A program made the position numbers and the translations under genes. A stretch of DNA of 64,000 nucleotides from Armatimonadota bacterium (lineage in GTDB: Bacteria; Armatimonadota; SYMT01): positions 135,744 through 199,743 of the forward strand of contig JBKBRF010000005.1 of assembly GCA_046292385.1 (NCBI GenBank), read 5' to 3'. Below, piece after piece: positions 1-64,000 of the stretch; position 1 is the stretch's first letter, and each line of letters starts with the position of its first letter. Below the pieces are notes generated by a model. It saw only the letters and a list, made by a program, of their open reading frames with translations. It made no database searches and had not been told where the DNA came from.

Positions 1-1252
1 GATCCCACCGGAGCCCGCGCCCGAGCTGCATCGACATGTTCGCCAGGATGCAGGCGGTGGTGGAGATGTGGCCCTGCTCGATGTCGGCCACCGGCTTGCC
101 GCGGCTCTCCACGTTGCGGAGCCAGTCGATCATGTGATGGCGGATCGCGGGGGCGACGTGCCGCTCCAGGTCCTTCTCCGTGCGGTCTTCCGGATACTGG
201 TCCAGCTCCATCGTGACGTCTTTGTGGACCGGAGCCCCCTGCATCGGGATGAAGTCGTAGCCGTTGACGCTCAGCTTCAGCGTGCCCTTGTCTCCGTAGA
301 GGGTGGCGCCCCAGGGGTAGTCCGGATCGTTCGGCCGGCCCCAGGTGCGGTGCTGCCAGATCATCTTCGTGTCGCCGAAGTCGAAGCTGGCGGTCTGGGT
401 GTCGCTGATGTTCGCCTTGCTGTTCGGGTCCATCATGATCCCGCCCATGGAGGTGACTTCGGTGGGCCAGCCGAGGTCGAGCATCCAGCGGACCATGTCG
501 AGCATGTGGATGCACATGTCGCCGACGATGCCGTTCCCGTACTCCATGAAGGCGCGCCAGCTCCGCGGGTGCACCAGGCGGTTGTACGGCCGCATCGGCG
601 CGGGGCCGGTCCACATCTCGTAGTCCAGGTTCGCCGGCGGGGTGGTGTCCGGCGCGTTCTCCCGGGCGCGCATGTGGTAATAGCAGTAGACCTCCGCCAT
701 CGCCACCTTGCCGAGCTTGCCCGCTTTCACGATCGAGTTGCGGGCGTCGACCAGGTGCGGCGTGCTCCGGCGCTGGGTGCCCACCTGCACCACCCGGCCG
801 TGCTTGCGGGCGGCCGCGACCATCGCCTGGCCTTCCACCACGTCGACGCTGATCGGCTTCTGCACGTAGACGTCGGCCCCGGACTGCACCGCCGCGATCA
901 TCGGCAGCGCGTGCCAGTGATCCGGCGTGGCGATCAGCACCAGGTCGAGGTCCTTCTCCTTCAGCATCTCCCGGTAGTCGCCGTAGGTACGCGGCTTCTT
1001 TTTGGAAGCCTGGCGCGTGGCGACCAGGTCGGCGGCCTCGGAGAGCATCTGCCGGTCGACGTCGCAGAGGGAGACGACCTCCACCGGCGCCACCTGGATC
1101 AGGCGGAGCAGGTCGGCCTTACCATACCAGCCGGTGCCGATCAGGCCGACCCGGTGCTTGCGGTCGGCGAGCTCCTCGGAGTACGCGGCGCGTCCCGCCG
1201 CGGAAGTGAGCGCTAACCCGGCCGAGCCGGCGAGCAAGTCACGTCGGTTCAT
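1..1252 (-). CDS. Gfo/Idh/MocA family oxidoreductase with Tat-like signal (3' end runs off the window)
   Basis: Missing from the ORF track; manual translation from ATG at 1252 gives MNRRDLLAG...RVGLIGTGWYG...LVLIATPDHWH...VYVQKP, typical family motifs. Confidence 0.9.
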   Translation of the reverse strand, partial: MNRRDLLAGSAGLALTSAAGRAAYSEELADRKHRVGLIGTGWYGKADLLRLIQVAPVEVVSLCDVDRQMLSEAADLVATRQASKKKPRTYGDYREMLKEKDLDLVLIATPDHWHALPMIAAVQSGADVYVQKPISVDVVEGQAMVAAARKHGRVVQVGTQRRSTPHLVDARNSIVKAGKLGKVAMAEVYCYYHMRARENAPDTTPPANLDYEMWTGPAPMRPYNRLVHPRSWRAFMEYGNGIVGDMCIHMLDMVRWMLDLGWPTEVTSMGGIMMDPNSKANISDTQTASFDFGDTKMIWQHRTWGRPNDPDYPWGATLYGDKGTLKLSVNGYDFIPMQGAPVHKDVTMELDQYPEDRTEKDLERHVAPAIRHHMIDWLRNVESRGKPVADIEQGHISTTACILANMSMQLGRGLRWD

Positions 1253-1359
1253 GTCTGGATCTCCGAAATCGAGAGCCCGTCCCGGCGACGCTGCCGGGGG
1301 CGGGCCACCTGGCAGTTCCCCTTCGCGCCCTCTCTCCCCTGCCTGCGGCGCGCCCGCCG

Positions 1360-2610
1360 TTATTCGTGGCGGAGCGCTTCGATCGGATCGAGCCGGGCGG
1401 CGCGCATCGCCGGGTAGATGCCGAAGAAGACGCCGATGAAGGCGGAGAAGGCGAAGGCGCCGAGCACCGCCCAGAGCGGGAGGTGGACGGCGATGCCGGG
1501 CTGCCCGGCGGTGCCGGTCTCCATCAGCCGCCTGGTGACGGCGCCGACGATCCACGCGGCGCCCGCGCCGATCCCGATGCCCAGCAGACCCCCCACCCCG
1601 GAGACGGTTGCCGACTCGACGAGGAACTGGGAGAGGATGTCGCGCCGCTTCGCTCCCACCGCCTTGCGGATGCCGATCTCGCGGGTTCGCTCCGTCACCG
1701 AGACGAGCATGATGTTCATGATCCCGATGCCGCCCACCAGCAGCGCCATCCCGGCGATACTGCCGAGGACCAGCCCGAACATGTTCAGCACCCGCCCGAT
1801 TGACTGCAGCAGGTTTTCCTGGCTGTCGACACGGAAGCCGGGCGTGTTGTCGTGACGGCGCATCAGGCACTCCCACACCTCGTCGAGCGCCGCGTTGAGC
1901 ACGCCTGCGTCGCGGGGCTGCGCCAGCACCACGCCGACCGCCTCGCTGCCGAGGAACCGCTTGTGGACCGTGGTGATCGGCAGGAGCACCCGCCGGTCGT
2001 CCTGCGTCCCGCCGCCGAGGCCGGACTTCCCCTTCGGCTCCAGGATGCCGACCACCTGGAGCGTGATGCCGGAGACTTCGAGCTCCTGGCCCAGCGGATC
2101 TTCTCCCCGGAAGAGCTCCTTTCGGATCTCATCGCCCAGGACGCAGACCTTGTTCCACGAGTCGAGGTCCTGCTGCGTGAGGGAGCGCCCCCTCGCCAGC
2201 GTGAAGTTCCGGATATGGAGGTAGTCCGGCTGCACGCCCGCCGGGGAGACCTCCATCTCGCGGTCGCGATAGCGCGCCAGGGCGTTGTCTCCCAGCGGCA
2301 TCTCCGCCGAGATGTTCTTCAGCAGCGCGCACTCCGCTTCGATCGCGCGCACGTCGTCCATCGTCATGCTGTCGAGGCGCCGGAACTCGCCCCGCTGCTC
2401 TTCCCGGTCCGGATCGTAGACGATGATGATCAGGTCCGAGCCGAGCCGCTCGAACTCCTGGACGATGGCGTAGCGGGCGCCCTCAACGATGCTCACCATG
2501 ATGATCACCGTGCTCACGCCGATGATGATTCCGAGCATGGTGAGGGCGGTCCGGAGCTTGTTGGTCCGGAGGTTGAAGAGAGCGGCCTGGATCGCCCGCA
2601 GGAAGTTCAT
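1360..2610 (-). CDS. ABC transporter permease, MacB/FtsX family
   Basis: LRTALTMLGIIIG, GGIGIMNIMLVSVTERTREIGIRKAVGA and PAMRAARLDPIEALRHE signatures. Confidence 0.95.
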   Translation of the reverse strand: MNFLRAIQAALFNLRTNKLRTALTMLGIIIGVSTVIIMVSIVEGARYAIVQEFERLGSDLIIIVYDPDREEQRGEFRRLDSMTMDDVRAIEAECALLKNISAEMPLGDNALARYRDREMEVSPAGVQPDYLHIRNFTLARGRSLTQQDLDSWNKVCVLGDEIRKELFRGEDPLGQELEVSGITLQVVGILEPKGKSGLGGGTQDDRRVLLPITTVHKRFLGSEAVGVVLAQPRDAGVLNAALDEVWECLMRRHDNTPGFRVDSQENLLQSIGRVLNMFGLVLGSIAGMALLVGGIGIMNIMLVSVTERTREIGIRKAVGAKRRDILSQFLVESATVSGVGGLLGIGIGAGAAWIVGAVTRRLMETGTAGQPGIAVHLPLWAVLGAFAFSAFIGVFFGIYPAMRAARLDPIEALRHE

Positions 2611-2634
2611 AGCGGTAAGGGAGCCGGAGCGGCC

Positions 2635-4347
2635 CTAATCGATGTCGAGGCCTTTGCGGCGGGCGCCGGTAAACGGCAGCGGCTTCACCCGGTCGCCCGG
2701 CTCCAGGCCGTCCAGGATCTCCACATGGCTCTCCCCGCGCAGGCCGACCCGCACCTTCCGGCTCTCCTCCGCGTAGCTCTTCTTCCCATCCTTCCGGGTC
2801 TCCCGGACGACGGTCACGGTGGGGCGGTCGCCGATGCGGGGGACGCACGCTTCAGGGACGCGGAGCACCTCTTTCACCCGGTCGATGACGATGGTGCACC
2901 GGCCGGTCATCCCCGGCTTGAGACGCGGGTCGGGCCGGTCGATCTGCACCTTCACGGCAAACCGGATCACGCTGTTGGATCCGCCGCCCTGCTGCTGCCC
3001 GGCCGCCGCCGCGTCCGCCCCGCTGCCGAGCGCGGCCGGCGCCACCTGGACCACCCGGCCGCGGAAGAGCGCGCCGCGGACGCCGTCGATCCGCACCTCC
3101 ACCGGCAGTCCGACCCGCACCTTGTGGACGTCGACCTCGTTGACGGTCATCCGGACCAGCATCACGGAGAGGTCCGCGATCTGCAGCACCGGCGTGCCGG
3201 ACGAGAAGCTGCTGACGCCGGAGGTGATCAGCTCATCCTGCTCGATGTAGCGGCGGGAGACCACCCCGTCCATCGACGCGATCAGCCGCGTATCCCGCTG
3301 GCGGACTTCCACCTCGCGAAGCTGCTGCTCGAGCTGCTTGACGGCCGCGTGGGCGGAGGCGACGTCGTCTTCCCGCATCCGATCCTGGGTCGTGCCCGCG
3401 CGTGCCGCCGCGAGCTGCGCCCGCGCCTGCTCCACCGCGGCGCGCGCCGCTTCCACCTCCCGCGCCCGGATCGAGACCCGCGACTGGTTCGCGCGCGCCC
3501 GCTCCAGGCCGGCGGTCGCCTCCCGGATACGCGCCTCGGCATCCTGCACCTCCAGCGCTAGCTGCGATTCGATCCGGTCGAGCCGGGCCTTCGCCTGTTC
3601 GCAGCGGGCGCGCGCGGAGACGAGCTGCGCGGCGGCGGTATCGACCTGCTGCTCCGGGGTGAAGCCGCGGGCGCGCAGCTTCCGGAGCCGGAGGAGGTTG
3701 CGGGTGGCGGTCTGCTCCTGAGTCAGCGCGTCCTGGTAGTCGGACCGGGCCTGCACCACCGCCTGCGGCTGCGTGACTTCCTTCAGCAGCGTCGCGCTCG
3801 ACTGCGCCGTCTTGAGCGAGGCGTCGGCCTGGGCGATCTCGCTTGAAGCCAGCTCCGGCTCCGCGCGCGCCTGCTCCTCCGCCACGCGCAGCCGCGCCTC
3901 CGCGGAGTAGAGCGCCTGCGCGAACTGCTGGATGCCGGTGTCGGTCTGGGAGACCTGGAACGTCACGCCGCGCTTCGCCTGCTCGTAGCGCGCCTGCGCA
4001 CCGTCGAGCTGAGCTCGGATCTGCTCCACCTGGCTGTCGATTTCGGTCGGATCGATCTCCGCCAGGAGCTGCCCGGCGCGGACGAAGTCGCCCTCCTCCA
4101 CCAGCAGCTTCTCCACCCGGCCGGCAACCTTGCTCTTGACCTCCACCTTCTTGAGCGGCTCCATCGTGCCGGTCTCGGTCACCGTGACCTCCACCGTGCC
4201 GCGGTCTACCGTTTCAAAGCGAGGTGCCTTCGCCGCGGGCTGCGTCCACGCGCCTACCGCGCGCCAGGCGCCGAACCCGGCTCCGGAGAGCGCCCCGACC
4301 ACCGCCACGATAGCGACCCACTTCCACGGCCTCTTCTGAGTCTTCAC
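2635..4347 (-). CDS. Efflux periplasmic adaptor subunit (MacA/HlyD-like) with long coiled coil
   Basis: N-terminal TM, VEVKSKVAGRVEKLLVEEGDFVRAGQLLAEID lipoyl-like motif, LKPGMT, GLEPGDRV; next to the MacB-type permease. Confidence 0.9.
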   Translation of the reverse strand: MKTQKRPWKWVAIVAVVGALSGAGFGAWRAVGAWTQPAAKAPRFETVDRGTVEVTVTETGTMEPLKKVEVKSKVAGRVEKLLVEEGDFVRAGQLLAEIDPTEIDSQVEQIRAQLDGAQARYEQAKRGVTFQVSQTDTGIQQFAQALYSAEARLRVAEEQARAEPELASSEIAQADASLKTAQSSATLLKEVTQPQAVVQARSDYQDALTQEQTATRNLLRLRKLRARGFTPEQQVDTAAAQLVSARARCEQAKARLDRIESQLALEVQDAEARIREATAGLERARANQSRVSIRAREVEAARAAVEQARAQLAAARAGTTQDRMREDDVASAHAAVKQLEQQLREVEVRQRDTRLIASMDGVVSRRYIEQDELITSGVSSFSSGTPVLQIADLSVMLVRMTVNEVDVHKVRVGLPVEVRIDGVRGALFRGRVVQVAPAALGSGADAAAAGQQQGGGSNSVIRFAVKVQIDRPDPRLKPGMTGRCTIVIDRVKEVLRVPEACVPRIGDRPTVTVVRETRKDGKKSYAEESRKVRVGLRGESHVEILDGLEPGDRVKPLPFTGARRKGLDID

Positions 4348-4534
4348 GATCGTGACCTGCTCCCGGAATGAGAACCACTCCCGTCATGATCACTACAAGC
4401 GGAGCGTGAGAAAAGGTGCGGTAGCACAGTCAGGCGTGACGGAGGGTGCCCGACTGCGCTGCCGCGGTCCACATGGAAGACGCAGCCCGGCGGGGGATGG
4501 ATAGCGGCTCATTCCCCCAGCGCCGAAGGGGCGC

Positions 4535-5251
4535 TCAGTCGCCCCAGACCTGCTTCAGCAGGCGCCCGGCGTCCGGGTCGTGCTCCGCGAGCTCTTCGCG
4601 CACGAACGGGTAGAAGTCGTTCTTTCCGAAGTAGGCCTCGGAGACTTCCGCGAAGTACTCCTGGGGATTGGAAAGGGCGTAGGCCCGCTGCTTCTCGCCG
4701 TTGACGTGCAGGACCGACTCGTAGCGCTTGCCGGCCACCGCCTCCCGGAATGCCTCCCGGATCCCGGCATGCTCGTAACCGAGCACCTGGTGATGGTAGG
4801 CGTGGGCCAGCTCGTGGAGCACCATCGCCGGCTGGGCGACCGACCAGGCAATGAACCGCTCCGCGTTCCCGATCTCCACCGCCCGCGCCTTATCCGGGTT
4901 GTAGCCGTTCTCCCGCAGCCATTCCGCGCTCGGGTGGTACTCCGCGCAGGGGGCGTGTCCGTCGTCGACTCCCAGCCAGATCGGCACCTTTCGCAGCTCG
5001 ACGCACGCTCCGGCCGGGACCACTCGACGGATCTCCTGCAGCTTCGTCGTCAGCAGGCTGAGCGCCCGGTCGCCCAGCTCCTTCCGCTCCCCCAGGAGCG
5101 AGCGGTTCACCCGAACGCTCCAGCCTTCCACCGTGCGGGTCGCGTAGGCCGAAGTCGGCACGAATTCCGGCTTCGGCGCGCCGTGGCCGGAGCCGGCGCC
5201 GAGCGCAGTGAGAGCGAGCGACGCTCCGCAGATCAGAATCCAGATACGCAT
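4535..5251 (-). CDS. Secreted zinc-dependent metallopeptidase (HExxH)
   Basis: Signal peptide MRIWILICGASLALTALGAG; VLHELAHAYH plus downstream NPQEYFAE. Confidence 0.8.
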   Translation of the reverse strand: MRIWILICGASLALTALGAGSGHGAPKPEFVPTSAYATRTVEGWSVRVNRSLLGERKELGDRALSLLTTKLQEIRRVVPAGACVELRKVPIWLGVDDGHAPCAEYHPSAEWLRENGYNPDKARAVEIGNAERFIAWSVAQPAMVLHELAHAYHHQVLGYEHAGIREAFREAVAGKRYESVLHVNGEKQRAYALSNPQEYFAEVSEAYFGKNDFYPFVREELAEHDPDAGRLLKQVWGD

Positions 5252-5384
5252 CTGTCCCCCCTCCCAGCCATCAAGAAACCGCTGCCGGCCCGGCACCGGC
5301 TAACCCGTTCGCTTCCGAGGGTTCGGCGGCCTCCGTGTGCGGTATGCTCTGGAGCGGGAGAGACGCGTGATGAGGGGGATACAG

Positions 5385-6293
5385 ATGGGACCGGTCGCCG
5401 AGATCTGGCCGGACGAGCCGGAGGGGTGGCGCCACGTGCAGATCCCGGGCGACGGGGTAACGCTCCACGGGGTCGCGGCGGGCGAGGGGCCGCTGATCCT
5501 CTTCCTGCACGGGTTCCCGGAGTACTGGTACGCCTGGCGCCGCCAGCTTGCCGAATTCAGCTCCACGCACTGCGCCGTGGCGCTCGATCTCCGCGGCTAT
5601 AACCTCTCCGACAAGCCGGAAGCGGTCGAGGCCTACGCGCTCTCGCACCTGATCGCCGACGTGAAGGCGGTGCTCGACCGCTTGAGCGGCGGGCGGAAGG
5701 CGGTGCTGGTGGGGCACGACTGGGGCGGGGTGCTCGCCTGGCTGCTGGCGGCGCACCATCCGGAGTACCTGGAGCGGCTGGTCATCATCAACGCGCCGCA
5801 CCCCACCCTCTTTGCCCGGGAGCTGGCGCAGAACCCGATGCAGCAGGCGGCCAGCAGCTACATGCTCCTCTTCCGGAGCGCGGCCGCGGAGACGACCCTC
5901 TCCGCTTTCAACTTCGCCGCCCTGCGGAAGGCGGTCTTCGACCTGGCGCGCGCGGGCGCTTTCACCGAGGAAGACCGGCTGCGGTATCTGGAAGCGTGGC
6001 GGCAGCCGGGGGCGCTGACCGGCGGCCTCAACTACTACCGGGCGGCGAAGATCGGCCCCTCGCAGCCGGCCGCGGAGCAGGAGCTGCCGTCGGCGCTGCC
6101 GCGGATCACCGTCCCCACGCTGGTCCTCTGGGGCGAGCGGGATACCGCGCTCCTGTCCGAAAACCTCGAGGGCCTGGGGGAAGTGGTCGAGAGCGTGAAG
6201 GTGGTGCGGCTCCCGGAAGGCACGCACTGGGTGGTGCACGAAGAGCCGGAGCGGATCAACCGGGAGATCCGGGAGTTTCTGGCGCAGGTTTAG
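5385..6293 (+). CDS. Alpha/beta hydrolase, epoxide hydrolase-like
   Basis: LHGFPE, DLRGYNLSDKP, GHDWGG and catalytic His in THWV; start uncertain (5337, 5370 or 5385). Confidence 0.9.
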   Translation: MGPVAEIWPDEPEGWRHVQIPGDGVTLHGVAAGEGPLILFLHGFPEYWYAWRRQLAEFSSTHCAVALDLRGYNLSDKPEAVEAYALSHLIADVKAVLDRLSGGRKAVLVGHDWGGVLAWLLAAHHPEYLERLVIINAPHPTLFARELAQNPMQQAASSYMLLFRSAAAETTLSAFNFAALRKAVFDLARAGAFTEEDRLRYLEAWRQPGALTGGLNYYRAAKIGPSQPAAEQELPSALPRITVPTLVLWGERDTALLSENLEGLGEVVESVKVVRLPEGTHWVVHEEPERINREIREFLAQV

Positions 6294-7059
6294 CCGGTTC
6301 GGCGGCTTCGTTCAGCAGCCACCGCACCCGAACGCGGCCGGGATCGGTCGTCTCCACCCGCACCTCGGCCCGCTCCACGCCACGGAGCTTCAGGAGCTTC
6401 TCCCGCTGCGCCGCCACCTCCTCCGGCCGATAGAACGGCTTCGCCGCTCCCGGCGGCAGCCCCCCCAGCGCGCGGCGGACTCGCTCCTGGACCTCCGGCG
6501 AGCCGCCCTCCAGGACGGTCTCGTCGACCCGGACCTCCAGGATCTCGAAGCGGAGGATGCCGCTGCGGATCGCCTCGTCCAGCAGCTTCTCGGAGACGCG
6601 GGCGACGTAGCCGCGATCGCGGTAGAGCTGCTCGATGGCGGCGATGTCGCGCACCAGCCGCGGCGCGTTCAGCACCTGTCCCCGCTCCGTGCTGATCGCC
6701 CGGTGCAGCGCGCTCTTCTCCACCAGCGTGTTGTTCAGCACCCGCAGGTGCGCCACGCGGGGAAACTCGGCGACCTCGAACGTCACCGTCGCGCCGCCGT
6801 CCGCCGTCCGCGAGCTGGCAGCGACCCGGCGAAAATAGCCGAGAGCGAGCAGTGCCTTGCGGTCGGCTTCCACCTGCTCCGCCTTGAACGGCGCCCCCAT
6901 TTTAAGCGTGAGCGCGTCCCGAAGCAGCGATTCCTCGACGTGCTGCCTCCCCTTGATCTCGATTCCCCGCACCACCACCGGCGCCTGCGCGGCCGCTGGC
7001 AGCGCGGCGCTGCCCAGGAGCGCGAGGGCGACGATGGAGAGGGAGGCGAGGAGCTGCAT
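6256..7059 (-). CDS. Secreted POTRA-domain protein (no beta-barrel)
   Basis: Signal peptide then POTRA-like repeats (VRGIEIKG..LLALGYF; IEQLYRDRGY). Confidence 0.75.
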   Translation of the reverse strand: MQLLASLSIVALALLGSAALPAAAQAPVVVRGIEIKGRQHVEESLLRDALTLKMGAPFKAEQVEADRKALLALGYFRRVAASSRTADGGATVTFEVAEFPRVAHLRVLNNTLVEKSALHRAISTERGQVLNAPRLVRDIAAIEQLYRDRGYVARVSEKLLDEAIRSGILRFEILEVRVDETVLEGGSPEVQERVRRALGGLPPGAAKPFYRPEEVAAQREKLLKLRGVERAEVRVETTDPGRVRVRWLLNEAAEPAKPAPETPGSPG

Positions 7060-7158
7060 AGGAGAGCGGGACGGGCAGCGCGGCGCTGCGGTAACGGCTA
7101 TCACCCTAAGCATACCGGTGCAGTCCGCGGATCATCACCCTGCGAACCCGGTTCGCCT

Positions 7159-9156
7159 CTAGAGAGCCGGCGCGGCCCCCGCGGCCCCCGCTTCCGGGAC
7201 TTCCAGCGCCGGGGGGAGCTCCGGCGGGTGCGGGCAGAGCATGCGTCCGGGGACGTCGGCCTCGATGAAGAGCTCCACGAGGCGGCCGTCGAGCCGGCCG
7301 CGCGCGGCTTCGTCGCGCAGGATCGCGTGCGCTCGCTCGATCGGAAACGCCTTCTTGTAGGGGCGGTCCGCCGCCGTGAGGGCGTCGTAGATATCCGCGA
7401 TCGCCAGGATGCGGGACTGGAGGGGCAGCTCCTCCGCCCACTTCCCGCCCGGGTAGCCGCTGCCGTCGAGCGTCTCGTGGTGATCGCCCGCGTAGACCGG
7501 CACGTTCCGGAGGCGGCGGCTGAAGGGGATCGGCGCCAGCAGCCGGACCGAGATGGCGGCGTGCTCGCGGATGCGGTCCAGCTCCTCCGGCAGCAGCGTG
7601 CCGCGGGCGATGCTGAGATTGCGGACTTCGTCCTGGCTCAGGTAGCGCTGCTCGGCGCCGGCGTCGTCCAGGTAGGTGCGGCTGCCGATCGCCTCGATGC
7701 GCGCCAGTCGCTCGGGGGTCATGAACTCCCCGCCCACGTTGGCGCTCTCCAGGAACGCCAGGTCGCCCGCGAGCTCTTCCAGCCGCGCGGCGAGATCGCG
7801 GTCGAGCGCCTCCAGCCGCTCCGGAGGCGCGCCGCCCTGCACCAGCTCCAGCTTGCGGCGCAGCGCTTCCAGCTCCAGGCCGCGGCGGATGACGGAGAAC
7901 CGGGCGCGGATCTCGTCGATGCGGTCGTACACCGTCTGGAGCTTGGTTGCCTTATCGACCACGTGCTCCGGGATCACCAGCTTGCCGAGGTCGTGCAGAA
8001 GGCCCGCGATGCGCAGCTCGTTCAGCTCGTCCGCGGAGAAGGTGCGGCCTTCCACCCGCTCCGGCCGCTCGTTCACCGCTTCCGCCAGCAGGCACGCCAG
8101 CCGCGTCACGCGCCGGACGTGACCCGCGGTGTAGTGGCTCTTCTCGTCGATGGCGGTCGCCATCGCCTGGAGCAGCCCTTCCAGCAGCGCTTCGAGATCG
8201 TTGATCAGCCGCGCGTTGGTGAGGGCGACTCCCGCCTGCGAGGCGAGGGCGAGCGTCCGCTCCTCGTTCTGCGCCGCGAAGGCGACCACTTCCCGCGTCC
8301 CCGGCTTCTGGGCATTGATGAGCTGCAGGACGCCGATCACCTCGTCCTCGTGGTTGCGGACCGGCACCACCAGCATGGAGCGCGACCGGTAGCCGGTGAG
8401 GCGGTCGTACTTGCGCGGCCCGCTGAAGTCGAAGCCCTCCGCCTCGTAGACGTCCGGGATGTTCACGGTGGCGCCGGTGAGCGCCACGTACGCCGACACG
8501 TTAGCGGGGTTGAGCGGCACCGGCGGGAGATCGATCTTCTCCCCGCTCGCGCCGCCCTGCCGGGTGCCGAGGCTGGCGCACTGCATGATCTCGAAGCGGA
8601 GTACCCGCTCGTCCGGATCGACCAGGTAGAGCGTCCCCGCGTCCGCGTGGCTCAGCGCCCGCGCCTCGTCGACGATCCGCTCCAGCAGCCGGTGCAGGTT
8701 GTGCTCCGCGGAGAGCGCGATGCCGACCTGCGTGAGCCGCTGCAGCTCGGCCGACATGCCGTCGGTGACCTGCTTGAGCCGCGCCAGCGCCGCGCAGTGC
8801 GCGAGCAGCACCTCCGGCGCCACCGGCCGCGGGAGCAGGTCGTCCACCCCCTCCGAGAGCGTGCGCAGGCGCTCCACGGAGAGCCACGGCGGCTGCAGCC
8901 CCAGCACCGGCGTGGAGCGCGGCCGGGAGCGCTCCTTGAGCTGCGCGCAGAGCCGCGACTCGTAAACGTCCGGCGCACCCAGGTCAAGGACGGCCAGATC
9001 GGGCCGCCGCTCCCCCTCCAGCACCACCCGCGCCTCCGCCGCGCTCTCGAACGCGGCCACCTCATAACCCGCGCGAGAGAGCAGCTCTGCCAGCGCGATC
9101 CGCTGGGAGTCGTCCGCATCAACGAGGAGGAGGAGAGGGCGGTAGAAGTCGGACAT
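7159..9156 (-). CDS. REC-GAF-HD-GYP phosphodiesterase (c-di-GMP)
   Basis: Receiver-like N-terminus, GAF (TGYRSRSMLVVPVRN..GVLQLIN), LLHDLGK, HHETLDGSGYP, IADIYDALT..RPYK. Confidence 0.9.
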   Translation of the reverse strand: MSDFYRPLLLLVDADDSQRIALAELLSRAGYEVAAFESAAEARVVLEGERRPDLAVLDLGAPDVYESRLCAQLKERSRPRSTPVLGLQPPWLSVERLRTLSEGVDDLLPRPVAPEVLLAHCAALARLKQVTDGMSAELQRLTQVGIALSAEHNLHRLLERIVDEARALSHADAGTLYLVDPDERVLRFEIMQCASLGTRQGGASGEKIDLPPVPLNPANVSAYVALTGATVNIPDVYEAEGFDFSGPRKYDRLTGYRSRSMLVVPVRNHEDEVIGVLQLINAQKPGTREVVAFAAQNEERTLALASQAGVALTNARLINDLEALLEGLLQAMATAIDEKSHYTAGHVRRVTRLACLLAEAVNERPERVEGRTFSADELNELRIAGLLHDLGKLVIPEHVVDKATKLQTVYDRIDEIRARFSVIRRGLELEALRRKLELVQGGAPPERLEALDRDLAARLEELAGDLAFLESANVGGEFMTPERLARIEAIGSRTYLDDAGAEQRYLSQDEVRNLSIARGTLLPEELDRIREHAAISVRLLAPIPFSRRLRNVPVYAGDHHETLDGSGYPGGKWAEELPLQSRILAIADIYDALTAADRPYKKAFPIERAHAILRDEAARGRLDGRLVELFIEADVPGRMLCPHPPELPPALEVPEAGAAGAAPAL

Positions 9157-9161
9157 GATCT

Positions 9162-9349
9162 CTAAAGGCAGAAGGCTAAAGGCCTCTGAAGGCTAAAGGC
9201 AGAAGGCTAAAGGCTAAAGTTCCGAACCCCCAATTCGTGGGCCGACGCTCGTGAAGCCGCAGGTTAGAGCGTCAACGATTGCACCCCGCGAGCGCCCACG
9301 CCAGGCGGTGGTTCCGCTTTAGCCTTTAGCCTTTTTACTTTTGCCTTTC
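9162..9349. repeat. Inverted pair of AAGGCTA/AAGGCAG heptamer tandem repeats
   Basis: (AAGGCTA/AAGGCAG)n at about 9162-9219 and complementary (TAGCCTT)n-like run at about 9317-9349; same unit recurs near 47057. Confidence 0.8.
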
Positions 9350-9397
9350 AAGATTGCCCTTCAACAGAGAGTGTTCCTGGCCCCGGCGGACGAGGCG

Positions 9398-9670
9398 ATG
9401 GCAGCGGTCCTGCACGTCGCCGCGCTGCTCAACCGCTCGCCCGAGAGCGCCGGCGCCCACGCCCCGGAGGCTGCGGCGCGCACCGACGAGCTGCGCGAGC
9501 TTGCGGACCAGGTAGAACGCCTCCGCGCCGGAGAGATCACCCTAGACGCCGCCGGCAGGGAGTCCCGCATCCAGGAAGTGCTCCGCGAGCTGCGCCAGGA
9601 CGAAGCCGCGCGTCGGGAGCTCTCCCCCGCCGCCGAACCCGAACGGGAGGGGCTGCGACTAGGGGGCTGA
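9398..9670 (+). CDS. Hypothetical small helical protein
   Basis: ORF with plausible composition, GAGG before ATG; no recognised motif. Confidence 0.35.
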   Translation: MAAVLHVAALLNRSPESAGAHAPEAAARTDELRELADQVERLRAGEITLDAAGRESRIQEVLRELRQDEAARRELSPAAEPEREGLRLGG

Positions 9671-9726
9671 GCCGCGATGGGCACGGGAGCAAGATCTCGT
9701 ATTACCCAGGCGATTCCCAGTCAAAG

Positions 9727-9868
9727 GTAGGCCGTGCAAGCACGTCACTCCGCGAAGATTCGGCTGGCGTTTCGCTGCGCTGATCGCTTGGTCGTCCCCG
9801 CGATGTTCTAGCCGGCCGGGAGGCGGTTCTCGCCGCCGGTGCTGCCGGAGTGACGTGCTTGCACGGCC
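9727..9868. repeat. Perfect 23-bp inverted repeat, REPIN/MITE-like
   Basis: GGCCGTGCAAGCACGTCACTCCG (9730-9752) and its exact reverse complement (9846-9868); GTAG at 9727-9730. Confidence 0.8.
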
Positions 9869-9913
9869 CTTCTCCCGGCGTGAAGTCGCCCTCGTGAAGC
9901 GCTGCGTAACCCT

Positions 9914-12544
9914 CTACTGGCTCGCTTTTTTCTGGAGCTGGTAGAGGATCGTGAGCGCTTCGATCGGGGTGGTGGTGGAGAGGTCGAGCTTGCGCAGCTC
10001 TTCCACGGCCGGGTTCTCCGCCGCTTCGAAGAGACTTAGCTGCACCCGCTCGGCGCGGGGCTGCACCTGCGCGCCGGCGGAGGGCAGGCCGCCGTTGACG
10101 CCGCTGCTGGAGCTTTCCAGGTCCCGCAGCACCTCGCGGGCACGCTCGATCACCGCGTCCGGCAGGCCGGCGAGGCGGCCGACCTGGATCCCGTAGCTCT
10201 TGTCGGTGCCGCCGGGGACGATCTTGCGGAGCCAGACGATGTGGTGCCCGTCTTCCTTCACCGCGGCGCGGTAGTTCTTCACGCCCGGGAGGCGCTCCGC
10301 CAGGTCGTTCAGGTGGTGGTAGTGCGTGGCGAAGAGCGTCTTGGCGCCCGCCTGCTGGAGGTACTCCGCCACCGACCACGCGATCGAGAGCCCATCGTAG
10401 GTGCTGGTGCCGCGGCCGATCTCGTCCAGGATCACCAGGCTGCGGTCGGTGACGTTGTTCAGGATGTTGGCGGTCTCGTTCATCTCCACCATGAAGGTGG
10501 ACTGGCCGCTGGCGAGGTCATCGTGGGCGCCGACGCGGGTGAAGATGCGGTCGACCACCCCGATCCGCGCGGAGTCCGCGGGGACGAAGCTGCCGGCCTG
10601 CGCCATCAGCGTGATGAGGGCGACCTGCCGCAGGTAGGTGCTCTTCCCCGCCATGTTGGGGCCGGTGATGATAAGCAGCCGGCTCTCTCCGCCGTCGAGG
10701 CAGGCGTCGTTGGGAACGAACGGCTCCTGACCCAGCTTTTCCACCACCGGGTGGCGCCCGTTGCGGATCTCGATCCGGTCGCCGGTATCGACCACCGGAC
10801 GCACGTAGTCGTTCCGCACCGCGCACTCCGCGAGGGCGGTAAGGACGTCGAGCTCCGCCACCGCGCCCGCGACGGCCAGCACGCGCGCCGCCTCGCGCCC
10901 CACGCGGTCCCGCAGCTCCTGGAAGAGCCGCTCCTCCATCGCCTGGATCTTTTCCTCGGCGCCCAGGATCAGCGCTTCCTTCTCCTTCAGCTCCGGCGTG
11001 ATGTAGCGCTCCGCGTTGGCGGTGGTCTGCTTCCGGTGGTAATCCGCGGGAACGAGGTGGATGTTCGGCTTCGTCACCTCGATGTAGTAGCCGAAGACCG
11101 AGTTGTAGCCGACCTTGAGGCTCTTGATGCCGGTCCGCTCTCGCTCGGTGCTCTCCAGCGCGGCGATCCAGTCTTTCCCGTCCACGCTGGCGGTGCGCAG
11201 CTCGTCGAGCTGCGGCGAGTAGCCGGGGCGGATCACGCCGCCGTCGCGGAGGTTGGCGGGCGGCTCGTCCACGAGGCCGGTCTCCAGGAGCTGGACCAGG
11301 TCCTCCAGCGGCTCCAGCCGTTCCCCCAGCTCGCTCAGGTAGACGGAGGCGCAGGGCGTAACCAGCTCCTTCAGCTCCGGCACCCGCGCCAGGGATGAGC
11401 GCAGGCCGGAGAGGTCGCGCGGGTTGGCGGCGCCGGTAGCGCAGCGGCTGGCGAGCCGCTCCAGGTCGCTCACCTGGGAGAGCCGCTCCCGGAGGTCGCC
11501 GCGGAGCAGGCCGCTCTCCGCCAGCTCCGCTACCGAGTCGAGCCGCTCGTTGATCCGCACCGGGTCGAGCAGCGGCTGCTCCAGCCACCTCCGCAGCAGC
11601 CGCGCGCCCATCGCGGTCCCGGTGCAGTCGAGCACCGAGAGCAGCGTGCGGGAGCGGCCGCCTTCCCACATCGACTGCGTCAGCTCCAGGTTGCGGCGGG
11701 CGGTCGGGTCGAGGCGCATGAACTCGCCGACGGTATAGGTGGAAAGGCTGCGGAGGTGCTGCGCGGCCTCGATGTGCCGCCGGCCGAGGTAGTGGAGCAC
11801 CAGGCGGGCTGCCTCGATCGCGCGCTCCATCTCCTCGCAGCCGAAGCCGCGTAGGGAGTGGACGCGGAAATGCTCCAGCAGCGCCTGCCGGGCCGTCTTG
11901 CGCGGGAACGCCTCCGCCTCCACCGGGGTGACGGTCCACCTCCGCCCCTGGCAGAGCCAGCTCTCCGCTCGCGCCGCCAGCTCCGCCGGCAGCACCAGCT
12001 CCCGCGGCGCCAGGCGCTCCAGCTCTTCCAGGAGGCGGCGGGCGGCGTGCGGGGCCTTCAGCTCCGTCACCGCGAACTCGCCGGTCGAGACGTCGCAGAT
12101 CGCCAGCCCGAACTCCGCTACGTGGTCCTCTCCGGAGACGACCACCGCGGCGAGATAGCTGTTCGCCTTCGCCTCCAGCATCGAGTCGTCGAGGACGGTG
12201 CCGGGCGTGACGACCCGGGTCACCTTCCGCTTGACGATCCCCTTGGCGAACTTGGGGTTCTCTACCTGTTCACAGATCGCCACGCGGTGCCCCGCCGCTA
12301 CGAGCCGTGCCAGGTAGCGCTCCTGCGCGTGATACGGCACCCCGCACATGGGGATCCGCTCGCCCTGCACGTAGTCGCGCGAGGTAAGCGTGATCTCCAG
12401 CACGCGCGCGGCGATCTCCGCGTCCTCCCCGAACATCTCGTAGAAGTCGCCGAGGCGGAACATCAGGAGCACGTCCGGGTACTGGCGCTTGATCTCCCAG
12501 TACTGGCGGAAGAGCGGCGTGAGCTGGTCGGCGGCGGGAGGCAT
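9914..12544 (-). CDS. mutS: DNA mismatch repair protein MutS
   Basis: FRLGDFYEMF, ITGPNMAGKST, STFMVEM, DEIGRGT, FATHYH; start MPPAADQLTP. Confidence 0.98.
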   Translation of the reverse strand: MPPAADQLTPLFRQYWEIKRQYPDVLLMFRLGDFYEMFGEDAEIAARVLEITLTSRDYVQGERIPMCGVPYHAQERYLARLVAAGHRVAICEQVENPKFAKGIVKRKVTRVVTPGTVLDDSMLEAKANSYLAAVVVSGEDHVAEFGLAICDVSTGEFAVTELKAPHAARRLLEELERLAPRELVLPAELAARAESWLCQGRRWTVTPVEAEAFPRKTARQALLEHFRVHSLRGFGCEEMERAIEAARLVLHYLGRRHIEAAQHLRSLSTYTVGEFMRLDPTARRNLELTQSMWEGGRSRTLLSVLDCTGTAMGARLLRRWLEQPLLDPVRINERLDSVAELAESGLLRGDLRERLSQVSDLERLASRCATGAANPRDLSGLRSSLARVPELKELVTPCASVYLSELGERLEPLEDLVQLLETGLVDEPPANLRDGGVIRPGYSPQLDELRTASVDGKDWIAALESTERERTGIKSLKVGYNSVFGYYIEVTKPNIHLVPADYHRKQTTANAERYITPELKEKEALILGAEEKIQAMEERLFQELRDRVGREAARVLAVAGAVAELDVLTALAECAVRNDYVRPVVDTGDRIEIRNGRHPVVEKLGQEPFVPNDACLDGGESRLLIITGPNMAGKSTYLRQVALITLMAQAGSFVPADSARIGVVDRIFTRVGAHDDLASGQSTFMVEMNETANILNNVTDRSLVILDEIGRGTSTYDGLSIAWSVAEYLQQAGAKTLFATHYHHLNDLAERLPGVKNYRAAVKEDGHHIVWLRKIVPGGTDKSYGIQVGRLAGLPDAVIERAREVLRDLESSSSGVNGGLPSAGAQVQPRAERVQLSLFEAAENPAVEELRKLDLSTTTPIEALTILYQLQKKASQ

Positions 12545-12706
12545 GGTGGGAGCTGCGGTGCGGATCAGAGTCGGCGCGGGGGCCGGGTAGTTGTAAGGCA
12601 AACGGACGAAGCGGGCACAGGCGCAGGCGCATTCGCCGCGCTCCCCGCGCTCCTCTATAATCGTAACAGCGCACGCGCGGACGTGCCTTGCTCCCGTGGA
12701 TGCCTG

Positions 12707-13297
12707 ATGGCGCTGGGAGAGAGCCTGGTTCTGGATTCCGACCCCGAGCGGATCTTCACCGAGGCCGATCTGGCGGCGCTCCCTGCGGAGCTGCCGTCCG
12801 GCCCCGTGTGGTGGGAGCTCGACCACGGCAGGCTCCTGGCCATGCCGCTGCCGGAACTGGACCACAGCATCGCCCTGACGAACCTCGCATGTGCCCTGAA
12901 GCGCGACGGTGAGCTACGCGGCCACGGCCGCGCAGTCGGACGGGTCGGGGTGGTGCTCTGGCGCAGCCCGGACCGCGTCGTGGGCGCGGACGCAGCCTTC
13001 ATCGCCAGCGGGTCGCTGCCGGCGCGGCGCTCCCCGGAAGACTACCTGGAGACGATTCCCGAGCTAGTGGTCGAGGTCGTCAGTATTCAGGACACGCCGG
13101 GCTACGTCCGCCGCAAAGTCGAGGACTACCTGACCGCCGGTGTGAAAGTGGTTTGGCTGGCGAACCCGGCCACCCACACGGTGACGGAGTACCGCCCCGC
13201 CGGCGGGCCGAGAGAGTACCGGGACGGTGACACGCTGACCGTGGAGGACCTGATCCCCGGCTTCTCCATGCCGATCGAAGAGGTGTTCCGGGTCTGA
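12707..13297 (+). CDS. Uma2 family endonuclease
   Basis: ELDHGRL, ADAAFI, PELVVEVVS, KVEDYLTAGVKVVWL, DLIPGF; TATAAT at 12656. Confidence 0.9.
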   Translation: MALGESLVLDSDPERIFTEADLAALPAELPSGPVWWELDHGRLLAMPLPELDHSIALTNLACALKRDGELRGHGRAVGRVGVVLWRSPDRVVGADAAFIASGSLPARRSPEDYLETIPELVVEVVSIQDTPGYVRRKVEDYLTAGVKVVWLANPATHTVTEYRPAGGPREYRDGDTLTVEDLIPGFSMPIEEVFRV

Positions 13298-13304
13298 CGC
13301 GGGG

Positions 13305-14237
13305 CTACGTGCCCGCCAGCTCCTTCAGCCGCTCCACTCGCTTCGGCTCGTTCTTGACCAGCCAGGCGTCCCTGGAGAGCAGCTCGTAGGCTCGCGCGAA
13401 GTGCGGCTTCGCCTCTTCGTGGCGCTTTAGCGCGAGCAGGCACTCCCCCAGTTCCTCGTAGAGGTAGCCGTCCGGATCGTTCGCCTGCTCCGACTCCGTG
13501 CGGATTGCCTCCTGGATCGTCAGCGCCTGCTCGACCTTGCCGAGGGCGCGGAGGGTCTTGCCGACTGAGTACTTGGCGATCCGGATCTGGACCGGGCTGC
13601 CGTGCTGCTGGTAGAAAGCCTGGGCCTTGTTCAACAGCTCCAGCGCCGTGGGGTAATCGCCGCGCTCGTAGTAGGTCCAGCCGGTGTTGTTGTAGAGCGG
13701 CCCCAGCCAGCGGCGGGCGCGCTCGTTCTTGCTGCGCTCCGCCAGCCCGATCGCCTGGAGGTTCCACTTCAGCGCCTCGTCCGGCGTCTCCGCGATGCCG
13801 AGCATGTGGGCGGCGTCGAGCGCGTACGCTTCCTCCCCCGCCGCGTTCGCCAGCTCCCACGCCTCGCGGAAGAGCCGCCGGGCCCGCTCCGGCTTCTGGT
13901 CGGAATTGAAGGTGCGGCCCCGCTCCAGCAGGTAGCGCACGCGGGCGGTCTTCAGGTCCGGCTGAAGCAGCCCCTCCGCCTCGTCCAGGATGCGGTGCGC
14001 CTCCGCGAACTTGCCCTGGAGACTCTGGGTGCGGCCGAGCTGGGTCAGGAGCTGCACCAGGTAGTCCCGGTTGCCGGACCGCCTGGCGCGGGGAAGCAGC
14101 TCCCGGAACGTCTCCGCCGTCTCCTCCGGCTGCTGGTAGTTCCAGAGCTTGTCGATCACCGGAAGCGGCTCATCGTCCGGCTCCCGCGCGGCGATGGCGA
14201 GCGCCAGGAGTGAGCAGAGCAGGATGAGCACGGTCAT
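13305..14237 (-). CDS. Secreted tetratricopeptide-repeat protein
   Basis: Signal peptide and several TPR-like repeats (LYNNTGWTYYERGDYPTALE). Confidence 0.8.
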   Translation of the reverse strand: MTVLILLCSLLALAIAAREPDDEPLPVIDKLWNYQQPEETAETFRELLPRARRSGNRDYLVQLLTQLGRTQSLQGKFAEAHRILDEAEGLLQPDLKTARVRYLLERGRTFNSDQKPERARRLFREAWELANAAGEEAYALDAAHMLGIAETPDEALKWNLQAIGLAERSKNERARRWLGPLYNNTGWTYYERGDYPTALELLNKAQAFYQQHGSPVQIRIAKYSVGKTLRALGKVEQALTIQEAIRTESEQANDPDGYLYEELGECLLALKRHEEAKPHFARAYELLSRDAWLVKNEPKRVERLKELAGT

Positions 14238-14334
14238 GGCAGCCTCCGTTCCGGATCCCGGCAGCTTGCCGGGCAGGCATGGAAGCGTTCGCCGGCCGGG
14301 AGGCGGGTCCTCCTCCCGGCCGGCGATGGCCGGG

Positions 14335-15477
14335 CTACTTTTCGACCGGAGTGTCCGGGCGGCTGGTGTAGTCCGCGAACGAGCCGTAGTAGACTTTGAC
14401 CCGGGGGTAGCCGATCAGCTTGAGCGTGAAGAGGGAGTGCGACGCACGCCCGCCCGACGCTCAATAAGTGACCACCTCTTTGTCGGGGGTTACCCCCTTG
14501 CTCTCGTAGAGCTTCTTCAGCTCCGGGCCGCTCTTGAACACCTGGTGCGGGCCGGTCACGTTCTCCGACCAGTCGACGTTCACCGAATTCGGGATCCGAC
14601 CCGCCTTCTTCGCGCCGCCGGAGAGCCGCTCTCCCGTGAATTCGTCTGCGGAGCGGGTGTCCAGCACCACCACGTCGGGCCGACGCGCGAGCAGCTCCGG
14701 CGCGGCGCAGACCAGCTCCGGCACCTTCTTCGGTTTGAAGGTCGTCGCGGCGACCCGGGGAGCTTCCACCGTCGTGGGCCGCTTCTCCGCCGTCCACTTG
14801 CTCCAGCCGCCGTTGACCAGGCTCACCTTCGGGTGGCCGTAGGCGTTCAGCACGAACCAGAGCCGGGCCGCGCTGCGGCCGCCCGCGTCATCGTAGATCA
14901 CCACGTGGGTGTCGGCGCCGATCCCCGCCTTTCCCATCATCGCAGCGAACGCCTCCGGGCTCGGCAGGAAGTCGGCGGTGTCGTTCGCGTCCCGCAGCGG
15001 GCCCTCGGACAGCCGGACCGCCCCCGGGAGGTGCCCGGCGGAGTACTTCTCATCCGAGCGCATGTCGACGATCCGGACCGTCGGGTCCTGGAGCCGGTGC
15101 TCCAGCCAGCTCGTCTCCACCAGCAGCTCCGGGTGGGCCCAGCCGCCGGAGCGGAACGTCTCCAGGTGCGCGAAGAGCGCCTGCGCCTTCTCGCCGTCGA
15201 GCTGCACCGCGGCGAAGCCTTTCGACTTCTCGATCACCTCCAGGGCGGAGAGGCGCTGCGTGATGTCGACCAGGCTCCTGGCGCCGGCGTAGGTGGTGGT
15301 ATCGGCGCCGTCCTCGCCGTGACAGCGCGCGCAGTAGGTGGCGTAGAGCGTCTCGCCCTTCGCCCGCAGGCTCGCGGACTCCGGCCTGGGAGCCGCCTGC
15401 GCGCCGAGGACAGACGCCAGGACTATTCCGATGGACGCGCCCACGCCCGCCCAGGCCGCGACTCTTCGCGGATACAT
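14335..15477 (-). CDS. Secreted cytochrome c-tandem rhodanese (sulfurtransferase) fusion with in-frame TGA at the catalytic Cys; probable selenoprotein
   Basis: CARCH heme motif, GHLPGA, GRIP; KEVVTY-TGA(14461-14463)-ASGGRASHSLFTLKLIGYPRVKVYYGSFADYTSRPDTPVEK-TAG completes the rhodanese domain. Confidence 0.85.
14420..14464 (-). promoter_or_regulatory. SECIS-like hairpin at and after the UGA
   Basis: UUGAGCGU/ACGCUCAA 8-bp base, GGG/CCC, apex GUGC-GUC-GCAC with loop G at +18 from UGA. Confidence 0.6.
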
Positions 15478-15650
15478 CGATCCCCCTCCCGCGGCGCCTC
15501 CGCGCCGCTCCGATTCAGTCTACTCCGGGCCGGCTTCGATGACCCGCGTCACCACGCGTGCTGCCGAATTCAACTGGAATGCGATACGTAGACGGCACCG
15601 ACTATCTGACCGGGAGAACCCCAGACCCCCTCGTTCAGGAGTAGCCCCGA

Positions 15651-16187
15651 ATGCCGAACGTTCTCTCCAGCCTCTATCCGTTCCACGGCAAGATCGTTAC
15701 CGTCCGCGTCGACGACGTCCGGCTGCCCGACGGCCACGTGACGCAGCAAGAAGTGGTGGAGCACCGGGAGTCGATGACGGTAGTCGCCCTCGACTCGGAA
15801 GACCGCCTGGTGCTGGTGCGGCAGTACCGGCACGCGGTGGGCGAGGTGCTGCTGGAGACGGCGGCTGGATCGATCGACGACGGCGAGACCCCGGAGGAGG
15901 CGGTGAACCGCGAGCTGGCGGAGGAGACCGGCTACCGGGCCCGCCAGGTGGCGCGGCTCGGCAGCTTCTACCTCGCCCCCGGCTGGGCCACGGAGCACAT
16001 GCACGTCTTCCTCGCGCGGGACCTGTATGAGTCGCCGGAAGAGGGGGACGAGGACGAGCGGATCGAGGTGGTGCATCTTTCCATTCCGGAGTGGGAAGAG
16101 ATGATCGCGCAGGGCGCGGTGCGGGACTGCAAGAGCCTGGGAGCCTGGCATCTCGCCCGCCGCTATCTCTGGGAGACGCGAGGATGA
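15651..16187 (+). CDS. NUDIX hydrolase (ADP-ribose pyrophosphatase-like)
   Basis: Nudix box AGSIDDGETPEEAVNRELAEETG; VLVRQYR. Confidence 0.9.
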   Translation: MPNVLSSLYPFHGKIVTVRVDDVRLPDGHVTQQEVVEHRESMTVVALDSEDRLVLVRQYRHAVGEVLLETAAGSIDDGETPEEAVNRELAEETGYRARQVARLGSFYLAPGWATEHMHVFLARDLYESPEEGDEDERIEVVHLSIPEWEEMIAQGAVRDCKSLGAWHLARRYLWETRG

Positions 16188-16753
16188 GCCGGACCGACGC
16201 GCAGCGACTGGTCGCCGCTGCCGCCTTCGCCGCGGAGATCCACCACGGTCAGTGCCGCGATGAAGGGACGCCGTACCTCGAGCACCCGCTCCGCGTGGCC
16301 CGCATCGCGGCCGACGAGATCGGCATCTCGGATCCGGAGTTGCTGATCGCGGCGCTGCTGCACGACACGCTCGAGGACGCAGACGATCCGGAGGCGGCGC
16401 GGCGGCGCATCCGGGAGGAGTTCGGGGAGCGCGTGCTGGAGGTCGTGGAGCTGCTGACGAAGCCGTCCGACGACGGGACCTCAAAAGAGGCGCGCGATCG
16501 CGAGTACCATTCGCGCCTGCAGCAGGCTCCGCGGGAGGTCCAGGCGCTGAAGATCGCCGACCGGCTGGACAACACCCGGTTCCTGATCCACTCTCCCGAC
16601 TCGAAGAAGCGCGGCCGCTACCTGCGCGAAACGGAGGAGGAGTACCTCCCGCTCGCGGAGAAGGCGGGCGTACTGGTGGAGCCGCTCCGCGAGGCCACCC
16701 GGCGCGTGCGAGAGCTCTACGGCCCACCCCCGGAACCGGACGCCCAGGAATGA
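16184..16753 (+). CDS. Stand-alone HD-domain protein, SpoT-hydrolase/Mesh1-like
   Basis: HHGQCR..GTPYLEHPLRVA, AALLHDTLED, VVELLTK, KIADRLDN; ATGA overlap with NUDIX gene. Confidence 0.85.
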   Translation: MSRTDAQRLVAAAAFAAEIHHGQCRDEGTPYLEHPLRVARIAADEIGISDPELLIAALLHDTLEDADDPEAARRRIREEFGERVLEVVELLTKPSDDGTSKEARDREYHSRLQQAPREVQALKIADRLDNTRFLIHSPDSKKRGRYLRETEEEYLPLAEKAGVLVEPLREATRRVRELYGPPPEPDAQE

Positions 16754-17646
16754 AGAGACTCGCCGCCGCCTTCCTGCTCTCCCTCTTGCTCTCCAGCGCT
16801 GCCGTCCCGGCACCGAGCTACGGCGAGGGCCAGGTTGCGGAGCTCCTCGCCGTTGCAGTAGCGGAGCAGGAGCCGGAGCGGCGGCGGGCGCAGGCGATCC
16901 GAGCGCTGGAGCACACGGAGCTGCGCACGCATCTCCCGGCGCTGCGGCGGCTCCTGCGAGAAGAGCGCAGCCTCGACATCCGCCTCGCCGCCGCGTGCAC
17001 GCTGGCGGCGCTCGGCGACCGGAAGTCGCCGGCCGACCTCCTCCTGGTCACCGCCTACGACCAGGAGCGCACCCCGAGCTGCACCCGCTCCGACGTCGTC
17101 CTGGCGCTGGCGCGCACCGGCAACCCGGCCGCCGTGCTGCACCTGCGGAAGGCGCTGGAGGCCCCCGCGCCGGCGGACGAGCCGTTCTTCTACGCCGACG
17201 CCTGCCGCGCGCTCAGCATCCTAGGCACGCCGGAGGCGCTCGCGGAGCTGGGACGCGCGCTGCGAGAGGGCTCGGCCGAGGTCCGCCACGCCGCCGTCAC
17301 CCCCCTCGCCAACGCGGCTCGAACGCTGAGCGTGGAGGAGCGGGCCTGGGTGAGCGCCGCGCTGCTCTACCGCGCGCGAGAGGACGCCGAGCCGCGCGTA
17401 GCGGAGCAGGCGATGAGCGGGCTCTTCTGGTGCGGAGTGGACGCTTCCGCATTCTTTCGACTGCTGGAAGCCGATCCCGAGCCGGAGGTCCGCGCCCGCG
17501 CCGCCCGGGTGATGAACCGCCACTACCTCCGCCCCCGCCACCTGGAGCGCCTGCGCGCCGCCCTCGCGACCGAGCGGGATGCCGGGGTCCGGACCGCGAT
17601 CGAAGAGACGCTCCGCAGCCAGGAGCGCGGGGATCGCGTCCAATAG
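16750..17646 (+). CDS. Secreted HEAT-repeat protein
   Basis: Signal peptide; repeated IRLAAACTLAALG / EVRHAAV / EVRARAARVM motifs. Confidence 0.75.
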   Translation: MKRLAAAFLLSLLLSSAAVPAPSYGEGQVAELLAVAVAEQEPERRRAQAIRALEHTELRTHLPALRRLLREERSLDIRLAAACTLAALGDRKSPADLLLVTAYDQERTPSCTRSDVVLALARTGNPAAVLHLRKALEAPAPADEPFFYADACRALSILGTPEALAELGRALREGSAEVRHAAVTPLANAARTLSVEERAWVSAALLYRAREDAEPRVAEQAMSGLFWCGVDASAFFRLLEADPEPEVRARAARVMNRHYLRPRHLERLRAALATERDAGVRTAIEETLRSQERGDRVQ

Positions 17647-17686
17647 GCCGGGGCTCCTCACTCACCGGCTCAAGGGGAGGGCTTCG

Positions 17687-17968
17687 ATGCGACGCCGCGC
17701 CGGAGTGCTGCTGGCTACCGCAAGTCTCCTGACGGCGCTGCTGCTGATCGGCGCCGCGGTCGGAGACTACGCCCTCTCGGGCGGGCCGCTCTCGCCAGGC
17801 CTCCGCACACAGTTCTCTCTAGTCCCGGCGAGCCCGTGGCGCTTCGACACCCTGGTAGGCTGCGGGCCGGGCACCGTGACCTACGTGACGACCATCGGAC
17901 CGGTGCAGATCGTCCGCGAGGGCGGACGCAGCCCCTTTGATTCGCGACGTGGCACTGCACGGCAATGA
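17687..17968 (+). CDS. Hypothetical small membrane-anchored protein
   Basis: GGGAGG RBS and hydrophobic N-terminus. Confidence 0.45.
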   Translation: MRRRAGVLLATASLLTALLLIGAAVGDYALSGGPLSPGLRTQFSLVPASPWRFDTLVGCGPGTVTYVTTIGPVQIVREGGRSPFDSRRGTARQ

Positions 17969-18059
17969 GGGATGCCCCGTACTGTAATCGGCGGAACCCG
18001 AGCGCTTGCTCGTGGGTCAGGAAAGCAGCACGTGGGTCGATCCACAGGAGGACGCATCA

Positions 18060-18863
18060 ATGCGTACGCCCCCCTCTCCCCGGGCGGTCGTCGGGTTACT
18101 TTTCGCCCTGGCAGCCCTTACCAGCGCTGCCCGCGGCCCCATCGCCGCAGCCGAACCGCTCACCCCATCAGGGTATGAAGGCGACCGGTATGAGCCGGAC
18201 GACTCCCCGTACCGCTCCCGCAAGATCTCGATCTACAGCCGCCCGCAGCGGCACAGCCTGCACTGGTCGAAGGATTGGGACTTCGTCCGTTTTCGGGTGC
18301 CGGCCGGCAAGGTGGCCGTGATCGAGACGTTCGACCTCACCGACGGCTGCGACACGGTGCTGAGCCTCTTCGATAGCGACGGTGAGTCGAAGCTTTGGGA
18401 GTCGGACGACTTCCGCGACGAGGACCGGTCCGTCCTCCGGTACGCGGTGGAGCACACCGGTCTCTACTACGCCAAAGTGCGGCAGGTGGACGGCGCCGAC
18501 GAGCGGGAGAAGGGGTACTCCCTGCGAGTGCGGGTGCAGGAGCCACGCCTGGGCGGCAAGATCGACCCGGTGTGGATCTTCGGATTCCCCGGCACGCGCC
18601 GCGGCCGCACCGGCACCGCCACGCTGGAGCTGAAGAACCACAGCGTCTACGAGAACCTGCGGATCGTGGTCGATAAGATCGAAGGGCCGTTCAGCGTCGT
18701 GGAGGGACCCGGGAGCACGATCCTGCCGCCGCGCGGGGTGCTGCCGCTGCGGCTCGCGTTCCATCCCGAGATTCGCGGCACCGTGACCGGCAAGCTCTAC
18801 CTGAAGACAAGCGCCCGGGAGCGGCGAAGGGTGGAGATCAGCCTGGTCGGCACGGGGCTATAG
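18060..18863 (+). CDS. Secreted protein with PPC-like and C-terminal Ig-like (ASH/choice-of-anchor D-like) domains
   Basis: GDRYEPDD, DWDFVRF, CDTVLSLFDSDG, GLYYAKVR; C-terminal LKN..GPFSV..LAFHP..LVGTG. Confidence 0.65.
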   Translation: MRTPPSPRAVVGLLFALAALTSAARGPIAAAEPLTPSGYEGDRYEPDDSPYRSRKISIYSRPQRHSLHWSKDWDFVRFRVPAGKVAVIETFDLTDGCDTVLSLFDSDGESKLWESDDFRDEDRSVLRYAVEHTGLYYAKVRQVDGADEREKGYSLRVRVQEPRLGGKIDPVWIFGFPGTRRGRTGTATLELKNHSVYENLRIVVDKIEGPFSVVEGPGSTILPPRGVLPLRLAFHPEIRGTVTGKLYLKTSARERRRVEISLVGTGL

Positions 18864-18879
18864 GGCCTCGCCCCGGGTA

Positions 18880-18923
18880 CAGCGCAAAGGGCCGGAGGGG
18901 TCTGCCTCCGGCCCTTTGCGCTG
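18880..18923. terminator. Perfect 19-bp hairpin between convergent genes
   Basis: CAGCGCAAAGGGCCGGAGG-GGTCTG-CCTCCGGCCCTTTGCGCTG; no long U tract. Confidence 0.6.
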
Positions 18924-18928
18924 GTAGT

Positions 18929-19077
18929 GCGTATTTCGTATTGCGTAGCGGTGCGTTTACTGGTGTTTCCGGTAGCGTCGTGCCGAGCGGGATGCCTTTT
19001 ACAGCGCCTTGCCCGGCAGAATGCTTCGCCAGGTGGTACCGGCACGCCGCTGCGCAATACGGAATACGAAATACGCC
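18929..19077. repeat. Inverted pair of CGTATTT/AATACG(G/A) heptamer tandem repeats
   Basis: GCGTATTTCGTATTGCGTAGCGG ... CCGCTGCGCAATACGGAATACGAAATACGC. Confidence 0.7.
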
Positions 19078-19947
19078 TCAGTTCACTCCCACCGCGTGGC
19101 GAAGCTTCCGGAGCGCCCGCGTCTCGATGTGGCGGATGCCCTCGCGAGACATGTTCAGCTCCTGGGCCAGCTCCTTCAGGCTGCGGACGCGGCCGTCGCG
19201 CAGGCCGTAGCGGTTCTCGATGACCGTCCGCTCCTTCGGCTTCAGCACGCCGAGGATCCGCGCCAGGTTCTCCCGGTCCGCGGCCTGCAGCGCGCAGTCT
19301 TCCGGATCCTGTGCTTCCGCGTCGAGCTGCAGGTCGCCAAGGGTGTAGTCTTCCGCCTCACCCAGCAGCACGTCGAGAGAGACCGGCTCCTGGATGCTCT
19401 GCAGCAGCGCGTTCACGGTGCTGACAGAGAGGGCCGTCTCGGCGGCGAGCTCCTCGGAGGTCGGCTGGCGCCCGAGCTTGTCGGAAAGCTGCATGCTGCT
19501 CCGCTCCAGCTTGCCGACCGCGTGGTAGGCATACGTGGGGAGCCGGATCATGCGGCTTTGCTTCTCAATGGCCCGCACGATCGCCTGGCGGATCCAGTAA
19601 GTAGCGTAGGTGGAGAAGCGGAACCCTTTGGTGGGATCGAACTTGTTGATGGCGCTCATGAGACCCAGGATGCCTTCCTGGACCACGTCTTCGAACGTCA
19701 TACCCCGGCAGTTGTAGTGCCGGGCAATGCTCACCACGAGGCGGAGGTTCGCCTCGATCATCCGTTCGCGGGCACGCTCGTCGCCGCCGCGAATCCGTTC
19801 TGTGAGGTCGATCTCTTCGTGAACGGTAAGGAGGGGACCGTCCGCCTTATACTGCCACGGTGGGATACCGTTCTGGTGTGCGTTCTGCTCCGGGTCCAGG
19901 TGGGACTGACGAGATCCTGTCTCGTCTGAGGATTGCCGGGATCGCAT
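19078..19947 (-). CDS. RNA polymerase sigma-70 factor, RpoD/SigA-like alternative sigma
   Basis: [36 protein letters not shown], region 4 [25 protein letters not shown] before 19947. Confidence 0.93.
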
Positions 19948-20344
19948 GTGCGCCGTCCTTTCCGCTGCCATAGTACCACAGGCGCCGGCTTGCACCTAAT
20001 TGTTTGTGGTAATTGCTTATTAACGCTCGCTTATCAATCGATAGGGAGTTATCGGAGCTGTTAATGATTGACGCGGGCGCCCGGGGAATGTGGGCGCAAT
20101 GCCGGTGGCGACAATTGGGGGGTCTTTGAGCTCGAAGCGCTCGAGCGCGGGGTTGGGTTCCGGACTAGTATACCGAACGTGAAAAAAAGCGCAACCCCAA
20201 TCGGGCTCCGTCCGCGGCAGTCACTGCGGCCCGTTTACCCACCCTCTCACTACTCTAACCCTCAAATCCTGAGCAGTATACGCAGCGGGGGCCACAAGGC
20301 TGACCCCCGCTGCCTAAGAGTTATCTGAACGGTGTCCTGCCGGC

Positions 20345-21844
20345 TCAGCCCGGCGCCTGCTCCCCGGAAAGGGCGGCAAGCAGCGCCTGCAGCAGCCGCC
20401 ACGTCTCTTCCACCGTGCGAATCTGCACCCGCTCTTCCGGGGTGTGCGCCCCCTCGATCCGGGGGCCGAAGGAGATGGCGTCGAGGCCCGGCAGCCGGGA
20501 GGCGATCACGCCGCACTCCAGGCCGGCGTGGATCACCTGCACCGCGGCGGGGCGTCCGAACACCTGCTGGTAGACCGACGCGGTGGTGTGCAGCAGCGGC
20601 GAGCCGGGGTTCGGCTCCCAGCCGCCGTAGCCTTCCCGCAGCTCCACCTCCGCGCCGGCCTCCCGCCCGCGCTGCACGATCTCCGCCTGCAGGCGATCCA
20701 GCTCGGCGTCGACGAACGAGCGGCTGCTGGTTCCGATCTCCAGGATCCCCGTGTGGGTGCGGACCATCGCGAGATTCGAAGAGGTCTCCACCTTCCCCTC
20801 GAAGGCCTGGCTCCAGGTGAGCGGGCCGTGCGGGAGGTCGCGCAGGAGGTCGATCGCCCGCACCGTGTCGGCGGCACTGAACGGCTCGGCCGGCTCGGCC
20901 GCGTCCCGCAGCTCCAGCGCGAAGCCCGGCTCGTCGTCTCCCCATTCCGCGGAGATCTCGTCCCGCGCCGCCGCCACCGCCGATTCCAGTGCCGCAAGCT
21001 GCTCCCGCGGCAGCGCCAGCGTGGCCGCGGCATCCCGCGGAATCGCGTTGTGCGCGTTGCCGCCGTGCAGGCGGTCGAGCCGGAAGTCGATTCCCGCCTC
21101 CCGGACGCGCTCCAGCGCCCGGACGAGCAGCTTGTTGGAGTTGGCGAGCCGCTCGTGGATCTGCACGCCGCTGTGACCGCCTTTCAGACCGGAGACCACC
21201 AGCTCCCGCCCGATCCATCCCGCCGGAACGGGCTCGCGGTCGACCGGCAGCCGCAGCACGGCGCCGCTTCCGCCCGCGCAGCCGACCGTCAGCTCGCGCG
21301 GGTCTTCGCTATCGAGGTTGATGAGCAGCCGGGCGCGCACCAGCTCCGGATCGAGGTGGGCCGCGCCGTGCAGACCGGTCTCCTCCTCCACCGTGAAGAT
21401 CAGGTCGAGCGGCCCGCGCTCCACCGTGGGATCGGTCAGCGCCGCCAGCCCCGCCGCCGCGCCGATGCCGTTGTCCGCGCCGAGGGTCGTCCCGGTGGCG
21501 TAGACCCACTCCCCCTCCACGCGGGGGCGGATCGGGTCGGACAGGAAGTCGTGCGTCACGTCCGGCCGCGCCTCGCAGACCATGTCGAGGTGCGCCTGGA
21601 TCGCCACCGCGGGCGCTCCCTCCCGGCCCGGCGTGGCCGGCGCCTGGATCACCACGTTGCCGCGGGCATCCCGCAGCACAGTGGCTCCGGCCGCCTCCCC
21701 CACCGAGGCGACGTAGTCGCACGCACTGCCCTCGCGGCCGGAAGGACGGGGAATGGCGTTGAGCGCGGCGAACTGCCGCCACAACTCGCGCGGCTCTAGC
21801 TGGGCGTAGACTTGGATCGGGTCGAGGGCAGAGTTCTGGGACAT
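20345..21844 (-). CDS. pepD: Aminoacyl-histidine dipeptidase (M20C)
   Basis: IQAHLDMV, TTLGADNGIG, TVEEETGL, NLDSE, GGHSG, IHAGLECG. Confidence 0.93.
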   Translation of the reverse strand: MSQNSALDPIQVYAQLEPRELWRQFAALNAIPRPSGREGSACDYVASVGEAAGATVLRDARGNVVIQAPATPGREGAPAVAIQAHLDMVCEARPDVTHDFLSDPIRPRVEGEWVYATGTTLGADNGIGAAAGLAALTDPTVERGPLDLIFTVEEETGLHGAAHLDPELVRARLLINLDSEDPRELTVGCAGGSGAVLRLPVDREPVPAGWIGRELVVSGLKGGHSGVQIHERLANSNKLLVRALERVREAGIDFRLDRLHGGNAHNAIPRDAAATLALPREQLAALESAVAAARDEISAEWGDDEPGFALELRDAAEPAEPFSAADTVRAIDLLRDLPHGPLTWSQAFEGKVETSSNLAMVRTHTGILEIGTSSRSFVDAELDRLQAEIVQRGREAGAEVELREGYGGWEPNPGSPLLHTTASVYQQVFGRPAAVQVIHAGLECGVIASRLPGLDAISFGPRIEGAHTPEERVQIRTVEETWRLLQALLAALSGEQAPG

Positions 21845-21920
21845 CGGGGCCTCTCCGAGAGAGCTGAAACTTCCTCGGCACGTTGCCCTGACCAGGACTA
21901 CTTTCCTGCGGCTAATGGAA

Positions 21921-23858
21921 CTAACGCGAGTTCGTTGGGGTGAAGCCCAGCACGTCCGGGAAGCCGTCGCGGTTGCGGTCGCGGAGGTACTCCAGCTCGG
22001 AGCCGTAGGCGCGGTCCACGTTCGCCAGCGCCTGGCTGACGATCCGCCGGCCGTCCGGGGCGAAGCCCGGGCCTTCGATCCGGCCGGGGACGTTGAAGAG
22101 CCACTCCGGGTTGAACCGCTCCACGCCGGTGTCCCGGCCCGCGACGCGGAAGTGCCGCTCGATGCGTCCGTCCCCGTTCAGGTCGGTCGGCAGGTCGTCG
22201 GTGCCGTAGAGGACCAGGCTGCGGAGGAAGGCGAGCAGGTCGCCCCGCTCGCTGGAGGAGAGACGCCGGTACCTCCGGCGGGTCTCGGCCGCTTCACCCC
22301 CGTGCCGCTCGATCGCCTCCTCCAGCGTGAGGGCGCCGCCGTCATGGCCGTAAGGAGCCGTGGTGCCGACGCCCCAGAGCGGAGTCGTGCGGAAGTGGGT
22401 CAGGGTGCTCCCGTCGAACTGGAGCTGCCGGCACTCCGGTCCGAGGTCGTGGTAGCGGAAGTCGCTGTAGATCCCGCGGATGGTGAAGGCGCCGCGCCTC
22501 CGCCGCCACACACCGTCTCTCCGCTGGGCCAGCAAGCGGACCCGTCCCTGCAGCCGGCCCTCGCGGCCCGGCGCGACCTCCAGGTCGAAGAAGCGCCGGT
22601 CGCCCAGGAAGCGCCGGGTGTAATCTGCAGCCTTTGGCGCGGCGGCTTCGAGCTTCCAGTCCGGCGTATGGCAGGAGCCGCACCCGATGCGGGAGAAGAG
22701 GCGCTCGCCGCGGGCGACCTCCGGCGTGCGGGCGGCGCGGGCGGGCGCCGGGTGGTTCAGCAGGTACCACTCCGCCAGGTCGAGGTCGCCCTCGCTGATC
22801 TCCTCCACGTGCCCGTCCCGGTCCGGGTCGTCCAGGCTCACCCCTCCGGCGCCGCGCCGCTGCCCCCGGTCCCGCGAGGCGCCGCTCACGTACTGCGGCA
22901 TCCCCGCCAGCGAGGTCCTCGCCAGGCCGTCGCCGTTCGGCTCGGCAAGACAGGTCGGATCGTAGGCCTGCAGGCCGGAGTGGATGTCCCACGGCTGGGC
23001 GGTAAAGATCCGCAGGGTGCCCGCGATCGGAACCCGGGCGCGGTGGCCGAACCCGAACGGCTGGAGCTCCAGCGTGTAGGCGGCCACTCCCGGCGCCTTT
23101 AGGCTCCGCGCCCAGGGAATGCGCTTGCCGCTCGCGTCGAGGTAGACGATGTGGACGGCGGGATCGAGGTCCGGCCGACCGTTCCCGTCGACGTCGCCGA
23201 ACCGGCCGAAGTCGATGGCGTGCCGGCCGGGTGCCCCCTCCGGCAGGTTGTAGACCCGCGCGCGGCGCCCAAAGCTCTCCCGCGCGTCGATCCGGCCGTC
23301 CCGGTTCCGGTCCCCGAGAGCGAGCAGCTTGAGCCGGAGGTCCCAGCCGAGCATCTCGATCAGTCCGGCGCCGTAGAGGTGCGGCGTGTTCCGGCCCGTC
23401 CCGCCGTTCTTGGCAATCGTCGCGCCGTGTCCGGCGTCCCGGTACGGGATGTTGTGGCAGGTGCCGCAAGAAGAGGCGTGGCCCAGCTGCTGCTGGCGCG
23501 TGACGCCGTCGTCCAGGACGGGGCCGCCGTGCTGGCCGCTCTCGCCGAAGACGCCGTCCCACGCCGCGAACTCTCGCAGGAACAGCTCCCGCCCCCGCTG
23601 GTAGCCAAGCCACGGATCGACGTAGAGCAGGTACGCGGTGGTGCCCGGCTTACGCGGGTCCCGGGAGTGGACCGCCCGTACGCGCGCGGTCTTGATCGAG
23701 CGGCCCGAGACGTCGCGCGGCACCGCCGCCGGATCGTCACCCAGCCCGCCGGGCCGCTCCGTCCGGTATTCCAGCCGGGGCAGGTCGCCGGAGACGCCCA
23801 CCGCCACCGCCAGCGGTGCCGCGAGCGCGCCGAGAGCCGCCATCAAGATACGCCGCAT
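21921..23858 (-). CDS. Secreted di-heme oxidoreductase family protein with multiple DxDxDG motifs
   Basis: SCGTCH and GCGSCH, RNTPHLYGAGLIE, YSDFRYHDLG, FRTTPLWGVGTTAPYGHDG. Confidence 0.85.
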   Translation of the reverse strand: MRRILMAALGALAAPLAVAVGVSGDLPRLEYRTERPGGLGDDPAAVPRDVSGRSIKTARVRAVHSRDPRKPGTTAYLLYVDPWLGYQRGRELFLREFAAWDGVFGESGQHGGPVLDDGVTRQQQLGHASSCGTCHNIPYRDAGHGATIAKNGGTGRNTPHLYGAGLIEMLGWDLRLKLLALGDRNRDGRIDARESFGRRARVYNLPEGAPGRHAIDFGRFGDVDGNGRPDLDPAVHIVYLDASGKRIPWARSLKAPGVAAYTLELQPFGFGHRARVPIAGTLRIFTAQPWDIHSGLQAYDPTCLAEPNGDGLARTSLAGMPQYVSGASRDRGQRRGAGGVSLDDPDRDGHVEEISEGDLDLAEWYLLNHPAPARAARTPEVARGERLFSRIGCGSCHTPDWKLEAAAPKAADYTRRFLGDRRFFDLEVAPGREGRLQGRVRLLAQRRDGVWRRRRGAFTIRGIYSDFRYHDLGPECRQLQFDGSTLTHFRTTPLWGVGTTAPYGHDGGALTLEEAIERHGGEAAETRRRYRRLSSSERGDLLAFLRSLVLYGTDDLPTDLNGDGRIERHFRVAGRDTGVERFNPEWLFNVPGRIEGPGFAPDGRRIVSQALANVDRAYGSELEYLRDRNRDGFPDVLGFTPTNSR

Positions 23859-23876
23859 CGGGAGGCCTCCACGCGA

Positions 23877-25058
23877 TCAAGGGGGCGAGGTCGGCAGGAT
23901 GTAGACGTACTCCATCTCATCCGGCTTCCCGGCCAGGGTGGCGCGGACGAAGTGGAGGTCGTCGTCCATCTCGCCGCGGCGGAATTCCTTGCGCAGCTTG
24001 GTGACCCACTGGCCCTGCTTCAGGTGGCCTCGAAGGAGCCGGAGCTGTCTTACGGCTTCCGGATCGGCCTCGCGGTCGAACTTCACGGTGCCGTCGAGCA
24101 TCCCGAGGTCGGCGGCGTTCAGCTTCCGCGCCCACTCCAGGCGGGTCGGGGTCCAGCCCGGCTCTCCCCGCTGCCCCTCCTGCGCCTGGCGCTGGAGCCG
24201 GTCGAGCTGCGGCTCGACGACCGCGGACCATGCCTTCTCCTGCGGCGTCAGCTTCTCCGGTACCGCGAAGGAGAGCGCTTGGTGCCACATCGGCGCCCAG
24301 CTTAGCTGGTAGCTCCAGGCGCCGGGGAGGTCGACCTTGTACGGCGCCTGCACGTAGAGCAGCGCCTCGGTCTTGTCTTTGACGGAGATCTGGGTGATCC
24401 GCAGCGGGTAGACGAACCGCTCGCTCGCGAAGGTGAAGCGGGTCGGCGTCACTTCGCCGCTGTAGGTGCCGTCCGCCCGGCGCTTCTGCTGCATCGGGTC
24501 GATCTTCATCACGGTGAAGAACCACTTCTTCCCGATGTAGTGCTGAAGCGTCGCCTCGTCCCCGGCATAGGAGTACCGGTTCTCCTTCAGCCAGGCGAAC
24601 AGGTCGGCGGCGTCCTCCGCGCGGACGATCTTGTAGTCGAGCGAGCCGACCACCCCCTCCTCCAGCACCACCACGGAGCGCTTGGCTGCTGGCGCGCTCG
24701 CGCCGCCGAAAGCACCCCTGGCGCGGAAGAGGACGGGCTTGTACTTGTCGAGCGGCATCGGCCGCAGGATGGTAAAGACGGCGAGCTCCTTGAAGAAGTC
24801 CCGCGGCATCTCGTACAGGCGGGGGCGCGAAGGCGTGGGGATCACCATGCCGAAGTCGCGGGCGTTCCCTTCAAACTTCGGCTGCACGGTGAAGCTCTCC
24901 ACCTGCTCCTGCGGGTCCCAGGTGAGGAATGCCTTCTGGGCCGGCTGGTTTACGTCCTGGCCCAGCGCGGAGAAGTAACAGCACGCACCCAGCGCGGCGG
25001 AGTGAGATCCTACGGCAGCGATCGCGGCCAACGCCGCGGAGACGAGTAGGCGTCGCAT
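23877..25058 (-). CDS. Secreted DUF2330-like protein
   Basis: Signal peptide then ACC; FEGNARDFGMVIPTPS, VGSLDYKIV, LFAWLKENRY, YPLRIT. Confidence 0.75.
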   Translation of the reverse strand: MRRLLVSAALAAIAAVGSHSAALGACCYFSALGQDVNQPAQKAFLTWDPQEQVESFTVQPKFEGNARDFGMVIPTPSRPRLYEMPRDFFKELAVFTILRPMPLDKYKPVLFRARGAFGGASAPAAKRSVVVLEEGVVGSLDYKIVRAEDAADLFAWLKENRYSYAGDEATLQHYIGKKWFFTVMKIDPMQQKRRADGTYSGEVTPTRFTFASERFVYPLRITQISVKDKTEALLYVQAPYKVDLPGAWSYQLSWAPMWHQALSFAVPEKLTPQEKAWSAVVEPQLDRLQRQAQEGQRGEPGWTPTRLEWARKLNAADLGMLDGTVKFDREADPEAVRQLRLLRGHLKQGQWVTKLRKEFRRGEMDDDLHFVRATLAGKPDEMEYVYILPTSPP

Positions 25059-25149
25059 CGGCACCTCCGGATGGCCTTATAACGGCCGTTCGGAGATCAG
25101 ACTCGGCGCCATCTGACAGGGTTACAGGCGGAAGACTTTTCCGGACCGG

Positions 25150-26004
25150 TCAATCCTGCTGCTCGTCGAGCGGCCGGGACGGGTCCAGGCCCGAGGCCGA
25201 GTAGTAGCGGCGCATCTCCGCGGCCACGCCGTCCAGGTCCGGGAAGAGGCGGCGCTCGTCGACCCCGCAGAGGTCGAGCTGGTCACGCACCCGCTCCACC
25301 GCGGAGTACGGGATCTGGATGCGCGTGAGGCAGCGAGAGAGCCCGGCCTCGGCCAGGAGCTCGTCGATCGCGCGGGTGCGGTCGGTGGGGAAGGTGAACG
25401 TAGACGCCTGTGACGTGATCCGCCCGTCCAGCGCCGGCGGCTCCAGCAAGGCGATCAGCGGCTCCTCGAGGCGCGCCTGGTCCGTGACAAGCTGCCAGAG
25501 GGAGGTGATCCCCCGCTTCTCCAGCACGGCATCGAGCTCGTGGACCATCAACGCCAGCGGCGGCAGGCCGTAGTAGTCGTGCATGGCGCCCCAATCGAGG
25601 CGCCAGATCACCCGGTCCGACGGCCGGCCCTCGTTCACTGTCGCGAAGTGCGCCGCCACCAGCGGGCTGTGGGTCCAGTCGAGGAGCCGGGTCGGCAGCC
25701 CGTGGTGCTGCGCCACGATCAGCACCTCCCAGTCGTTCACCGGCGCGACGGAAAGGTGAGGACGGGAGTACCGGATGAAATTGCGCAGCAGGTGCTCTTC
25801 CAGGTGGACCTTCGAGTGCGGCTCCCGGTCCGGCACCCCCACGCGCGCCAGGCTGGTGAGCAGCGAGTAGCCGGTATCCGGAACGCCGCGGTAGACCGCT
25901 CGCTCGCGCAGGCGGCCGCTGGCCGGGTCGGGCCGGCTGGGCGTGACCACCTGGATCAGCTCGGACAGGTCCTGGATGACGATCTCGCGGATCGGGTCTG
26001 GCAT
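25150..26004 (-). CDS. FRG domain protein
   Basis: VYRG, AQHHGLPTRLLDWTHSPLVAAHFA, RITSQASTF, LFPDLDG. Confidence 0.9.
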   Translation of the reverse strand: MPDPIREIVIQDLSELIQVVTPSRPDPASGRLRERAVYRGVPDTGYSLLTSLARVGVPDREPHSKVHLEEHLLRNFIRYSRPHLSVAPVNDWEVLIVAQHHGLPTRLLDWTHSPLVAAHFATVNEGRPSDRVIWRLDWGAMHDYYGLPPLALMVHELDAVLEKRGITSLWQLVTDQARLEEPLIALLEPPALDGRITSQASTFTFPTDRTRAIDELLAEAGLSRCLTRIQIPYSAVERVRDQLDLCGVDERRLFPDLDGVAAEMRRYYSASGLDPSRPLDEQQD

Positions 26005-26087
26005 GGATCGGCGCGCCCCTCGCAGCCGTTCGTTCCCGTCCGCTGACCGCCGCGAAACCCGGCGCTCCCTCCCGCTCGGCCGCCCGC

Positions 26088-27038
26088 TCAGGCCTGCAGG
26101 TAGGGTGCCAGCAGCCGCGCGAATTCCCTCCGGGCCCCGGGGAGGTCGCCCGCCTCCACGCAGAAGCCGAGCCGTGCTGGGCGTCCCACGCCGAGCGCAT
26201 CCGCGAGCCCGCGCAGGCCCCGCCCCGCCGGCGTGACCAGCAGCTCTCCGACCAGATGGGGCGGACGGAGGAAGAGGACCAGCTCGATGCCGCCGACCGG
26301 CGAGCGTGGCCAGCCGCCGGGAGAGAGGCGCGCTACTCCGCCCACCAGGCCCTTTTCCGGTAGCGGCCGGTGCGGATAGCGCTCCTGGTCTTTCAATACC
26401 TCCACCAGCGCGGCGTCCAGCGGCGCAACCGGCCGGCCGACCTTGTCATCGAGCGTGGTGCGATAGCCCCAGCCCCGGACCTCCATCCGGGCCACTTCTT
26501 CCAGCACAGCCGCCACCCGGGTGAAGAGCGGCGGCGGCGCGAGTGTGATCATGCGACGGCTCTGCGCGGCGCAGCCGGGCACCCACACGTCGAGCTGCGC
26601 GCGCCACATGCTCTCGAACGGTCGCCCCCAGGGAGCAGTGAGGGCGAATTCCCACCGCCGCACCTCCCCGGGCTGCAGCACCGCCTGGTACTCCAGCACC
26701 TGCTCCGCGTGGGTAATCTGGAACTCCGACGCCGCAGCCCCCAGCAGCCCCCCGGCTCCAACGGAGGGCGCCACCATCCCGCTTACCAGCCCGACCGACG
26801 CACCGAAGGCGAGGCCGTTTGCGAGCGGGCCCAGGTCCCTCGGGAGCTGTGAATCTTCGATCAGCGAGACCCGCACCGAGTCGATCGCCTGCGGCTGTGC
26901 CCCGCCGCGCAGCACCACCCGGCCGATCAGCGGCTCCCCCCACCCGAGCCGCAGCGAGTGAAGCGTGAGCCGGCCGGTGACCTGCCCCGCCCGCAGCGAG
27001 GCGTTGGGGTTTTGCCAGAACAGCAGTCGATCGAGCAT
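26088..27038 (-). CDS. Hypothetical protein, N-terminal Spo0M/arrestin-like region possible
   Basis: GRVVLRGGAQPQAIDSVRVSL and LQPGEVRRWEFALTAP resemble Spo0M-like beta-sandwich sequences. Confidence 0.45.
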   Translation of the reverse strand: MLDRLLFWQNPNASLRAGQVTGRLTLHSLRLGWGEPLIGRVVLRGGAQPQAIDSVRVSLIEDSQLPRDLGPLANGLAFGASVGLVSGMVAPSVGAGGLLGAAASEFQITHAEQVLEYQAVLQPGEVRRWEFALTAPWGRPFESMWRAQLDVWVPGCAAQSRRMITLAPPPLFTRVAAVLEEVARMEVRGWGYRTTLDDKVGRPVAPLDAALVEVLKDQERYPHRPLPEKGLVGGVARLSPGGWPRSPVGGIELVLFLRPPHLVGELLVTPAGRGLRGLADALGVGRPARLGFCVEAGDLPGARREFARLLAPYLQA

Positions 27039-27111
27039 CGGGGTTGCGAGTCTCCGGTGAGTAGTCCATCTTCCGGAACGGTCGCAGCTCGATCTGGTTA
27101 CGAGCGAGCGA

Positions 27112-27657
27112 TCAGAGCGGCAGATCGTCGATCTCCAGCAGAGAGTGATCGTGGAGCATGCGGTTGCGGGCGCTGGAATAACGCCAGTGCTCCGGAAGCT
27201 CCACATAGCCCTTGCGCACCGGATTCGCCTCCACGTAGGTGATCTTCTGGCGCAGCCACTCTTCGCTTGTGATGAGCACTGGATGGAAGCCTTCCTGCCA
27301 GACCCGCGCCCGAGCCGTGCTGAGTCCCTGAGATGAGGTGGGAGAAAGCAGGCGGAGCAGTGATTCCTGCCCGTCCTCCCGCAGCAGCTGCAGTATCTGC
27401 GACGACGTATGGCGCTTCAGATCGCGAATGATACCTGCCAGCGCTCCCGGAACCTCGGGATGCGCAACCAGATGGAAATGGTTCGTCATCACCACGTAGC
27501 CATAGATCCGCAGTCCCTTGTGCCGGCGGCAGTAGGCAAACGCATCGATCAGCACCTCGAAGTACCGTGGAGAGGTAAAGACGTGCGCCCAGGCGAGGGT
27601 GGTGGAGGTGATGAAGTAGGGGGCGTCTTCATCGGCGTAGACACGAAAGCCGCTCAT
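27112..27657 (-). mobile_element. REP-associated tyrosine transposase (RAYT, Y1 HUH family)
   Basis: YFITSTT, YVVMTNHFHLV (HUH), WQEGFH, YVEANPVRKG, WRYSSA; GGAGG RBS. Confidence 0.9.
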
Positions 27658-27680
27658 CGCACCTCCCGAGGCTCCTCCGA

Positions 27681-27978
27681 CCGGAATTGACTTCCGGCGG
27701 AATTGACGTAAGAACCGGATCGCCCGGCGTTGACTCTCGGCGGAACCAATTTGCGCCGTTGACTGCGCAGCGCAGCCGGAGCGGGCAGTCAACTGCCCAT
27801 GTTCGACACTCCGGGAGTCAACTCCCGGAGATCCATGGACAGAGCTCATCAACAAGGATCGCCGGGAGTTGACTCCCGGCGGAACCAATCCGCCCAGTTC
27901 ACTGGGCACCACAGCGGCAGCCGGAGCGGGCAGTCAACTGCCCGCGTTCGACACTCCGGGAGTCAATTCCCGGAGATC
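27681..27978. repeat. REP palindrome array (two REPIN-like units) upstream of RAYT
   Basis: GATC-GCCGGGAGTTGACTCCCGGC and inverse TCCGGGAGTCAACTCCCGGA-GATC; units 27718-27833 and 27857-27978 with inner GGGCAGTCAACTGCCC palindromes. Confidence 0.9.
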
Positions 27979-27982
27979 AAAT

Positions 27983-29122
27983 CTATCGCTCCATCCACTC
28001 CCCCAGCCGCCGCAGTCCCTCCTCGATCCGCGGCAGGGCCGAGGCGAAGCTGAAGCGCAGGTGGCCTTCCGCGCGGCTGCCGAAGTCGATGCCGGGCGTC
28101 ACCCCCACGTGCGCTTCTTCGAGGATGCGGTGCGCCAGCGCGAGCGAGTCCGGGTGCAGATGGCGGGCGTCGGCCAGGGCGTAGTAAGCGCCGAGAGGGG
28201 TGGCGGGCACGCGCAGGCCGAGGCTCTCCAGCCCCTGCAGCAGGACCTCGCGGCGGCGGGTGTAGTGCGCCAGCATCTCGCGGGCGTCCGGCTCCGCCTC
28301 GCGGAGCGCGGCGAGCGCGGCGTGCTGCGCCACGCTGCCGGCGCAGATGAAGAGGTTCTGCTGTAGACGCTGCAGCGGCGCGACGCTCTCCGGCGGGGCG
28401 ACCAGCCAGCCGATCCGCCAGCCGGTCATCGCGTAGCGCTTGCTGAAGCCGTCGAGCACGAAGCAGCGGTCGGTCACCTCCAGCATGCTGGGTGCGCGCG
28501 TGCCGTACTCCAGCCCGTGGTAGATCTCGTCGCTGATCACCGGCACGCCGAGCTCCGCCAGCTCTGCCAGCGTCTCCCGGCTCTGCACTGCAGCCGTCGG
28601 ATTGGCGGGGCTGTTGACCAGCAGCGCCCGGGTCTGGCGAGTAAGCCGCCGCCGGACCTCCGCCGCGTCGCAGCGGTAGCCGCAGGCGGGGTCGAGCGGG
28701 AAGTAGCGAGGCTGGCCGTGGAAGGCGCGGACGAAGTTGGGGTAGCAGGCGTAGCCGGGGTCCGGGAGCAGCACCTCGTCCCCCGGATCGAGGAGGAGCG
28801 CCATCAGCAGCGCCAGGCCGCCGGAGGTGCCGCTCGTCACCAGGATCCGCTCCGGCTCCACCTCGACCCCATAGCGGCCCCGGTAGTAGCGAGAGATCTC
28901 CGCCCGCAGCTCCCAGAGTCCCAGGCTGTGGGTGTAATGGGTCTCCCCTCTCCGCAGCGCCTCGCTCGCGGCGCGCTCCACGCAGGCGGGGGTATTGAAG
29001 TCCGGCTCCCCGACTTCTAGGTGGACGATGTCCGCGCCGGCGCGCTCCAGCTCCTGGGCGCGCTCCAGGATCTCCATCGCGAAAAAGGGCGTAACGTCCC
29101 GGGCCGAGTGAGAGAGGTACAT
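27983..29122 (-). CDS. PLP-dependent aminotransferase class I/II
   Basis: VGEPDF, NSPANPT, SDEIYH, GFSKRYAMTGWRIGW. Confidence 0.95.
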   Translation of the reverse strand: MYLSHSARDVTPFFAMEILERAQELERAGADIVHLEVGEPDFNTPACVERAASEALRRGETHYTHSLGLWELRAEISRYYRGRYGVEVEPERILVTSGTSGGLALLMALLLDPGDEVLLPDPGYACYPNFVRAFHGQPRYFPLDPACGYRCDAAEVRRRLTRQTRALLVNSPANPTAAVQSRETLAELAELGVPVISDEIYHGLEYGTRAPSMLEVTDRCFVLDGFSKRYAMTGWRIGWLVAPPESVAPLQRLQQNLFICAGSVAQHAALAALREAEPDAREMLAHYTRRREVLLQGLESLGLRVPATPLGAYYALADARHLHPDSLALAHRILEEAHVGVTPGIDFGSRAEGHLRFSFASALPRIEEGLRRLGEWMER

Positions 29123-29220
29123 GGGTCTGAAGTATCGCGTCCGGAGACGGACTGCCAGAAACGACGAGGGAGCGGGGCGCGTGCCCCACTCCCCTTGAAG
29201 TTCTCGATCGCGAGCGCCGG

Positions 29221-29589
29221 TTACTTCTTGAGCGCGTAGTCCGCCAGCGCGGTGACGCTCACGCCCGGGACGCGGTCGATGTGCTGGACCACGTTCTCGG
29301 ACTGCACCGGCACCAGGATCTTGATGCGGGCCACGTCCTTGTAATCGGTCTCGAGCTGCGCCACCGCCTTCACGCGGTCGACGTCGCTCTTCTTACCCGC
29401 TACCTGCGCCGCCCCGATGTTGAGGCTGGAGCCGACGGTGATGATCGGCACGATCTTCTTGTCGAGGTTCGGGTAGTAGTCGCGGCTGCCGTACTGCGCC
29501 TGCGCCGGCTGGACCGCGCCGGAGATCAGCGCGGCGCCCAGGCCGAGGGCGAGGGCCGCCGCTGCTCCCATGGAAATGAGTCGCTTCAT
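29221..29589 (-). CDS. Small secreted hypothetical protein (paralog of 29603-30052)
   Basis: Signal peptide (AQA); KIVPIITVGSSLNIGAAQVAG. Confidence 0.75.
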   Translation of the reverse strand: MKRLISMGAAAALALGLGAALISGAVQPAQAQYGSRDYYPNLDKKIVPIITVGSSLNIGAAQVAGKKSDVDRVKAVAQLETDYKDVARIKILVPVQSENVVQHIDRVPGVSVTALADYALKK

Positions 29590-29602
29590 CGGGTCCTCCT
29601 CC

Positions 29603-30052
29603 CTAGATCCGGAAATCGATGATCGCCGTGGTGCCCACGCCCTGGATCGGCTTCAGCTCCGCCTTACCGGGGGTGAGGCTGTTCACAGGGAAATAGGCCT
29701 TGCCGCGCGCGCGGCCGACCGGCACCTCGATCGTGGCGACATACTTCGCCTTCTTGAGCACCGTCTCTTCGCCCTGGATCTGCGCGCCGCCCACGTAGGC
29801 GCCGCTGCCGACGGCGAAGGTCGGGACGACCTTGGTGCGGTCCTCGTACCGGATCCCCTTCTGCTGGAGGAGGGTGTTGATCGTCTTGTTGATCTGGGGG
29901 CCGAACTGCTTCACCAGGAAGCCGATCCCGCCCACCTTCACCACCTTGCCCAGGGCTCCGTCCAGGATGCCCGCCTGGGCGGTCTGCGCGGAGCCGAAGC
30001 CCACTGCCGCCGCCAGTGCCAGGGTTCCGGCCCAGAACTTGATTGTTTTCAT
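29603..30052 (-). CDS. Small secreted hypothetical protein
   Basis: Signal peptide (AQA); GGIGFLVKQFGPQINK, KVVPTFAVGSGAYVGGAQIQG. Confidence 0.8.
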   Translation of the reverse strand: MKTIKFWAGTLALAAAVGFGSAQTAQAGILDGALGKVVKVGGIGFLVKQFGPQINKTINTLLQQKGIRYEDRTKVVPTFAVGSGAYVGGAQIQGEETVLKKAKYVATIEVPVGRARGKAYFPVNSLTPGKAELKPIQGVGTTAIIDFRI

Positions 30053-30145
30053 CGCGCTCTCCCCGCGGGGTCTCTCCGCCCCGCTCTTTGTCCATGACCC
30101 ATAATCGGCGCGGCGGGTTGCGTAGAACCTAAACTCAATGCGGTC

Positions 30146-30556
30146 TCAATCCGCGGCCCGGCGTTTCCGGGCCCACCGGTCGAGAAGAAACGCCGTCCCT
30201 GCGCCGGCCGTGTAGCACGCCAGGTCCCGCAGCGCGAAGGTGGTGCCGAAGAGCAGGCGGACCGGGAGCAGCCCCGCGTACCGTGCCGGGATGCCGGTGA
30301 GCTGGAACAGCTCCACCGCCACGCACCAGCCCAGCGCCGCCAGGGCGATCGCTCGCGGTCGGGTCTTGGGGCGAAGCGCTGCCAGGGCCAGGTAGGCGGC
30401 AGAGGCGTAGAGCGCGTCCCCCAGCCACTCGTCCCAGAGCGGTATTCCCTGGGGGAACCGGCGGGAGACGAGACCCAGCAGAACTACGACGACCAGCGCG
30501 GCGGCGTAGAGGCCCCGGGACGCTCCCGGCTTGCCGGAGTGGTGCGTCAGGCTCAC
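30146..30556 (-). CDS. DUF2809-like membrane protein
   Basis: LGLVSR, LGDALYA, VELFQL, LFGTTF..DLACY. Confidence 0.8.
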   Translation of the reverse strand: MSLTHHSGKPGASRGLYAAALVVVVLLGLVSRRFPQGIPLWDEWLGDALYASAAYLALAALRPKTRPRAIALAALGWCVAVELFQLTGIPARYAGLLPVRLLFGTTFALRDLACYTAGAGTAFLLDRWARKRRAAD

Positions 30557-30614
30557 CCGGTGCTCCGGGAAAGTGGCTCATACCCGGATCCCCTACGCTC
30601 ACACCGGCAGGGTG

Positions 30615-31586
30615 TCATTTCCAGCAGTGGTCCCAGATGCCGACGAGCGCCTCCTGCTGGCGGAGGCCGGAGAGACCGTTCACCAGCAGGTGCGACGGGT
30701 CGTCCGTGCGGACCGCCAGCAGGAAGCTCTCGACGGAGCGCCGCATCAGGTCCGGTCCGATCCACTCTTCGCCCTCCGCGGCCACGCGCGCCACGAATTC
30801 CCCGTCGCGGTTCACGCCGTCGTAGGTGGCAACCAGATCCTGGTTGCCCAGCTCCCTCTTCACCGTGCCGTCGGTAGTCCGGCGGCACTCGATGTGGACC
30901 GGCAGACGGCGCGCCGCGGAGACCCACTCGAAGTCGAGCACCACTTCCCGAGGACCGTCCTGGTGGCGGAGGGTGGCCCAGTCGACCCCTCCGGGCGCGA
31001 GGCGGTCGATGACGGCGAGGGGGTGGGGACCGAGATCGACCCACACCTCCGCGGCGCCGTGCGGGCTGCGCGGCGCGCCGCGAGTGGCCATGGTAAAGGT
31101 CAGGGCGCGGTAATCCGGCTCGCGTCCGCGCAGCGTCCGGTGGAGCGCCTCGAACCCCTCCAGCGCTGCCGGATACTGTGCGTTCACCCCCAGGAGCACG
31201 CCGTGGTGCGCCGCCGCCTCCACCAGCCGAGTCGCCTCCTGGATCAGCTCCAGGGAGCTATAGCTCCAGTTCCAGACGAGCGGCTTCTCGCAGAGGAGGT
31301 GCTTTCCGTCCTGCGCCAGGTCGCGGCAGTTTGCCCAGTGCTCCTCCGCCGGCGAGCAAACGCTGCAGGCGTCGAACCCGCCCTCGCGGCGGAACTGCTC
31401 CCAATCATGAAAGGCACGTCCGCTGAAGCCGAAGAGGTCTCGCAGCGTCGCCGCGGCGGAGAGCGCGGAGGCTTCGGTGGTCCCATAGATCGCCACCACC
31501 TCGCAGCCGGCGTGGGCAAACCACTTGGCATGATGCCGGCCAATTCCGCGGGCACCGACGATGGCGATACGGGGGAGCGGCTTCAT
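30615..31586 (-). CDS. Gfo/Idh/MocA family oxidoreductase
   Basis: IAIVGARGIGRHH, VCSP..H, GKHLLCEKP. Confidence 0.85.
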   Translation of the reverse strand: MKPLPRIAIVGARGIGRHHAKWFAHAGCEVVAIYGTTEASALSAAATLRDLFGFSGRAFHDWEQFRREGGFDACSVCSPAEEHWANCRDLAQDGKHLLCEKPLVWNWSYSSLELIQEATRLVEAAAHHGVLLGVNAQYPAALEGFEALHRTLRGREPDYRALTFTMATRGAPRSPHGAAEVWVDLGPHPLAVIDRLAPGGVDWATLRHQDGPREVVLDFEWVSAARRLPVHIECRRTTDGTVKRELGNQDLVATYDGVNRDGEFVARVAAEGEEWIGPDLMRRSVESFLLAVRTDDPSHLLVNGLSGLRQQEALVGIWDHCWK

Positions 31587-31608
31587 AGTCGGTGCGGAGG
31601 AGACGTCG

Positions 31609-32076
31609 TCAGATCGGGGGCGCCGTTCTCGTCCGGAGCCGCTTCACCATCCGGCGGTGCGGGATTCCGGCCTCGAGGAATTCTTCACCCTCGGGCACGT
31701 AGCCCAAACGCTCGTAAAACGGAACGGCACATACCTGGGCGTCGAGCGCCAGCTCGGTCACTCCCAGGGAGCCGGCATACTGCTCCAGCGCCCGCATCAA
31801 GAGGGCGCCCCAACCGCGCCCGCGGAACTCCGGCAGCAGGGCGATCCGGCCCAGCTTCGCCAGCCCGCGCCGCGGCTGGTAGACCCGCGCGGTGCCGGCC
31901 GGCCGCTCGCCCGCCAGCACCAGCCAGTGGCGGGCGCACGAATCCCACGCGTCCGGCTCGTCTTCCGGCGGCCCGCCCTGCTCCTGCACGAAGACCGCGC
32001 GCCGGATCTCGAGCGCCAGCTCGAATTCTCGCCAGCCGCGGACGGGGCGGATTTGCGGATCACCAGTTGCTGCCAC
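31609..32076 (-). CDS. GNAT N-acetyltransferase (ElaA/YjcF-like)
   Basis: IRRAVFVQEQG, KLGRIALLPEFRGRGWG, AVPFYERLGY, FLEAGIPH; start inferred at GTG. Confidence 0.88.
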   Translation of the reverse strand: MAATGDPQIRPVRGWREFELALEIRRAVFVQEQGGPPEDEPDAWDSCARHWLVLAGERPAGTARVYQPRRGLAKLGRIALLPEFRGRGWGALLMRALEQYAGSLGVTELALDAQVCAVPFYERLGYVPEGEEFLEAGIPHRRMVKRLRTRTAPPI

Positions 32077-32220
32077 TGCGGCCCCGTTCCCGCGGGCGGG
32101 AGCCCATTCCTTCCCAGAATAGCGCGAAGTACCAAACGGGCGACGGTCCGGGAGGTATAATGCCACTATTGCCGCGCCGGTGCAGTGGACGGCGCGGATG
32201 GGATAGAAACGAGGAGGGCT

Positions 32221-32940
32221 ATGGTGCGAACCGAAGGGGCTGCCAGCGCCGGCCTGGAGCTGAGCGCCAACATCGAGGAATACCTCGAGTGGATCTACCG
32301 GCTCTCCAAGGAGCAGGATGAGGTCACCACCTCCGACGTCGCTCGGAGCCTGGGTGTCTCGCCGGCGTCGGTTACCGGCATGGTGAAGCGGCTCTCCGAG
32401 CGCGGGCTGATCTTGCACGAGAAGTACCACGGTATCTCGCTCACCGACCAGGGCCGGGAGATCGCCCTGGCGATTATCCGCCGCCACGGTCTGCTCGAGC
32501 GGCTGCTGGTCGACGTCCTGGGTCTCCCGTGGCACCTGGCGGACGAAGAGGCCGGGCGCCTGGAGCACCACATCACCCCGGAAGTAGAGGAACGGCTGAT
32601 GCAGTTCCTGGGCCACCCGGAGACCTGCCCGCACGGGCAGCCGATCAACTGGGTGCAGCCGGAGACCAACATCCGGCTCGGCGCGGTGGAGCCGGGCACG
32701 GAAGTGGAAGTCGCCCGCATCGCGGACGAAAGTCCGGACTTCCTGGAATATGTCGCCGGGATGGGTATGAAGCCGGGCTGCCGCGTGGCCGTGCGGGCCC
32801 GCGCCCCGTTCAACGGCCCGCTGATGGTGGTGGTGGACGACCAGGAGTACGCCCTGGGCGACGAAGTCTGCTCCAAGATCTGGGTCGTTCCGCCGCATCG
32901 GCACACAGCGGACGATGCGACCGCCCCGCCGGTCGTCTGA
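32221..32940 (+). CDS. DtxR/MntR family metal-dependent regulator with FeoA-like domain
   Basis: EEYLEWIY, VSPASVTGMVKRL, RRHGLLERLL, LEHHI, CPHGQPI; GAGGAGG RBS; TATAAT at 32156. Confidence 0.93.
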   Translation: MVRTEGAASAGLELSANIEEYLEWIYRLSKEQDEVTTSDVARSLGVSPASVTGMVKRLSERGLILHEKYHGISLTDQGREIALAIIRRHGLLERLLVDVLGLPWHLADEEAGRLEHHITPEVEERLMQFLGHPETCPHGQPINWVQPETNIRLGAVEPGTEVEVARIADESPDFLEYVAGMGMKPGCRVAVRARAPFNGPLMVVVDDQEYALGDEVCSKIWVVPPHRHTADDATAPPVV

Positions 32941-32988
32941 TCCCGGCTAATACTCCGTCAGTCCGCGATGGATGGGTGGATCTGGCAA

Positions 32989-33203
32989 GGGAGAGTGGGC
33001 GCAGCGGGGAGTGGGAGAGACTGCAGGCGGGAGCTGTGCGCTCTTGCCGGAGACCACAGCTTTCCCGCAGCGCCTCCGAGTAAGAGTAGGAGAACGAGTA
33101 GGAGAACGAGTAGGAGCAGGAGTGTCCGTGCCGGGAGGTTCGGATTCATCCCTCATCGTTCATCCTTCATCCCTCGACCTCCCCCACTCTCCCTTGCCCC
33201 CAC
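32989..33203. repeat. Nested mosaic of short tandem and inverted repeats
   Basis: Outer GGGAGAGTGGG../..CCCACTCTCCC arms enclose (GAGTAGGAGAAC)n and (TTCATCC)n runs. Confidence 0.7.
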
Positions 33204-33233
33204 GCCTCGCATCAGAAGCAGGCTGACCCGCCT

Positions 33234-34733
33234 CTACCTGAGCTCTCCCGCCGCCAGACACTGCGCCAGGTTGACGAAAGTCCCGACCCCGATGCCGGTG
33301 GGACCGGCCGGCGCCCACGGCCGGGCCTTCTCGTAGTGGCTCGTCCCGGCGATGTCGACGTGCGCCCACGGCAGGTCGCCGGCGAACTCCTTCAGGAACA
33401 TCGCGGCGGTAATCGCGCCTCCCGGACGGCCGCCGCTGTTCTTGAGGTCGGCGATCTCGCTGCGGATCTGCTCCCGGTACTCCGGGAAGAGCGGCAGCGG
33501 CCAGTGGCGCTCGCCGGCCTCCTCGCCGCACTCCCGGACCGCCTCGCACAGCGCGGGATCGGTGGAGAAAAGCCCGCTGGCATGGTGCCCCAGTCCCACC
33601 ACGCAGGCGCCGGTCAGCGTGGCGATGTCGACCAGGTGCGTGGCGCCCAGCTCCCGGGCGTAGGAGAGCGCGTCCGCCAGCAGCATCCGGCCCTCCGCGT
33701 CGGTGGTGATCGTCTCCACCGTCAGCCCGTCGCGGGTCTTCACCACGTCGCCCGGCTTCCAGGCGCGGCCGTCCGGCATGTTCACCGCCGCGGGGACCAG
33801 CGCCAGCACGTCGAGGTCCACCCTCAGCTCGGCGATCGCCTGCATCGCACCGATCACCGCGGCGCCGCCCGCCATGTCACCCTTCATCCGGCCCATCTCC
33901 GCCACTGGCTTGAGAGAGATGCCGCCAGTATCGAAGGTGACCGCCTTGCCGATCAGCGCGAGCAGCGGCGTTCCCTCTCGTCGCTTGCCCGCGGGGAAAT
34001 GGCGGAGCAGGATGAAGCACGCGGGCGTCTCCGAGCCGCGGGTCACCGTGAGGATCGCCTCCATGCCGAGCCGCTGCATCGCGGCCTCATCCAGGCATTC
34101 GAACTGCAGCCCGGTCGCTGCCGCCATCGCCTCCGCGCGGCGAGCCAGCTCCGGCGGGTCGACCACGTTCCCGGGCTCCACCGTCAGCTCTCGCGCGAAG
34201 TTCTTCGCCCGCCCGCGCGCCGCGCCGTCCCGGAGCGCCGAGTCGCTCGTTCCCGCCGCGTAGAGCGTGCGGAGCTGCACTTCCTTGCGCTCTCCCGTGC
34301 GGTAGAGATCGGCGATAAAGCGGGAAAGCTCCGCTCCCTCCGCCGCCGCGGCGCCCGCCGCGTCCGGCCCGAGCGGAAGATCGGCCGCGTCGATCGCCGC
34401 CTCGGCGAGGCCCCGTTTCCCCAGCGCGCGGCAGGCGGCCGCGACCGCCCGGACTACCACCGGCCGGCTGCAGCTCTCCCGGCTTCCGAGCCCCACCAGT
34501 GCCAGCCGCGGCGCCGGAAGCCGCCCGAGCGTGGGGATCACCAGCACCTGGCCCGGCTCCGGCCGCAGCTCACGCTGCTCCCGCATCTCGGTGAGCAATC
34601 CCCCCAGGGCCGCGTCGGCGCGCTCCTCGTTGGCGCCGGCCGGGCCGCCCTGAAAGATCGGCAGGATCAGCGCAGCCCGTTCGAAGTCGAAGATGCTGCC
34701 TTCAAGGGTCTGGATTTCGAACGGCGTGGGCAC
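33234..34733 (-). CDS. pepA: Leucyl aminopeptidase (M17)
   Basis: GKAVTFDTGGISLK, MKGDMAG, TDAEGRMLLADAL, IATLTGA, WAHVDIAG. Confidence 0.95.
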   Translation of the reverse strand: MPTPFEIQTLEGSIFDFERAALILPIFQGGPAGANEERADAALGGLLTEMREQRELRPEPGQVLVIPTLGRLPAPRLALVGLGSRESCSRPVVVRAVAAACRALGKRGLAEAAIDAADLPLGPDAAGAAAAEGAELSRFIADLYRTGERKEVQLRTLYAAGTSDSALRDGAARGRAKNFARELTVEPGNVVDPPELARRAEAMAAATGLQFECLDEAAMQRLGMEAILTVTRGSETPACFILLRHFPAGKRREGTPLLALIGKAVTFDTGGISLKPVAEMGRMKGDMAGGAAVIGAMQAIAELRVDLDVLALVPAAVNMPDGRAWKPGDVVKTRDGLTVETITTDAEGRMLLADALSYARELGATHLVDIATLTGACVVGLGHHASGLFSTDPALCEAVRECGEEAGERHWPLPLFPEYREQIRSEIADLKNSGGRPGGAITAAMFLKEFAGDLPWAHVDIAGTSHYEKARPWAPAGPTGIGVGTFVNLAQCLAAGELR

Positions 34734-35131
34734 TGTTTCGCTCCCAAGTGCGGAGCCGGGCTTGCAATTCGCGTCCGGTCCCGGCAAAGATATCGCACCA
34801 ACGCGTCCTCATTCTGGCATTTGATCGTAGGTGAGTGCGCGGCGCTCCTGCGAGGCATCTGAGAGACATTAGACGTTCTTGTAACGGATGTCCTGATAGC
34901 CTCGCGAGAGATTCTCGTGCCATTCTGAAAGCGGTTTGTCTCCGCCGCCGCGCCTCGATGGCAAACGGCCATTCAGGCAGTCGGGAAAACTCGACGCATC
35001 CTCTGGTGCTCTTCGCCGTTCTCAAGCAGGATCGCGAGTCCGTACACGTACGGAAAACACGCACAGTTCGCTGGCATTCGACAGCCTAAGAATGATATGA
35101 ATGGCATGGTTCGGCCAATCAGGAAACCGTC

Positions 35132-36253
35132 TTGAGCCCATCTGACCGATCTCCCGATAACTCAGATTCCCGCGTGGCGGAGGCACGAGCTACCGTAGAC
35201 GCCGTGGAGCGGGACCTCACGGCAGGTCGCATTCCGCGGGCCCGGCAGCGCCTCACCGAGGCCGCCCGAGTGCTCAAGAAAGCCGCCTGCTTGTCCGATG
35301 CGTCCCGCGCTTACCGGGTGCTTGCCGAGCTGGAGCGCCGACGCGGCGAGATGCCGTCAGCGGTGGCTGCAGCACGCCTTGCCCTGCGGGTAGTGCGTCA
35401 CGAGCCCGAGTCCGGCTCGGCAGAGGCGGCGCTCGCGCTGCTGGCGCAGCTCCACTGCGACGCCAGCGACGCCGGCGCGGCGCTGAAGCATGCCTCGCAG
35501 TGCCTCCAGCAAGCGGAGGCACGCGGAGAGCGCGCCGGAATCGCCGCGGCGCTGCAGCTGCAGGCTGCCGCCTATCTGGCCGCGCGGAGCTACGGCCTCG
35601 CCGTGCAGCACGCGGCGGCCGCGGTAGCCGCGGAAGACGGGACGCAGGCGGAGCTCTGCTCCCGCGGCCGCCGCCTGCTGGCCCTCGCGCTGCTCCAGGC
35701 GGGCTGCCCCGTGGCGGCGGTGCGGGAGCTGTCCCCTCTCCTCCCGCGCCGCGAGGCGACGGCGGCAGACATTCCGGCGCTCACGGCCCGAGGCTTTGCC
35801 CATCTCACCGTCGGAAACGTAGCGGCCGGAGCCCGGGATCTGCGGAAGGCGGCGCGGCTTACCCGCCAGTGCGAGGACCGCCGGCGCGAGGCGCAGACGC
35901 TGGCGGCTCACGCACTGGCGGAAATGATGCTTGCGCGCGACACCGACCGCCCCAAGCGTGCGGCGGCAGCGGAGCGCCTGGCGGCGCGCGCCACCCGCCT
36001 CGCCCAGCGCGTGCGAGACCCCCGGACGCTCAGCGCGGTGGAGTGGATGGTCGCCGCGATGCACCGGAATCCGTCGCCGTTCGAAGGCCTGCCGGTACGG
36101 GAGACCGCGCGGGGGTTGGTGAAACAGGCCCATGAGGCGGAGTGCCTGACGCTGACCGGGGCTTGCCTGGCCGAAGTGGAGCGCCTGCAGCAGTTTCGCG
36201 AGGAACAGCTGATCCGGCGGTGTGCGTTCGTGCCGCCGCTCTGCCTGGAGTAG
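35132..36253 (+). CDS. Hypothetical all-helical TPR-like protein
   Basis: Long Ala/Leu/Arg-rich ORF with TPR-like helices; TTG start after AGGAAA. Confidence 0.6.
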   Translation: MSPSDRSPDNSDSRVAEARATVDAVERDLTAGRIPRARQRLTEAARVLKKAACLSDASRAYRVLAELERRRGEMPSAVAAARLALRVVRHEPESGSAEAALALLAQLHCDASDAGAALKHASQCLQQAEARGERAGIAAALQLQAAAYLAARSYGLAVQHAAAAVAAEDGTQAELCSRGRRLLALALLQAGCPVAAVRELSPLLPRREATAADIPALTARGFAHLTVGNVAAGARDLRKAARLTRQCEDRRREAQTLAAHALAEMMLARDTDRPKRAAAAERLAARATRLAQRVRDPRTLSAVEWMVAAMHRNPSPFEGLPVRETARGLVKQAHEAECLTLTGACLAEVERLQQFREEQLIRRCAFVPPLCLE

Positions 36254-36334
36254 GCGCGGACCGCCAGGGAAGGCCCTCTTTCCCAGGAAGGGGCCGGCGG
36301 ACTAAGGGGTAGGCGGGAAGTACTACCGGATTCC

Positions 36335-36388
36335 CGCCTCGGACTAAAGTCGAGGCTACAGAGAGCGAAGCCCGCCTGCGCGGGCTGA
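36335..36388 (-). repeat. GTAG-type REP element
   Basis: Reverse of GTAGCCTCGACTTTAGTCCGAGGCG plus AGCCCGCCTGCGCGGGCT hairpin; same core at 42909-42933. Confidence 0.75.
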
Positions 36389-36467
36389 GATGTGCCGCTT
36401 TGAACAGCTGGCGTTACTCACTTACTGCCCCTTCATACTCCGTAAGTCCGGGATGGAGGGCCGGATT

Positions 36468-36626
36468 GCTCAAGGGAGAGTGGGAGACGTCTGTTGTAGA
36501 TTAGCAAGTTGGCACGTTGCAGGGTGCGCTCCGGTGGGTGGGGTTCGGAACCTGAAACTTGCTAACCTGGAACCTGCTAACAGCAGCGAGAGAGCGGCTC
36601 CCCCACTCTCCCTTGCTCCCACTCCT
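36468..36626. repeat. Nested inverted short-repeat element
   Basis: AAGGGAGAGTGGGAG / CTCCCCCACTCTCCCTTG outer arms; inner TTAGCAAG / AACTTGCTAACCTGGAACCTGCTAAC. Confidence 0.65.
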
Positions 36627-36653
36627 ACAGAGCAGAAGTACCTGGAGACATCC

Positions 36654-37181
36654 TTAGCTCTCCTGCAGATCTTCGAGCGCTGCCTGCGCGAAGCCGCAGT
36701 CCGGCACCCGGAAGCGGCCGCTCATCTCGCCGCCGCCCTTCAGGAGGCGCAGGTGCTCGGCGCAGTGGGAGGCGCTGGCGGAGACCAGGGGAAGGTAGGC
36801 GAGGAGTCCGTCCAGCACGCGGGCGCGGCGGCGGAGAAACCGGTACTGCAGGATGAGCCGCTCGCCGTCCACCAGGAGCTCCGCGGGGCTCAGCTCTCGC
36901 TCCCGCAGGTCGCGAAGGTCCCGCTCGCAGTCGAAGAGCGCGTTCTGGATGGCGCCCTGGACCTCGACCAGCGTGCGGACGGCTGATTCCGCCTGACGGA
37001 GGTGTACCTCGGTGATGCGCTGGCGGCGGCCAAGCTGACCTTCCTCCGCCTGGGCGGTCCGCTCGTTCACCTCGGCGACTGCCTGCATCAGCTCCTTCGC
37101 AGCGGACTGTATTAGCCGGCACTGCGTCTCCAGCCAAACGTCGGGCGTAATGGAGGGATGCGGGCGAGCGTCGGATGTCAT
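36654..37181 (-). CDS. Hypothetical coiled-coil protein
   Basis: ORF with AGGAAAAG upstream and amphipathic helices. Confidence 0.6.
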   Translation of the reverse strand: MTSDARPHPSITPDVWLETQCRLIQSAAKELMQAVAEVNERTAQAEEGQLGRRQRITEVHLRQAESAVRTLVEVQGAIQNALFDCERDLRDLRERELSPAELLVDGERLILQYRFLRRRARVLDGLLAYLPLVSASASHCAEHLRLLKGGGEMSGRFRVPDCGFAQAALEDLQES

Positions 37182-37332
37182 GCGGTATCTTTTCCTGGTC
37201 GGCGCCCGGACTCACCACGCCGCGGGTGCCGTTGGCCGCTATTCTAACACAGACCACCTGAACGCTAGAACCCCCCCAGACTCCCGGAGCCCCGCGCCCG
37301 GACCCCTGGGGCTCCCCACCCCAGCGCCTGTC

Positions 37333-38928
37333 ATGGACCGCCGCCGCGCGATCGTCGTCGCTCTGGTACTGCTCTCGGCCCTGTTCCTGGCGAGTGTGCC
37401 GTTTCTGTATGGGTACGCGGTCGAGCCGGAGGGGACGCGCTTCTGGGCGGTGCCGGTGGTGAACTCGTTCGACGCGAACCAGTACCTCGCCTTCACCCGC
37501 ATCGTCGCGGACGGCAGCCTGCTGGTCGGCGATCCGTTCACCTCGGAGCCGCACCAGCCGCGTCTGCTGCTTCCCCAGGTCTGGTTCCAGGCGCTCGTCA
37601 TGCGGCTCACCGGCAGCACCCCGCAGGAGGCGTTCCAGGTGAGCCGCGTCCTCTCCGGCGCCGCCCTGCTCCTGGCGGGGTGCTGGCTCGGCTTCCTGCT
37701 GCTGCCCCGGTGGCGGCTGCGCTGGCTCTTCCTGGCGCTGCTCTGCTTCTCCACCGGCGCCTCCTGGTACCTGGAGCTGCTGGGGTACCGCATCCCGAAC
37801 GGCGACCTGGTCCAGCCGGAGGGCAACACCTTCTTCTCGCTCGCCAACCTGCCGCACGTGGCGCTCGCCTCCGCGCTGCTCACGGCGCTCTTCGCGCTGC
37901 TCCTGGAGTACGAGCGGAGCGGCGAGGCGAGGTGGCTCTGGATTACGGTGGGGGTCTCGCTGCTCCTCTCCTGGACCCATCCGTTCGACTACGTCCCGCT
38001 CGGCATGGGCGTCCTCGCCTACGGCGCGCTCCGCTGGTGGTGGAGCCGGGAGATCCCGGTCCGGGTGATCGTGCAGGGCGGCGCCGCGGTCCTGGGCGCC
38101 CTCCCTGCCGCGCTCTACCTTGGCTGGCTCGTCTCGACCGACCCGATCTACAAGCAGCTGGCGAACGACGTGCTCCAGGTGAACCCGTTCCGCTTCTACC
38201 TGATCGCGCACGTGCTGCTGGTGGTCCCCGCCCTGGCGGTGCTGCTGCAGCCGGAAGCCCGCCGCCGCTACGCGCTGCCGCTCTGCTGGGTGGTCTGCGC
38301 GTTCCTCTTCCTCTTCACGCCGTTCCGGCTCGGCGGCAAGCAGCCGCGGGTGGTGGGCGGCATCCACGTTCCGCTGGCGATCCTCGCCGCCGCGGGGGCG
38401 GACCTGACCGCGCGGTGGCTGGCGCAGCGGGTAGCGCCGGGGAAGTCGCGCCGGGTCGTCCTCGCGCTGGACGGGATCTATGCCGTCGGCGCCTGCGCGG
38501 GGGTGATCGGCATGGTGCAGCGTCAGGTCGCGGAGTATGCCCGCCGGGAGCCCGACTTCTTCCAGACGCCCGGCATCCAGCAGGCGTTCTCCACCCTCGA
38601 CCGGCTGGGCGACCGCTCCCAGGTGACCCTCGGCGGCGAGTACACCGCCGGGTGGGCGCCGACCTGGGCCGATACTCGCGTCTACCACGGTCACTGGCAC
38701 ATGACGCTGCGGGAGCCGGAGAAGCGGGCGGAGCGCAACTGGTTCTTCACCGCTCCCGCTCCGCCGGAGCAGCGCGCGAAGTGGCTCCGGCAGCGCGGCA
38801 TCGACTGGGTCGTCTGGTGGCCGCCGGAGTGGCAGGGCTGGGCCGTACCGCTCGACCACGTCCCGGGCCTTCAGCCGGTCTACCGCGGGCCGGACGTCGT
38901 CCTCTATCACTTCGAGCCGTCCGCATGA
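37333..38928 (+). CDS. Polytopic membrane protein, GT-C glycosyltransferase-like
   Basis: About 11 TM segments, D..QYLAF and DPFTSEPH in first loop, PH and HPFD motifs, soluble C-terminus (VYHGHW, GIDWV). Confidence 0.7.
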   Translation: MDRRRAIVVALVLLSALFLASVPFLYGYAVEPEGTRFWAVPVVNSFDANQYLAFTRIVADGSLLVGDPFTSEPHQPRLLLPQVWFQALVMRLTGSTPQEAFQVSRVLSGAALLLAGCWLGFLLLPRWRLRWLFLALLCFSTGASWYLELLGYRIPNGDLVQPEGNTFFSLANLPHVALASALLTALFALLLEYERSGEARWLWITVGVSLLLSWTHPFDYVPLGMGVLAYGALRWWWSREIPVRVIVQGGAAVLGALPAALYLGWLVSTDPIYKQLANDVLQVNPFRFYLIAHVLLVVPALAVLLQPEARRRYALPLCWVVCAFLFLFTPFRLGGKQPRVVGGIHVPLAILAAAGADLTARWLAQRVAPGKSRRVVLALDGIYAVGACAGVIGMVQRQVAEYARREPDFFQTPGIQQAFSTLDRLGDRSQVTLGGEYTAGWAPTWADTRVYHGHWHMTLREPEKRAERNWFFTAPAPPEQRAKWLRQRGIDWVVWWPPEWQGWAVPLDHVPGLQPVYRGPDVVLYHFEPSA

Positions 38929-40229
38929 GCCTCCTCAACCGAGACCAGATCCTCGCCCTGGCGCCGGATCCCGCCTCTGCCAAGGCGGGACAGGGTCTCG
39001 CGTCACCTCGGAAGTGGAGCGGCCTCGGACGGAGCGACCGGGCGCTCTGGGGCGAGTGCCAGGGCAGCGGCGCCAACCCCTACCAGGCTCGCGTCGATCT
39101 CTCGGGCCCCGCCTACCGCTGCACCTGCCCCAGCCGCAAGTTCCCCTGCAAGCACGCCCTGGGGCTGCTCCTGCTCTCCGCGGCCAGCCCGGACCTCTTT
39201 CCGGCGGGCGAGCCGCCGTCCTGGGTTGCGGAGTGGCTCGCCGGCAGGGACCGCCGCGCCGCGCCCCCGGAGCCGAAGGCGGCGCCTGCCGATCCGGAAG
39301 CCCAGGTCCGCCGCGCGCAGGAACGCTCTCAGCGGGTGGCCGCCGGCCTGGCGGAGCTGGAGCTGTGGCTGCGCGACGTGGTCCGCGGCGGCATCGCCTC
39401 GCTCCAGGGCCGCCCCTACTCGTTCTGGGACACGCCGGCCTCCCGCATGGTCGACTGCCAGGCGCCGGCGATCGCGCGTCAGCTCCGCGGTATGGCGGGC
39501 CTCGCCGCTTCCGGACCGGACTGGCCGGACCGGCTCCTGCAGCGCCTGGGCCGCCTCTACCTGCTGGCGGAGGGCTTCAAGCATCTCGAGTCGCTGCCGC
39601 CGGAGGTCCAGGCCGACCTCCGGACCGCGGTCGGCTGGAGCCAGCGGTCGGAGGAGCTGACTTCCGAGCCGGGGGTGCGAGACCGCTGGCAGGTACTGGG
39701 CCAGCGGGTGGAAGACGAGGAGACGCTGCGTACCCAGCGGACCTGGCTCCGCGGCAGCGGGACCGGGCGGAGCGCGCTGCTGCTGCAGTTCGCCTTCGGC
39801 GACCAGCCGTTCGACGCGGCGCCGATCCCCGGGACGGAGATCGACGCGGAGCTCGCGTTCTGGCCCAGCGCCTACCCGCTGCGCGCCGCGGTGCGGCAGT
39901 CCCACGTCGAGCCGAAGCCGCTCGCGATGCCGGACGGCCACGCGGATGCGGAGGGGGCGCTGCGCGCCTACGCGGAGGCTCTGGCGGCGAACCCCTGGCT
40001 GGAGCAGTTCCCGATGCTCTTCGCCGCCGTGGCGCCGGCGCGGATCCGCGGCGAGTGGGCCCTGCTCGATCCGGACGGCCGCACGATTCCGCTTTCCCCC
40101 CGCTTCACCCGGGTCTGGACGCTGGCGGCGGCGAGCGGCGGGAGCCCGGTGCGACTCTTCGGAGAGTGGGACGGCGACTCGCTGCTGCCGCTCTCGGCGG
40201 TCGGCGCCGACGGGTGGACACCGCTATGA
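38925..40229 (+). CDS. SWIM zinc-finger protein
   Basis: LAPDPASAKAG, LWGECQGSG..PY, CTCPSRKFPCKHALGL. Confidence 0.9.
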   Translation: MSLLNRDQILALAPDPASAKAGQGLASPRKWSGLGRSDRALWGECQGSGANPYQARVDLSGPAYRCTCPSRKFPCKHALGLLLLSAASPDLFPAGEPPSWVAEWLAGRDRRAAPPEPKAAPADPEAQVRRAQERSQRVAAGLAELELWLRDVVRGGIASLQGRPYSFWDTPASRMVDCQAPAIARQLRGMAGLAASGPDWPDRLLQRLGRLYLLAEGFKHLESLPPEVQADLRTAVGWSQRSEELTSEPGVRDRWQVLGQRVEDEETLRTQRTWLRGSGTGRSALLLQFAFGDQPFDAAPIPGTEIDAELAFWPSAYPLRAAVRQSHVEPKPLAMPDGHADAEGALRAYAEALAANPWLEQFPMLFAAVAPARIRGEWALLDPDGRTIPLSPRFTRVWTLAAASGGSPVRLFGEWDGDSLLPLSAVGADGWTPL

Positions 40230-41743
40230 GCGAGCCGTGGACAGAGCTGCGGGCGGCGGCGCTGGTCGGCACCGCCCGCCGGGCACCCTCCCCGCCTGAG
40301 GGCGGCGCAGTGGGCGAGCTGCTCGCCGGGCTGCCGCGTGACGACCGGGAGCGGCTGCTCCTCGCCGCCGCGGGCACGCTGGCGCTCCGCAGTCGCGCGG
40401 GCCGGGCGCTGCCGACGGAGCCCGACGCGGCCCCGGAGCCGGCGCAGACGGACGACCGTCCCCCCTGCTCCGCCGCCGCGGAGAGCTACCTCGCGGTGAT
40501 GCTCGGCGGACGGCACGCCGAGGCGCTGCCGGAGTGGTTGGAGGAGGCGGGACGGCTGGGACGGCGCGTGCGGCACCGCTGGTTGCCCGAGTTGCTGGAG
40601 CTGGGCCGCGCCCGCCCGGAGCTGCAGCCGGTCCTGATCCCGCTGCTCGGGCCGCGGGGCGCGTGGCTGGCGCGGCGGAACCGGGAGTGGGCCTACGCCT
40701 GCCGGACGGCGGAAGACGACGCCGAGCATTGGGCCACCGGCGAGCGCTCGCAGCGACGCGACGCGCTGCACCGCCTTCGCGCTCGGGATCCGGAGCCGGC
40801 GCGGACGCTGCTTGAAGAGGTCTGGAGCTCCGAGGGCGCGGCGGAGCGGGCGGTGTTCCTGGGAACGCTGCGGGAGCGATTGGGCCCGGCGGACGAGCCG
40901 TTCCTGGAGGCGGCCCTGGAGGACCGCAGCAAGGAAGTCCGGCTGGCTGCCGCCGACCTCCTGGCCCGGCTGCCCGGATCGGCGTTGACCCGGCGGATGG
41001 AAGCGCGCGCGCTGCCGCTCCTCTCCCTGCGGCCCGGCACCCTCGGTCCGAAACTGGAAGCGTCGCCGCCGGCCGCACTCACCATCGACCTGGAGCGCGA
41101 CGGGGTCCGCGCGAAGGCGCCGAGCGGCAGCGCGCTCGGCGCGCGCGCAGGGTGGCTGCGGGACATCGTTGCCGCCACGCCGCTCGAAGCATGGGAGCGC
41201 CACCTCCGGCTGCCGCCCGACGAGTTGATCCGCCTTGCCGCGGGGAGCGACTGGGTGACGGCACTGCTCGACGGATGGGCCGAGGCCGCAGCCCGGCAGC
41301 GCGACCGCCGCTGGGCGGAGACCCTGCTGACGGCGCGGCGCACTCCGGACGGCACCACCGAGGAGCTGCTGCGCGTTCTGGAGGCGCCCGTGCGGGAGCG
41401 GATCGCCGCGCGGTACCTGCGGGACGCGAGCGACGAGCTGGCCGGCCGCGCCGCGCTGGCAGCGCTCGACGAGTGTCCCGGTCCCTGGGGAGCGGAGCTG
41501 ACCCGCGAGCTGCTCCGCCTGCTGCGCGAGCGAGTCTCCCGCGGCCGGCGCGGCGGCAGCGACTACGACCTGCGCCGCCGGATGCCGGGATTCGGCGCGC
41601 GGATGCCGGTCGAGCTGCTGGAAGAGGTGGAGGCCGGCTGGCCGGAGAACGCCCAGGATTGGCCGATGTGGTCCGGCCACGTAGACGAGCTGCTGGCGCT
41701 GCTGCGGTTCCGGCGCGACATGCTCCAGGAGATGCATCGATGA
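40226..41743 (+). CDS. DUF5691-like protein
   Basis: ALVGTARR, LGPRGAWLARRNREW, ALEDRSKEVR, LRFRRDML; ATGA-coupled within the SWIM operon. Confidence 0.8.
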   Translation: MSEPWTELRAAALVGTARRAPSPPEGGAVGELLAGLPRDDRERLLLAAAGTLALRSRAGRALPTEPDAAPEPAQTDDRPPCSAAAESYLAVMLGGRHAEALPEWLEEAGRLGRRVRHRWLPELLELGRARPELQPVLIPLLGPRGAWLARRNREWAYACRTAEDDAEHWATGERSQRRDALHRLRARDPEPARTLLEEVWSSEGAAERAVFLGTLRERLGPADEPFLEAALEDRSKEVRLAAADLLARLPGSALTRRMEARALPLLSLRPGTLGPKLEASPPAALTIDLERDGVRAKAPSGSALGARAGWLRDIVAATPLEAWERHLRLPPDELIRLAAGSDWVTALLDGWAEAAARQRDRRWAETLLTARRTPDGTTEELLRVLEAPVRERIAARYLRDASDELAGRAALAALDECPGPWGAELTRELLRLLRERVSRGRRGGSDYDLRRRMPGFGARMPVELLEEVEAGWPENAQDWPMWSGHVDELLALLRFRRDMLQEMHR

Positions 41744-42831
41744 CCGACGCGACGACCCACCTGCTGCGGCAGCATGCCGAGCAGCAATTTGCCCACGAGC
41801 TGGACGAGCTTTCGCGCGCCGACGAGCGGGAGCGCCCCCCGAGCTGGCGACTCTCCCCCTGGGCGGTCTCGATCTACCTCCTCGGCGGCACGCTCCCCAA
41901 CGGCTTTGAGGTCTCGCCGAAGTACATCGGCAGCCGCCGGTTGATGGAGATCGCCATCGCCACGCTCGCGACCGACCGCGCCCTCCTGCTGCTGGGGGTA
42001 CCCGGAACGGCGAAGAGCTGGGTCTCCGAGCACCTCGCCGCGGCAATCTCCGGCGACTCGACGCTGCTGGTCCAGGGCACCGCCGGCACCGGTGAAGAGG
42101 CGATCCGCTACGGCTGGAACTACGCGCGGCTGCTGGCAGAGGGCCCCTCCCCCGCCGCCCTCGTCTCCAGCCCGGTGATGCAGGCGATGCGGGACGGCAA
42201 GATCGCCCGCGTGGAGGAGCTGACCCGCATCCCGGCCGACGTGCAGGACACCCTGATCACGATCCTTTCCGAGAAGACCCTGCCGATTCCGGAGCTCGCC
42301 TCCGAGGTGCAGGCGGTAAAGGGCTTCAACGTCATCGCCACGGCCAACCACCGCGACCGCGGCGTGAACGAGCTCTCCAGCGCGCTCAAGCGGCGCTTCA
42401 ATACCGTCGTGCTGCCGGTGCCCGAGTCCGCCGACGACGAAGTGGAGATCGTCCGCCGCCGGGTCGACGACCTCGGCCGGGCGCTCCAGCTTCCGGCGGA
42501 GCCGCCCGCCCTGGAGGAGATCCGGCGGGTCGTGACGATCTTCCGGGAGCTGCGGGAAGGCGTTACCAGCGACGGCAAGACCCGTCTGAAGGTCCCGAGC
42601 GGCTCGCTGAGCACCGCGGAGGTGATCTCCGTCGTAACCAGCGGCCTCGCCATGGCCGGGCACTTCGGAGACGGCCGCCTGAACGCGCCGGACCTGGCCG
42701 CGGGGGTGGTCGGCGCGGTGGTGCGGGACCCGGTCCAGGACCGCCTGGTCTGGCAGGAGTACCTGGAGACCGTCATGAAAGAGCGCGACGGCTGGAAGGA
42801 CCTCTACCGGGCGTTCCGGGAGATCAGCTAA
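41740..42831 (+). CDS. MoxR-type AAA+ ATPase (YehL-like)
   Basis: GVPGTAKS Walker A, YGWNYA, VEELTR, ATAN, SSALKRRF. Confidence 0.92.
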   Translation: MTDATTHLLRQHAEQQFAHELDELSRADERERPPSWRLSPWAVSIYLLGGTLPNGFEVSPKYIGSRRLMEIAIATLATDRALLLLGVPGTAKSWVSEHLAAAISGDSTLLVQGTAGTGEEAIRYGWNYARLLAEGPSPAALVSSPVMQAMRDGKIARVEELTRIPADVQDTLITILSEKTLPIPELASEVQAVKGFNVIATANHRDRGVNELSSALKRRFNTVVLPVPESADDEVEIVRRRVDDLGRALQLPAEPPALEEIRRVVTIFRELREGVTSDGKTRLKVPSGSLSTAEVISVVTSGLAMAGHFGDGRLNAPDLAAGVVGAVVRDPVQDRLVWQEYLETVMKERDGWKDLYRAFREIS

Positions 42832-42908
42832 GCGAAGGGGTAGGAAGTAACGCCAGCCTTTTCGACCGGCAGGTCTGAGCCCCGTAAGCTTTCGGGACTT
42901 CACTCCGT

Positions 42909-42933
42909 GTAGCCTCGACTTTAGTCCGAGGCG
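42909..42933 (+). repeat. GTAG-type REP element
   Basis: GTAGCCTCGACTTTAGTCCGAGGCG, identical core to the reverse copy at 36335-36359. Confidence 0.75.
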
Positions 42934-42985
42934 AAAGCGGCCAATCACCGCAGCGTACCCGTTAGCAGCCCGCCGGCCCGCCGTG

Positions 42986-43023
42986 AAACGGAAGGGGCGA
43001 GACCTTTCGGCCTCGCCCCTTCC
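42986..43023 (-). terminator. Intrinsic terminator-like hairpin after the secretin gene
   Basis: GGAAGGGGCGAGGCC-GAAA-GGTCTCGCCCCTTCC-GTTT on the minus strand. Confidence 0.65.
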
Positions 43024-43048
43024 TCGTGTTCTTCAGTTGTCGTGCAGC

Positions 43049-44929
43049 TTACGGGGCGGTCGGGGTGCCCGGAGGAACCGGAGCGCCCTCGCCCGGCTCC
43101 AGGAGACTGACGGTCAGGAAGATCGTCACTTCCGACTTCCGCTTCGAGTTGTTCCGGTGCTTGAACAGCTCGCCGAGCACCGGAATGTTGGACAGGAACG
43201 GCACGCGGGTCATCACCTGGATGTCTTCCTCTCGGAGGAGGCCGCCGATGGCGATCGTCTGGCCGTCTTCCAGCATCAGCACGCTCTCCGCTTCGCGGGT
43301 AGCGGTGATCGGGATATCCCGGTTCCGGCCGCTGAAGCCGGTCACCATGCTCACCATCGGGTGGACCCGCAGGGTGATGCGGCCGTCCGTGTTGACGCGC
43401 GGCCGGGTGAGCAGCGCGACCCCGACCGGGACCGTCTCGATGGTGAAGGTCTGGCCGATCTCGGTCACGCTCACCAGCCGCTCGTAGCGGAGGATGTCAC
43501 CGATGAAGATGCTGGCATCCTCGCCATCCACGACCGAGATCGCGGGACGGGCCAGCACGCGGGCGACCCGCTCCTGCTCGAACGCCTGCAGCGTGGCGTC
43601 GAGCCCCTCGCGGCGGAACGATCCGACCCGGAACGGCGAGATGCCGCCGCCCGCCAGCTCGCCGATGCGGATACCCGAGGGCGAGGCGAAGTTGTAGGTG
43701 ATGCCGAGCTGCTTGATCCGCTCCGGAGAGATGTCGACCACCCGCGCCTCGATCAGCACCTGCGCCGGGGCGACGTCGAGCTCTCCGATGACCTGCGTTG
43801 CCTGCTCCACCTGGTCGCGCTCGCCGGCAATGATCACCACGCGAGAGCGGTTGCCCGGGGCGTTCAGGTTCACGGTGCCGCCACCGGCGCCGCCCGCACC
43901 CCCGCCGCCGCCCGCACCGCCTCCGCCGCCGGCGCCGCCGGCTCCCCCGGCTCCCCCGCCACCGGTGTTACCCTGAAGGCCGGCCTCGTTGAAGGCGCGC
44001 TGGGTGTCCACGCCCACCGGCCGGAAGGTGGCCGGGGTCGGCGAGTAGGACTCGAAGCCCGCGGTCACCACCAGGTCGGGAAAGACCTGCTTGAGCGTGG
44101 CGCTCGCCTGGTGCGGGTGGACGTACTTCAGCGTGTAGGCGCGCACCGTGCGTTCCGGCGCCTCCTCCACGTCGAGCGCGGTCACCAGCTTGGCGGCGAG
44201 CGCGTGTTGGTCCTGCGTGCCTTCGATGACGAGATTGCGGTCGACGGAGACGACCTTCAACTCCGGGAACGCCTTGCGGACCGCATCCGCTACTGTGTCC
44301 GACTCGGCGAACTTCAGGACATAGGTGTCCTTCATCTTCACCGGCGCAGGCGGCGGTGCGACCGGCATCGGGGGGGGCGCCATGTCGAGCCCGCCGACGA
44401 GCTGTACCGCCGCGTCCACGTCCTCCGCGCGCCCGGAGAGCGCCAGCACCTTCCCGGCAGCTTCCGCGGTCACGTAGGGCAGCGCGTTCTGGATCAGGGT
44501 CTTCGCCTGGTCCGCGGGCAGGTGGTTCAGCGTCAGCGTCCGCCGCGTGCCGCTGCGCGCCACCAGGCCTCGCAGCTCCTCGGTCGAGCCGATGAAGTAG
44601 GTGTTCTCCACCTTGATCACGTCGCTGCCGACGGCGACGGCCACCTTCTTGAGCGCGTCCTCCACGGTGGCATCCATGAGCCGGATGGTGACCATGCCCT
44701 TGACGCTGGGCATCAGCACCACGTCGACGCCGCTCTGGATCGAGAGCGCCTTGGTGACGACGTTCACATCACCCTGGGTGAACTCCAGACGGACCCGGCG
44801 CTCCGCTTTGGCGGCGGCTTGCTGCCCGGCGTAGCTGACGGCAGGCATGCCCACCCCCAGGACTACGGTACCGGCCAGGACCAACGCCGCCATTCCGCGC
44901 GGGGCTCTTCCCAACGCTGACGGGTTCAT
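43049..44929 (-). CDS. Outer-membrane secretin (GspD/PilQ family)
   Basis: N domains, LDVAPAQVLIEARVV, VLARPAI, DGQTIAIGGL, VPFLSNIPVLGELFK; Gly/Ala low-complexity loop. Confidence 0.93.
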   Translation of the reverse strand: MNPSALGRAPRGMAALVLAGTVVLGVGMPAVSYAGQQAAAKAERRVRLEFTQGDVNVVTKALSIQSGVDVVLMPSVKGMVTIRLMDATVEDALKKVAVAVGSDVIKVENTYFIGSTEELRGLVARSGTRRTLTLNHLPADQAKTLIQNALPYVTAEAAGKVLALSGRAEDVDAAVQLVGGLDMAPPPMPVAPPPAPVKMKDTYVLKFAESDTVADAVRKAFPELKVVSVDRNLVIEGTQDQHALAAKLVTALDVEEAPERTVRAYTLKYVHPHQASATLKQVFPDLVVTAGFESYSPTPATFRPVGVDTQRAFNEAGLQGNTGGGGAGGAGGAGGGGGAGGGGGAGGAGGGTVNLNAPGNRSRVVIIAGERDQVEQATQVIGELDVAPAQVLIEARVVDISPERIKQLGITYNFASPSGIRIGELAGGGISPFRVGSFRREGLDATLQAFEQERVARVLARPAISVVDGEDASIFIGDILRYERLVSVTEIGQTFTIETVPVGVALLTRPRVNTDGRITLRVHPMVSMVTGFSGRNRDIPITATREAESVLMLEDGQTIAIGGLLREEDIQVMTRVPFLSNIPVLGELFKHRNNSKRKSEVTIFLTVSLLEPGEGAPVPPGTPTAP

Positions 44930-45639
44930 TGACTGTTGCCTCCTCTTAGCGGGATTTCGACCCGCTGTTCACTTCCTGCCTTGCCGGAAAGTCGCAGCGT
45001 CACGGAGCGCTCCCGGATCTCATCCAAACGCCAGGTATCGGCGATCAGGTCGCCGGCCTTCAGGAACATCGTCTGCTCGTTCCACCGCAGCACCGCCAGC
45101 GCGGGATCGCCCTGGATGATGCCGGTGAGGGTGAGGCCTTCCGGCAGCGCCGGCAGCCGCTTGGACGCCGGCGGACTCGCCGGCCCCTCCGTCGGTGCCG
45201 CTCCCGGCGCGGCGGGAGCGACGGGGCGCGCGGGCTTTGCCTCCGTCACCCGGGCGCTCGCCCGCTCCTGCGGCGTCGCGCCCCCGGCCTCGGACTGCGC
45301 CGCGGGCGCAGAGACACCGCCCTGCGGCAGGAACGGGTTCGGCGGCGGCGTCGCGTCGATCCCCGGCACCGCCGGAGAGTCCGCGCCCGACGGAACTCCG
45401 GCGGAGCGGGTGGAGACCAGCGCCAGCGACAGCTCGGAGTCTTCCCCCGCGTCGGCCAGCGGATCGGCCACCGGCGCGGAGAGCGTCTCTTCCGGCAGCG
45501 GCGGGGTGAGCGCCTGGTTCAGCGCCCAGCCGCCCGCGCCGCCGACCAGCAGCACGGCGCCGACCCAGATCCCCAGCGGCGCGCGGCGCGGCCCGGCCGG
45601 CGGCGTCGCGGGCGCCCCCTTCGGCAGCAGCAAGCTCAT
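44926..45639 (-). CDS. PilP/GspC-like accessory protein
   Basis: TM anchor, PPNPF, C-terminal LTGIIQG..AVL..LKAGD; directly upstream of secretin. Confidence 0.65.
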   Translation of the reverse strand: MSLLLPKGAPATPPAGPRRAPLGIWVGAVLLVGGAGGWALNQALTPPLPEETLSAPVADPLADAGEDSELSLALVSTRSAGVPSGADSPAVPGIDATPPPNPFLPQGGVSAPAAQSEAGGATPQERASARVTEAKPARPVAPAAPGAAPTEGPASPPASKRLPALPEGLTLTGIIQGDPALAVLRWNEQTMFLKAGDLIADTWRLDEIRERSVTLRLSGKAGSEQRVEIPLRGGNSQ

Positions 45640-46370
45640 CGCACCTCCTCCGGATCCGGCTGCGCGGCGACCGCGTTCATCGGCGTGGAGATCGGGGGAC
45701 GCTCCGGAGTGACCGGAGCGGACTCGACCGCCGGCTCCGTGTCGGAGCCCGGCTCCCGCACTGCGAAGACGGTGGCGACGAGAGAAACGCGGACGAGCGG
45801 CTCCTGCTTGTCGCGGCCGACAGCGGTGACCTCCCACTTATCCGGCACGAAGAGCCGCTGCTGCCCACAGAGCGTCGCCACGGTACGGTACAGGCTGTCG
45901 AAGCTCCCGGCGAGCACCACGTTCACGGAGCGCGGCCGGATCTCGCCTTCGTCCCCCTCTGCCGCGCCCGCCGCCACCGGGACCGCCAGGGCGCGCCAGC
46001 GCGACGACGCGCGGGAGAGCAGCCGGGTCTTCAACACCTTCGCCCCGTGCCGGCGGGCGGCGCTCTGCACCACCCGGTCGTAGCGGGTGAGCTCGTCCTC
46101 GGTGAAGACCTTCCGCCCGGTCCGCTGCCACTCGGAGAGCCGGGAGTTCATGGCGCGCACGGTGGCGAGCCGGTCCGACAGCTCCTGCTCCCGCTCCCGC
46201 AGGATCGAGAGCGAGAGGCGGGATCCGTCTACCGCCACCCACTGCGGCCAGATCAGCACCGCGCCCGAGATGGCGGAGAATGCTGCCAACAGGGAAACGT
46301 GCAGGGCCGCCCGCTGCCACGGGAGGCGCCGGGGGCGTCGCTGCGGAAGTGCGTGGACCGTCTCTTCCAT
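45636..46370 (-). CDS. PilO/GspM-like protein
   Basis: TM, coiled coil, VVLAGSFDSLYRTVATL. Confidence 0.6.
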   Translation of the reverse strand: MEETVHALPQRRPRRLPWQRAALHVSLLAAFSAISGAVLIWPQWVAVDGSRLSLSILREREQELSDRLATVRAMNSRLSEWQRTGRKVFTEDELTRYDRVVQSAARRHGAKVLKTRLLSRASSRWRALAVPVAAGAAEGDEGEIRPRSVNVVLAGSFDSLYRTVATLCGQQRLFVPDKWEVTAVGRDKQEPLVRVSLVATVFAVREPGSDTEPAVESAPVTPERPPISTPMNAVAAQPDPEEVR

Positions 46371-46372
46371 GG

Positions 46373-46909
46373 CTACTCCCCCATCCAGCGTCCCGCCAGC
46401 TCCGCCTTCGCGGCGACGCCGTGCACCGGGGCTGCGTATTCAACGTACGGCGACTGGCGCAGCGCCTCGGCATACGCGTCGAGCGCTTCCGGAGAGGAGC
46501 CGGCCACCTCCGCGCGGAAGCGGCCCCCGTTCCCGCTCAGGCGGGTGGTCCAGACCCCCGCGGGCCGGCGGCGGCTGAGCTCTCCGATCGCGGTGCTCCA
46601 CGGCACGCCCGGGCGCGCTTCGATCGCCGCCACGTAGCGGTCGACCGCCCGGCGGAACTGCATGCGCGCCGTGCGGCGGTGCTGGAGGAACTCGAGCGTG
46701 GAGCGCGTGCTGCGGAGGGACGCGTCGGCCTCCGCGCGCTGACGGTCCAGCTCCCGGACCTGGCTGCGCAGGCTCCACGCCCACGGCAGCGAGACGCCGA
46801 CGACCAGCGCCAGGCTGGCTGCCGCGATGGCGGCGTCAGCCGGGCCGAAGCTCCACCGGGCCGGCGCCGGCTCTTCGACGACTTGAGACTCAGGGTTTGC
46901 GGTCTGCAT
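46373..46909 (-). CDS. PilN-like protein
   Basis: TM, coiled coil, WSTAIGELSRRRPAGVWTTRL, YAEALRQSPY. Confidence 0.65.
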   Translation of the reverse strand: MQTANPESQVVEEPAPARWSFGPADAAIAAASLALVVGVSLPWAWSLRSQVRELDRQRAEADASLRSTRSTLEFLQHRRTARMQFRRAVDRYVAAIEARPGVPWSTAIGELSRRRPAGVWTTRLSGNGGRFRAEVAGSSPEALDAYAEALRQSPYVEYAAPVHGVAAKAELAGRWMGE

Positions 46910-47022
46910 TCGGGTTCTCGCCCGGTGGGGAGGGCCGGGCAAACCGAATTCTGGCAAGCACCGGGCTACTCTGGAGGGCAAACTACGCCACCGGGTCAAA
47001 CAGGCAGGCGGTCGGAGGGGAA

Positions 47023-47188
47023 GAGAGAGGGAGTGGGCGCAAGGGAGAGTGGCTCTTAAAGGCTAAAGGCAGAAGGCTAAAGGCAAAAGTGCACCCTCCG
47101 TACGCGGAGACTCCTACTCCTGCTCACGGAGGGCTCGGACTCATCCCTTATCCTTCATCGTTCATCCCTCTCCCTTGCTCTCACTCGG
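47023..47188. repeat. Nested mosaic of short tandem and inverted repeats
   Basis: GGGAGTGGGCGCAAGGGAGAG arm, (AAGGCTA)n, (TTCATCC)n and CTCTCCCTTGCTCTCACTC arm. Confidence 0.7.
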
Positions 47189-47196
47189 TCCCGAAT

Positions 47197-47754
47197 ATGG
47201 AAGAGCTTTCGCCGCTGGAGCCGCTGATCGCGGAGGACCTGGACCTGCTGTTCGTCGGCATCAACCCGAGCCTCAAGTCGGCGCGGGTCGGTCACTACTA
47301 CGCGGGTCCGGGGAACCTGTTCTGGCGGTGCCTGCACGAGAGCGGCCTCACGCCGTACCGCCTGCAGCCCACGGAGGACCGCAAGCTGCTGCAGTGGGGC
47401 ATGGGAATCACGGACTGTGTTCCCCGCCCCTCGCGCAACGCAGCCGAGGTAAAGCGGCACGAGTTCCGCGAGGCGGCGCCGCTCTTGCTGGCCCGGATCG
47501 AGAGCCTGCGGCCGAAGATCATCTGCTTCAACGGGCTCACCGGTTACCGCGGCGCGATCGATCCAGAGGGACGGCTCGGGCTGCAGGAGCGGAGGTTGGG
47601 TGGAGCGCTCGTCTTCGTGGTCCCCTCCACCAGCGCCGCGAACGCCGGCTTTTCCCGCGAAGAGCGGGTGGAGTGGTTCCGGCGGCTGAAGGAGCTGGTC
47701 GACCGCGTCCGAGCCGGCGAAAGCAGCCGTCCGGCGGGCGATATACTAACGTAG
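47197..47754 (+). CDS. mug: G/U mismatch-specific DNA glycosylase
   Basis: LFVGINPS, GHYYAGPGNLFW, GMGITD, VVPSTS. Confidence 0.9.
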   Translation: MEELSPLEPLIAEDLDLLFVGINPSLKSARVGHYYAGPGNLFWRCLHESGLTPYRLQPTEDRKLLQWGMGITDCVPRPSRNAAEVKRHEFREAAPLLLARIESLRPKIICFNGLTGYRGAIDPEGRLGLQERRLGGALVFVVPSTSAANAGFSREERVEWFRRLKELVDRVRAGESSRPAGDILT

Positions 47755-47798
47755 CGCCGGGAGAGACCCGGCCGAAGCTCACGAGGTAGGGAGCGTCG

Positions 47799-48791
47799 AT
47801 GATGGCGCAGGCAGCGGCGGTGGCGAGCCCGGTCGAGCTGATCGAGGCGGAGCTCCAGGAAGTGGAGCGGGTGCTGGAAGAGGCCTCCGCGTCCGAGATC
47901 GAGGTCCTTCAAGAAGCCGCGCGCCACATCCTGAGCGCCGGCGGCAAGCGCGTGCGCCCGCAGCTCACGCTCCTCTCCACCCTCGCCGCCGGCGGGCCGC
48001 TGCAGCGCGCCATCCCCCTGGCCGCCGCTTGCGAGCTGGTGCACACCGCCACGCTGGTCCACGACGACATCGTCGACGACAGCGACAGCCGCCGCGGGCG
48101 GATGGCCGTGCAGTTCTACTTCGGCAACTCCGCCTCCGTGCTGATGGGCGATTACCTGGTGATCCGCTCCTTCTCGCTGGTGGGCGACGACCCGGACCGG
48201 CGAGTCTGGCGGCTCATGGTCGACACTATCGCCCGCATGTGCGAGGGCGAGGTGCTGCAGATCTGCGTGAAGGGGGACACCGAGGCGACCGCCGAGACCT
48301 ACGAGACGGTGATCGAGTGCAAGACCGCGGTCCTGATCTCCGCCTGCGCCCGCTGCGGCGCGCTGATCTCCGACGCCGGCCCGGAGCTGGTGGAGGCGCT
48401 CTCCGACTTCGGCTACCACGTCGGCATGGCGTTCCAGATCCAGGACGACATCCTCGACTTCACCGGCAGCCTGGAGGTGCTCGGAAAGCCGGTCGGCGGC
48501 GACCTGCGCGAGGGAAAGGTCACGCTGCCGGTCATTTACGCGCTACAGACCGCCCTGCCGGCCGATAAAGATGAACTGGTCCGGATCTATGGAAAGTCGG
48601 GACCGCTCAGCGCGGAAGAGATCCGCCGCGCCACCGAGCTGATTGCCGACGCGGGCGGTTTCGAGCGAGCGCGCCAGCATGCCCGGAAGTATATCCGCCG
48701 CGCGCACGAGGAGCTGCGCCGCGTGCCGCCCGGCCCGGCGCGTGACGCGCTGGAAGCGCTCGCGGAGCAAATCGTCGATCGCCGCTTCTAG
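47799..48791 (+). CDS. Polyprenyl diphosphate synthase
   Basis: GGKRVRP, LVHDDIVD, RRG, KTA, FQIQDDILD, GKVTLP. Confidence 0.95.
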   Translation: MMAQAAAVASPVELIEAELQEVERVLEEASASEIEVLQEAARHILSAGGKRVRPQLTLLSTLAAGGPLQRAIPLAAACELVHTATLVHDDIVDDSDSRRGRMAVQFYFGNSASVLMGDYLVIRSFSLVGDDPDRRVWRLMVDTIARMCEGEVLQICVKGDTEATAETYETVIECKTAVLISACARCGALISDAGPELVEALSDFGYHVGMAFQIQDDILDFTGSLEVLGKPVGGDLREGKVTLPVIYALQTALPADKDELVRIYGKSGPLSAEEIRRATELIADAGGFERARQHARKYIRRAHEELRRVPPGPARDALEALAEQIVDRRF

Positions 48792-48794
48792 CCG

Positions 48795-49292
48795 ATGTCC
48801 AACCCCCTCAGCCACGTCGACGACCAGGGCCAGGCCCGCATGGTGGACGTCTCCGCCAAGCCGGAGACGCGCCGGGTCGCCGTGGCGGAGGGCCGCGTGC
48901 GGATGCAGCCGGAGACCGCCGAGCTGATCCGGCAAAACCGGATCGCGAAGGGAGACGTGCTGACGGTGGCGAAGGTGGCCGGGGTGATGGCGAGCAAGCA
49001 GACGTCCGCCCTGATACCGATGTGCCATCCGCTGCCGCTCTCCGATCTCCAGCTGGAGCTGGAGCTGGAAGCAGACCGGGTGGAGATCCGCGCCACCGCC
49101 GTGACCGTCGGCCGCACCGGCGTGGAGATGGAGGCGCTCACCGCCGTCTCGGTGGCGGCGCTGACCCTCTACGACATGTGCAAGGCGGTGGACCGCGGCA
49201 TGGTGCTGGACGGAATCCGCCTCGTCAGCAAGACGGGCGGCAAGAGCGACTGGAGCGCGGAGAGCGCCGAGACCTCTGGGGAGAACTCCTAG
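48795..49292 (+). CDS. moaC: Cyclic pyranopterin monophosphate synthase
   Basis: [43 protein letters not shown]. Confidence 0.97.
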
Positions 49293-49293
49293 C

Positions 49294-49980
49294 GTGGCCA
49301 AGGAGAACCAGGTACCACTTCCCGCGCTCGAGCGGCTCTCGACCTACATCCGCTCTCTGATCCAACTGGAACACGACGGGATAGAGTTCGTCTCGTCCCA
49401 GGACATGCAGGCCCACACCGGCGTCAGCGCGGCCCAGTTCCGGAAAGACCTCTCCTACTTTGGCGAGTTCGGCAAGCGCGGCATCGGCTACAACGTCAAG
49501 GAGCTGCACGCCCGCATCGCGCAGCTCCTCAATATCGATGAGGAACAGAACGTCCTCTTGGTCGGCGCCGGGCACCTGGGCTCGGCGCTTATTGCGTACC
49601 CCGGCTGGCGCGCCTACCGCTTCAAGATCGCGGCCGTCTTCGACCGCGACCCGGAGCGGATCGGCTCCACCATTCGCCGCCTCACCATCCACGACATCGC
49701 GGAGCTGGAGGCGGTGAACCGCACGGTCGGCGCCCGCATCGCCATCCTCGCCATCCCCGCGTGGGAGGCCCAGGGCATCGCGGAACGGTTGGTCGCCTCC
49801 GGTATCCGCGGCATCATCAACTTCGCCCCGATCAAGCTCCAGGTGCCGGAGAAGGTAGTGGTGCGGGAGGTCTGCTTCATCTGCGAGCTCGCCATCTCCT
49901 CCCACCTGATCCACCACCAGCCCGAGCCGAACGGAAGCCAGCAGCCTGCTGCTGACGCGGAGCCCGGCACGGGTGCTTAA
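49294..49980 (+). CDS. rex: Redox-sensing transcriptional repressor Rex
   Basis: RLSTYIR, QFRKDLSYFGEFGKRGIGY, VGAGHLGSAL, GIINFAP. Confidence 0.95.
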   Translation: MAKENQVPLPALERLSTYIRSLIQLEHDGIEFVSSQDMQAHTGVSAAQFRKDLSYFGEFGKRGIGYNVKELHARIAQLLNIDEEQNVLLVGAGHLGSALIAYPGWRAYRFKIAAVFDRDPERIGSTIRRLTIHDIAELEAVNRTVGARIAILAIPAWEAQGIAERLVASGIRGIINFAPIKLQVPEKVVVREVCFICELAISSHLIHHQPEPNGSQQPAADAEPGTGA

Positions 49981-50129
49981 TCCGGAGCTCCAGGTAAACC
50001 AGTCGGGAGTGGTGATCGTCCCGGCCTACGTTCCATCGTCGGCGGTGCGGTCGAACCCCGACTTTCGGGTAACCGCACTCGCGCACAGCTTTGGAGAGCC
50101 GCGGCACGAGCGCCTCGTTTGCCGCCGTG

Positions 50130-50798
50130 CTAAAGATCTCGAGCCCCGGGGGAGGTATCTCCGCAGGCTCGATCCGAGGCACGTTGATGCTCTTCCCACC
50201 GCCGCTGCAACGCCGCTGACGATGGATCTGGTTCGGGGATCGCGATACCCCAGTTGCCGGCCGGGATGCCAAACTCCCACTCCACCAACCACACAACTCC
50301 GGCTACCGAGGAATGCAGCCACCTTTCATCCTGGGCCCCCCACTCGTACCAGGACCGTAGGTAGCACCACTCACCAGGCCGGAGATACATCAACTGCAGC
50401 CGCTCCGGCATTGGCCGCTCTCTGTTGAGGCGATGGTAGGCTTTGGACCGCTGGTGCCCCGGCGGCAGGTCCAGCGTTTCTCCCGGTAGCACCTGCAAGC
50501 GCCCGAACTCGGCCGCGAGGTCGAAGAACCGCTCCAGGGCTTCCTCGTTATCTTCCGAGGTCTCCGCCAGGCCGCGCGCCCAGCCGGACTGCCAGTTCCC
50601 CGGCCGCGTCCACCAGAGCCAGGAGAGGAACTGCGAGAAGCGGGGCCGGTCTCCCTCCTCAATACCGTGAATGGTTAGCGCTGCCTCATAGCCGTTCAGA
50701 TAGTGTTCCAGCTTGAGAATGGAGCGGTCGCCCAGGTACATCTCCAGGCGAGCCCGCATCTTCTGGAGATGATCATAGACACTCCCGAGCCTCTCCAT
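50130..50798 (-). CDS. Hypothetical protein
   Basis: GGAGGA RBS; aromatic-rich helical N-terminal domain. Confidence 0.6.
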   Translation of the reverse strand: MERLGSVYDHLQKMRARLEMYLGDRSILKLEHYLNGYEAALTIHGIEEGDRPRFSQFLSWLWWTRPGNWQSGWARGLAETSEDNEEALERFFDLAAEFGRLQVLPGETLDLPPGHQRSKAYHRLNRERPMPERLQLMYLRPGEWCYLRSWYEWGAQDERWLHSSVAGVVWLVEWEFGIPAGNWGIAIPEPDPSSAALQRRWEEHQRASDRACGDTSPGARDL

Positions 50799-50867
50799 CG
50801 GGTTCCTCCCACGGCTGCCGAGCCTGCGTGACGTTGCACGGCGTCGCCGATGTGCTGGCGAGCGGAG

Positions 50868-51116
50868 CTAGGGCCAGAAGCGCTCGTAGAAGAGGGTGTC
50901 GTAGAGCGTCTTGCCGGCGAGGGTGACGGCGAGCACGGCGGCCACGAGGTTCCGCACCGGGAGCCAGTCGGCCAGGAACGGCACCGGGAGGCGGGCGACC
51001 ACCACCCAGACCAGGATGCCGACGGCGAGCGGGCGCAGGATGATCTCCAGCACGCGCAGGACGCGCCGCGCCAGGAGCAGGCTCCGCTTCACTTCCGCCG
51101 CCGACTGAGAGGGCAT
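50868..51116 (-). CDS. Small two-TM membrane protein
   Basis: Two hydrophobic segments; GKTLYDTLFYERFWP tail. Confidence 0.65.
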   Translation of the reverse strand: MPSQSAAEVKRSLLLARRVLRVLEIILRPLAVGILVWVVVARLPVPFLADWLPVRNLVAAVLAVTLAGKTLYDTLFYERFWP

Positions 51117-51136
51117 GTCAGCAAGTCCGGCGCGAG

Positions 51137-51613
51137 CTACGGGGTCTCCTTCCGCAGCTCCAGCTCTTTGCCGCAGCAGACACAGGGACCGAAGTCGCTC
51201 GCGCTGATGTCGCAGACGCGGCAGTAGTACTGCCGGCGCAGCGGGGCCGGGTCGATCTCTTTGAACGACTGGATCTCCAGCAGCATCGAGCGGGGGAAGT
51301 GGCGCGCCTTCACCTCCAGCGCCTTTCCCTGCAGCTTCGCCTCGACCAGCTTCCGGTACTCGGAGTTATCGAAGAAGGTGTAGTACTGCCCCTCCGGCAG
51401 GGCCAGCGCCCACTGCGGCTCTCGCGCGCCGGTCGACCGGGCGCCGTACTTCCGGGCGAGCTCGTCCTGCAGGGAGACGAGCTTCCCCTGGAGCGTAACC
51501 TCCTTCAGGTCCCCGTAGCTCGACTCCGGCCCCTGCGCGCGCAGCGCCCCGGCCGCCGCGGCAGTCAGGGAGAGGGCGCAGAGGGTCCACGGGAGCCAGG
51601 GGGAGTACTTCAT
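51137..51613 (-). CDS. Secreted protein with C-terminal Cys cluster (CxxC...CxxC)
   Basis: Signal peptide; YYCRVCD..GPCVCCG. Confidence 0.7.
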   Translation of the reverse strand: MKYSPWLPWTLCALSLTAAAAGALRAQGPESSYGDLKEVTLQGKLVSLQDELARKYGARSTGAREPQWALALPEGQYYTFFDNSEYRKLVEAKLQGKALEVKARHFPRSMLLEIQSFKEIDPAPLRRQYYCRVCDISASDFGPCVCCGKELELRKETP

Positions 51614-51652
51614 GGGGAATAGCCCTCTCGGCTGGTCTGGAGCGGAAGACCG

Positions 51653-51952
51653 TCAGGCCTTGTCCGTCTCGACCTGCAGATTGATCTGGCGGAGCACGCC
51701 GGCGACGCGCTCGCATTCGTCCAGGGTGCCGCTAAAGGCGACGGCGCGGCCGGTAGTATGCGCCTCGTGGGTGATCCAGACCGCCTTCTCCAGCGTGCAG
51801 CCGGTCGCCTTCTGCACCTGGAAGACCACCTGGTCATACGGATGGTAGTCGTCGTTATACAGGATCACCACCCAGGGGCTGTCGACCCGCTCTTCGAGCT
51901 GCTCCAGGATCCCCGGCGAGATCTGAATAATCGGTTCGGTCTCTACAGGCAT
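51653..51952 (-). CDS. clpS: ATP-dependent Clp protease adaptor ClpS
   Basis: VILYNDDYHPYDQV, AHTTGRAV. Confidence 0.88.
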   Translation of the reverse strand: MPVETEPIIQISPGILEQLEERVDSPWVVILYNDDYHPYDQVVFQVQKATGCTLEKAVWITHEAHTTGRAVAFSGTLDECERVAGVLRQINLQVETDKA

Positions 51953-52056
51953 CGCGACTCAACCTCTTCCGCGGCGTTGACTGCCGGACCCGACCGGCGC
52001 ACCACGGGGATTGTACTCCAAGCGCGCGCGGACCTCCAGAGGGGGAGCGCATCCCG

Positions 52057-53628
52057 TCAGCGTTCCACACGCAGCTCCACCAGAGCGAGCGTCTCGCGCT
52101 CGACCGCCCGGCGCACGGCGGCGGGAAGGTCGTCCACGCTCTCGACACACTCGGACGGCACCCCGTATGCCGCCGCCAGCGCGGTGAAGTCCGGGTTGCG
52201 CAGCTCGACTTCGCAGCGCCGCCCTTCGAAGTCGCGGTCCTGCACCCGGCGGATCAGCGTGAGCCCGGCGTCGTTCACCACCACGATCACCAGCGGCACC
52301 CGGTGCTGCGCGGCGGTGGCCAGCTCCGCCATCGTCATCTGGAAGCCGCCGTCGCCCGCCACCACGCAGACGGGCCGGTCCGGCCGCGCGAGCCGGGCGC
52401 CAATTCCGGCCGGCAGCCCGAAGCCCATGCCGACGTAAACCCCCGGGTAGAAGTAGCTGTGCGGCTCCCGGCAGACCCAGTCCATCCGGCTCCGGAATCC
52501 CGGCACGCAGACGTCCCACGCGGTCAGCGTCTCCGGCGGCAGCGCCTCCTGCAGCGCGGCGACGATTGGGTCCCGCGGGTGGGCGGACTGCCGCTCCCGC
52601 AGCTCCGGCAGGAGCGGGTCCCAGCCGGTACGGTCGCCGGGGTCGGCCTGGAGCGCCTCCCGCAGCGCTTCCAGCGCCAGCTTCGGGTCTGCGAAGAGAC
52701 CGACCTCCGGCCGGAATTCACGCCCGACCTCCCGCGCGTCGGCGTCGACTTGCACCAGGCGGCGCGGCGGGAAGAACCAGGGCCAGCGGGTGTCGACCTG
52801 CGTGAACCGCTCTCCCACCGCCAGGAGCAGGTCGTGCTCCCCGTAGGCCGCGGAGCCAGCGCCGGCGTTGCTGTCCCCGAGAGCCCATTCATGGTGCTCC
52901 GGCAGCGCGCCCTTCCCACCCACCGAAGTCACGACGGGCGCCCGCAGCAGCGCCGCGAGCGCGCCGAGCGCGCCGGAGGCATCGGCGTGGAGCACTCCAT
53001 CTCCCGCGAAGATCAGCGGACGCCGTGCCGAGCGGAGCGCGGTCGCGGCGCGCTGCACGCCAGCCGGATCCGCCGCGGCCGGCGCCACCCCGATCGTGCC
53101 CGGCAGCTCCGGATCTCCGCAGTCGGCGCCCAGGACGTCCGCCGGGATCTCCACGTGGACCGGCCCGGGGCGCCCGCGCCGCAGGTGCCGGAACGCCTCG
53201 GTGAGCAGCTCCAGCACCTGATCCGGACGGTGCGCCGCGCCGCTCCACCTGGTGATCGGCGCGAACAGCCGCTGCTGGTCCAGGCCGTGGAACAGGTCCC
53301 GGCGCAGCTCGCCTCGAAGGCGGCGCTCCGACTGCGAGGAGAGCAGCAGCAGGCGGGAGCAGTCGGTGTAGGCGCCCGCCACCGCGCTCGCCGCGTGGGT
53401 AGCGCCGGGGCCGGGCACGGTGAACGCCACGCCGACCTCGTTCCGCGCCCGCGCGTAACCGTCCGCCATCCAGCCGCCGCCCAGCTCGTGGCGCACCAGG
53501 ACGTGCCGGAGCTCCGGGACGAGGCGCAGCGCGTCGTACAGGTGCGCGTTCAGCGCGCCCGGAATGCCGAACGCCACCTCGACCCCCTGCGAAGCGAGAA
53601 ACCGAAGCACGAGCTCGCCACCTGTCAT
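52057..53628 (-). CDS. Thiamine pyrophosphate-binding protein (acetolactate synthase-like)
   Basis: FGIPG, VRHE, PGPG, MGFGLPAGIG, GDGGFQM..VVND. Confidence 0.92.
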   Translation of the reverse strand: MTGGELVLRFLASQGVEVAFGIPGALNAHLYDALRLVPELRHVLVRHELGGGWMADGYARARNEVGVAFTVPGPGATHAASAVAGAYTDCSRLLLLSSQSERRLRGELRRDLFHGLDQQRLFAPITRWSGAAHRPDQVLELLTEAFRHLRRGRPGPVHVEIPADVLGADCGDPELPGTIGVAPAAADPAGVQRAATALRSARRPLIFAGDGVLHADASGALGALAALLRAPVVTSVGGKGALPEHHEWALGDSNAGAGSAAYGEHDLLLAVGERFTQVDTRWPWFFPPRRLVQVDADAREVGREFRPEVGLFADPKLALEALREALQADPGDRTGWDPLLPELRERQSAHPRDPIVAALQEALPPETLTAWDVCVPGFRSRMDWVCREPHSYFYPGVYVGMGFGLPAGIGARLARPDRPVCVVAGDGGFQMTMAELATAAQHRVPLVIVVVNDAGLTLIRRVQDRDFEGRRCEVELRNPDFTALAAAYGVPSECVESVDDLPAAVRRAVERETLALVELRVER

Positions 53629-53650
53629 CGGCTACCTCCTCCGGCAAGCT

Positions 53651-53857
53651 GAACGAACGTGAAGCCGAATCCGAACGAACGCGAAGGCACGAAGCTCACG
53701 CGAAGGACGCGAAGGGAACCTGGAGGGGACAGGCCGCGCTGGAGTGAACTCCGCGCTACATCAGGCGAAGCCTGCCTGCGCAGGCTCACCGAACCGCGCG
53801 GGCGCGCGGGTCTCCGGCTCCCTTCGCGTTGCTTCGTCTGGAATTGCGTCCGTTCAG
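53651..53857. repeat. Inverted ACGCGAAGG-type repeats enclosing a GTAG-REP variant
   Basis: (ACGCGAAGG)-like tandem, reverse GTAG-CGCGGAGTTCACTCCAGCG, AGCCTGCCTGCGCAGGCT hairpin, CCTTCGCGTTGCTTCGT arm. Confidence 0.6.
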
Positions 53858-53863
53858 GTCTCC

Positions 53864-55171
53864 CTACTCCAGCTCCAGCGTCGTGAAGCATTCACCTCCG
53901 AAGAGGTCGAAACCCTTCACCGCGATCGTGCGTCCGCTTGTGGGGCGCGCGGGGGATTGGCGGCACAGGCCGCGGCCGCGGGCGTCTCGGAGGGAGTGCC
54001 ACTGGTGATGGAACGCGCCGACCGCCCGCCCACCGCCGCTCCAGTCGACCGCCCAGTAGTCGAGGAGGTCCAGGCCGTCTCCCGCGGCTCCGCCGCCGGC
54101 CGGCTCGAACCGCTCGACGTACACGGAGACGTGGCCGTCCGCGGTCCGCACTGCTCGAGCGGAAAGCACGCCAGCGGCCGAGACCGGGCCGATCCCTTCG
54201 CACCTGAACGGCGTTCCCGGCTCCTCGCCGTCGCCGGCCCACCGCTTGCGGGTCACGTGGACCGCCAGAGTGCTGGAATCGACCAGCAGCGACCGTCTTC
54301 CCAGGCGCGCCGCCACGGCCCCGGTGGTGCCGGAGCCGCAGAAGAAGTCGGCGACGAGGTCGCCAGGTTGGCTGTGGCCGAGGAGGATCCGCTCCAACAG
54401 CGATTCCGGCTTCTGCGTGGGGTACTTCCGGTTCTCGCGAGCGGTTGGAGACAGGATTTTCTGGACCTCTGGCCCGGTCCACCAGGTCTCCAGGGTGGCC
54501 CCCTCGTCGCGCAGCGAGTAGCGGGGGCCCTTCACCGCCGTGAGGCCGCGCTCCCGGGTGCCGGCGCTGTACGGGCGGTACTGCGGGTTGAAGGTCCAGC
54601 GCCGGCCCCGCGTGTACCAGAAGAGGTTGTCGTGCTTGCGGCGGTAGGTGGTCGCCGCGGCTCCCCCGCCGCCGTAGCCCCAGACGATTTCATTTCGGAA
54701 CCCCGGCCGGCCCGCTCCGGCCCGCTCGCCGGGCCCGAACAGCTCGTCCAGGATCACCTGCGCCAGGTGCCCCACGCGCCAGTTCACGTGGACCACCAGG
54801 CTGCCGGTCTCGGAGAGCAGCTCCCGGACCAGGGCGAGGCGGTCGTAGAGCATCTGGAGATAATCGGACGGCTCCCAGGTGTCGTCGTAGGCGATCACCT
54901 GACGAGAGCCGTTCCCCTCCCCCAGCGGCACCGTCATGGTGAACGGGTGGCCGGCGGCGAACGGCGGGTCGAGGTAGACGAGGTCGATCTTCCCCGCCAG
55001 CTCCGGTAGCAGCGCCTCCATCACCGCGAGGTTGTCCCCAAGGATGAGGCGATGGTCGGAACCGGGGCTCTCCCCGTGCAGGTCCCGGAGCTCCAGCGTC
55101 GGCGGTGACCCGACGCGGCGCGGCGCACGCTTGTGGGTCCAGGTGAGGTCGTAAGGCAGGCGGTCCGGCAT
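53864..55171 (-). CDS. Site-specific DNA methyltransferase (N6-A/N4-C, beta class, Mod-like)
   Basis: GDNL, YLDPPF (motif IV) before DFFCGSGTT (motif I), RNEIVW, YPTQKPE. Confidence 0.9.
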   Translation of the reverse strand: MPDRLPYDLTWTHKRAPRRVGSPPTLELRDLHGESPGSDHRLILGDNLAVMEALLPELAGKIDLVYLDPPFAAGHPFTMTVPLGEGNGSRQVIAYDDTWEPSDYLQMLYDRLALVRELLSETGSLVVHVNWRVGHLAQVILDELFGPGERAGAGRPGFRNEIVWGYGGGGAAATTYRRKHDNLFWYTRGRRWTFNPQYRPYSAGTRERGLTAVKGPRYSLRDEGATLETWWTGPEVQKILSPTARENRKYPTQKPESLLERILLGHSQPGDLVADFFCGSGTTGAVAARLGRRSLLVDSSTLAVHVTRKRWAGDGEEPGTPFRCEGIGPVSAAGVLSARAVRTADGHVSVYVERFEPAGGGAAGDGLDLLDYWAVDWSGGGRAVGAFHHQWHSLRDARGRGLCRQSPARPTSGRTIAVKGFDLFGGECFTTLELE

Positions 55172-55227
55172 GGTGGTCCGGTCGCCGTTCGCCCAAACGA
55201 GCCGCCGCTCCTCTGCGAAGCCTCGGA

Positions 55228-56013
55228 TCAGGCTGCCCGACGCTCCTCGCCTTCTGCCGTCTCGCCTCCGTGGGTGATCACGACCACTGGCGCGACCGGA
55301 GTCTTGCGTGTCTCGCGCGAGATCGGCTGCTCGGGCGTTGCAGGCCGGGCGAGCCGTGCTACTTCGGGCGCCGCCGCGATTCCCAGACTGACCCCGGCAG
55401 CGATGGAGAGGGTGCCTACCAGGCCCGCGAAGAGCGTCCCCACGATCCAGCCCGGCACTCCGAGCACTGACAACGCGATCAGCAGTCCGAGGTAGAGCGC
55501 CACTCCGAACGCCGCCGCGCCGAGCGCCTCCGCATACGGACGCTCCACCCAGCGGGTCCGGATCAGATCTCGCCCCGTCCGCCCGAGCAGATAGCTCCCG
55601 GCCAGTGCCAGCAGCGCCAGCCCCAATGCCTGAAGCTGAAGAGCGAGCAATTGACGCCCCACTCCGGCTGGAGTGAGCCAGAACGCCAGGAAGATGCCTG
55701 CGTATACCAGCGCGGCGAATGCGGCGAAGAGCAGCAGGCGCCGCGATTCGGGGGCGGCGAGTCCGCCGCGCAGGTCGGGCATGGCGCCACCCCGCCAGGA
55801 CCGCAGGCTCCAGCCTCGCTCGCGGAAATGCCGCCGCACGCGAGTGCCGCCCTGCCAGAGCGCCACCGCCGCGAAACCCACGATCAGAAGGCCGACCAAG
55901 ATCAGCAGCAGCGACGGGACGATCACCAGGGCCGCGGTCATCACTGCCGCGAGGCCCGCCATGGAGACCGCCTCCCATGGTGTCAAGAATCGACCGCCGC
56001 CGTCGCCCCGCAT
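55228..56013 (-). CDS. Hypothetical membrane protein
   Basis: About six hydrophobic segments; GGAGGA RBS. Confidence 0.7.
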   Translation of the reverse strand: MRGDGGGRFLTPWEAVSMAGLAAVMTAALVIVPSLLLILVGLLIVGFAAVALWQGGTRVRRHFRERGWSLRSWRGGAMPDLRGGLAAPESRRLLLFAAFAALVYAGIFLAFWLTPAGVGRQLLALQLQALGLALLALAGSYLLGRTGRDLIRTRWVERPYAEALGAAAFGVALYLGLLIALSVLGVPGWIVGTLFAGLVGTLSIAAGVSLGIAAAPEVARLARPATPEQPISRETRKTPVAPVVVITHGGETAEGEERRAA

Positions 56014-56106
56014 CGCTCATCCTCCCGGCGCCCCTCCTGCCCCGCTGCGACGTACCCGCTGGCCCGGCTAGCTGAAACCCCGGCGACAGGCCGGCGGGTC
56101 GCTCCC

Positions 56107-57051
56107 CTACTGTTGGGCGCGTGGATGGGCGGCGTCGTAGACCTTGCTGATCTGCTCCCGGGTGAGATGGGTGTAGACCTGGGTGGTGGAGAGGCTGGCG
56201 TGCCCGAGCAGCTCCTGCACGGAGCGGAGGTCGGCGCCGTTCTCCAGCAGGTGTGTCGCAAAGCTGTGGCGCAGCGAGTGTGGGGTGACCTTCTGGGAGA
56301 GGGCGGCGGCGCGCACGCACCGCTCCAGGAGCGAGCGGACGCTGCGGTCGCTGAGCGCGGTCCCGTTCTTGTTCAGGAAAACCGCCGTCGGCGGCGCCTC
56401 GCCGGGCGCCAGCGGCTTTCGGCGCGCCCGCAGCAGGGCGGACCGGCCGCGCGCCAGGTAGTCGCCCAGCGCCTCCAGCGCGGCCCGGCCCAGGAAGACG
56501 GTGCGCTCCTTCCGCCCTTTTCCGATCACGCGCAGCGGGCCCCGGCACTGGAGCACGTCGGCGACCTCCAGCGCCACCAGCTCGCTCACGCGCATCCCGG
56601 TGCTGTAGAGCGTCTCCAGCAGCGCGGCGTCTCGCAGGCCGGCAGCGGTCTCCCGGTCCGGGATCGCGAGCAGCGCCTCGATCTCCGGCGGTCGCAGCGC
56701 GTGAGGGAGTGGACGGTCGAGCTTGGGCGAGAAGACGCCGACGGTCGGGTTCCGCTCCAGGCGCCCCGTCTTGCTCAGGAACCGGAAGAAGGAGCGGATG
56801 GCGGCGAGCTTGCGGGCGGAGCTGCGCCGGGCGTAGCCGTGCTCGCTCAGGTGGAGTAAGAAGCGGCGAAGGTGGCGGTGGTCGACCCCCTCCCAGCCCT
56901 CCGGCGCCGGCTCCTGGGCTTCCAGGAAATCGACGAGCTGCAGCAGGTCTTCGGAGTAGCCCTTCAGCGTGTGCTCGGAGCAGCGCCGCGTCACCTGCAG
57001 GTAGTGGCGGAAGTCGTCCAGCGGCGCGAGCATCGGGTCGAGAGCGGGCAC
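56107..57051 (-). CDS. xerC: Tyrosine recombinase XerC
   Basis: SAM-like N-domain, LYSTGMRVSEL, GKGRKER, HSLRHSFATH, LLGHASLSTTQVY. Confidence 0.88.
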   Translation of the reverse strand: MPALDPMLAPLDDFRHYLQVTRRCSEHTLKGYSEDLLQLVDFLEAQEPAPEGWEGVDHRHLRRFLLHLSEHGYARRSSARKLAAIRSFFRFLSKTGRLERNPTVGVFSPKLDRPLPHALRPPEIEALLAIPDRETAAGLRDAALLETLYSTGMRVSELVALEVADVLQCRGPLRVIGKGRKERTVFLGRAALEALGDYLARGRSALLRARRKPLAPGEAPPTAVFLNKNGTALSDRSVRSLLERCVRAAALSQKVTPHSLRHSFATHLLENGADLRSVQELLGHASLSTTQVYTHLTREQISKVYDAAHPRAQQ

Positions 57052-57072
57052 CTGGGTCTCCGGTTCGGCGGC

Positions 57073-57381
57073 CTACCCGCGAGGGGGCGCAACGTCGAGA
57101 TCTTCAACCACATAGTCGTCGATCCGCAGCCGCATTCCCAGGCGGGCCGCCGTCTCCAGCAGCGAGAGGAACGGGCGCTGCTCCGGCGCGTGGTTCTCGA
57201 ACAGCCGCGGCGCGCGTCCGAAGAGCGCCTCGATCCCGGCCTCCAGCTCATCCCGCGTGGTCCAGGAAAGCAGCACCAGGCCCGCGGTCGCGTGCCGGGC
57301 CGCCAGCAGCGTGCCGTCCGGCCCGACCAGCACCCAGAGCGGCTGGCGCTCCTCGAACCGTGTGTAGACCTGTTCCGGCAT
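57073..57381 (-). CDS. Hypothetical protein upstream of xerC
   Basis: GGAG RBS; compact 102-aa ORF. Confidence 0.6.
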   Translation of the reverse strand: MPEQVYTRFEERQPLWVLVGPDGTLLAARHATAGLVLLSWTTRDELEAGIEALFGRAPRLFENHAPEQRPFLSLLETAARLGMRLRIDDYVVEDLDVAPPRG

Positions 57382-57483
57382 CCCACTCCATCCTGCGCTG
57401 CCGAGCGTCGCTCCCGACCCACTCTACCCGCAACTGGAACCGGCAGACGCCTCCCGGCCGTAGACTCCTGGCGCGGCAAGAAT

Positions 57484-57526
57484 AGCAAACATATATTTGC
57501 TTCCGGCTGCCCCGGCGTGGTAGAAT
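57484..57526 (+). promoter_or_regulatory. Sigma70-like promoter overlapped by a palindromic operator
   Basis: TTGCTT (57497) and TGG-TAGAAT (57521); palindrome AGCAAACATATATTTGCT at 57484-57501. Confidence 0.5.
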
Positions 57527-57569
57527 TGCGCGCTAACCGACTCCCTGAACTGGATGAGAGGCACGCTGA

Positions 57570-57773
57570 ATGGGACCGAACGAGAACCGTAAGATTCGCA
57601 CCGAAGAGCAGCCGCGGCCGGAACCGGAATGGGTCCGCGGCACCTGCCCCCGCTGCGGCGAAGAGCTCGTCTCCAACGCCTACTACGTCAGCGGCAACGG
57701 CTACCTGGTGCTCTGGGAGTGCTGGGGCTCCCTAGGAGCCGAGCCGACCTGCGACTACCGCCACGTGCTGTGA
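57570..57773 (+). CDS. Small Cys-rich (zinc-ribbon-like) protein
   Basis: CPRCG..WECW..TCDY; GAGAGG RBS; upstream promoter. Confidence 0.7.
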   Translation: MGPNENRKIRTEEQPRPEPEWVRGTCPRCGEELVSNAYYVSGNGYLVLWECWGSLGAEPTCDYRHVL

Positions 57774-57796
57774 GGGTGGGGGCGTGTAAGAAAAGG

Positions 57797-57953
57797 AGAT
57801 GAGGGGATTTCAGGGGAGATGGGGGGATTGGAACCAGATTCTCCCGTCAGCGCGACCGTTGACCACGCCAGCCGCAGCTTCGGAGTTCCGGGCGCGATGC
57901 CGGAGAAGCGCGATGTCGGGGATCCCCCTATCCCCCACATCCCCCTATCTCCC
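57797..57953. repeat. Purine/pyrimidine inverted short-repeat element
   Basis: GAGATGAGGGG/GGGGAGATGGGGGG arm versus TCCCCCTATCCCCCACATCCCCCTATCTCCC arm. Confidence 0.55.
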
Positions 57954-57996
57954 TTCTTACACGGTCCGGTCTAACGGTTGCGTTCTCGCTGGCCGG

Positions 57997-58587
57997 CTAC
58001 GCGTCACTCCAGTTGGGGCGGGGGCCGCCGTAGCCCTGGCTGTCGATGCCGAACGCGTCCGCCACGCGGTTGAAGAAGGCGAACAGGGCGGTGACGTAGA
58101 CCGCCTCGGCGATCTGGGGGTCGGTCCAACCGTGCTCGCGGAGCGCCTGCACCTCCTCGTCGGTGGTGCGGTAGGCGTGGCGGGTCACCGTCTCCACCAG
58201 CCGGAGCAGCGCACGCTCGGCGTCGGTCACCGGTGCCGCGGCCAGGTCGGCGCGGGCCAGCGCGTCTACCACCTCGTCACTCGATCCCTGCGACCGCAGG
58301 AACGCTCCGTGCGAGTCCGTTCAGTAGGGGCAGCGGTTCAGGCCGGAGACGAAGGTGGCGATCATCTCCTTGGTGCGCCGGTCCAGGTGGCCGTCGGAAA
58401 ACTGCACCGTGTTGGAGAACGCCATCACCTGGCGCAGAAAGTCCGGCCGCTGCGAGAAGCACTTCAGGATGTGCGGCACGAAGTCGCGGCCCGTCGCCGT
58501 CCGGTACTCCCGGTAGACCTCCGCCGCCTCTCCCTGCGCGTCGGCCTCCTCCACCCACTCGATCCGCGGCTTTCCCGGTTCCGGCAT
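57997..58587 (-). CDS. AhpD/carboxymuconolactone decarboxylase-like peroxidase with CxxU; probable selenoprotein
   Basis: KEMIATFVSGLNRCPY-TGA(58321-58323)-TDSHGAFL continues in frame to FFNRVADAFG; joins two track ORFs. Confidence 0.85.
58279..58320 (-). promoter_or_regulatory. Bacterial SECIS-like hairpin
   Basis: UUCCUGC-GGUC-GCAGGGA apex (loop G at +26) on ACUCG/CGAGU lower stem. Confidence 0.7.

Positions 58588-64000: not shown

Follow-up and report, generated by a model that had tools for sequence, protein, structure and literature searches.

Does the in-frame UGA of a cytochrome c-rhodanese gene in an Armatimonadota genome end the protein short of its active site, or is it read as selenocysteine (Sec) at that site? 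We examined this gene within the window, meaning the whole 64,000-nucleotide stretch of DNA that was analysed, and conclude, with a probability that we put at about 0.9, that the locus encodes an exported cytochrome c-rhodanese fusion with Sec at its catalytic site. The gene and the elements that frame it are as follows.

15477..14335, minus strand: complete gene of 380 codons, Sec339 among them, closed by a TAG at 14337..14335
15482..15490, minus strand: Shine-Dalgarno-like GGGAGGGGG, 4 nt 5' of the ATG, read from the sequence
14461..14463, minus strand: UGA codon 339, probably read as Sec, at the catalytic position of a U-A-S-G-G-R loop (alignment with Cys and TGA loci)
14289..14326, minus strand: 18-nt inverted repeat, 94% complementary, just 3' of the stop codon

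Translation with table 11 from the ATG at 15477..15475 yields an open reading frame of 338 aa that ends in ...KEVVTY at the TGA at 14463..14461 (codon 339), the only in-frame TGA of the gene. Past this codon the frame stays open for 41 codons, ASGGRASHSLFTLKLIGYPRVKVYYGSFADYTSRPDTPVEK, up to the TAG, and residues 1-380 were matched with the one TGA inside by tblastn and HMMER. A first-pass annotation of this DNA had held that the frame continues past VVTY-TGA and that standard annotation would truncate the protein; the letters and coordinates it quoted match the re-derived frame, and the database copy of the gene, P0002, is 338 aa long. The inverted repeat resembles a terminator hairpin without a U tract on the strand of the gene, and the terminator-like sites listed at 14315-14334 are on the plus strand only. 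Neighbouring genes in the window encode MutS, Uma2, TPR, NUDIX and HD proteins. An Rfam match to CRISPR-DR28 at 36364-36387 was rejected as a chance match because no repeats surround it. In metatranscriptome run X18, a single contig of 183 nt, carrying 5 differences, lies over 14495-14677, which is too little to be taken as transcription.

The most conservative explanation is that the TGA is a true stop, produced by a nonsense mutation, by decay into a pseudogene, or by a sequencing or assembly error, leaving a 338-residue product that lacks the catalytic loop. The table 11 frame and the database form of the gene are in keeping with this, but the comparison with related loci leaves it next to no weight. 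In 18 of 20 related loci found by tblastn, codon 339 aligns with the catalytic Cys of a Y-C-x-x-G-x-R motif, and the remaining two, the window's own locus (L020) and L022 in genome G005, have TGA. Orthologues in G001 (71% identity), G002 and G003 carry TGC at the aligned codon, and the TGA of G005 occurs in a different genus, in a protein with 64% identity. The claim that TGA replaces the catalytic Cys is thereby borne out, the aligned codon among orthologues being either Cys or TGA. Nor is the TGA unique to this assembly, as in addition to L022, 25 other database ORFs end at the identical column, residue 338, and an independent soil-metagenome contig of 365 nt (run X2) spans 14405-14769 with 11 differences, none of the ten that are listed falling on the TGA. 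The frame beyond the TGA is intact between the two TGA genes, with one clean codon indel, 30 of 40 identical residues and a dN/dS of 0.27 over 40 aligned codons, against 0.28 over the 303 codons compared before the TGA (L020 versus L022); between L020 and L021 the post-TGA dN/dS is 0.079. To judge from these alignments, translation continues beyond the TGA and the tail is under purifying selection.

A true stop is also at odds with the complete Sec machinery of the genome. The four genes to which the first-pass annotation had pointed, selA, selB, selC and selD, are all present over curated cut-offs in profile searches: selA at 577.9 bits, selB at 367.5 bits, selD at 362.3 bits, with an in-frame TGA of its own (KCGG-TGA-ASK), and a tRNA-Sec at 66.6 bits that sits beside selD and selA. 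Among relatives in the same family, selA was found in 5/5 and selB over cut-off in 4/5, with Cys and Sec orthologues alike, so the presence of the machinery does not discriminate between the two types. The region downstream of the UGA contains a hairpin.

14420..14464, minus strand: SECIS-like hairpin, fold -32.6 kcal/mol, z -2.25, with an extended stem that takes in the UGA
14433-14451, minus strand: hairpin core, GGGCGUGC-GUC-GCACUCCC, beginning 9 nt 3' of the UGA

By the bSECISearch description, a SECIS hairpin forms a short distance 3' of the UGA and has a G in its apical loop. A hairpin does follow the UGA here, where the first-pass annotation had suggested a bSECISearch, but its separation from the sequence of Cys orthologues is weak. 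Seven of eight core pairs form in the window gene and 8/8 in the second TGA orthologue; in a comparison of DNA from 2 TGA genes and 12 Cys genes, the 48 nt from codon 339 fold at -24.5 and -23.4 kcal/mol in the TGA genes, the two lowest of 14, and at -10.5 to -20.9 kcal/mol in the Cys genes, of which two (L021 and L025) keep 7/8 core pairs. Much of the hairpin is shared with Cys orthologues, so it discriminates only weakly; for the most part it arises from the codons for GGRASH. Rfam searches over 14330-14520, both at the gathering cut-off and at E<=10, gave no meaningful family. The loop lies ~20 nt from the UGA, and in selD of the same genome the best hairpin has its loop ~36 nt from the UGA; as FdhA of this genome has no in-frame TGA, it supplies no second SECIS and selD is the only comparator.

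The recurrence of the TGA is also visible in protein databases. Among 119 protein matches besides the window's own copy, 93 have Cys at residue 339, one fused protein ends before the site, and 25 stop precisely at residue 338, of which 17 are fused, 6 non-fused and 2 incomplete at the N-terminus; these putative Sec-type proteins presumably end just before the active site because their catalytic codon is an in-frame TGA, an assignment that for 24 of the 25 is by protein end alone, the stop codon having been seen in one. The fused architecture is shared by no fewer than 35 database proteins, of which 17 are Sec-type, 17 are Cys-type and one is truncated before the site; in a sample of 401 Armatimonadota genomes it was found only in the family of the source genome. 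Sec-type proteins make up 17/35 of the fused and 6/82 of the complete non-fused matches, the sample being drawn up in order of similarity to a fused query of Sec type and lacking phylogenetic independence. In a quick IQ-TREE phylogeny of the rhodanese part (columns 113-338), the window protein falls in a 21-row clade (SH-aLRT 97) of which 19 rows are Sec-type, and the tree implies at least 7 changes between Sec and Cys and 17 between fused and non-fused forms. Scans of metagenomes and genomes recovered two close relatives only, L040 and L041, with six search patterns, of which one ended in the Cys that is missing from Sec-type genes.

An alternative that keeps the full-length product is read-through of the UGA as something other than Sec, through near-cognate insertion of Trp or Cys or through a suppressor tRNA. 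It could draw on a hairpin that is not clearly distinct from the sequence of Cys orthologues and that matches no curated RNA family. Against it, TGA is an ordinary stop here, ending 5 of 10 neighbouring genes examined, which makes general suppression unlikely; Trp at position 339 would abolish catalysis; a dedicated tRNA-Sec is encoded next to selD and selA; and the site is the residue at which exchange of Cys and Sec is the rule in selenoprotein families, the repeated interchanges on the tree resembling those of known families. We therefore regard non-Sec read-through as very improbable. On the strength of the machinery, the Cys and TGA orthologues, selection on the tail, the 25 ORFs that end one residue before the site, and the hairpin, UGA339 is in all probability read as selenocysteine.

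The protein that would result consists of a signal peptide, a cytochrome c module with one CxxCH, and a tandem rhodanese.

15394..15477, minus strand: predicted Sec-type signal peptide spanning residues 1-28 (MYPRR, then a hydrophobic core and AQA/AP), likewise read from the sequence
15148..15372, minus strand: monoheme cytochrome c module of class I, residues ~36-110 (Pfam, AF2, Foldseek)
15319..15333, minus strand: CARCH heme-attachment motif, residues 49-53 (sequence)
14770..15132, minus strand: N-terminal non-catalytic rhodanese domain, residues ~116-236 (best PF00581 stretch 122-231; aligned to 1uar)
14707..14709, minus strand: codon of Cys257, a further Cys located in the linker between the domains (alignment)
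14353..14694, minus strand: C-terminal catalytic rhodanese domain, residues ~262-375 (Pfam; the 1uar match by phmmer covers 112-379)

These assignments agree with the signal peptide, the CARCH heme site and the tandem rhodanese of the first-pass annotation. The N-terminus resembles a Sec signal peptide, all orthologues have hydrophobic N-termini in the alignment, and AF2 models residues 1-29 with pLDDT <50. The cytochrome c module gives a weak Pfam match to Cytochrom_C over residues 39-83 (22.3 bits, just over the cut-off of 21.3) and one under the cut-off to Cytochrome_CBB3 (23.2 bits versus 27); modelled alone it reaches a pLDDT of 84.8, and Foldseek matches it to c-type cytochromes with TMq 0.64-0.71 and E 0.06-0.2. 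The first 140 residues hold a single CxxCH, and the residues invariant in 35 fused homologues are G41, C49, R51, C52, H53, G54, G57, D59, Y63, S85, F88, L101 and L105. Three Cytochrom_C_asm genes of Ccm type are clustered on contig 7. Seven of nine single-stretch matches examined as full-domain relatives of the module are rhodanese fusions. No distal Met or His ligand is conserved in the module across the 35 aligned fused homologues, position 104 (His here) varies among H, F and Y, and a stand-alone relative of 124 aa (P0179) has no Met after its CxxCH; the module may thus not be a simple electron carrier.

In the rhodanese part Pfam finds two domains (PF00581, 4e-39), the second with the C/U-x-x-G-x-R loop. 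The full-length AF2 model (pLDDT 92.6, pTM 0.88) is matched best by the Thermus thermophilus rhodanese 1uar, which shares its two-domain fold with the model, as does RhdA of Azotobacter vinelandii, 1e0c (TMt 0.90 and 0.89, 38% and 33% identity in Foldseek, E 1.4e-47 and 4.5e-40 in phmmer, respectively). Both also share the six-residue catalytic loop starting at Cys but, unlike the fusion, are cytoplasmic, have Cys rather than Sec, and have neither a cytochrome c module nor the linker Cys257. This residue is Cys in 36/37 fused rows (Ser in one) and in all 84 non-fused rows, and is conserved in the alignment across this periplasmic rhodanese subfamily. No NCBIfam model exceeds its cut-off for the fusion protein: the 3-mercaptopyruvate sulfurtransferase equivalog NF008557 scores 137.8 bits (cut-off 250), and the second-best match, the ExtH rhodanese of selenite/tellurite operons (NF040901), 59.2 bits (cut-off 200). 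The catalytic loop of 3-mercaptopyruvate sulfurtransferase is CG[ST]GVT, unlike the loop of the subfamily, CASGGR in its Cys form.

Predicted as a complex with the rhodanese part, heme included, the cytochrome c module scored 0.69, compared with 0.01 for the best of 3 controls; the score mark is reached by 116/157 solved complexes and 2/215 mismatched pairs, counts that are rough (own alignment, riding ligand). Agreement between runs extends to at least 96% of contacts with a partner pLDDT of at least 85, and the predicted interface includes neither the CxxCH nor the catalytic loop. Sec339 and Cys257, each considered as the missing heme ligand, find no support in that role from the complex prediction, which lists neither at the interface.

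Sec-containing rhodaneses had been cited as known by the first-pass annotation, and they are entered in the tables of a 2005 Sargasso Sea study, as COG2897-type selenoproteins (PMC1088965), and of a 2026 review, as 'rhodanese-like form 4, UxxG', COG2897 (PMC13188914); a table of a 2007 study likewise lists rhodanese-related sulfurtransferase selenoproteins in Olavius symbionts (PMC1976440). As catalogued there they are, like the fusion, tandem SseA-like proteins with a catalytic Sec in U-x-x-G, the form 4 motif (PMC13188914) that the U-A-S-G loop fits, and like it they are known from sequence alone. In a comparison by catalogue entry only, these entries have no heme or cytochrome module, and the words 'heme', 'periplasm' and 'signal peptide' are absent from the main text of PMC13188914. 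A literature search for cytochrome c-rhodanese fusions found no paper describing one; PMC13047784 contains 'rhodanese domain' and 'cytochrome c domain', but in unrelated passages. Sec in COG2897-type rhodaneses has thus been on record in catalogues since 2005, and the fused architecture was not found in print.

What, then, might the heme and the Sec do together? Periplasmic c-type heme enzymes such as TsdA (thiosulfate dehydrogenase/tetrathionate reductase) and SoxAX handle thiosulfate with a reactive Cys and pass electrons to or from heme. Their reactive Cys is itself a heme ligand in a diheme protein without a rhodanese domain, unlike in the fusion, and their chains are among the weak, unspecific fold matches of the module (ranks 16-37, E 0.4-0.8). 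A second comparison is with ExtH, reportedly a rhodanese lipoprotein of Geobacter sulfurreducens and a partner of the ext system. MccSep (ExtKL) of the same organism is a periplasmic Sec-containing multiheme reductase of polysulfide and selenite (PMC13510729). Like the fusion, MccSep and ExtH bring together heme c, Sec and a rhodanese, in their case for periplasmic reduction of S-S bonds (polysulfide) and selenite. MccSep offers, by analogy, an earlier case in which Sec and heme c together act on S-S bonds. In that system the Sec belongs to a cytochrome with five hemes and adjoins one with His/Cys ligation, while the rhodanese is encoded separately; the fusion has one heme, with Sec in the rhodanese and everything on a single chain, and is a member of neither family.

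The substrate could accordingly be selenium, with the selenoprotein reducing or detoxifying selenite in the periplasm or handing selenium on, as proposed for Geobacter ExtH and the ext cluster. The ExtH model being the second-best NCBIfam match, the selenite activity of MccSep and the chromate-type oxyanion transporter adjoining the G005 orthologue all lend this some colour. Yet the ExtH score is far under its cut-off, the surroundings of the fusion gene contain neither porin nor multiheme genes of ext type, and the non-fused Cys relatives resemble general periplasmic rhodaneses. Gene neighbourhoods are also not conserved among the orthologues, differing in every one (PadR and hemerythrin in G001, MiaA in G003, a glycosyltransferase besides the transporter in G005). 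A dedicated selenium substrate is in our view unlikely.

The heme might instead serve as a sensor or gate for redox state, O2, NO or sulfide, or as a docking module, on an ordinary non-redox sulfurtransferase acting, for example, in cyanide or sulfide detoxification. A heme without a conserved Met or His sixth ligand, in the fusion as in P0179, fits ligand binding, the predicted interface leaves out both CxxCH and catalytic loop, and fused and non-fused forms interchange many times on the tree. Sec is typically selected in redox catalysis, which speaks against a non-redox enzyme, as do the higher Sec-type share among fused proteins, in the similarity-ranked sample, and the predominance of rhodanese fusions among the full-domain relatives of the module. 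We consider a sensing or docking role distinctly unlikely. A separate cytochrome gene upstream of non-fused relatives was considered and rejected: an upstream CxxCH frame was seen at only 1 of 10 loci where the gene was located (L203).

A real selenoprotein gene is the best explanation of the locus as a whole, and a probable one; the model that goes with it leads from Sec decoding to an exported, heme-coupled enzyme. UGA339 would be decoded by the cell's own SelA, SelB, SelD and tRNA-Sec, helped by the GC-rich hairpin 9 nt downstream, and the 380-residue product would be exported via its Sec signal peptide and receive one heme c on C49, C52 and H53 from the Ccm system of contig 7. In the periplasm, a class I-like cytochrome c module is predicted to pack rigidly on the tandem rhodanese within one chain. 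The selenolate, in the place of the persulfide-forming Cys of rhodaneses, could attack sulfane sulfur (thiosulfate, polysulfide, tetrathionate) or a selenium oxyanion to give a Se-S or Se-Se adduct, and the heme could shuttle electrons between this adduct and the periplasmic electron pool, turning a sulfurtransferase into an oxidoreductase. That the enzyme carries out heme-coupled redox chemistry on sulfane sulfur or selenium in the periplasm, working as reductase or as oxidase, is a real possibility that we rate somewhat short of an even chance. In the first-pass annotation the enzyme was wired to an electron-carrying heme; the heme module is upheld by motif and fold, whereas the wiring goes beyond them and a Met ligand is absent. 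More tentatively still, the fusion may be a minimal, one-chain counterpart of ExtH plus MccSep, in which Cys257 would resolve the Se-S or Se-Se adduct and a non-Met heme would move the electrons. The hosts are largely aerobic soil and hot-spring Armatimonadota.

If the one-chain counterpart were borne out, it would constitute a new enzyme class, with rhodanese as a heme-dependent chalcogen oxidoreductase. In public databases, roughly half of the fused proteins break off immediately ahead of the active site, and may stay truncated because no NCBIfam model reaches its cut-off for the present protein. The Sec rhodaneses of the catalogues examined rest on sequence analysis; the present subfamily is sizeable and well defined, and its natural Cys counterparts are directly expressible. 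Covalent linkage to a heme module argues that at least some rhodaneses are redox enzymes rather than plain sulfur carriers, which connects them with the chemistry of Sec and heme recently worked out for MccSep.

The first-pass annotation had placed an in-frame TGA in a gene for an exported heme c-rhodanese, and both the gene and the codon lie where it put them. Translated with table 11, the ORF gives 338 aa ending in KEVVTY before TGA 14463-14461, beyond which 41 further codons (ASGGRASH...PVEK) remain in frame. The signal peptide and CARCH heme site of that annotation were likewise recovered, the former as a sequence whose N-terminus fits the Sec export type.

Features of the rhodanese gene, its product and the selenocysteine gene cluster
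14335-15477, minus strand: rhodanese gene, ATG 15477 to TAG 14335-14337, open frame as read from the sequence
4 nt 5' of the ATG, minus strand: Shine-Dalgarno-like run GGGAGGGGG, by sequence reading
Residues 1-28: predicted Sec-type signal peptide (MYPRR, hydrophobic core, AQA-AP), by sequence reading
Residues 49-53: heme-attachment motif CARCH
14289-14326, after the rhodanese stop codon and ahead of the next same-strand gene: 18-nt inverted repeat, 94% complementary
13305-14237, minus strand: gene for a signal-peptide TPR protein, the next beyond the inverted repeat
Contig 11 of the same genome, 87438-90122: adjoining selA, selD and tRNA-Sec (loci L001, L010 and L012)

Pfam recognizes two rhodanese domains (4e-39) and, at residues 39-83, a weak cytochrome c match (Cytochrom_C, 22.3 bits, just over its cut-off of 21.3; Cytochrome_CBB3, 23.2 bits, below its cut-off of 27), while no NCBIfam model reached its cut-off for the protein. 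The gene looks monocistronic because the inverted repeat follows its stop codon, and the neighborhood is uninformative on function since neighboring genes differ from orthologue to orthologue. Between mutS and the TPR gene lies a gene for a putative Uma2-family endonuclease (12752-13297), whose open frame extends far upstream, antisense to mutS; this ORF (11858-13297) is probably merely a long GC-rich frame. Elsewhere in the window, two neighboring tRNA genes occupy the plus strand at 63399-63471 and 63487-63559 (Rfam, 60 and 55.9 bits), and a CRISPR-DR28 match at 36364-36387 (35.4 against a gathering threshold of 35) was dismissed as chance, there being no direct repeats within 35500-38500.

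The genome (7.04 Mb, 91 contigs, 98.45% complete) encodes the machinery for selenocysteine (Sec) that the annotation had proposed looking for: selA (577.9 bits), selB (367.5), selD (362.3) and tRNA-Sec, the product of selC (66.6), all exceed their curated cut-offs. Its selD is itself a selenoprotein gene with one in-frame TGA (KCGG-TGA-ASK). Of 20 loci aligned from a search of 61 genomes of relatives, the window's own included, 18 carry Cys at the catalytic position. G001, whose orthologue is the closest (71% identity), has TGC at this codon and two further relatives (G002 and G003) also have Cys; an orthologue from another genus (G005, 64% identity) carries TGA at the same codon. The TGA is therefore neither unique to this assembly nor found in a genome devoid of Sec genes, the combination that would have pointed to a nonsense mutation or sequencing error. 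In addition, a 365-nt contig from soil-metagenome run X2 covers 14405-14769 with 11 differences, and none of the ten that are listed falls at 14461-14463. A further relative, G380, has two TGA codons, both away from the catalytic position, where it has TGC.

Over 40 aligned post-TGA codons, the window and G005 genes differ with dN 0.163 and dS 0.604 (ratio 0.27), compared with dN/dS 0.28 over 303 pre-TGA codons; against the Cys orthologue of G001 the ratio for the tail is 0.079. Judged by these substitution patterns, the post-TGA tail is translated. Outside this gene TGA acts as an ordinary stop, ending five of ten neighboring genes. Of 119 database matches, from which the window's own truncated copy (P0002) was left out, 93 have Cys at the catalytic position, while 17 fused to a cytochrome c module, six non-fused and two N-terminally incomplete proteins stop at the residue immediately preceding it; one further fused protein is cut short. 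Such Sec-type entries are recognized by their protein end, the stop codon being visible only for P0030, apparently the G005 orthologue. Truncation by standard annotation, as anticipated, affects public copies such as P0002, P0022 and P0030. Taken with the Sec genes, we infer that Sec is inserted at the UGA of the rhodanese gene.

A long RNA stem (-32.6 kcal/mol, z = -2.25) starts just 5' of the UGA, and its hairpin core, GGGCGUGC-GUC-GCACUCCC, begins 9 nt 3' of it; this core recurs in the G005 gene, where the 8-bp stem is perfect and the loop is GGC. Folding energies of the 48 nt from the codon are -24.5 and -23.4 kcal/mol in the two TGA genes, the lowest of 14 genes, versus -10.5 to -20.9 kcal/mol in 12 Cys genes. 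The hairpin is nevertheless a weak indication of Sec, because the conserved codons for GGRASH account for its stem, seven of its eight pairs persist in two Cys orthologues (L021 and L025), only two Sec-type genes were compared as DNA, and the region matches no Rfam family. Beyond the selD UGA in this genome there is a similar GC-rich stem capped by a GUG triloop, at a distance of about 36 nt versus about 20 nt in the rhodanese gene.

In a sample of 401 Armatimonadota genomes, full-length (fused) matches are confined to the window's family, where they occur in five of seven genomes, two of the five with TGA. A quick maximum-likelihood tree of the rhodanese part (120 rows, columns 113-338, LG+G4, SH-aLRT support; P0002 excluded as a duplicate) assigns the window protein to a 21-row clade (support 97) with 19 Sec-type members. 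At least seven changes between Sec and Cys are needed on this tree; the 17 changes between fused and non-fused forms are a soft count because the deep branches are poorly resolved. As selA is present in all five relatives tested and selB exceeds its cut-off in four, Cys-type orthologues also occur in Sec-competent genomes.

With pLDDT 92.6 and pTM 0.88, the AF2 model of the whole protein is confident. Residues 112-379 resemble tandem rhodaneses, foremost Thermus 1uar (TMt 0.90, rmsd 2.0, 38% identity), followed by RhdA and then mycobacterial SseA and CysA proteins. When the natural Cys orthologue P0003 was split into cytochrome c module and rhodanese part, with heme riding along, the predicted complex scored 0.69 versus 0.01 for the best of three controls, a value that 116 of 157 solved complexes and two of 215 mismatched pairs attain, though the comparison is rough given our own alignment and the riding ligand. 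Contacts agreed by at least 96% between runs, with partner pLDDT of at least 85. The model shows a defined packing of the two parts rather than binding of separate proteins, because both form one chain in nature. The predicted interface joins residues 72, 75-76 and 107-113 to 114-128 and 315-319 (P0003 numbering); CxxCH, the catalytic loop and the linker Cys are not named in it, which is not evidence against contact. Across this periplasmic rhodanese subfamily, the linker Cys257 (codon 14707-14709, between the rhodanese domains) is kept by 36 of 37 fused rows and by each of the 84 non-fused ones, whereas the corresponding position of 1uar lacks a Cys; our guess is that it acts as a resolving Cys.

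In the cytochrome c module, G41, C49, R51, C52, H53, G54, G57, D59, Y63, S85, F88, L101 and L105 are invariant among 35 fused homologues, which share no conserved Met or second His; position H104 varies (H/F/Y). Modelled alone (pLDDT 84.8), the module has a loose fold likeness to class I cytochromes (TMq 0.64-0.71, E 0.06-0.2), with cytochrome c552 of Thioalkalivibrio first, then Kustc0563, ActE and XoxG. Most matches among 1.84 billion representative proteins are limited to the CxxCH surroundings, in multiheme proteins. Seven of nine examined single-stretch matches covering most of the module are rhodanese fusions (P0007, P0040, P0102, P0126, P0189, P0254 and P0266), the others being an Ig-domain protein (P0223) and a stand-alone cytochrome of 124 aa (P0179; 51% identity to the module), which has a hydrophobic, Cys-containing N-terminus. 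No Met follows the CxxCH of P0179 either, which ties the unusual ligation to this type of module rather than to the fusion. P0189, P0254 and P0266 are more distant fusions (heme module 38-46% identity, motif CQRCHG) whose second rhodanese domain has seemingly lost the C-x-x-G-x-R catalytic loop, and by sequence they may form an inactive or re-purposed sister family. Three Cytochrom_C_asm genes in one cluster on contig 7 fit a Ccm system; a search of the genome for ResB found none.

Sec-containing rhodaneses were, as the annotation held, already known: COG2897 members are described in three Sargasso Sea sequences (PMC1088965) and three from Olavius symbionts (PMC1976440), and a 2026 review catalogues them as 'form 4, UxxG' (PMC13188914), so the recoding itself is of a known kind. 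The words 'heme', 'periplasm' and 'signal peptide' are absent from the main text of that review. No fusion of cytochrome c to a Sec rhodanese, or periplasmic location of one, was found in full-text literature searches, while selenoproteome supplements may list such proteins.

After Sec insertion at the UGA, the product would be exported and receive its heme from the Ccm system. The selenolate would then attack sulfane sulfur or selenium oxyanions in the manner of a rhodanese, giving an Se-S or Se-Se adduct. More speculatively, the heme might supply or drain electrons, letting the enzyme reduce S-S bonds or oxidize thiosulfate; polysulfide, thiosulfate, tetrathionate and selenite are candidate substrates in the reductive direction. 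The ext cluster of Geobacter encodes the selenoprotein MccSep and also a rhodanese, ExtH. MccSep is a periplasmic five-heme protein described as reducing polysulfide and selenite, using Sec beside a His/Cys-ligated heme (PMC13510729). It is the nearest functional precedent for the protein encoded here.
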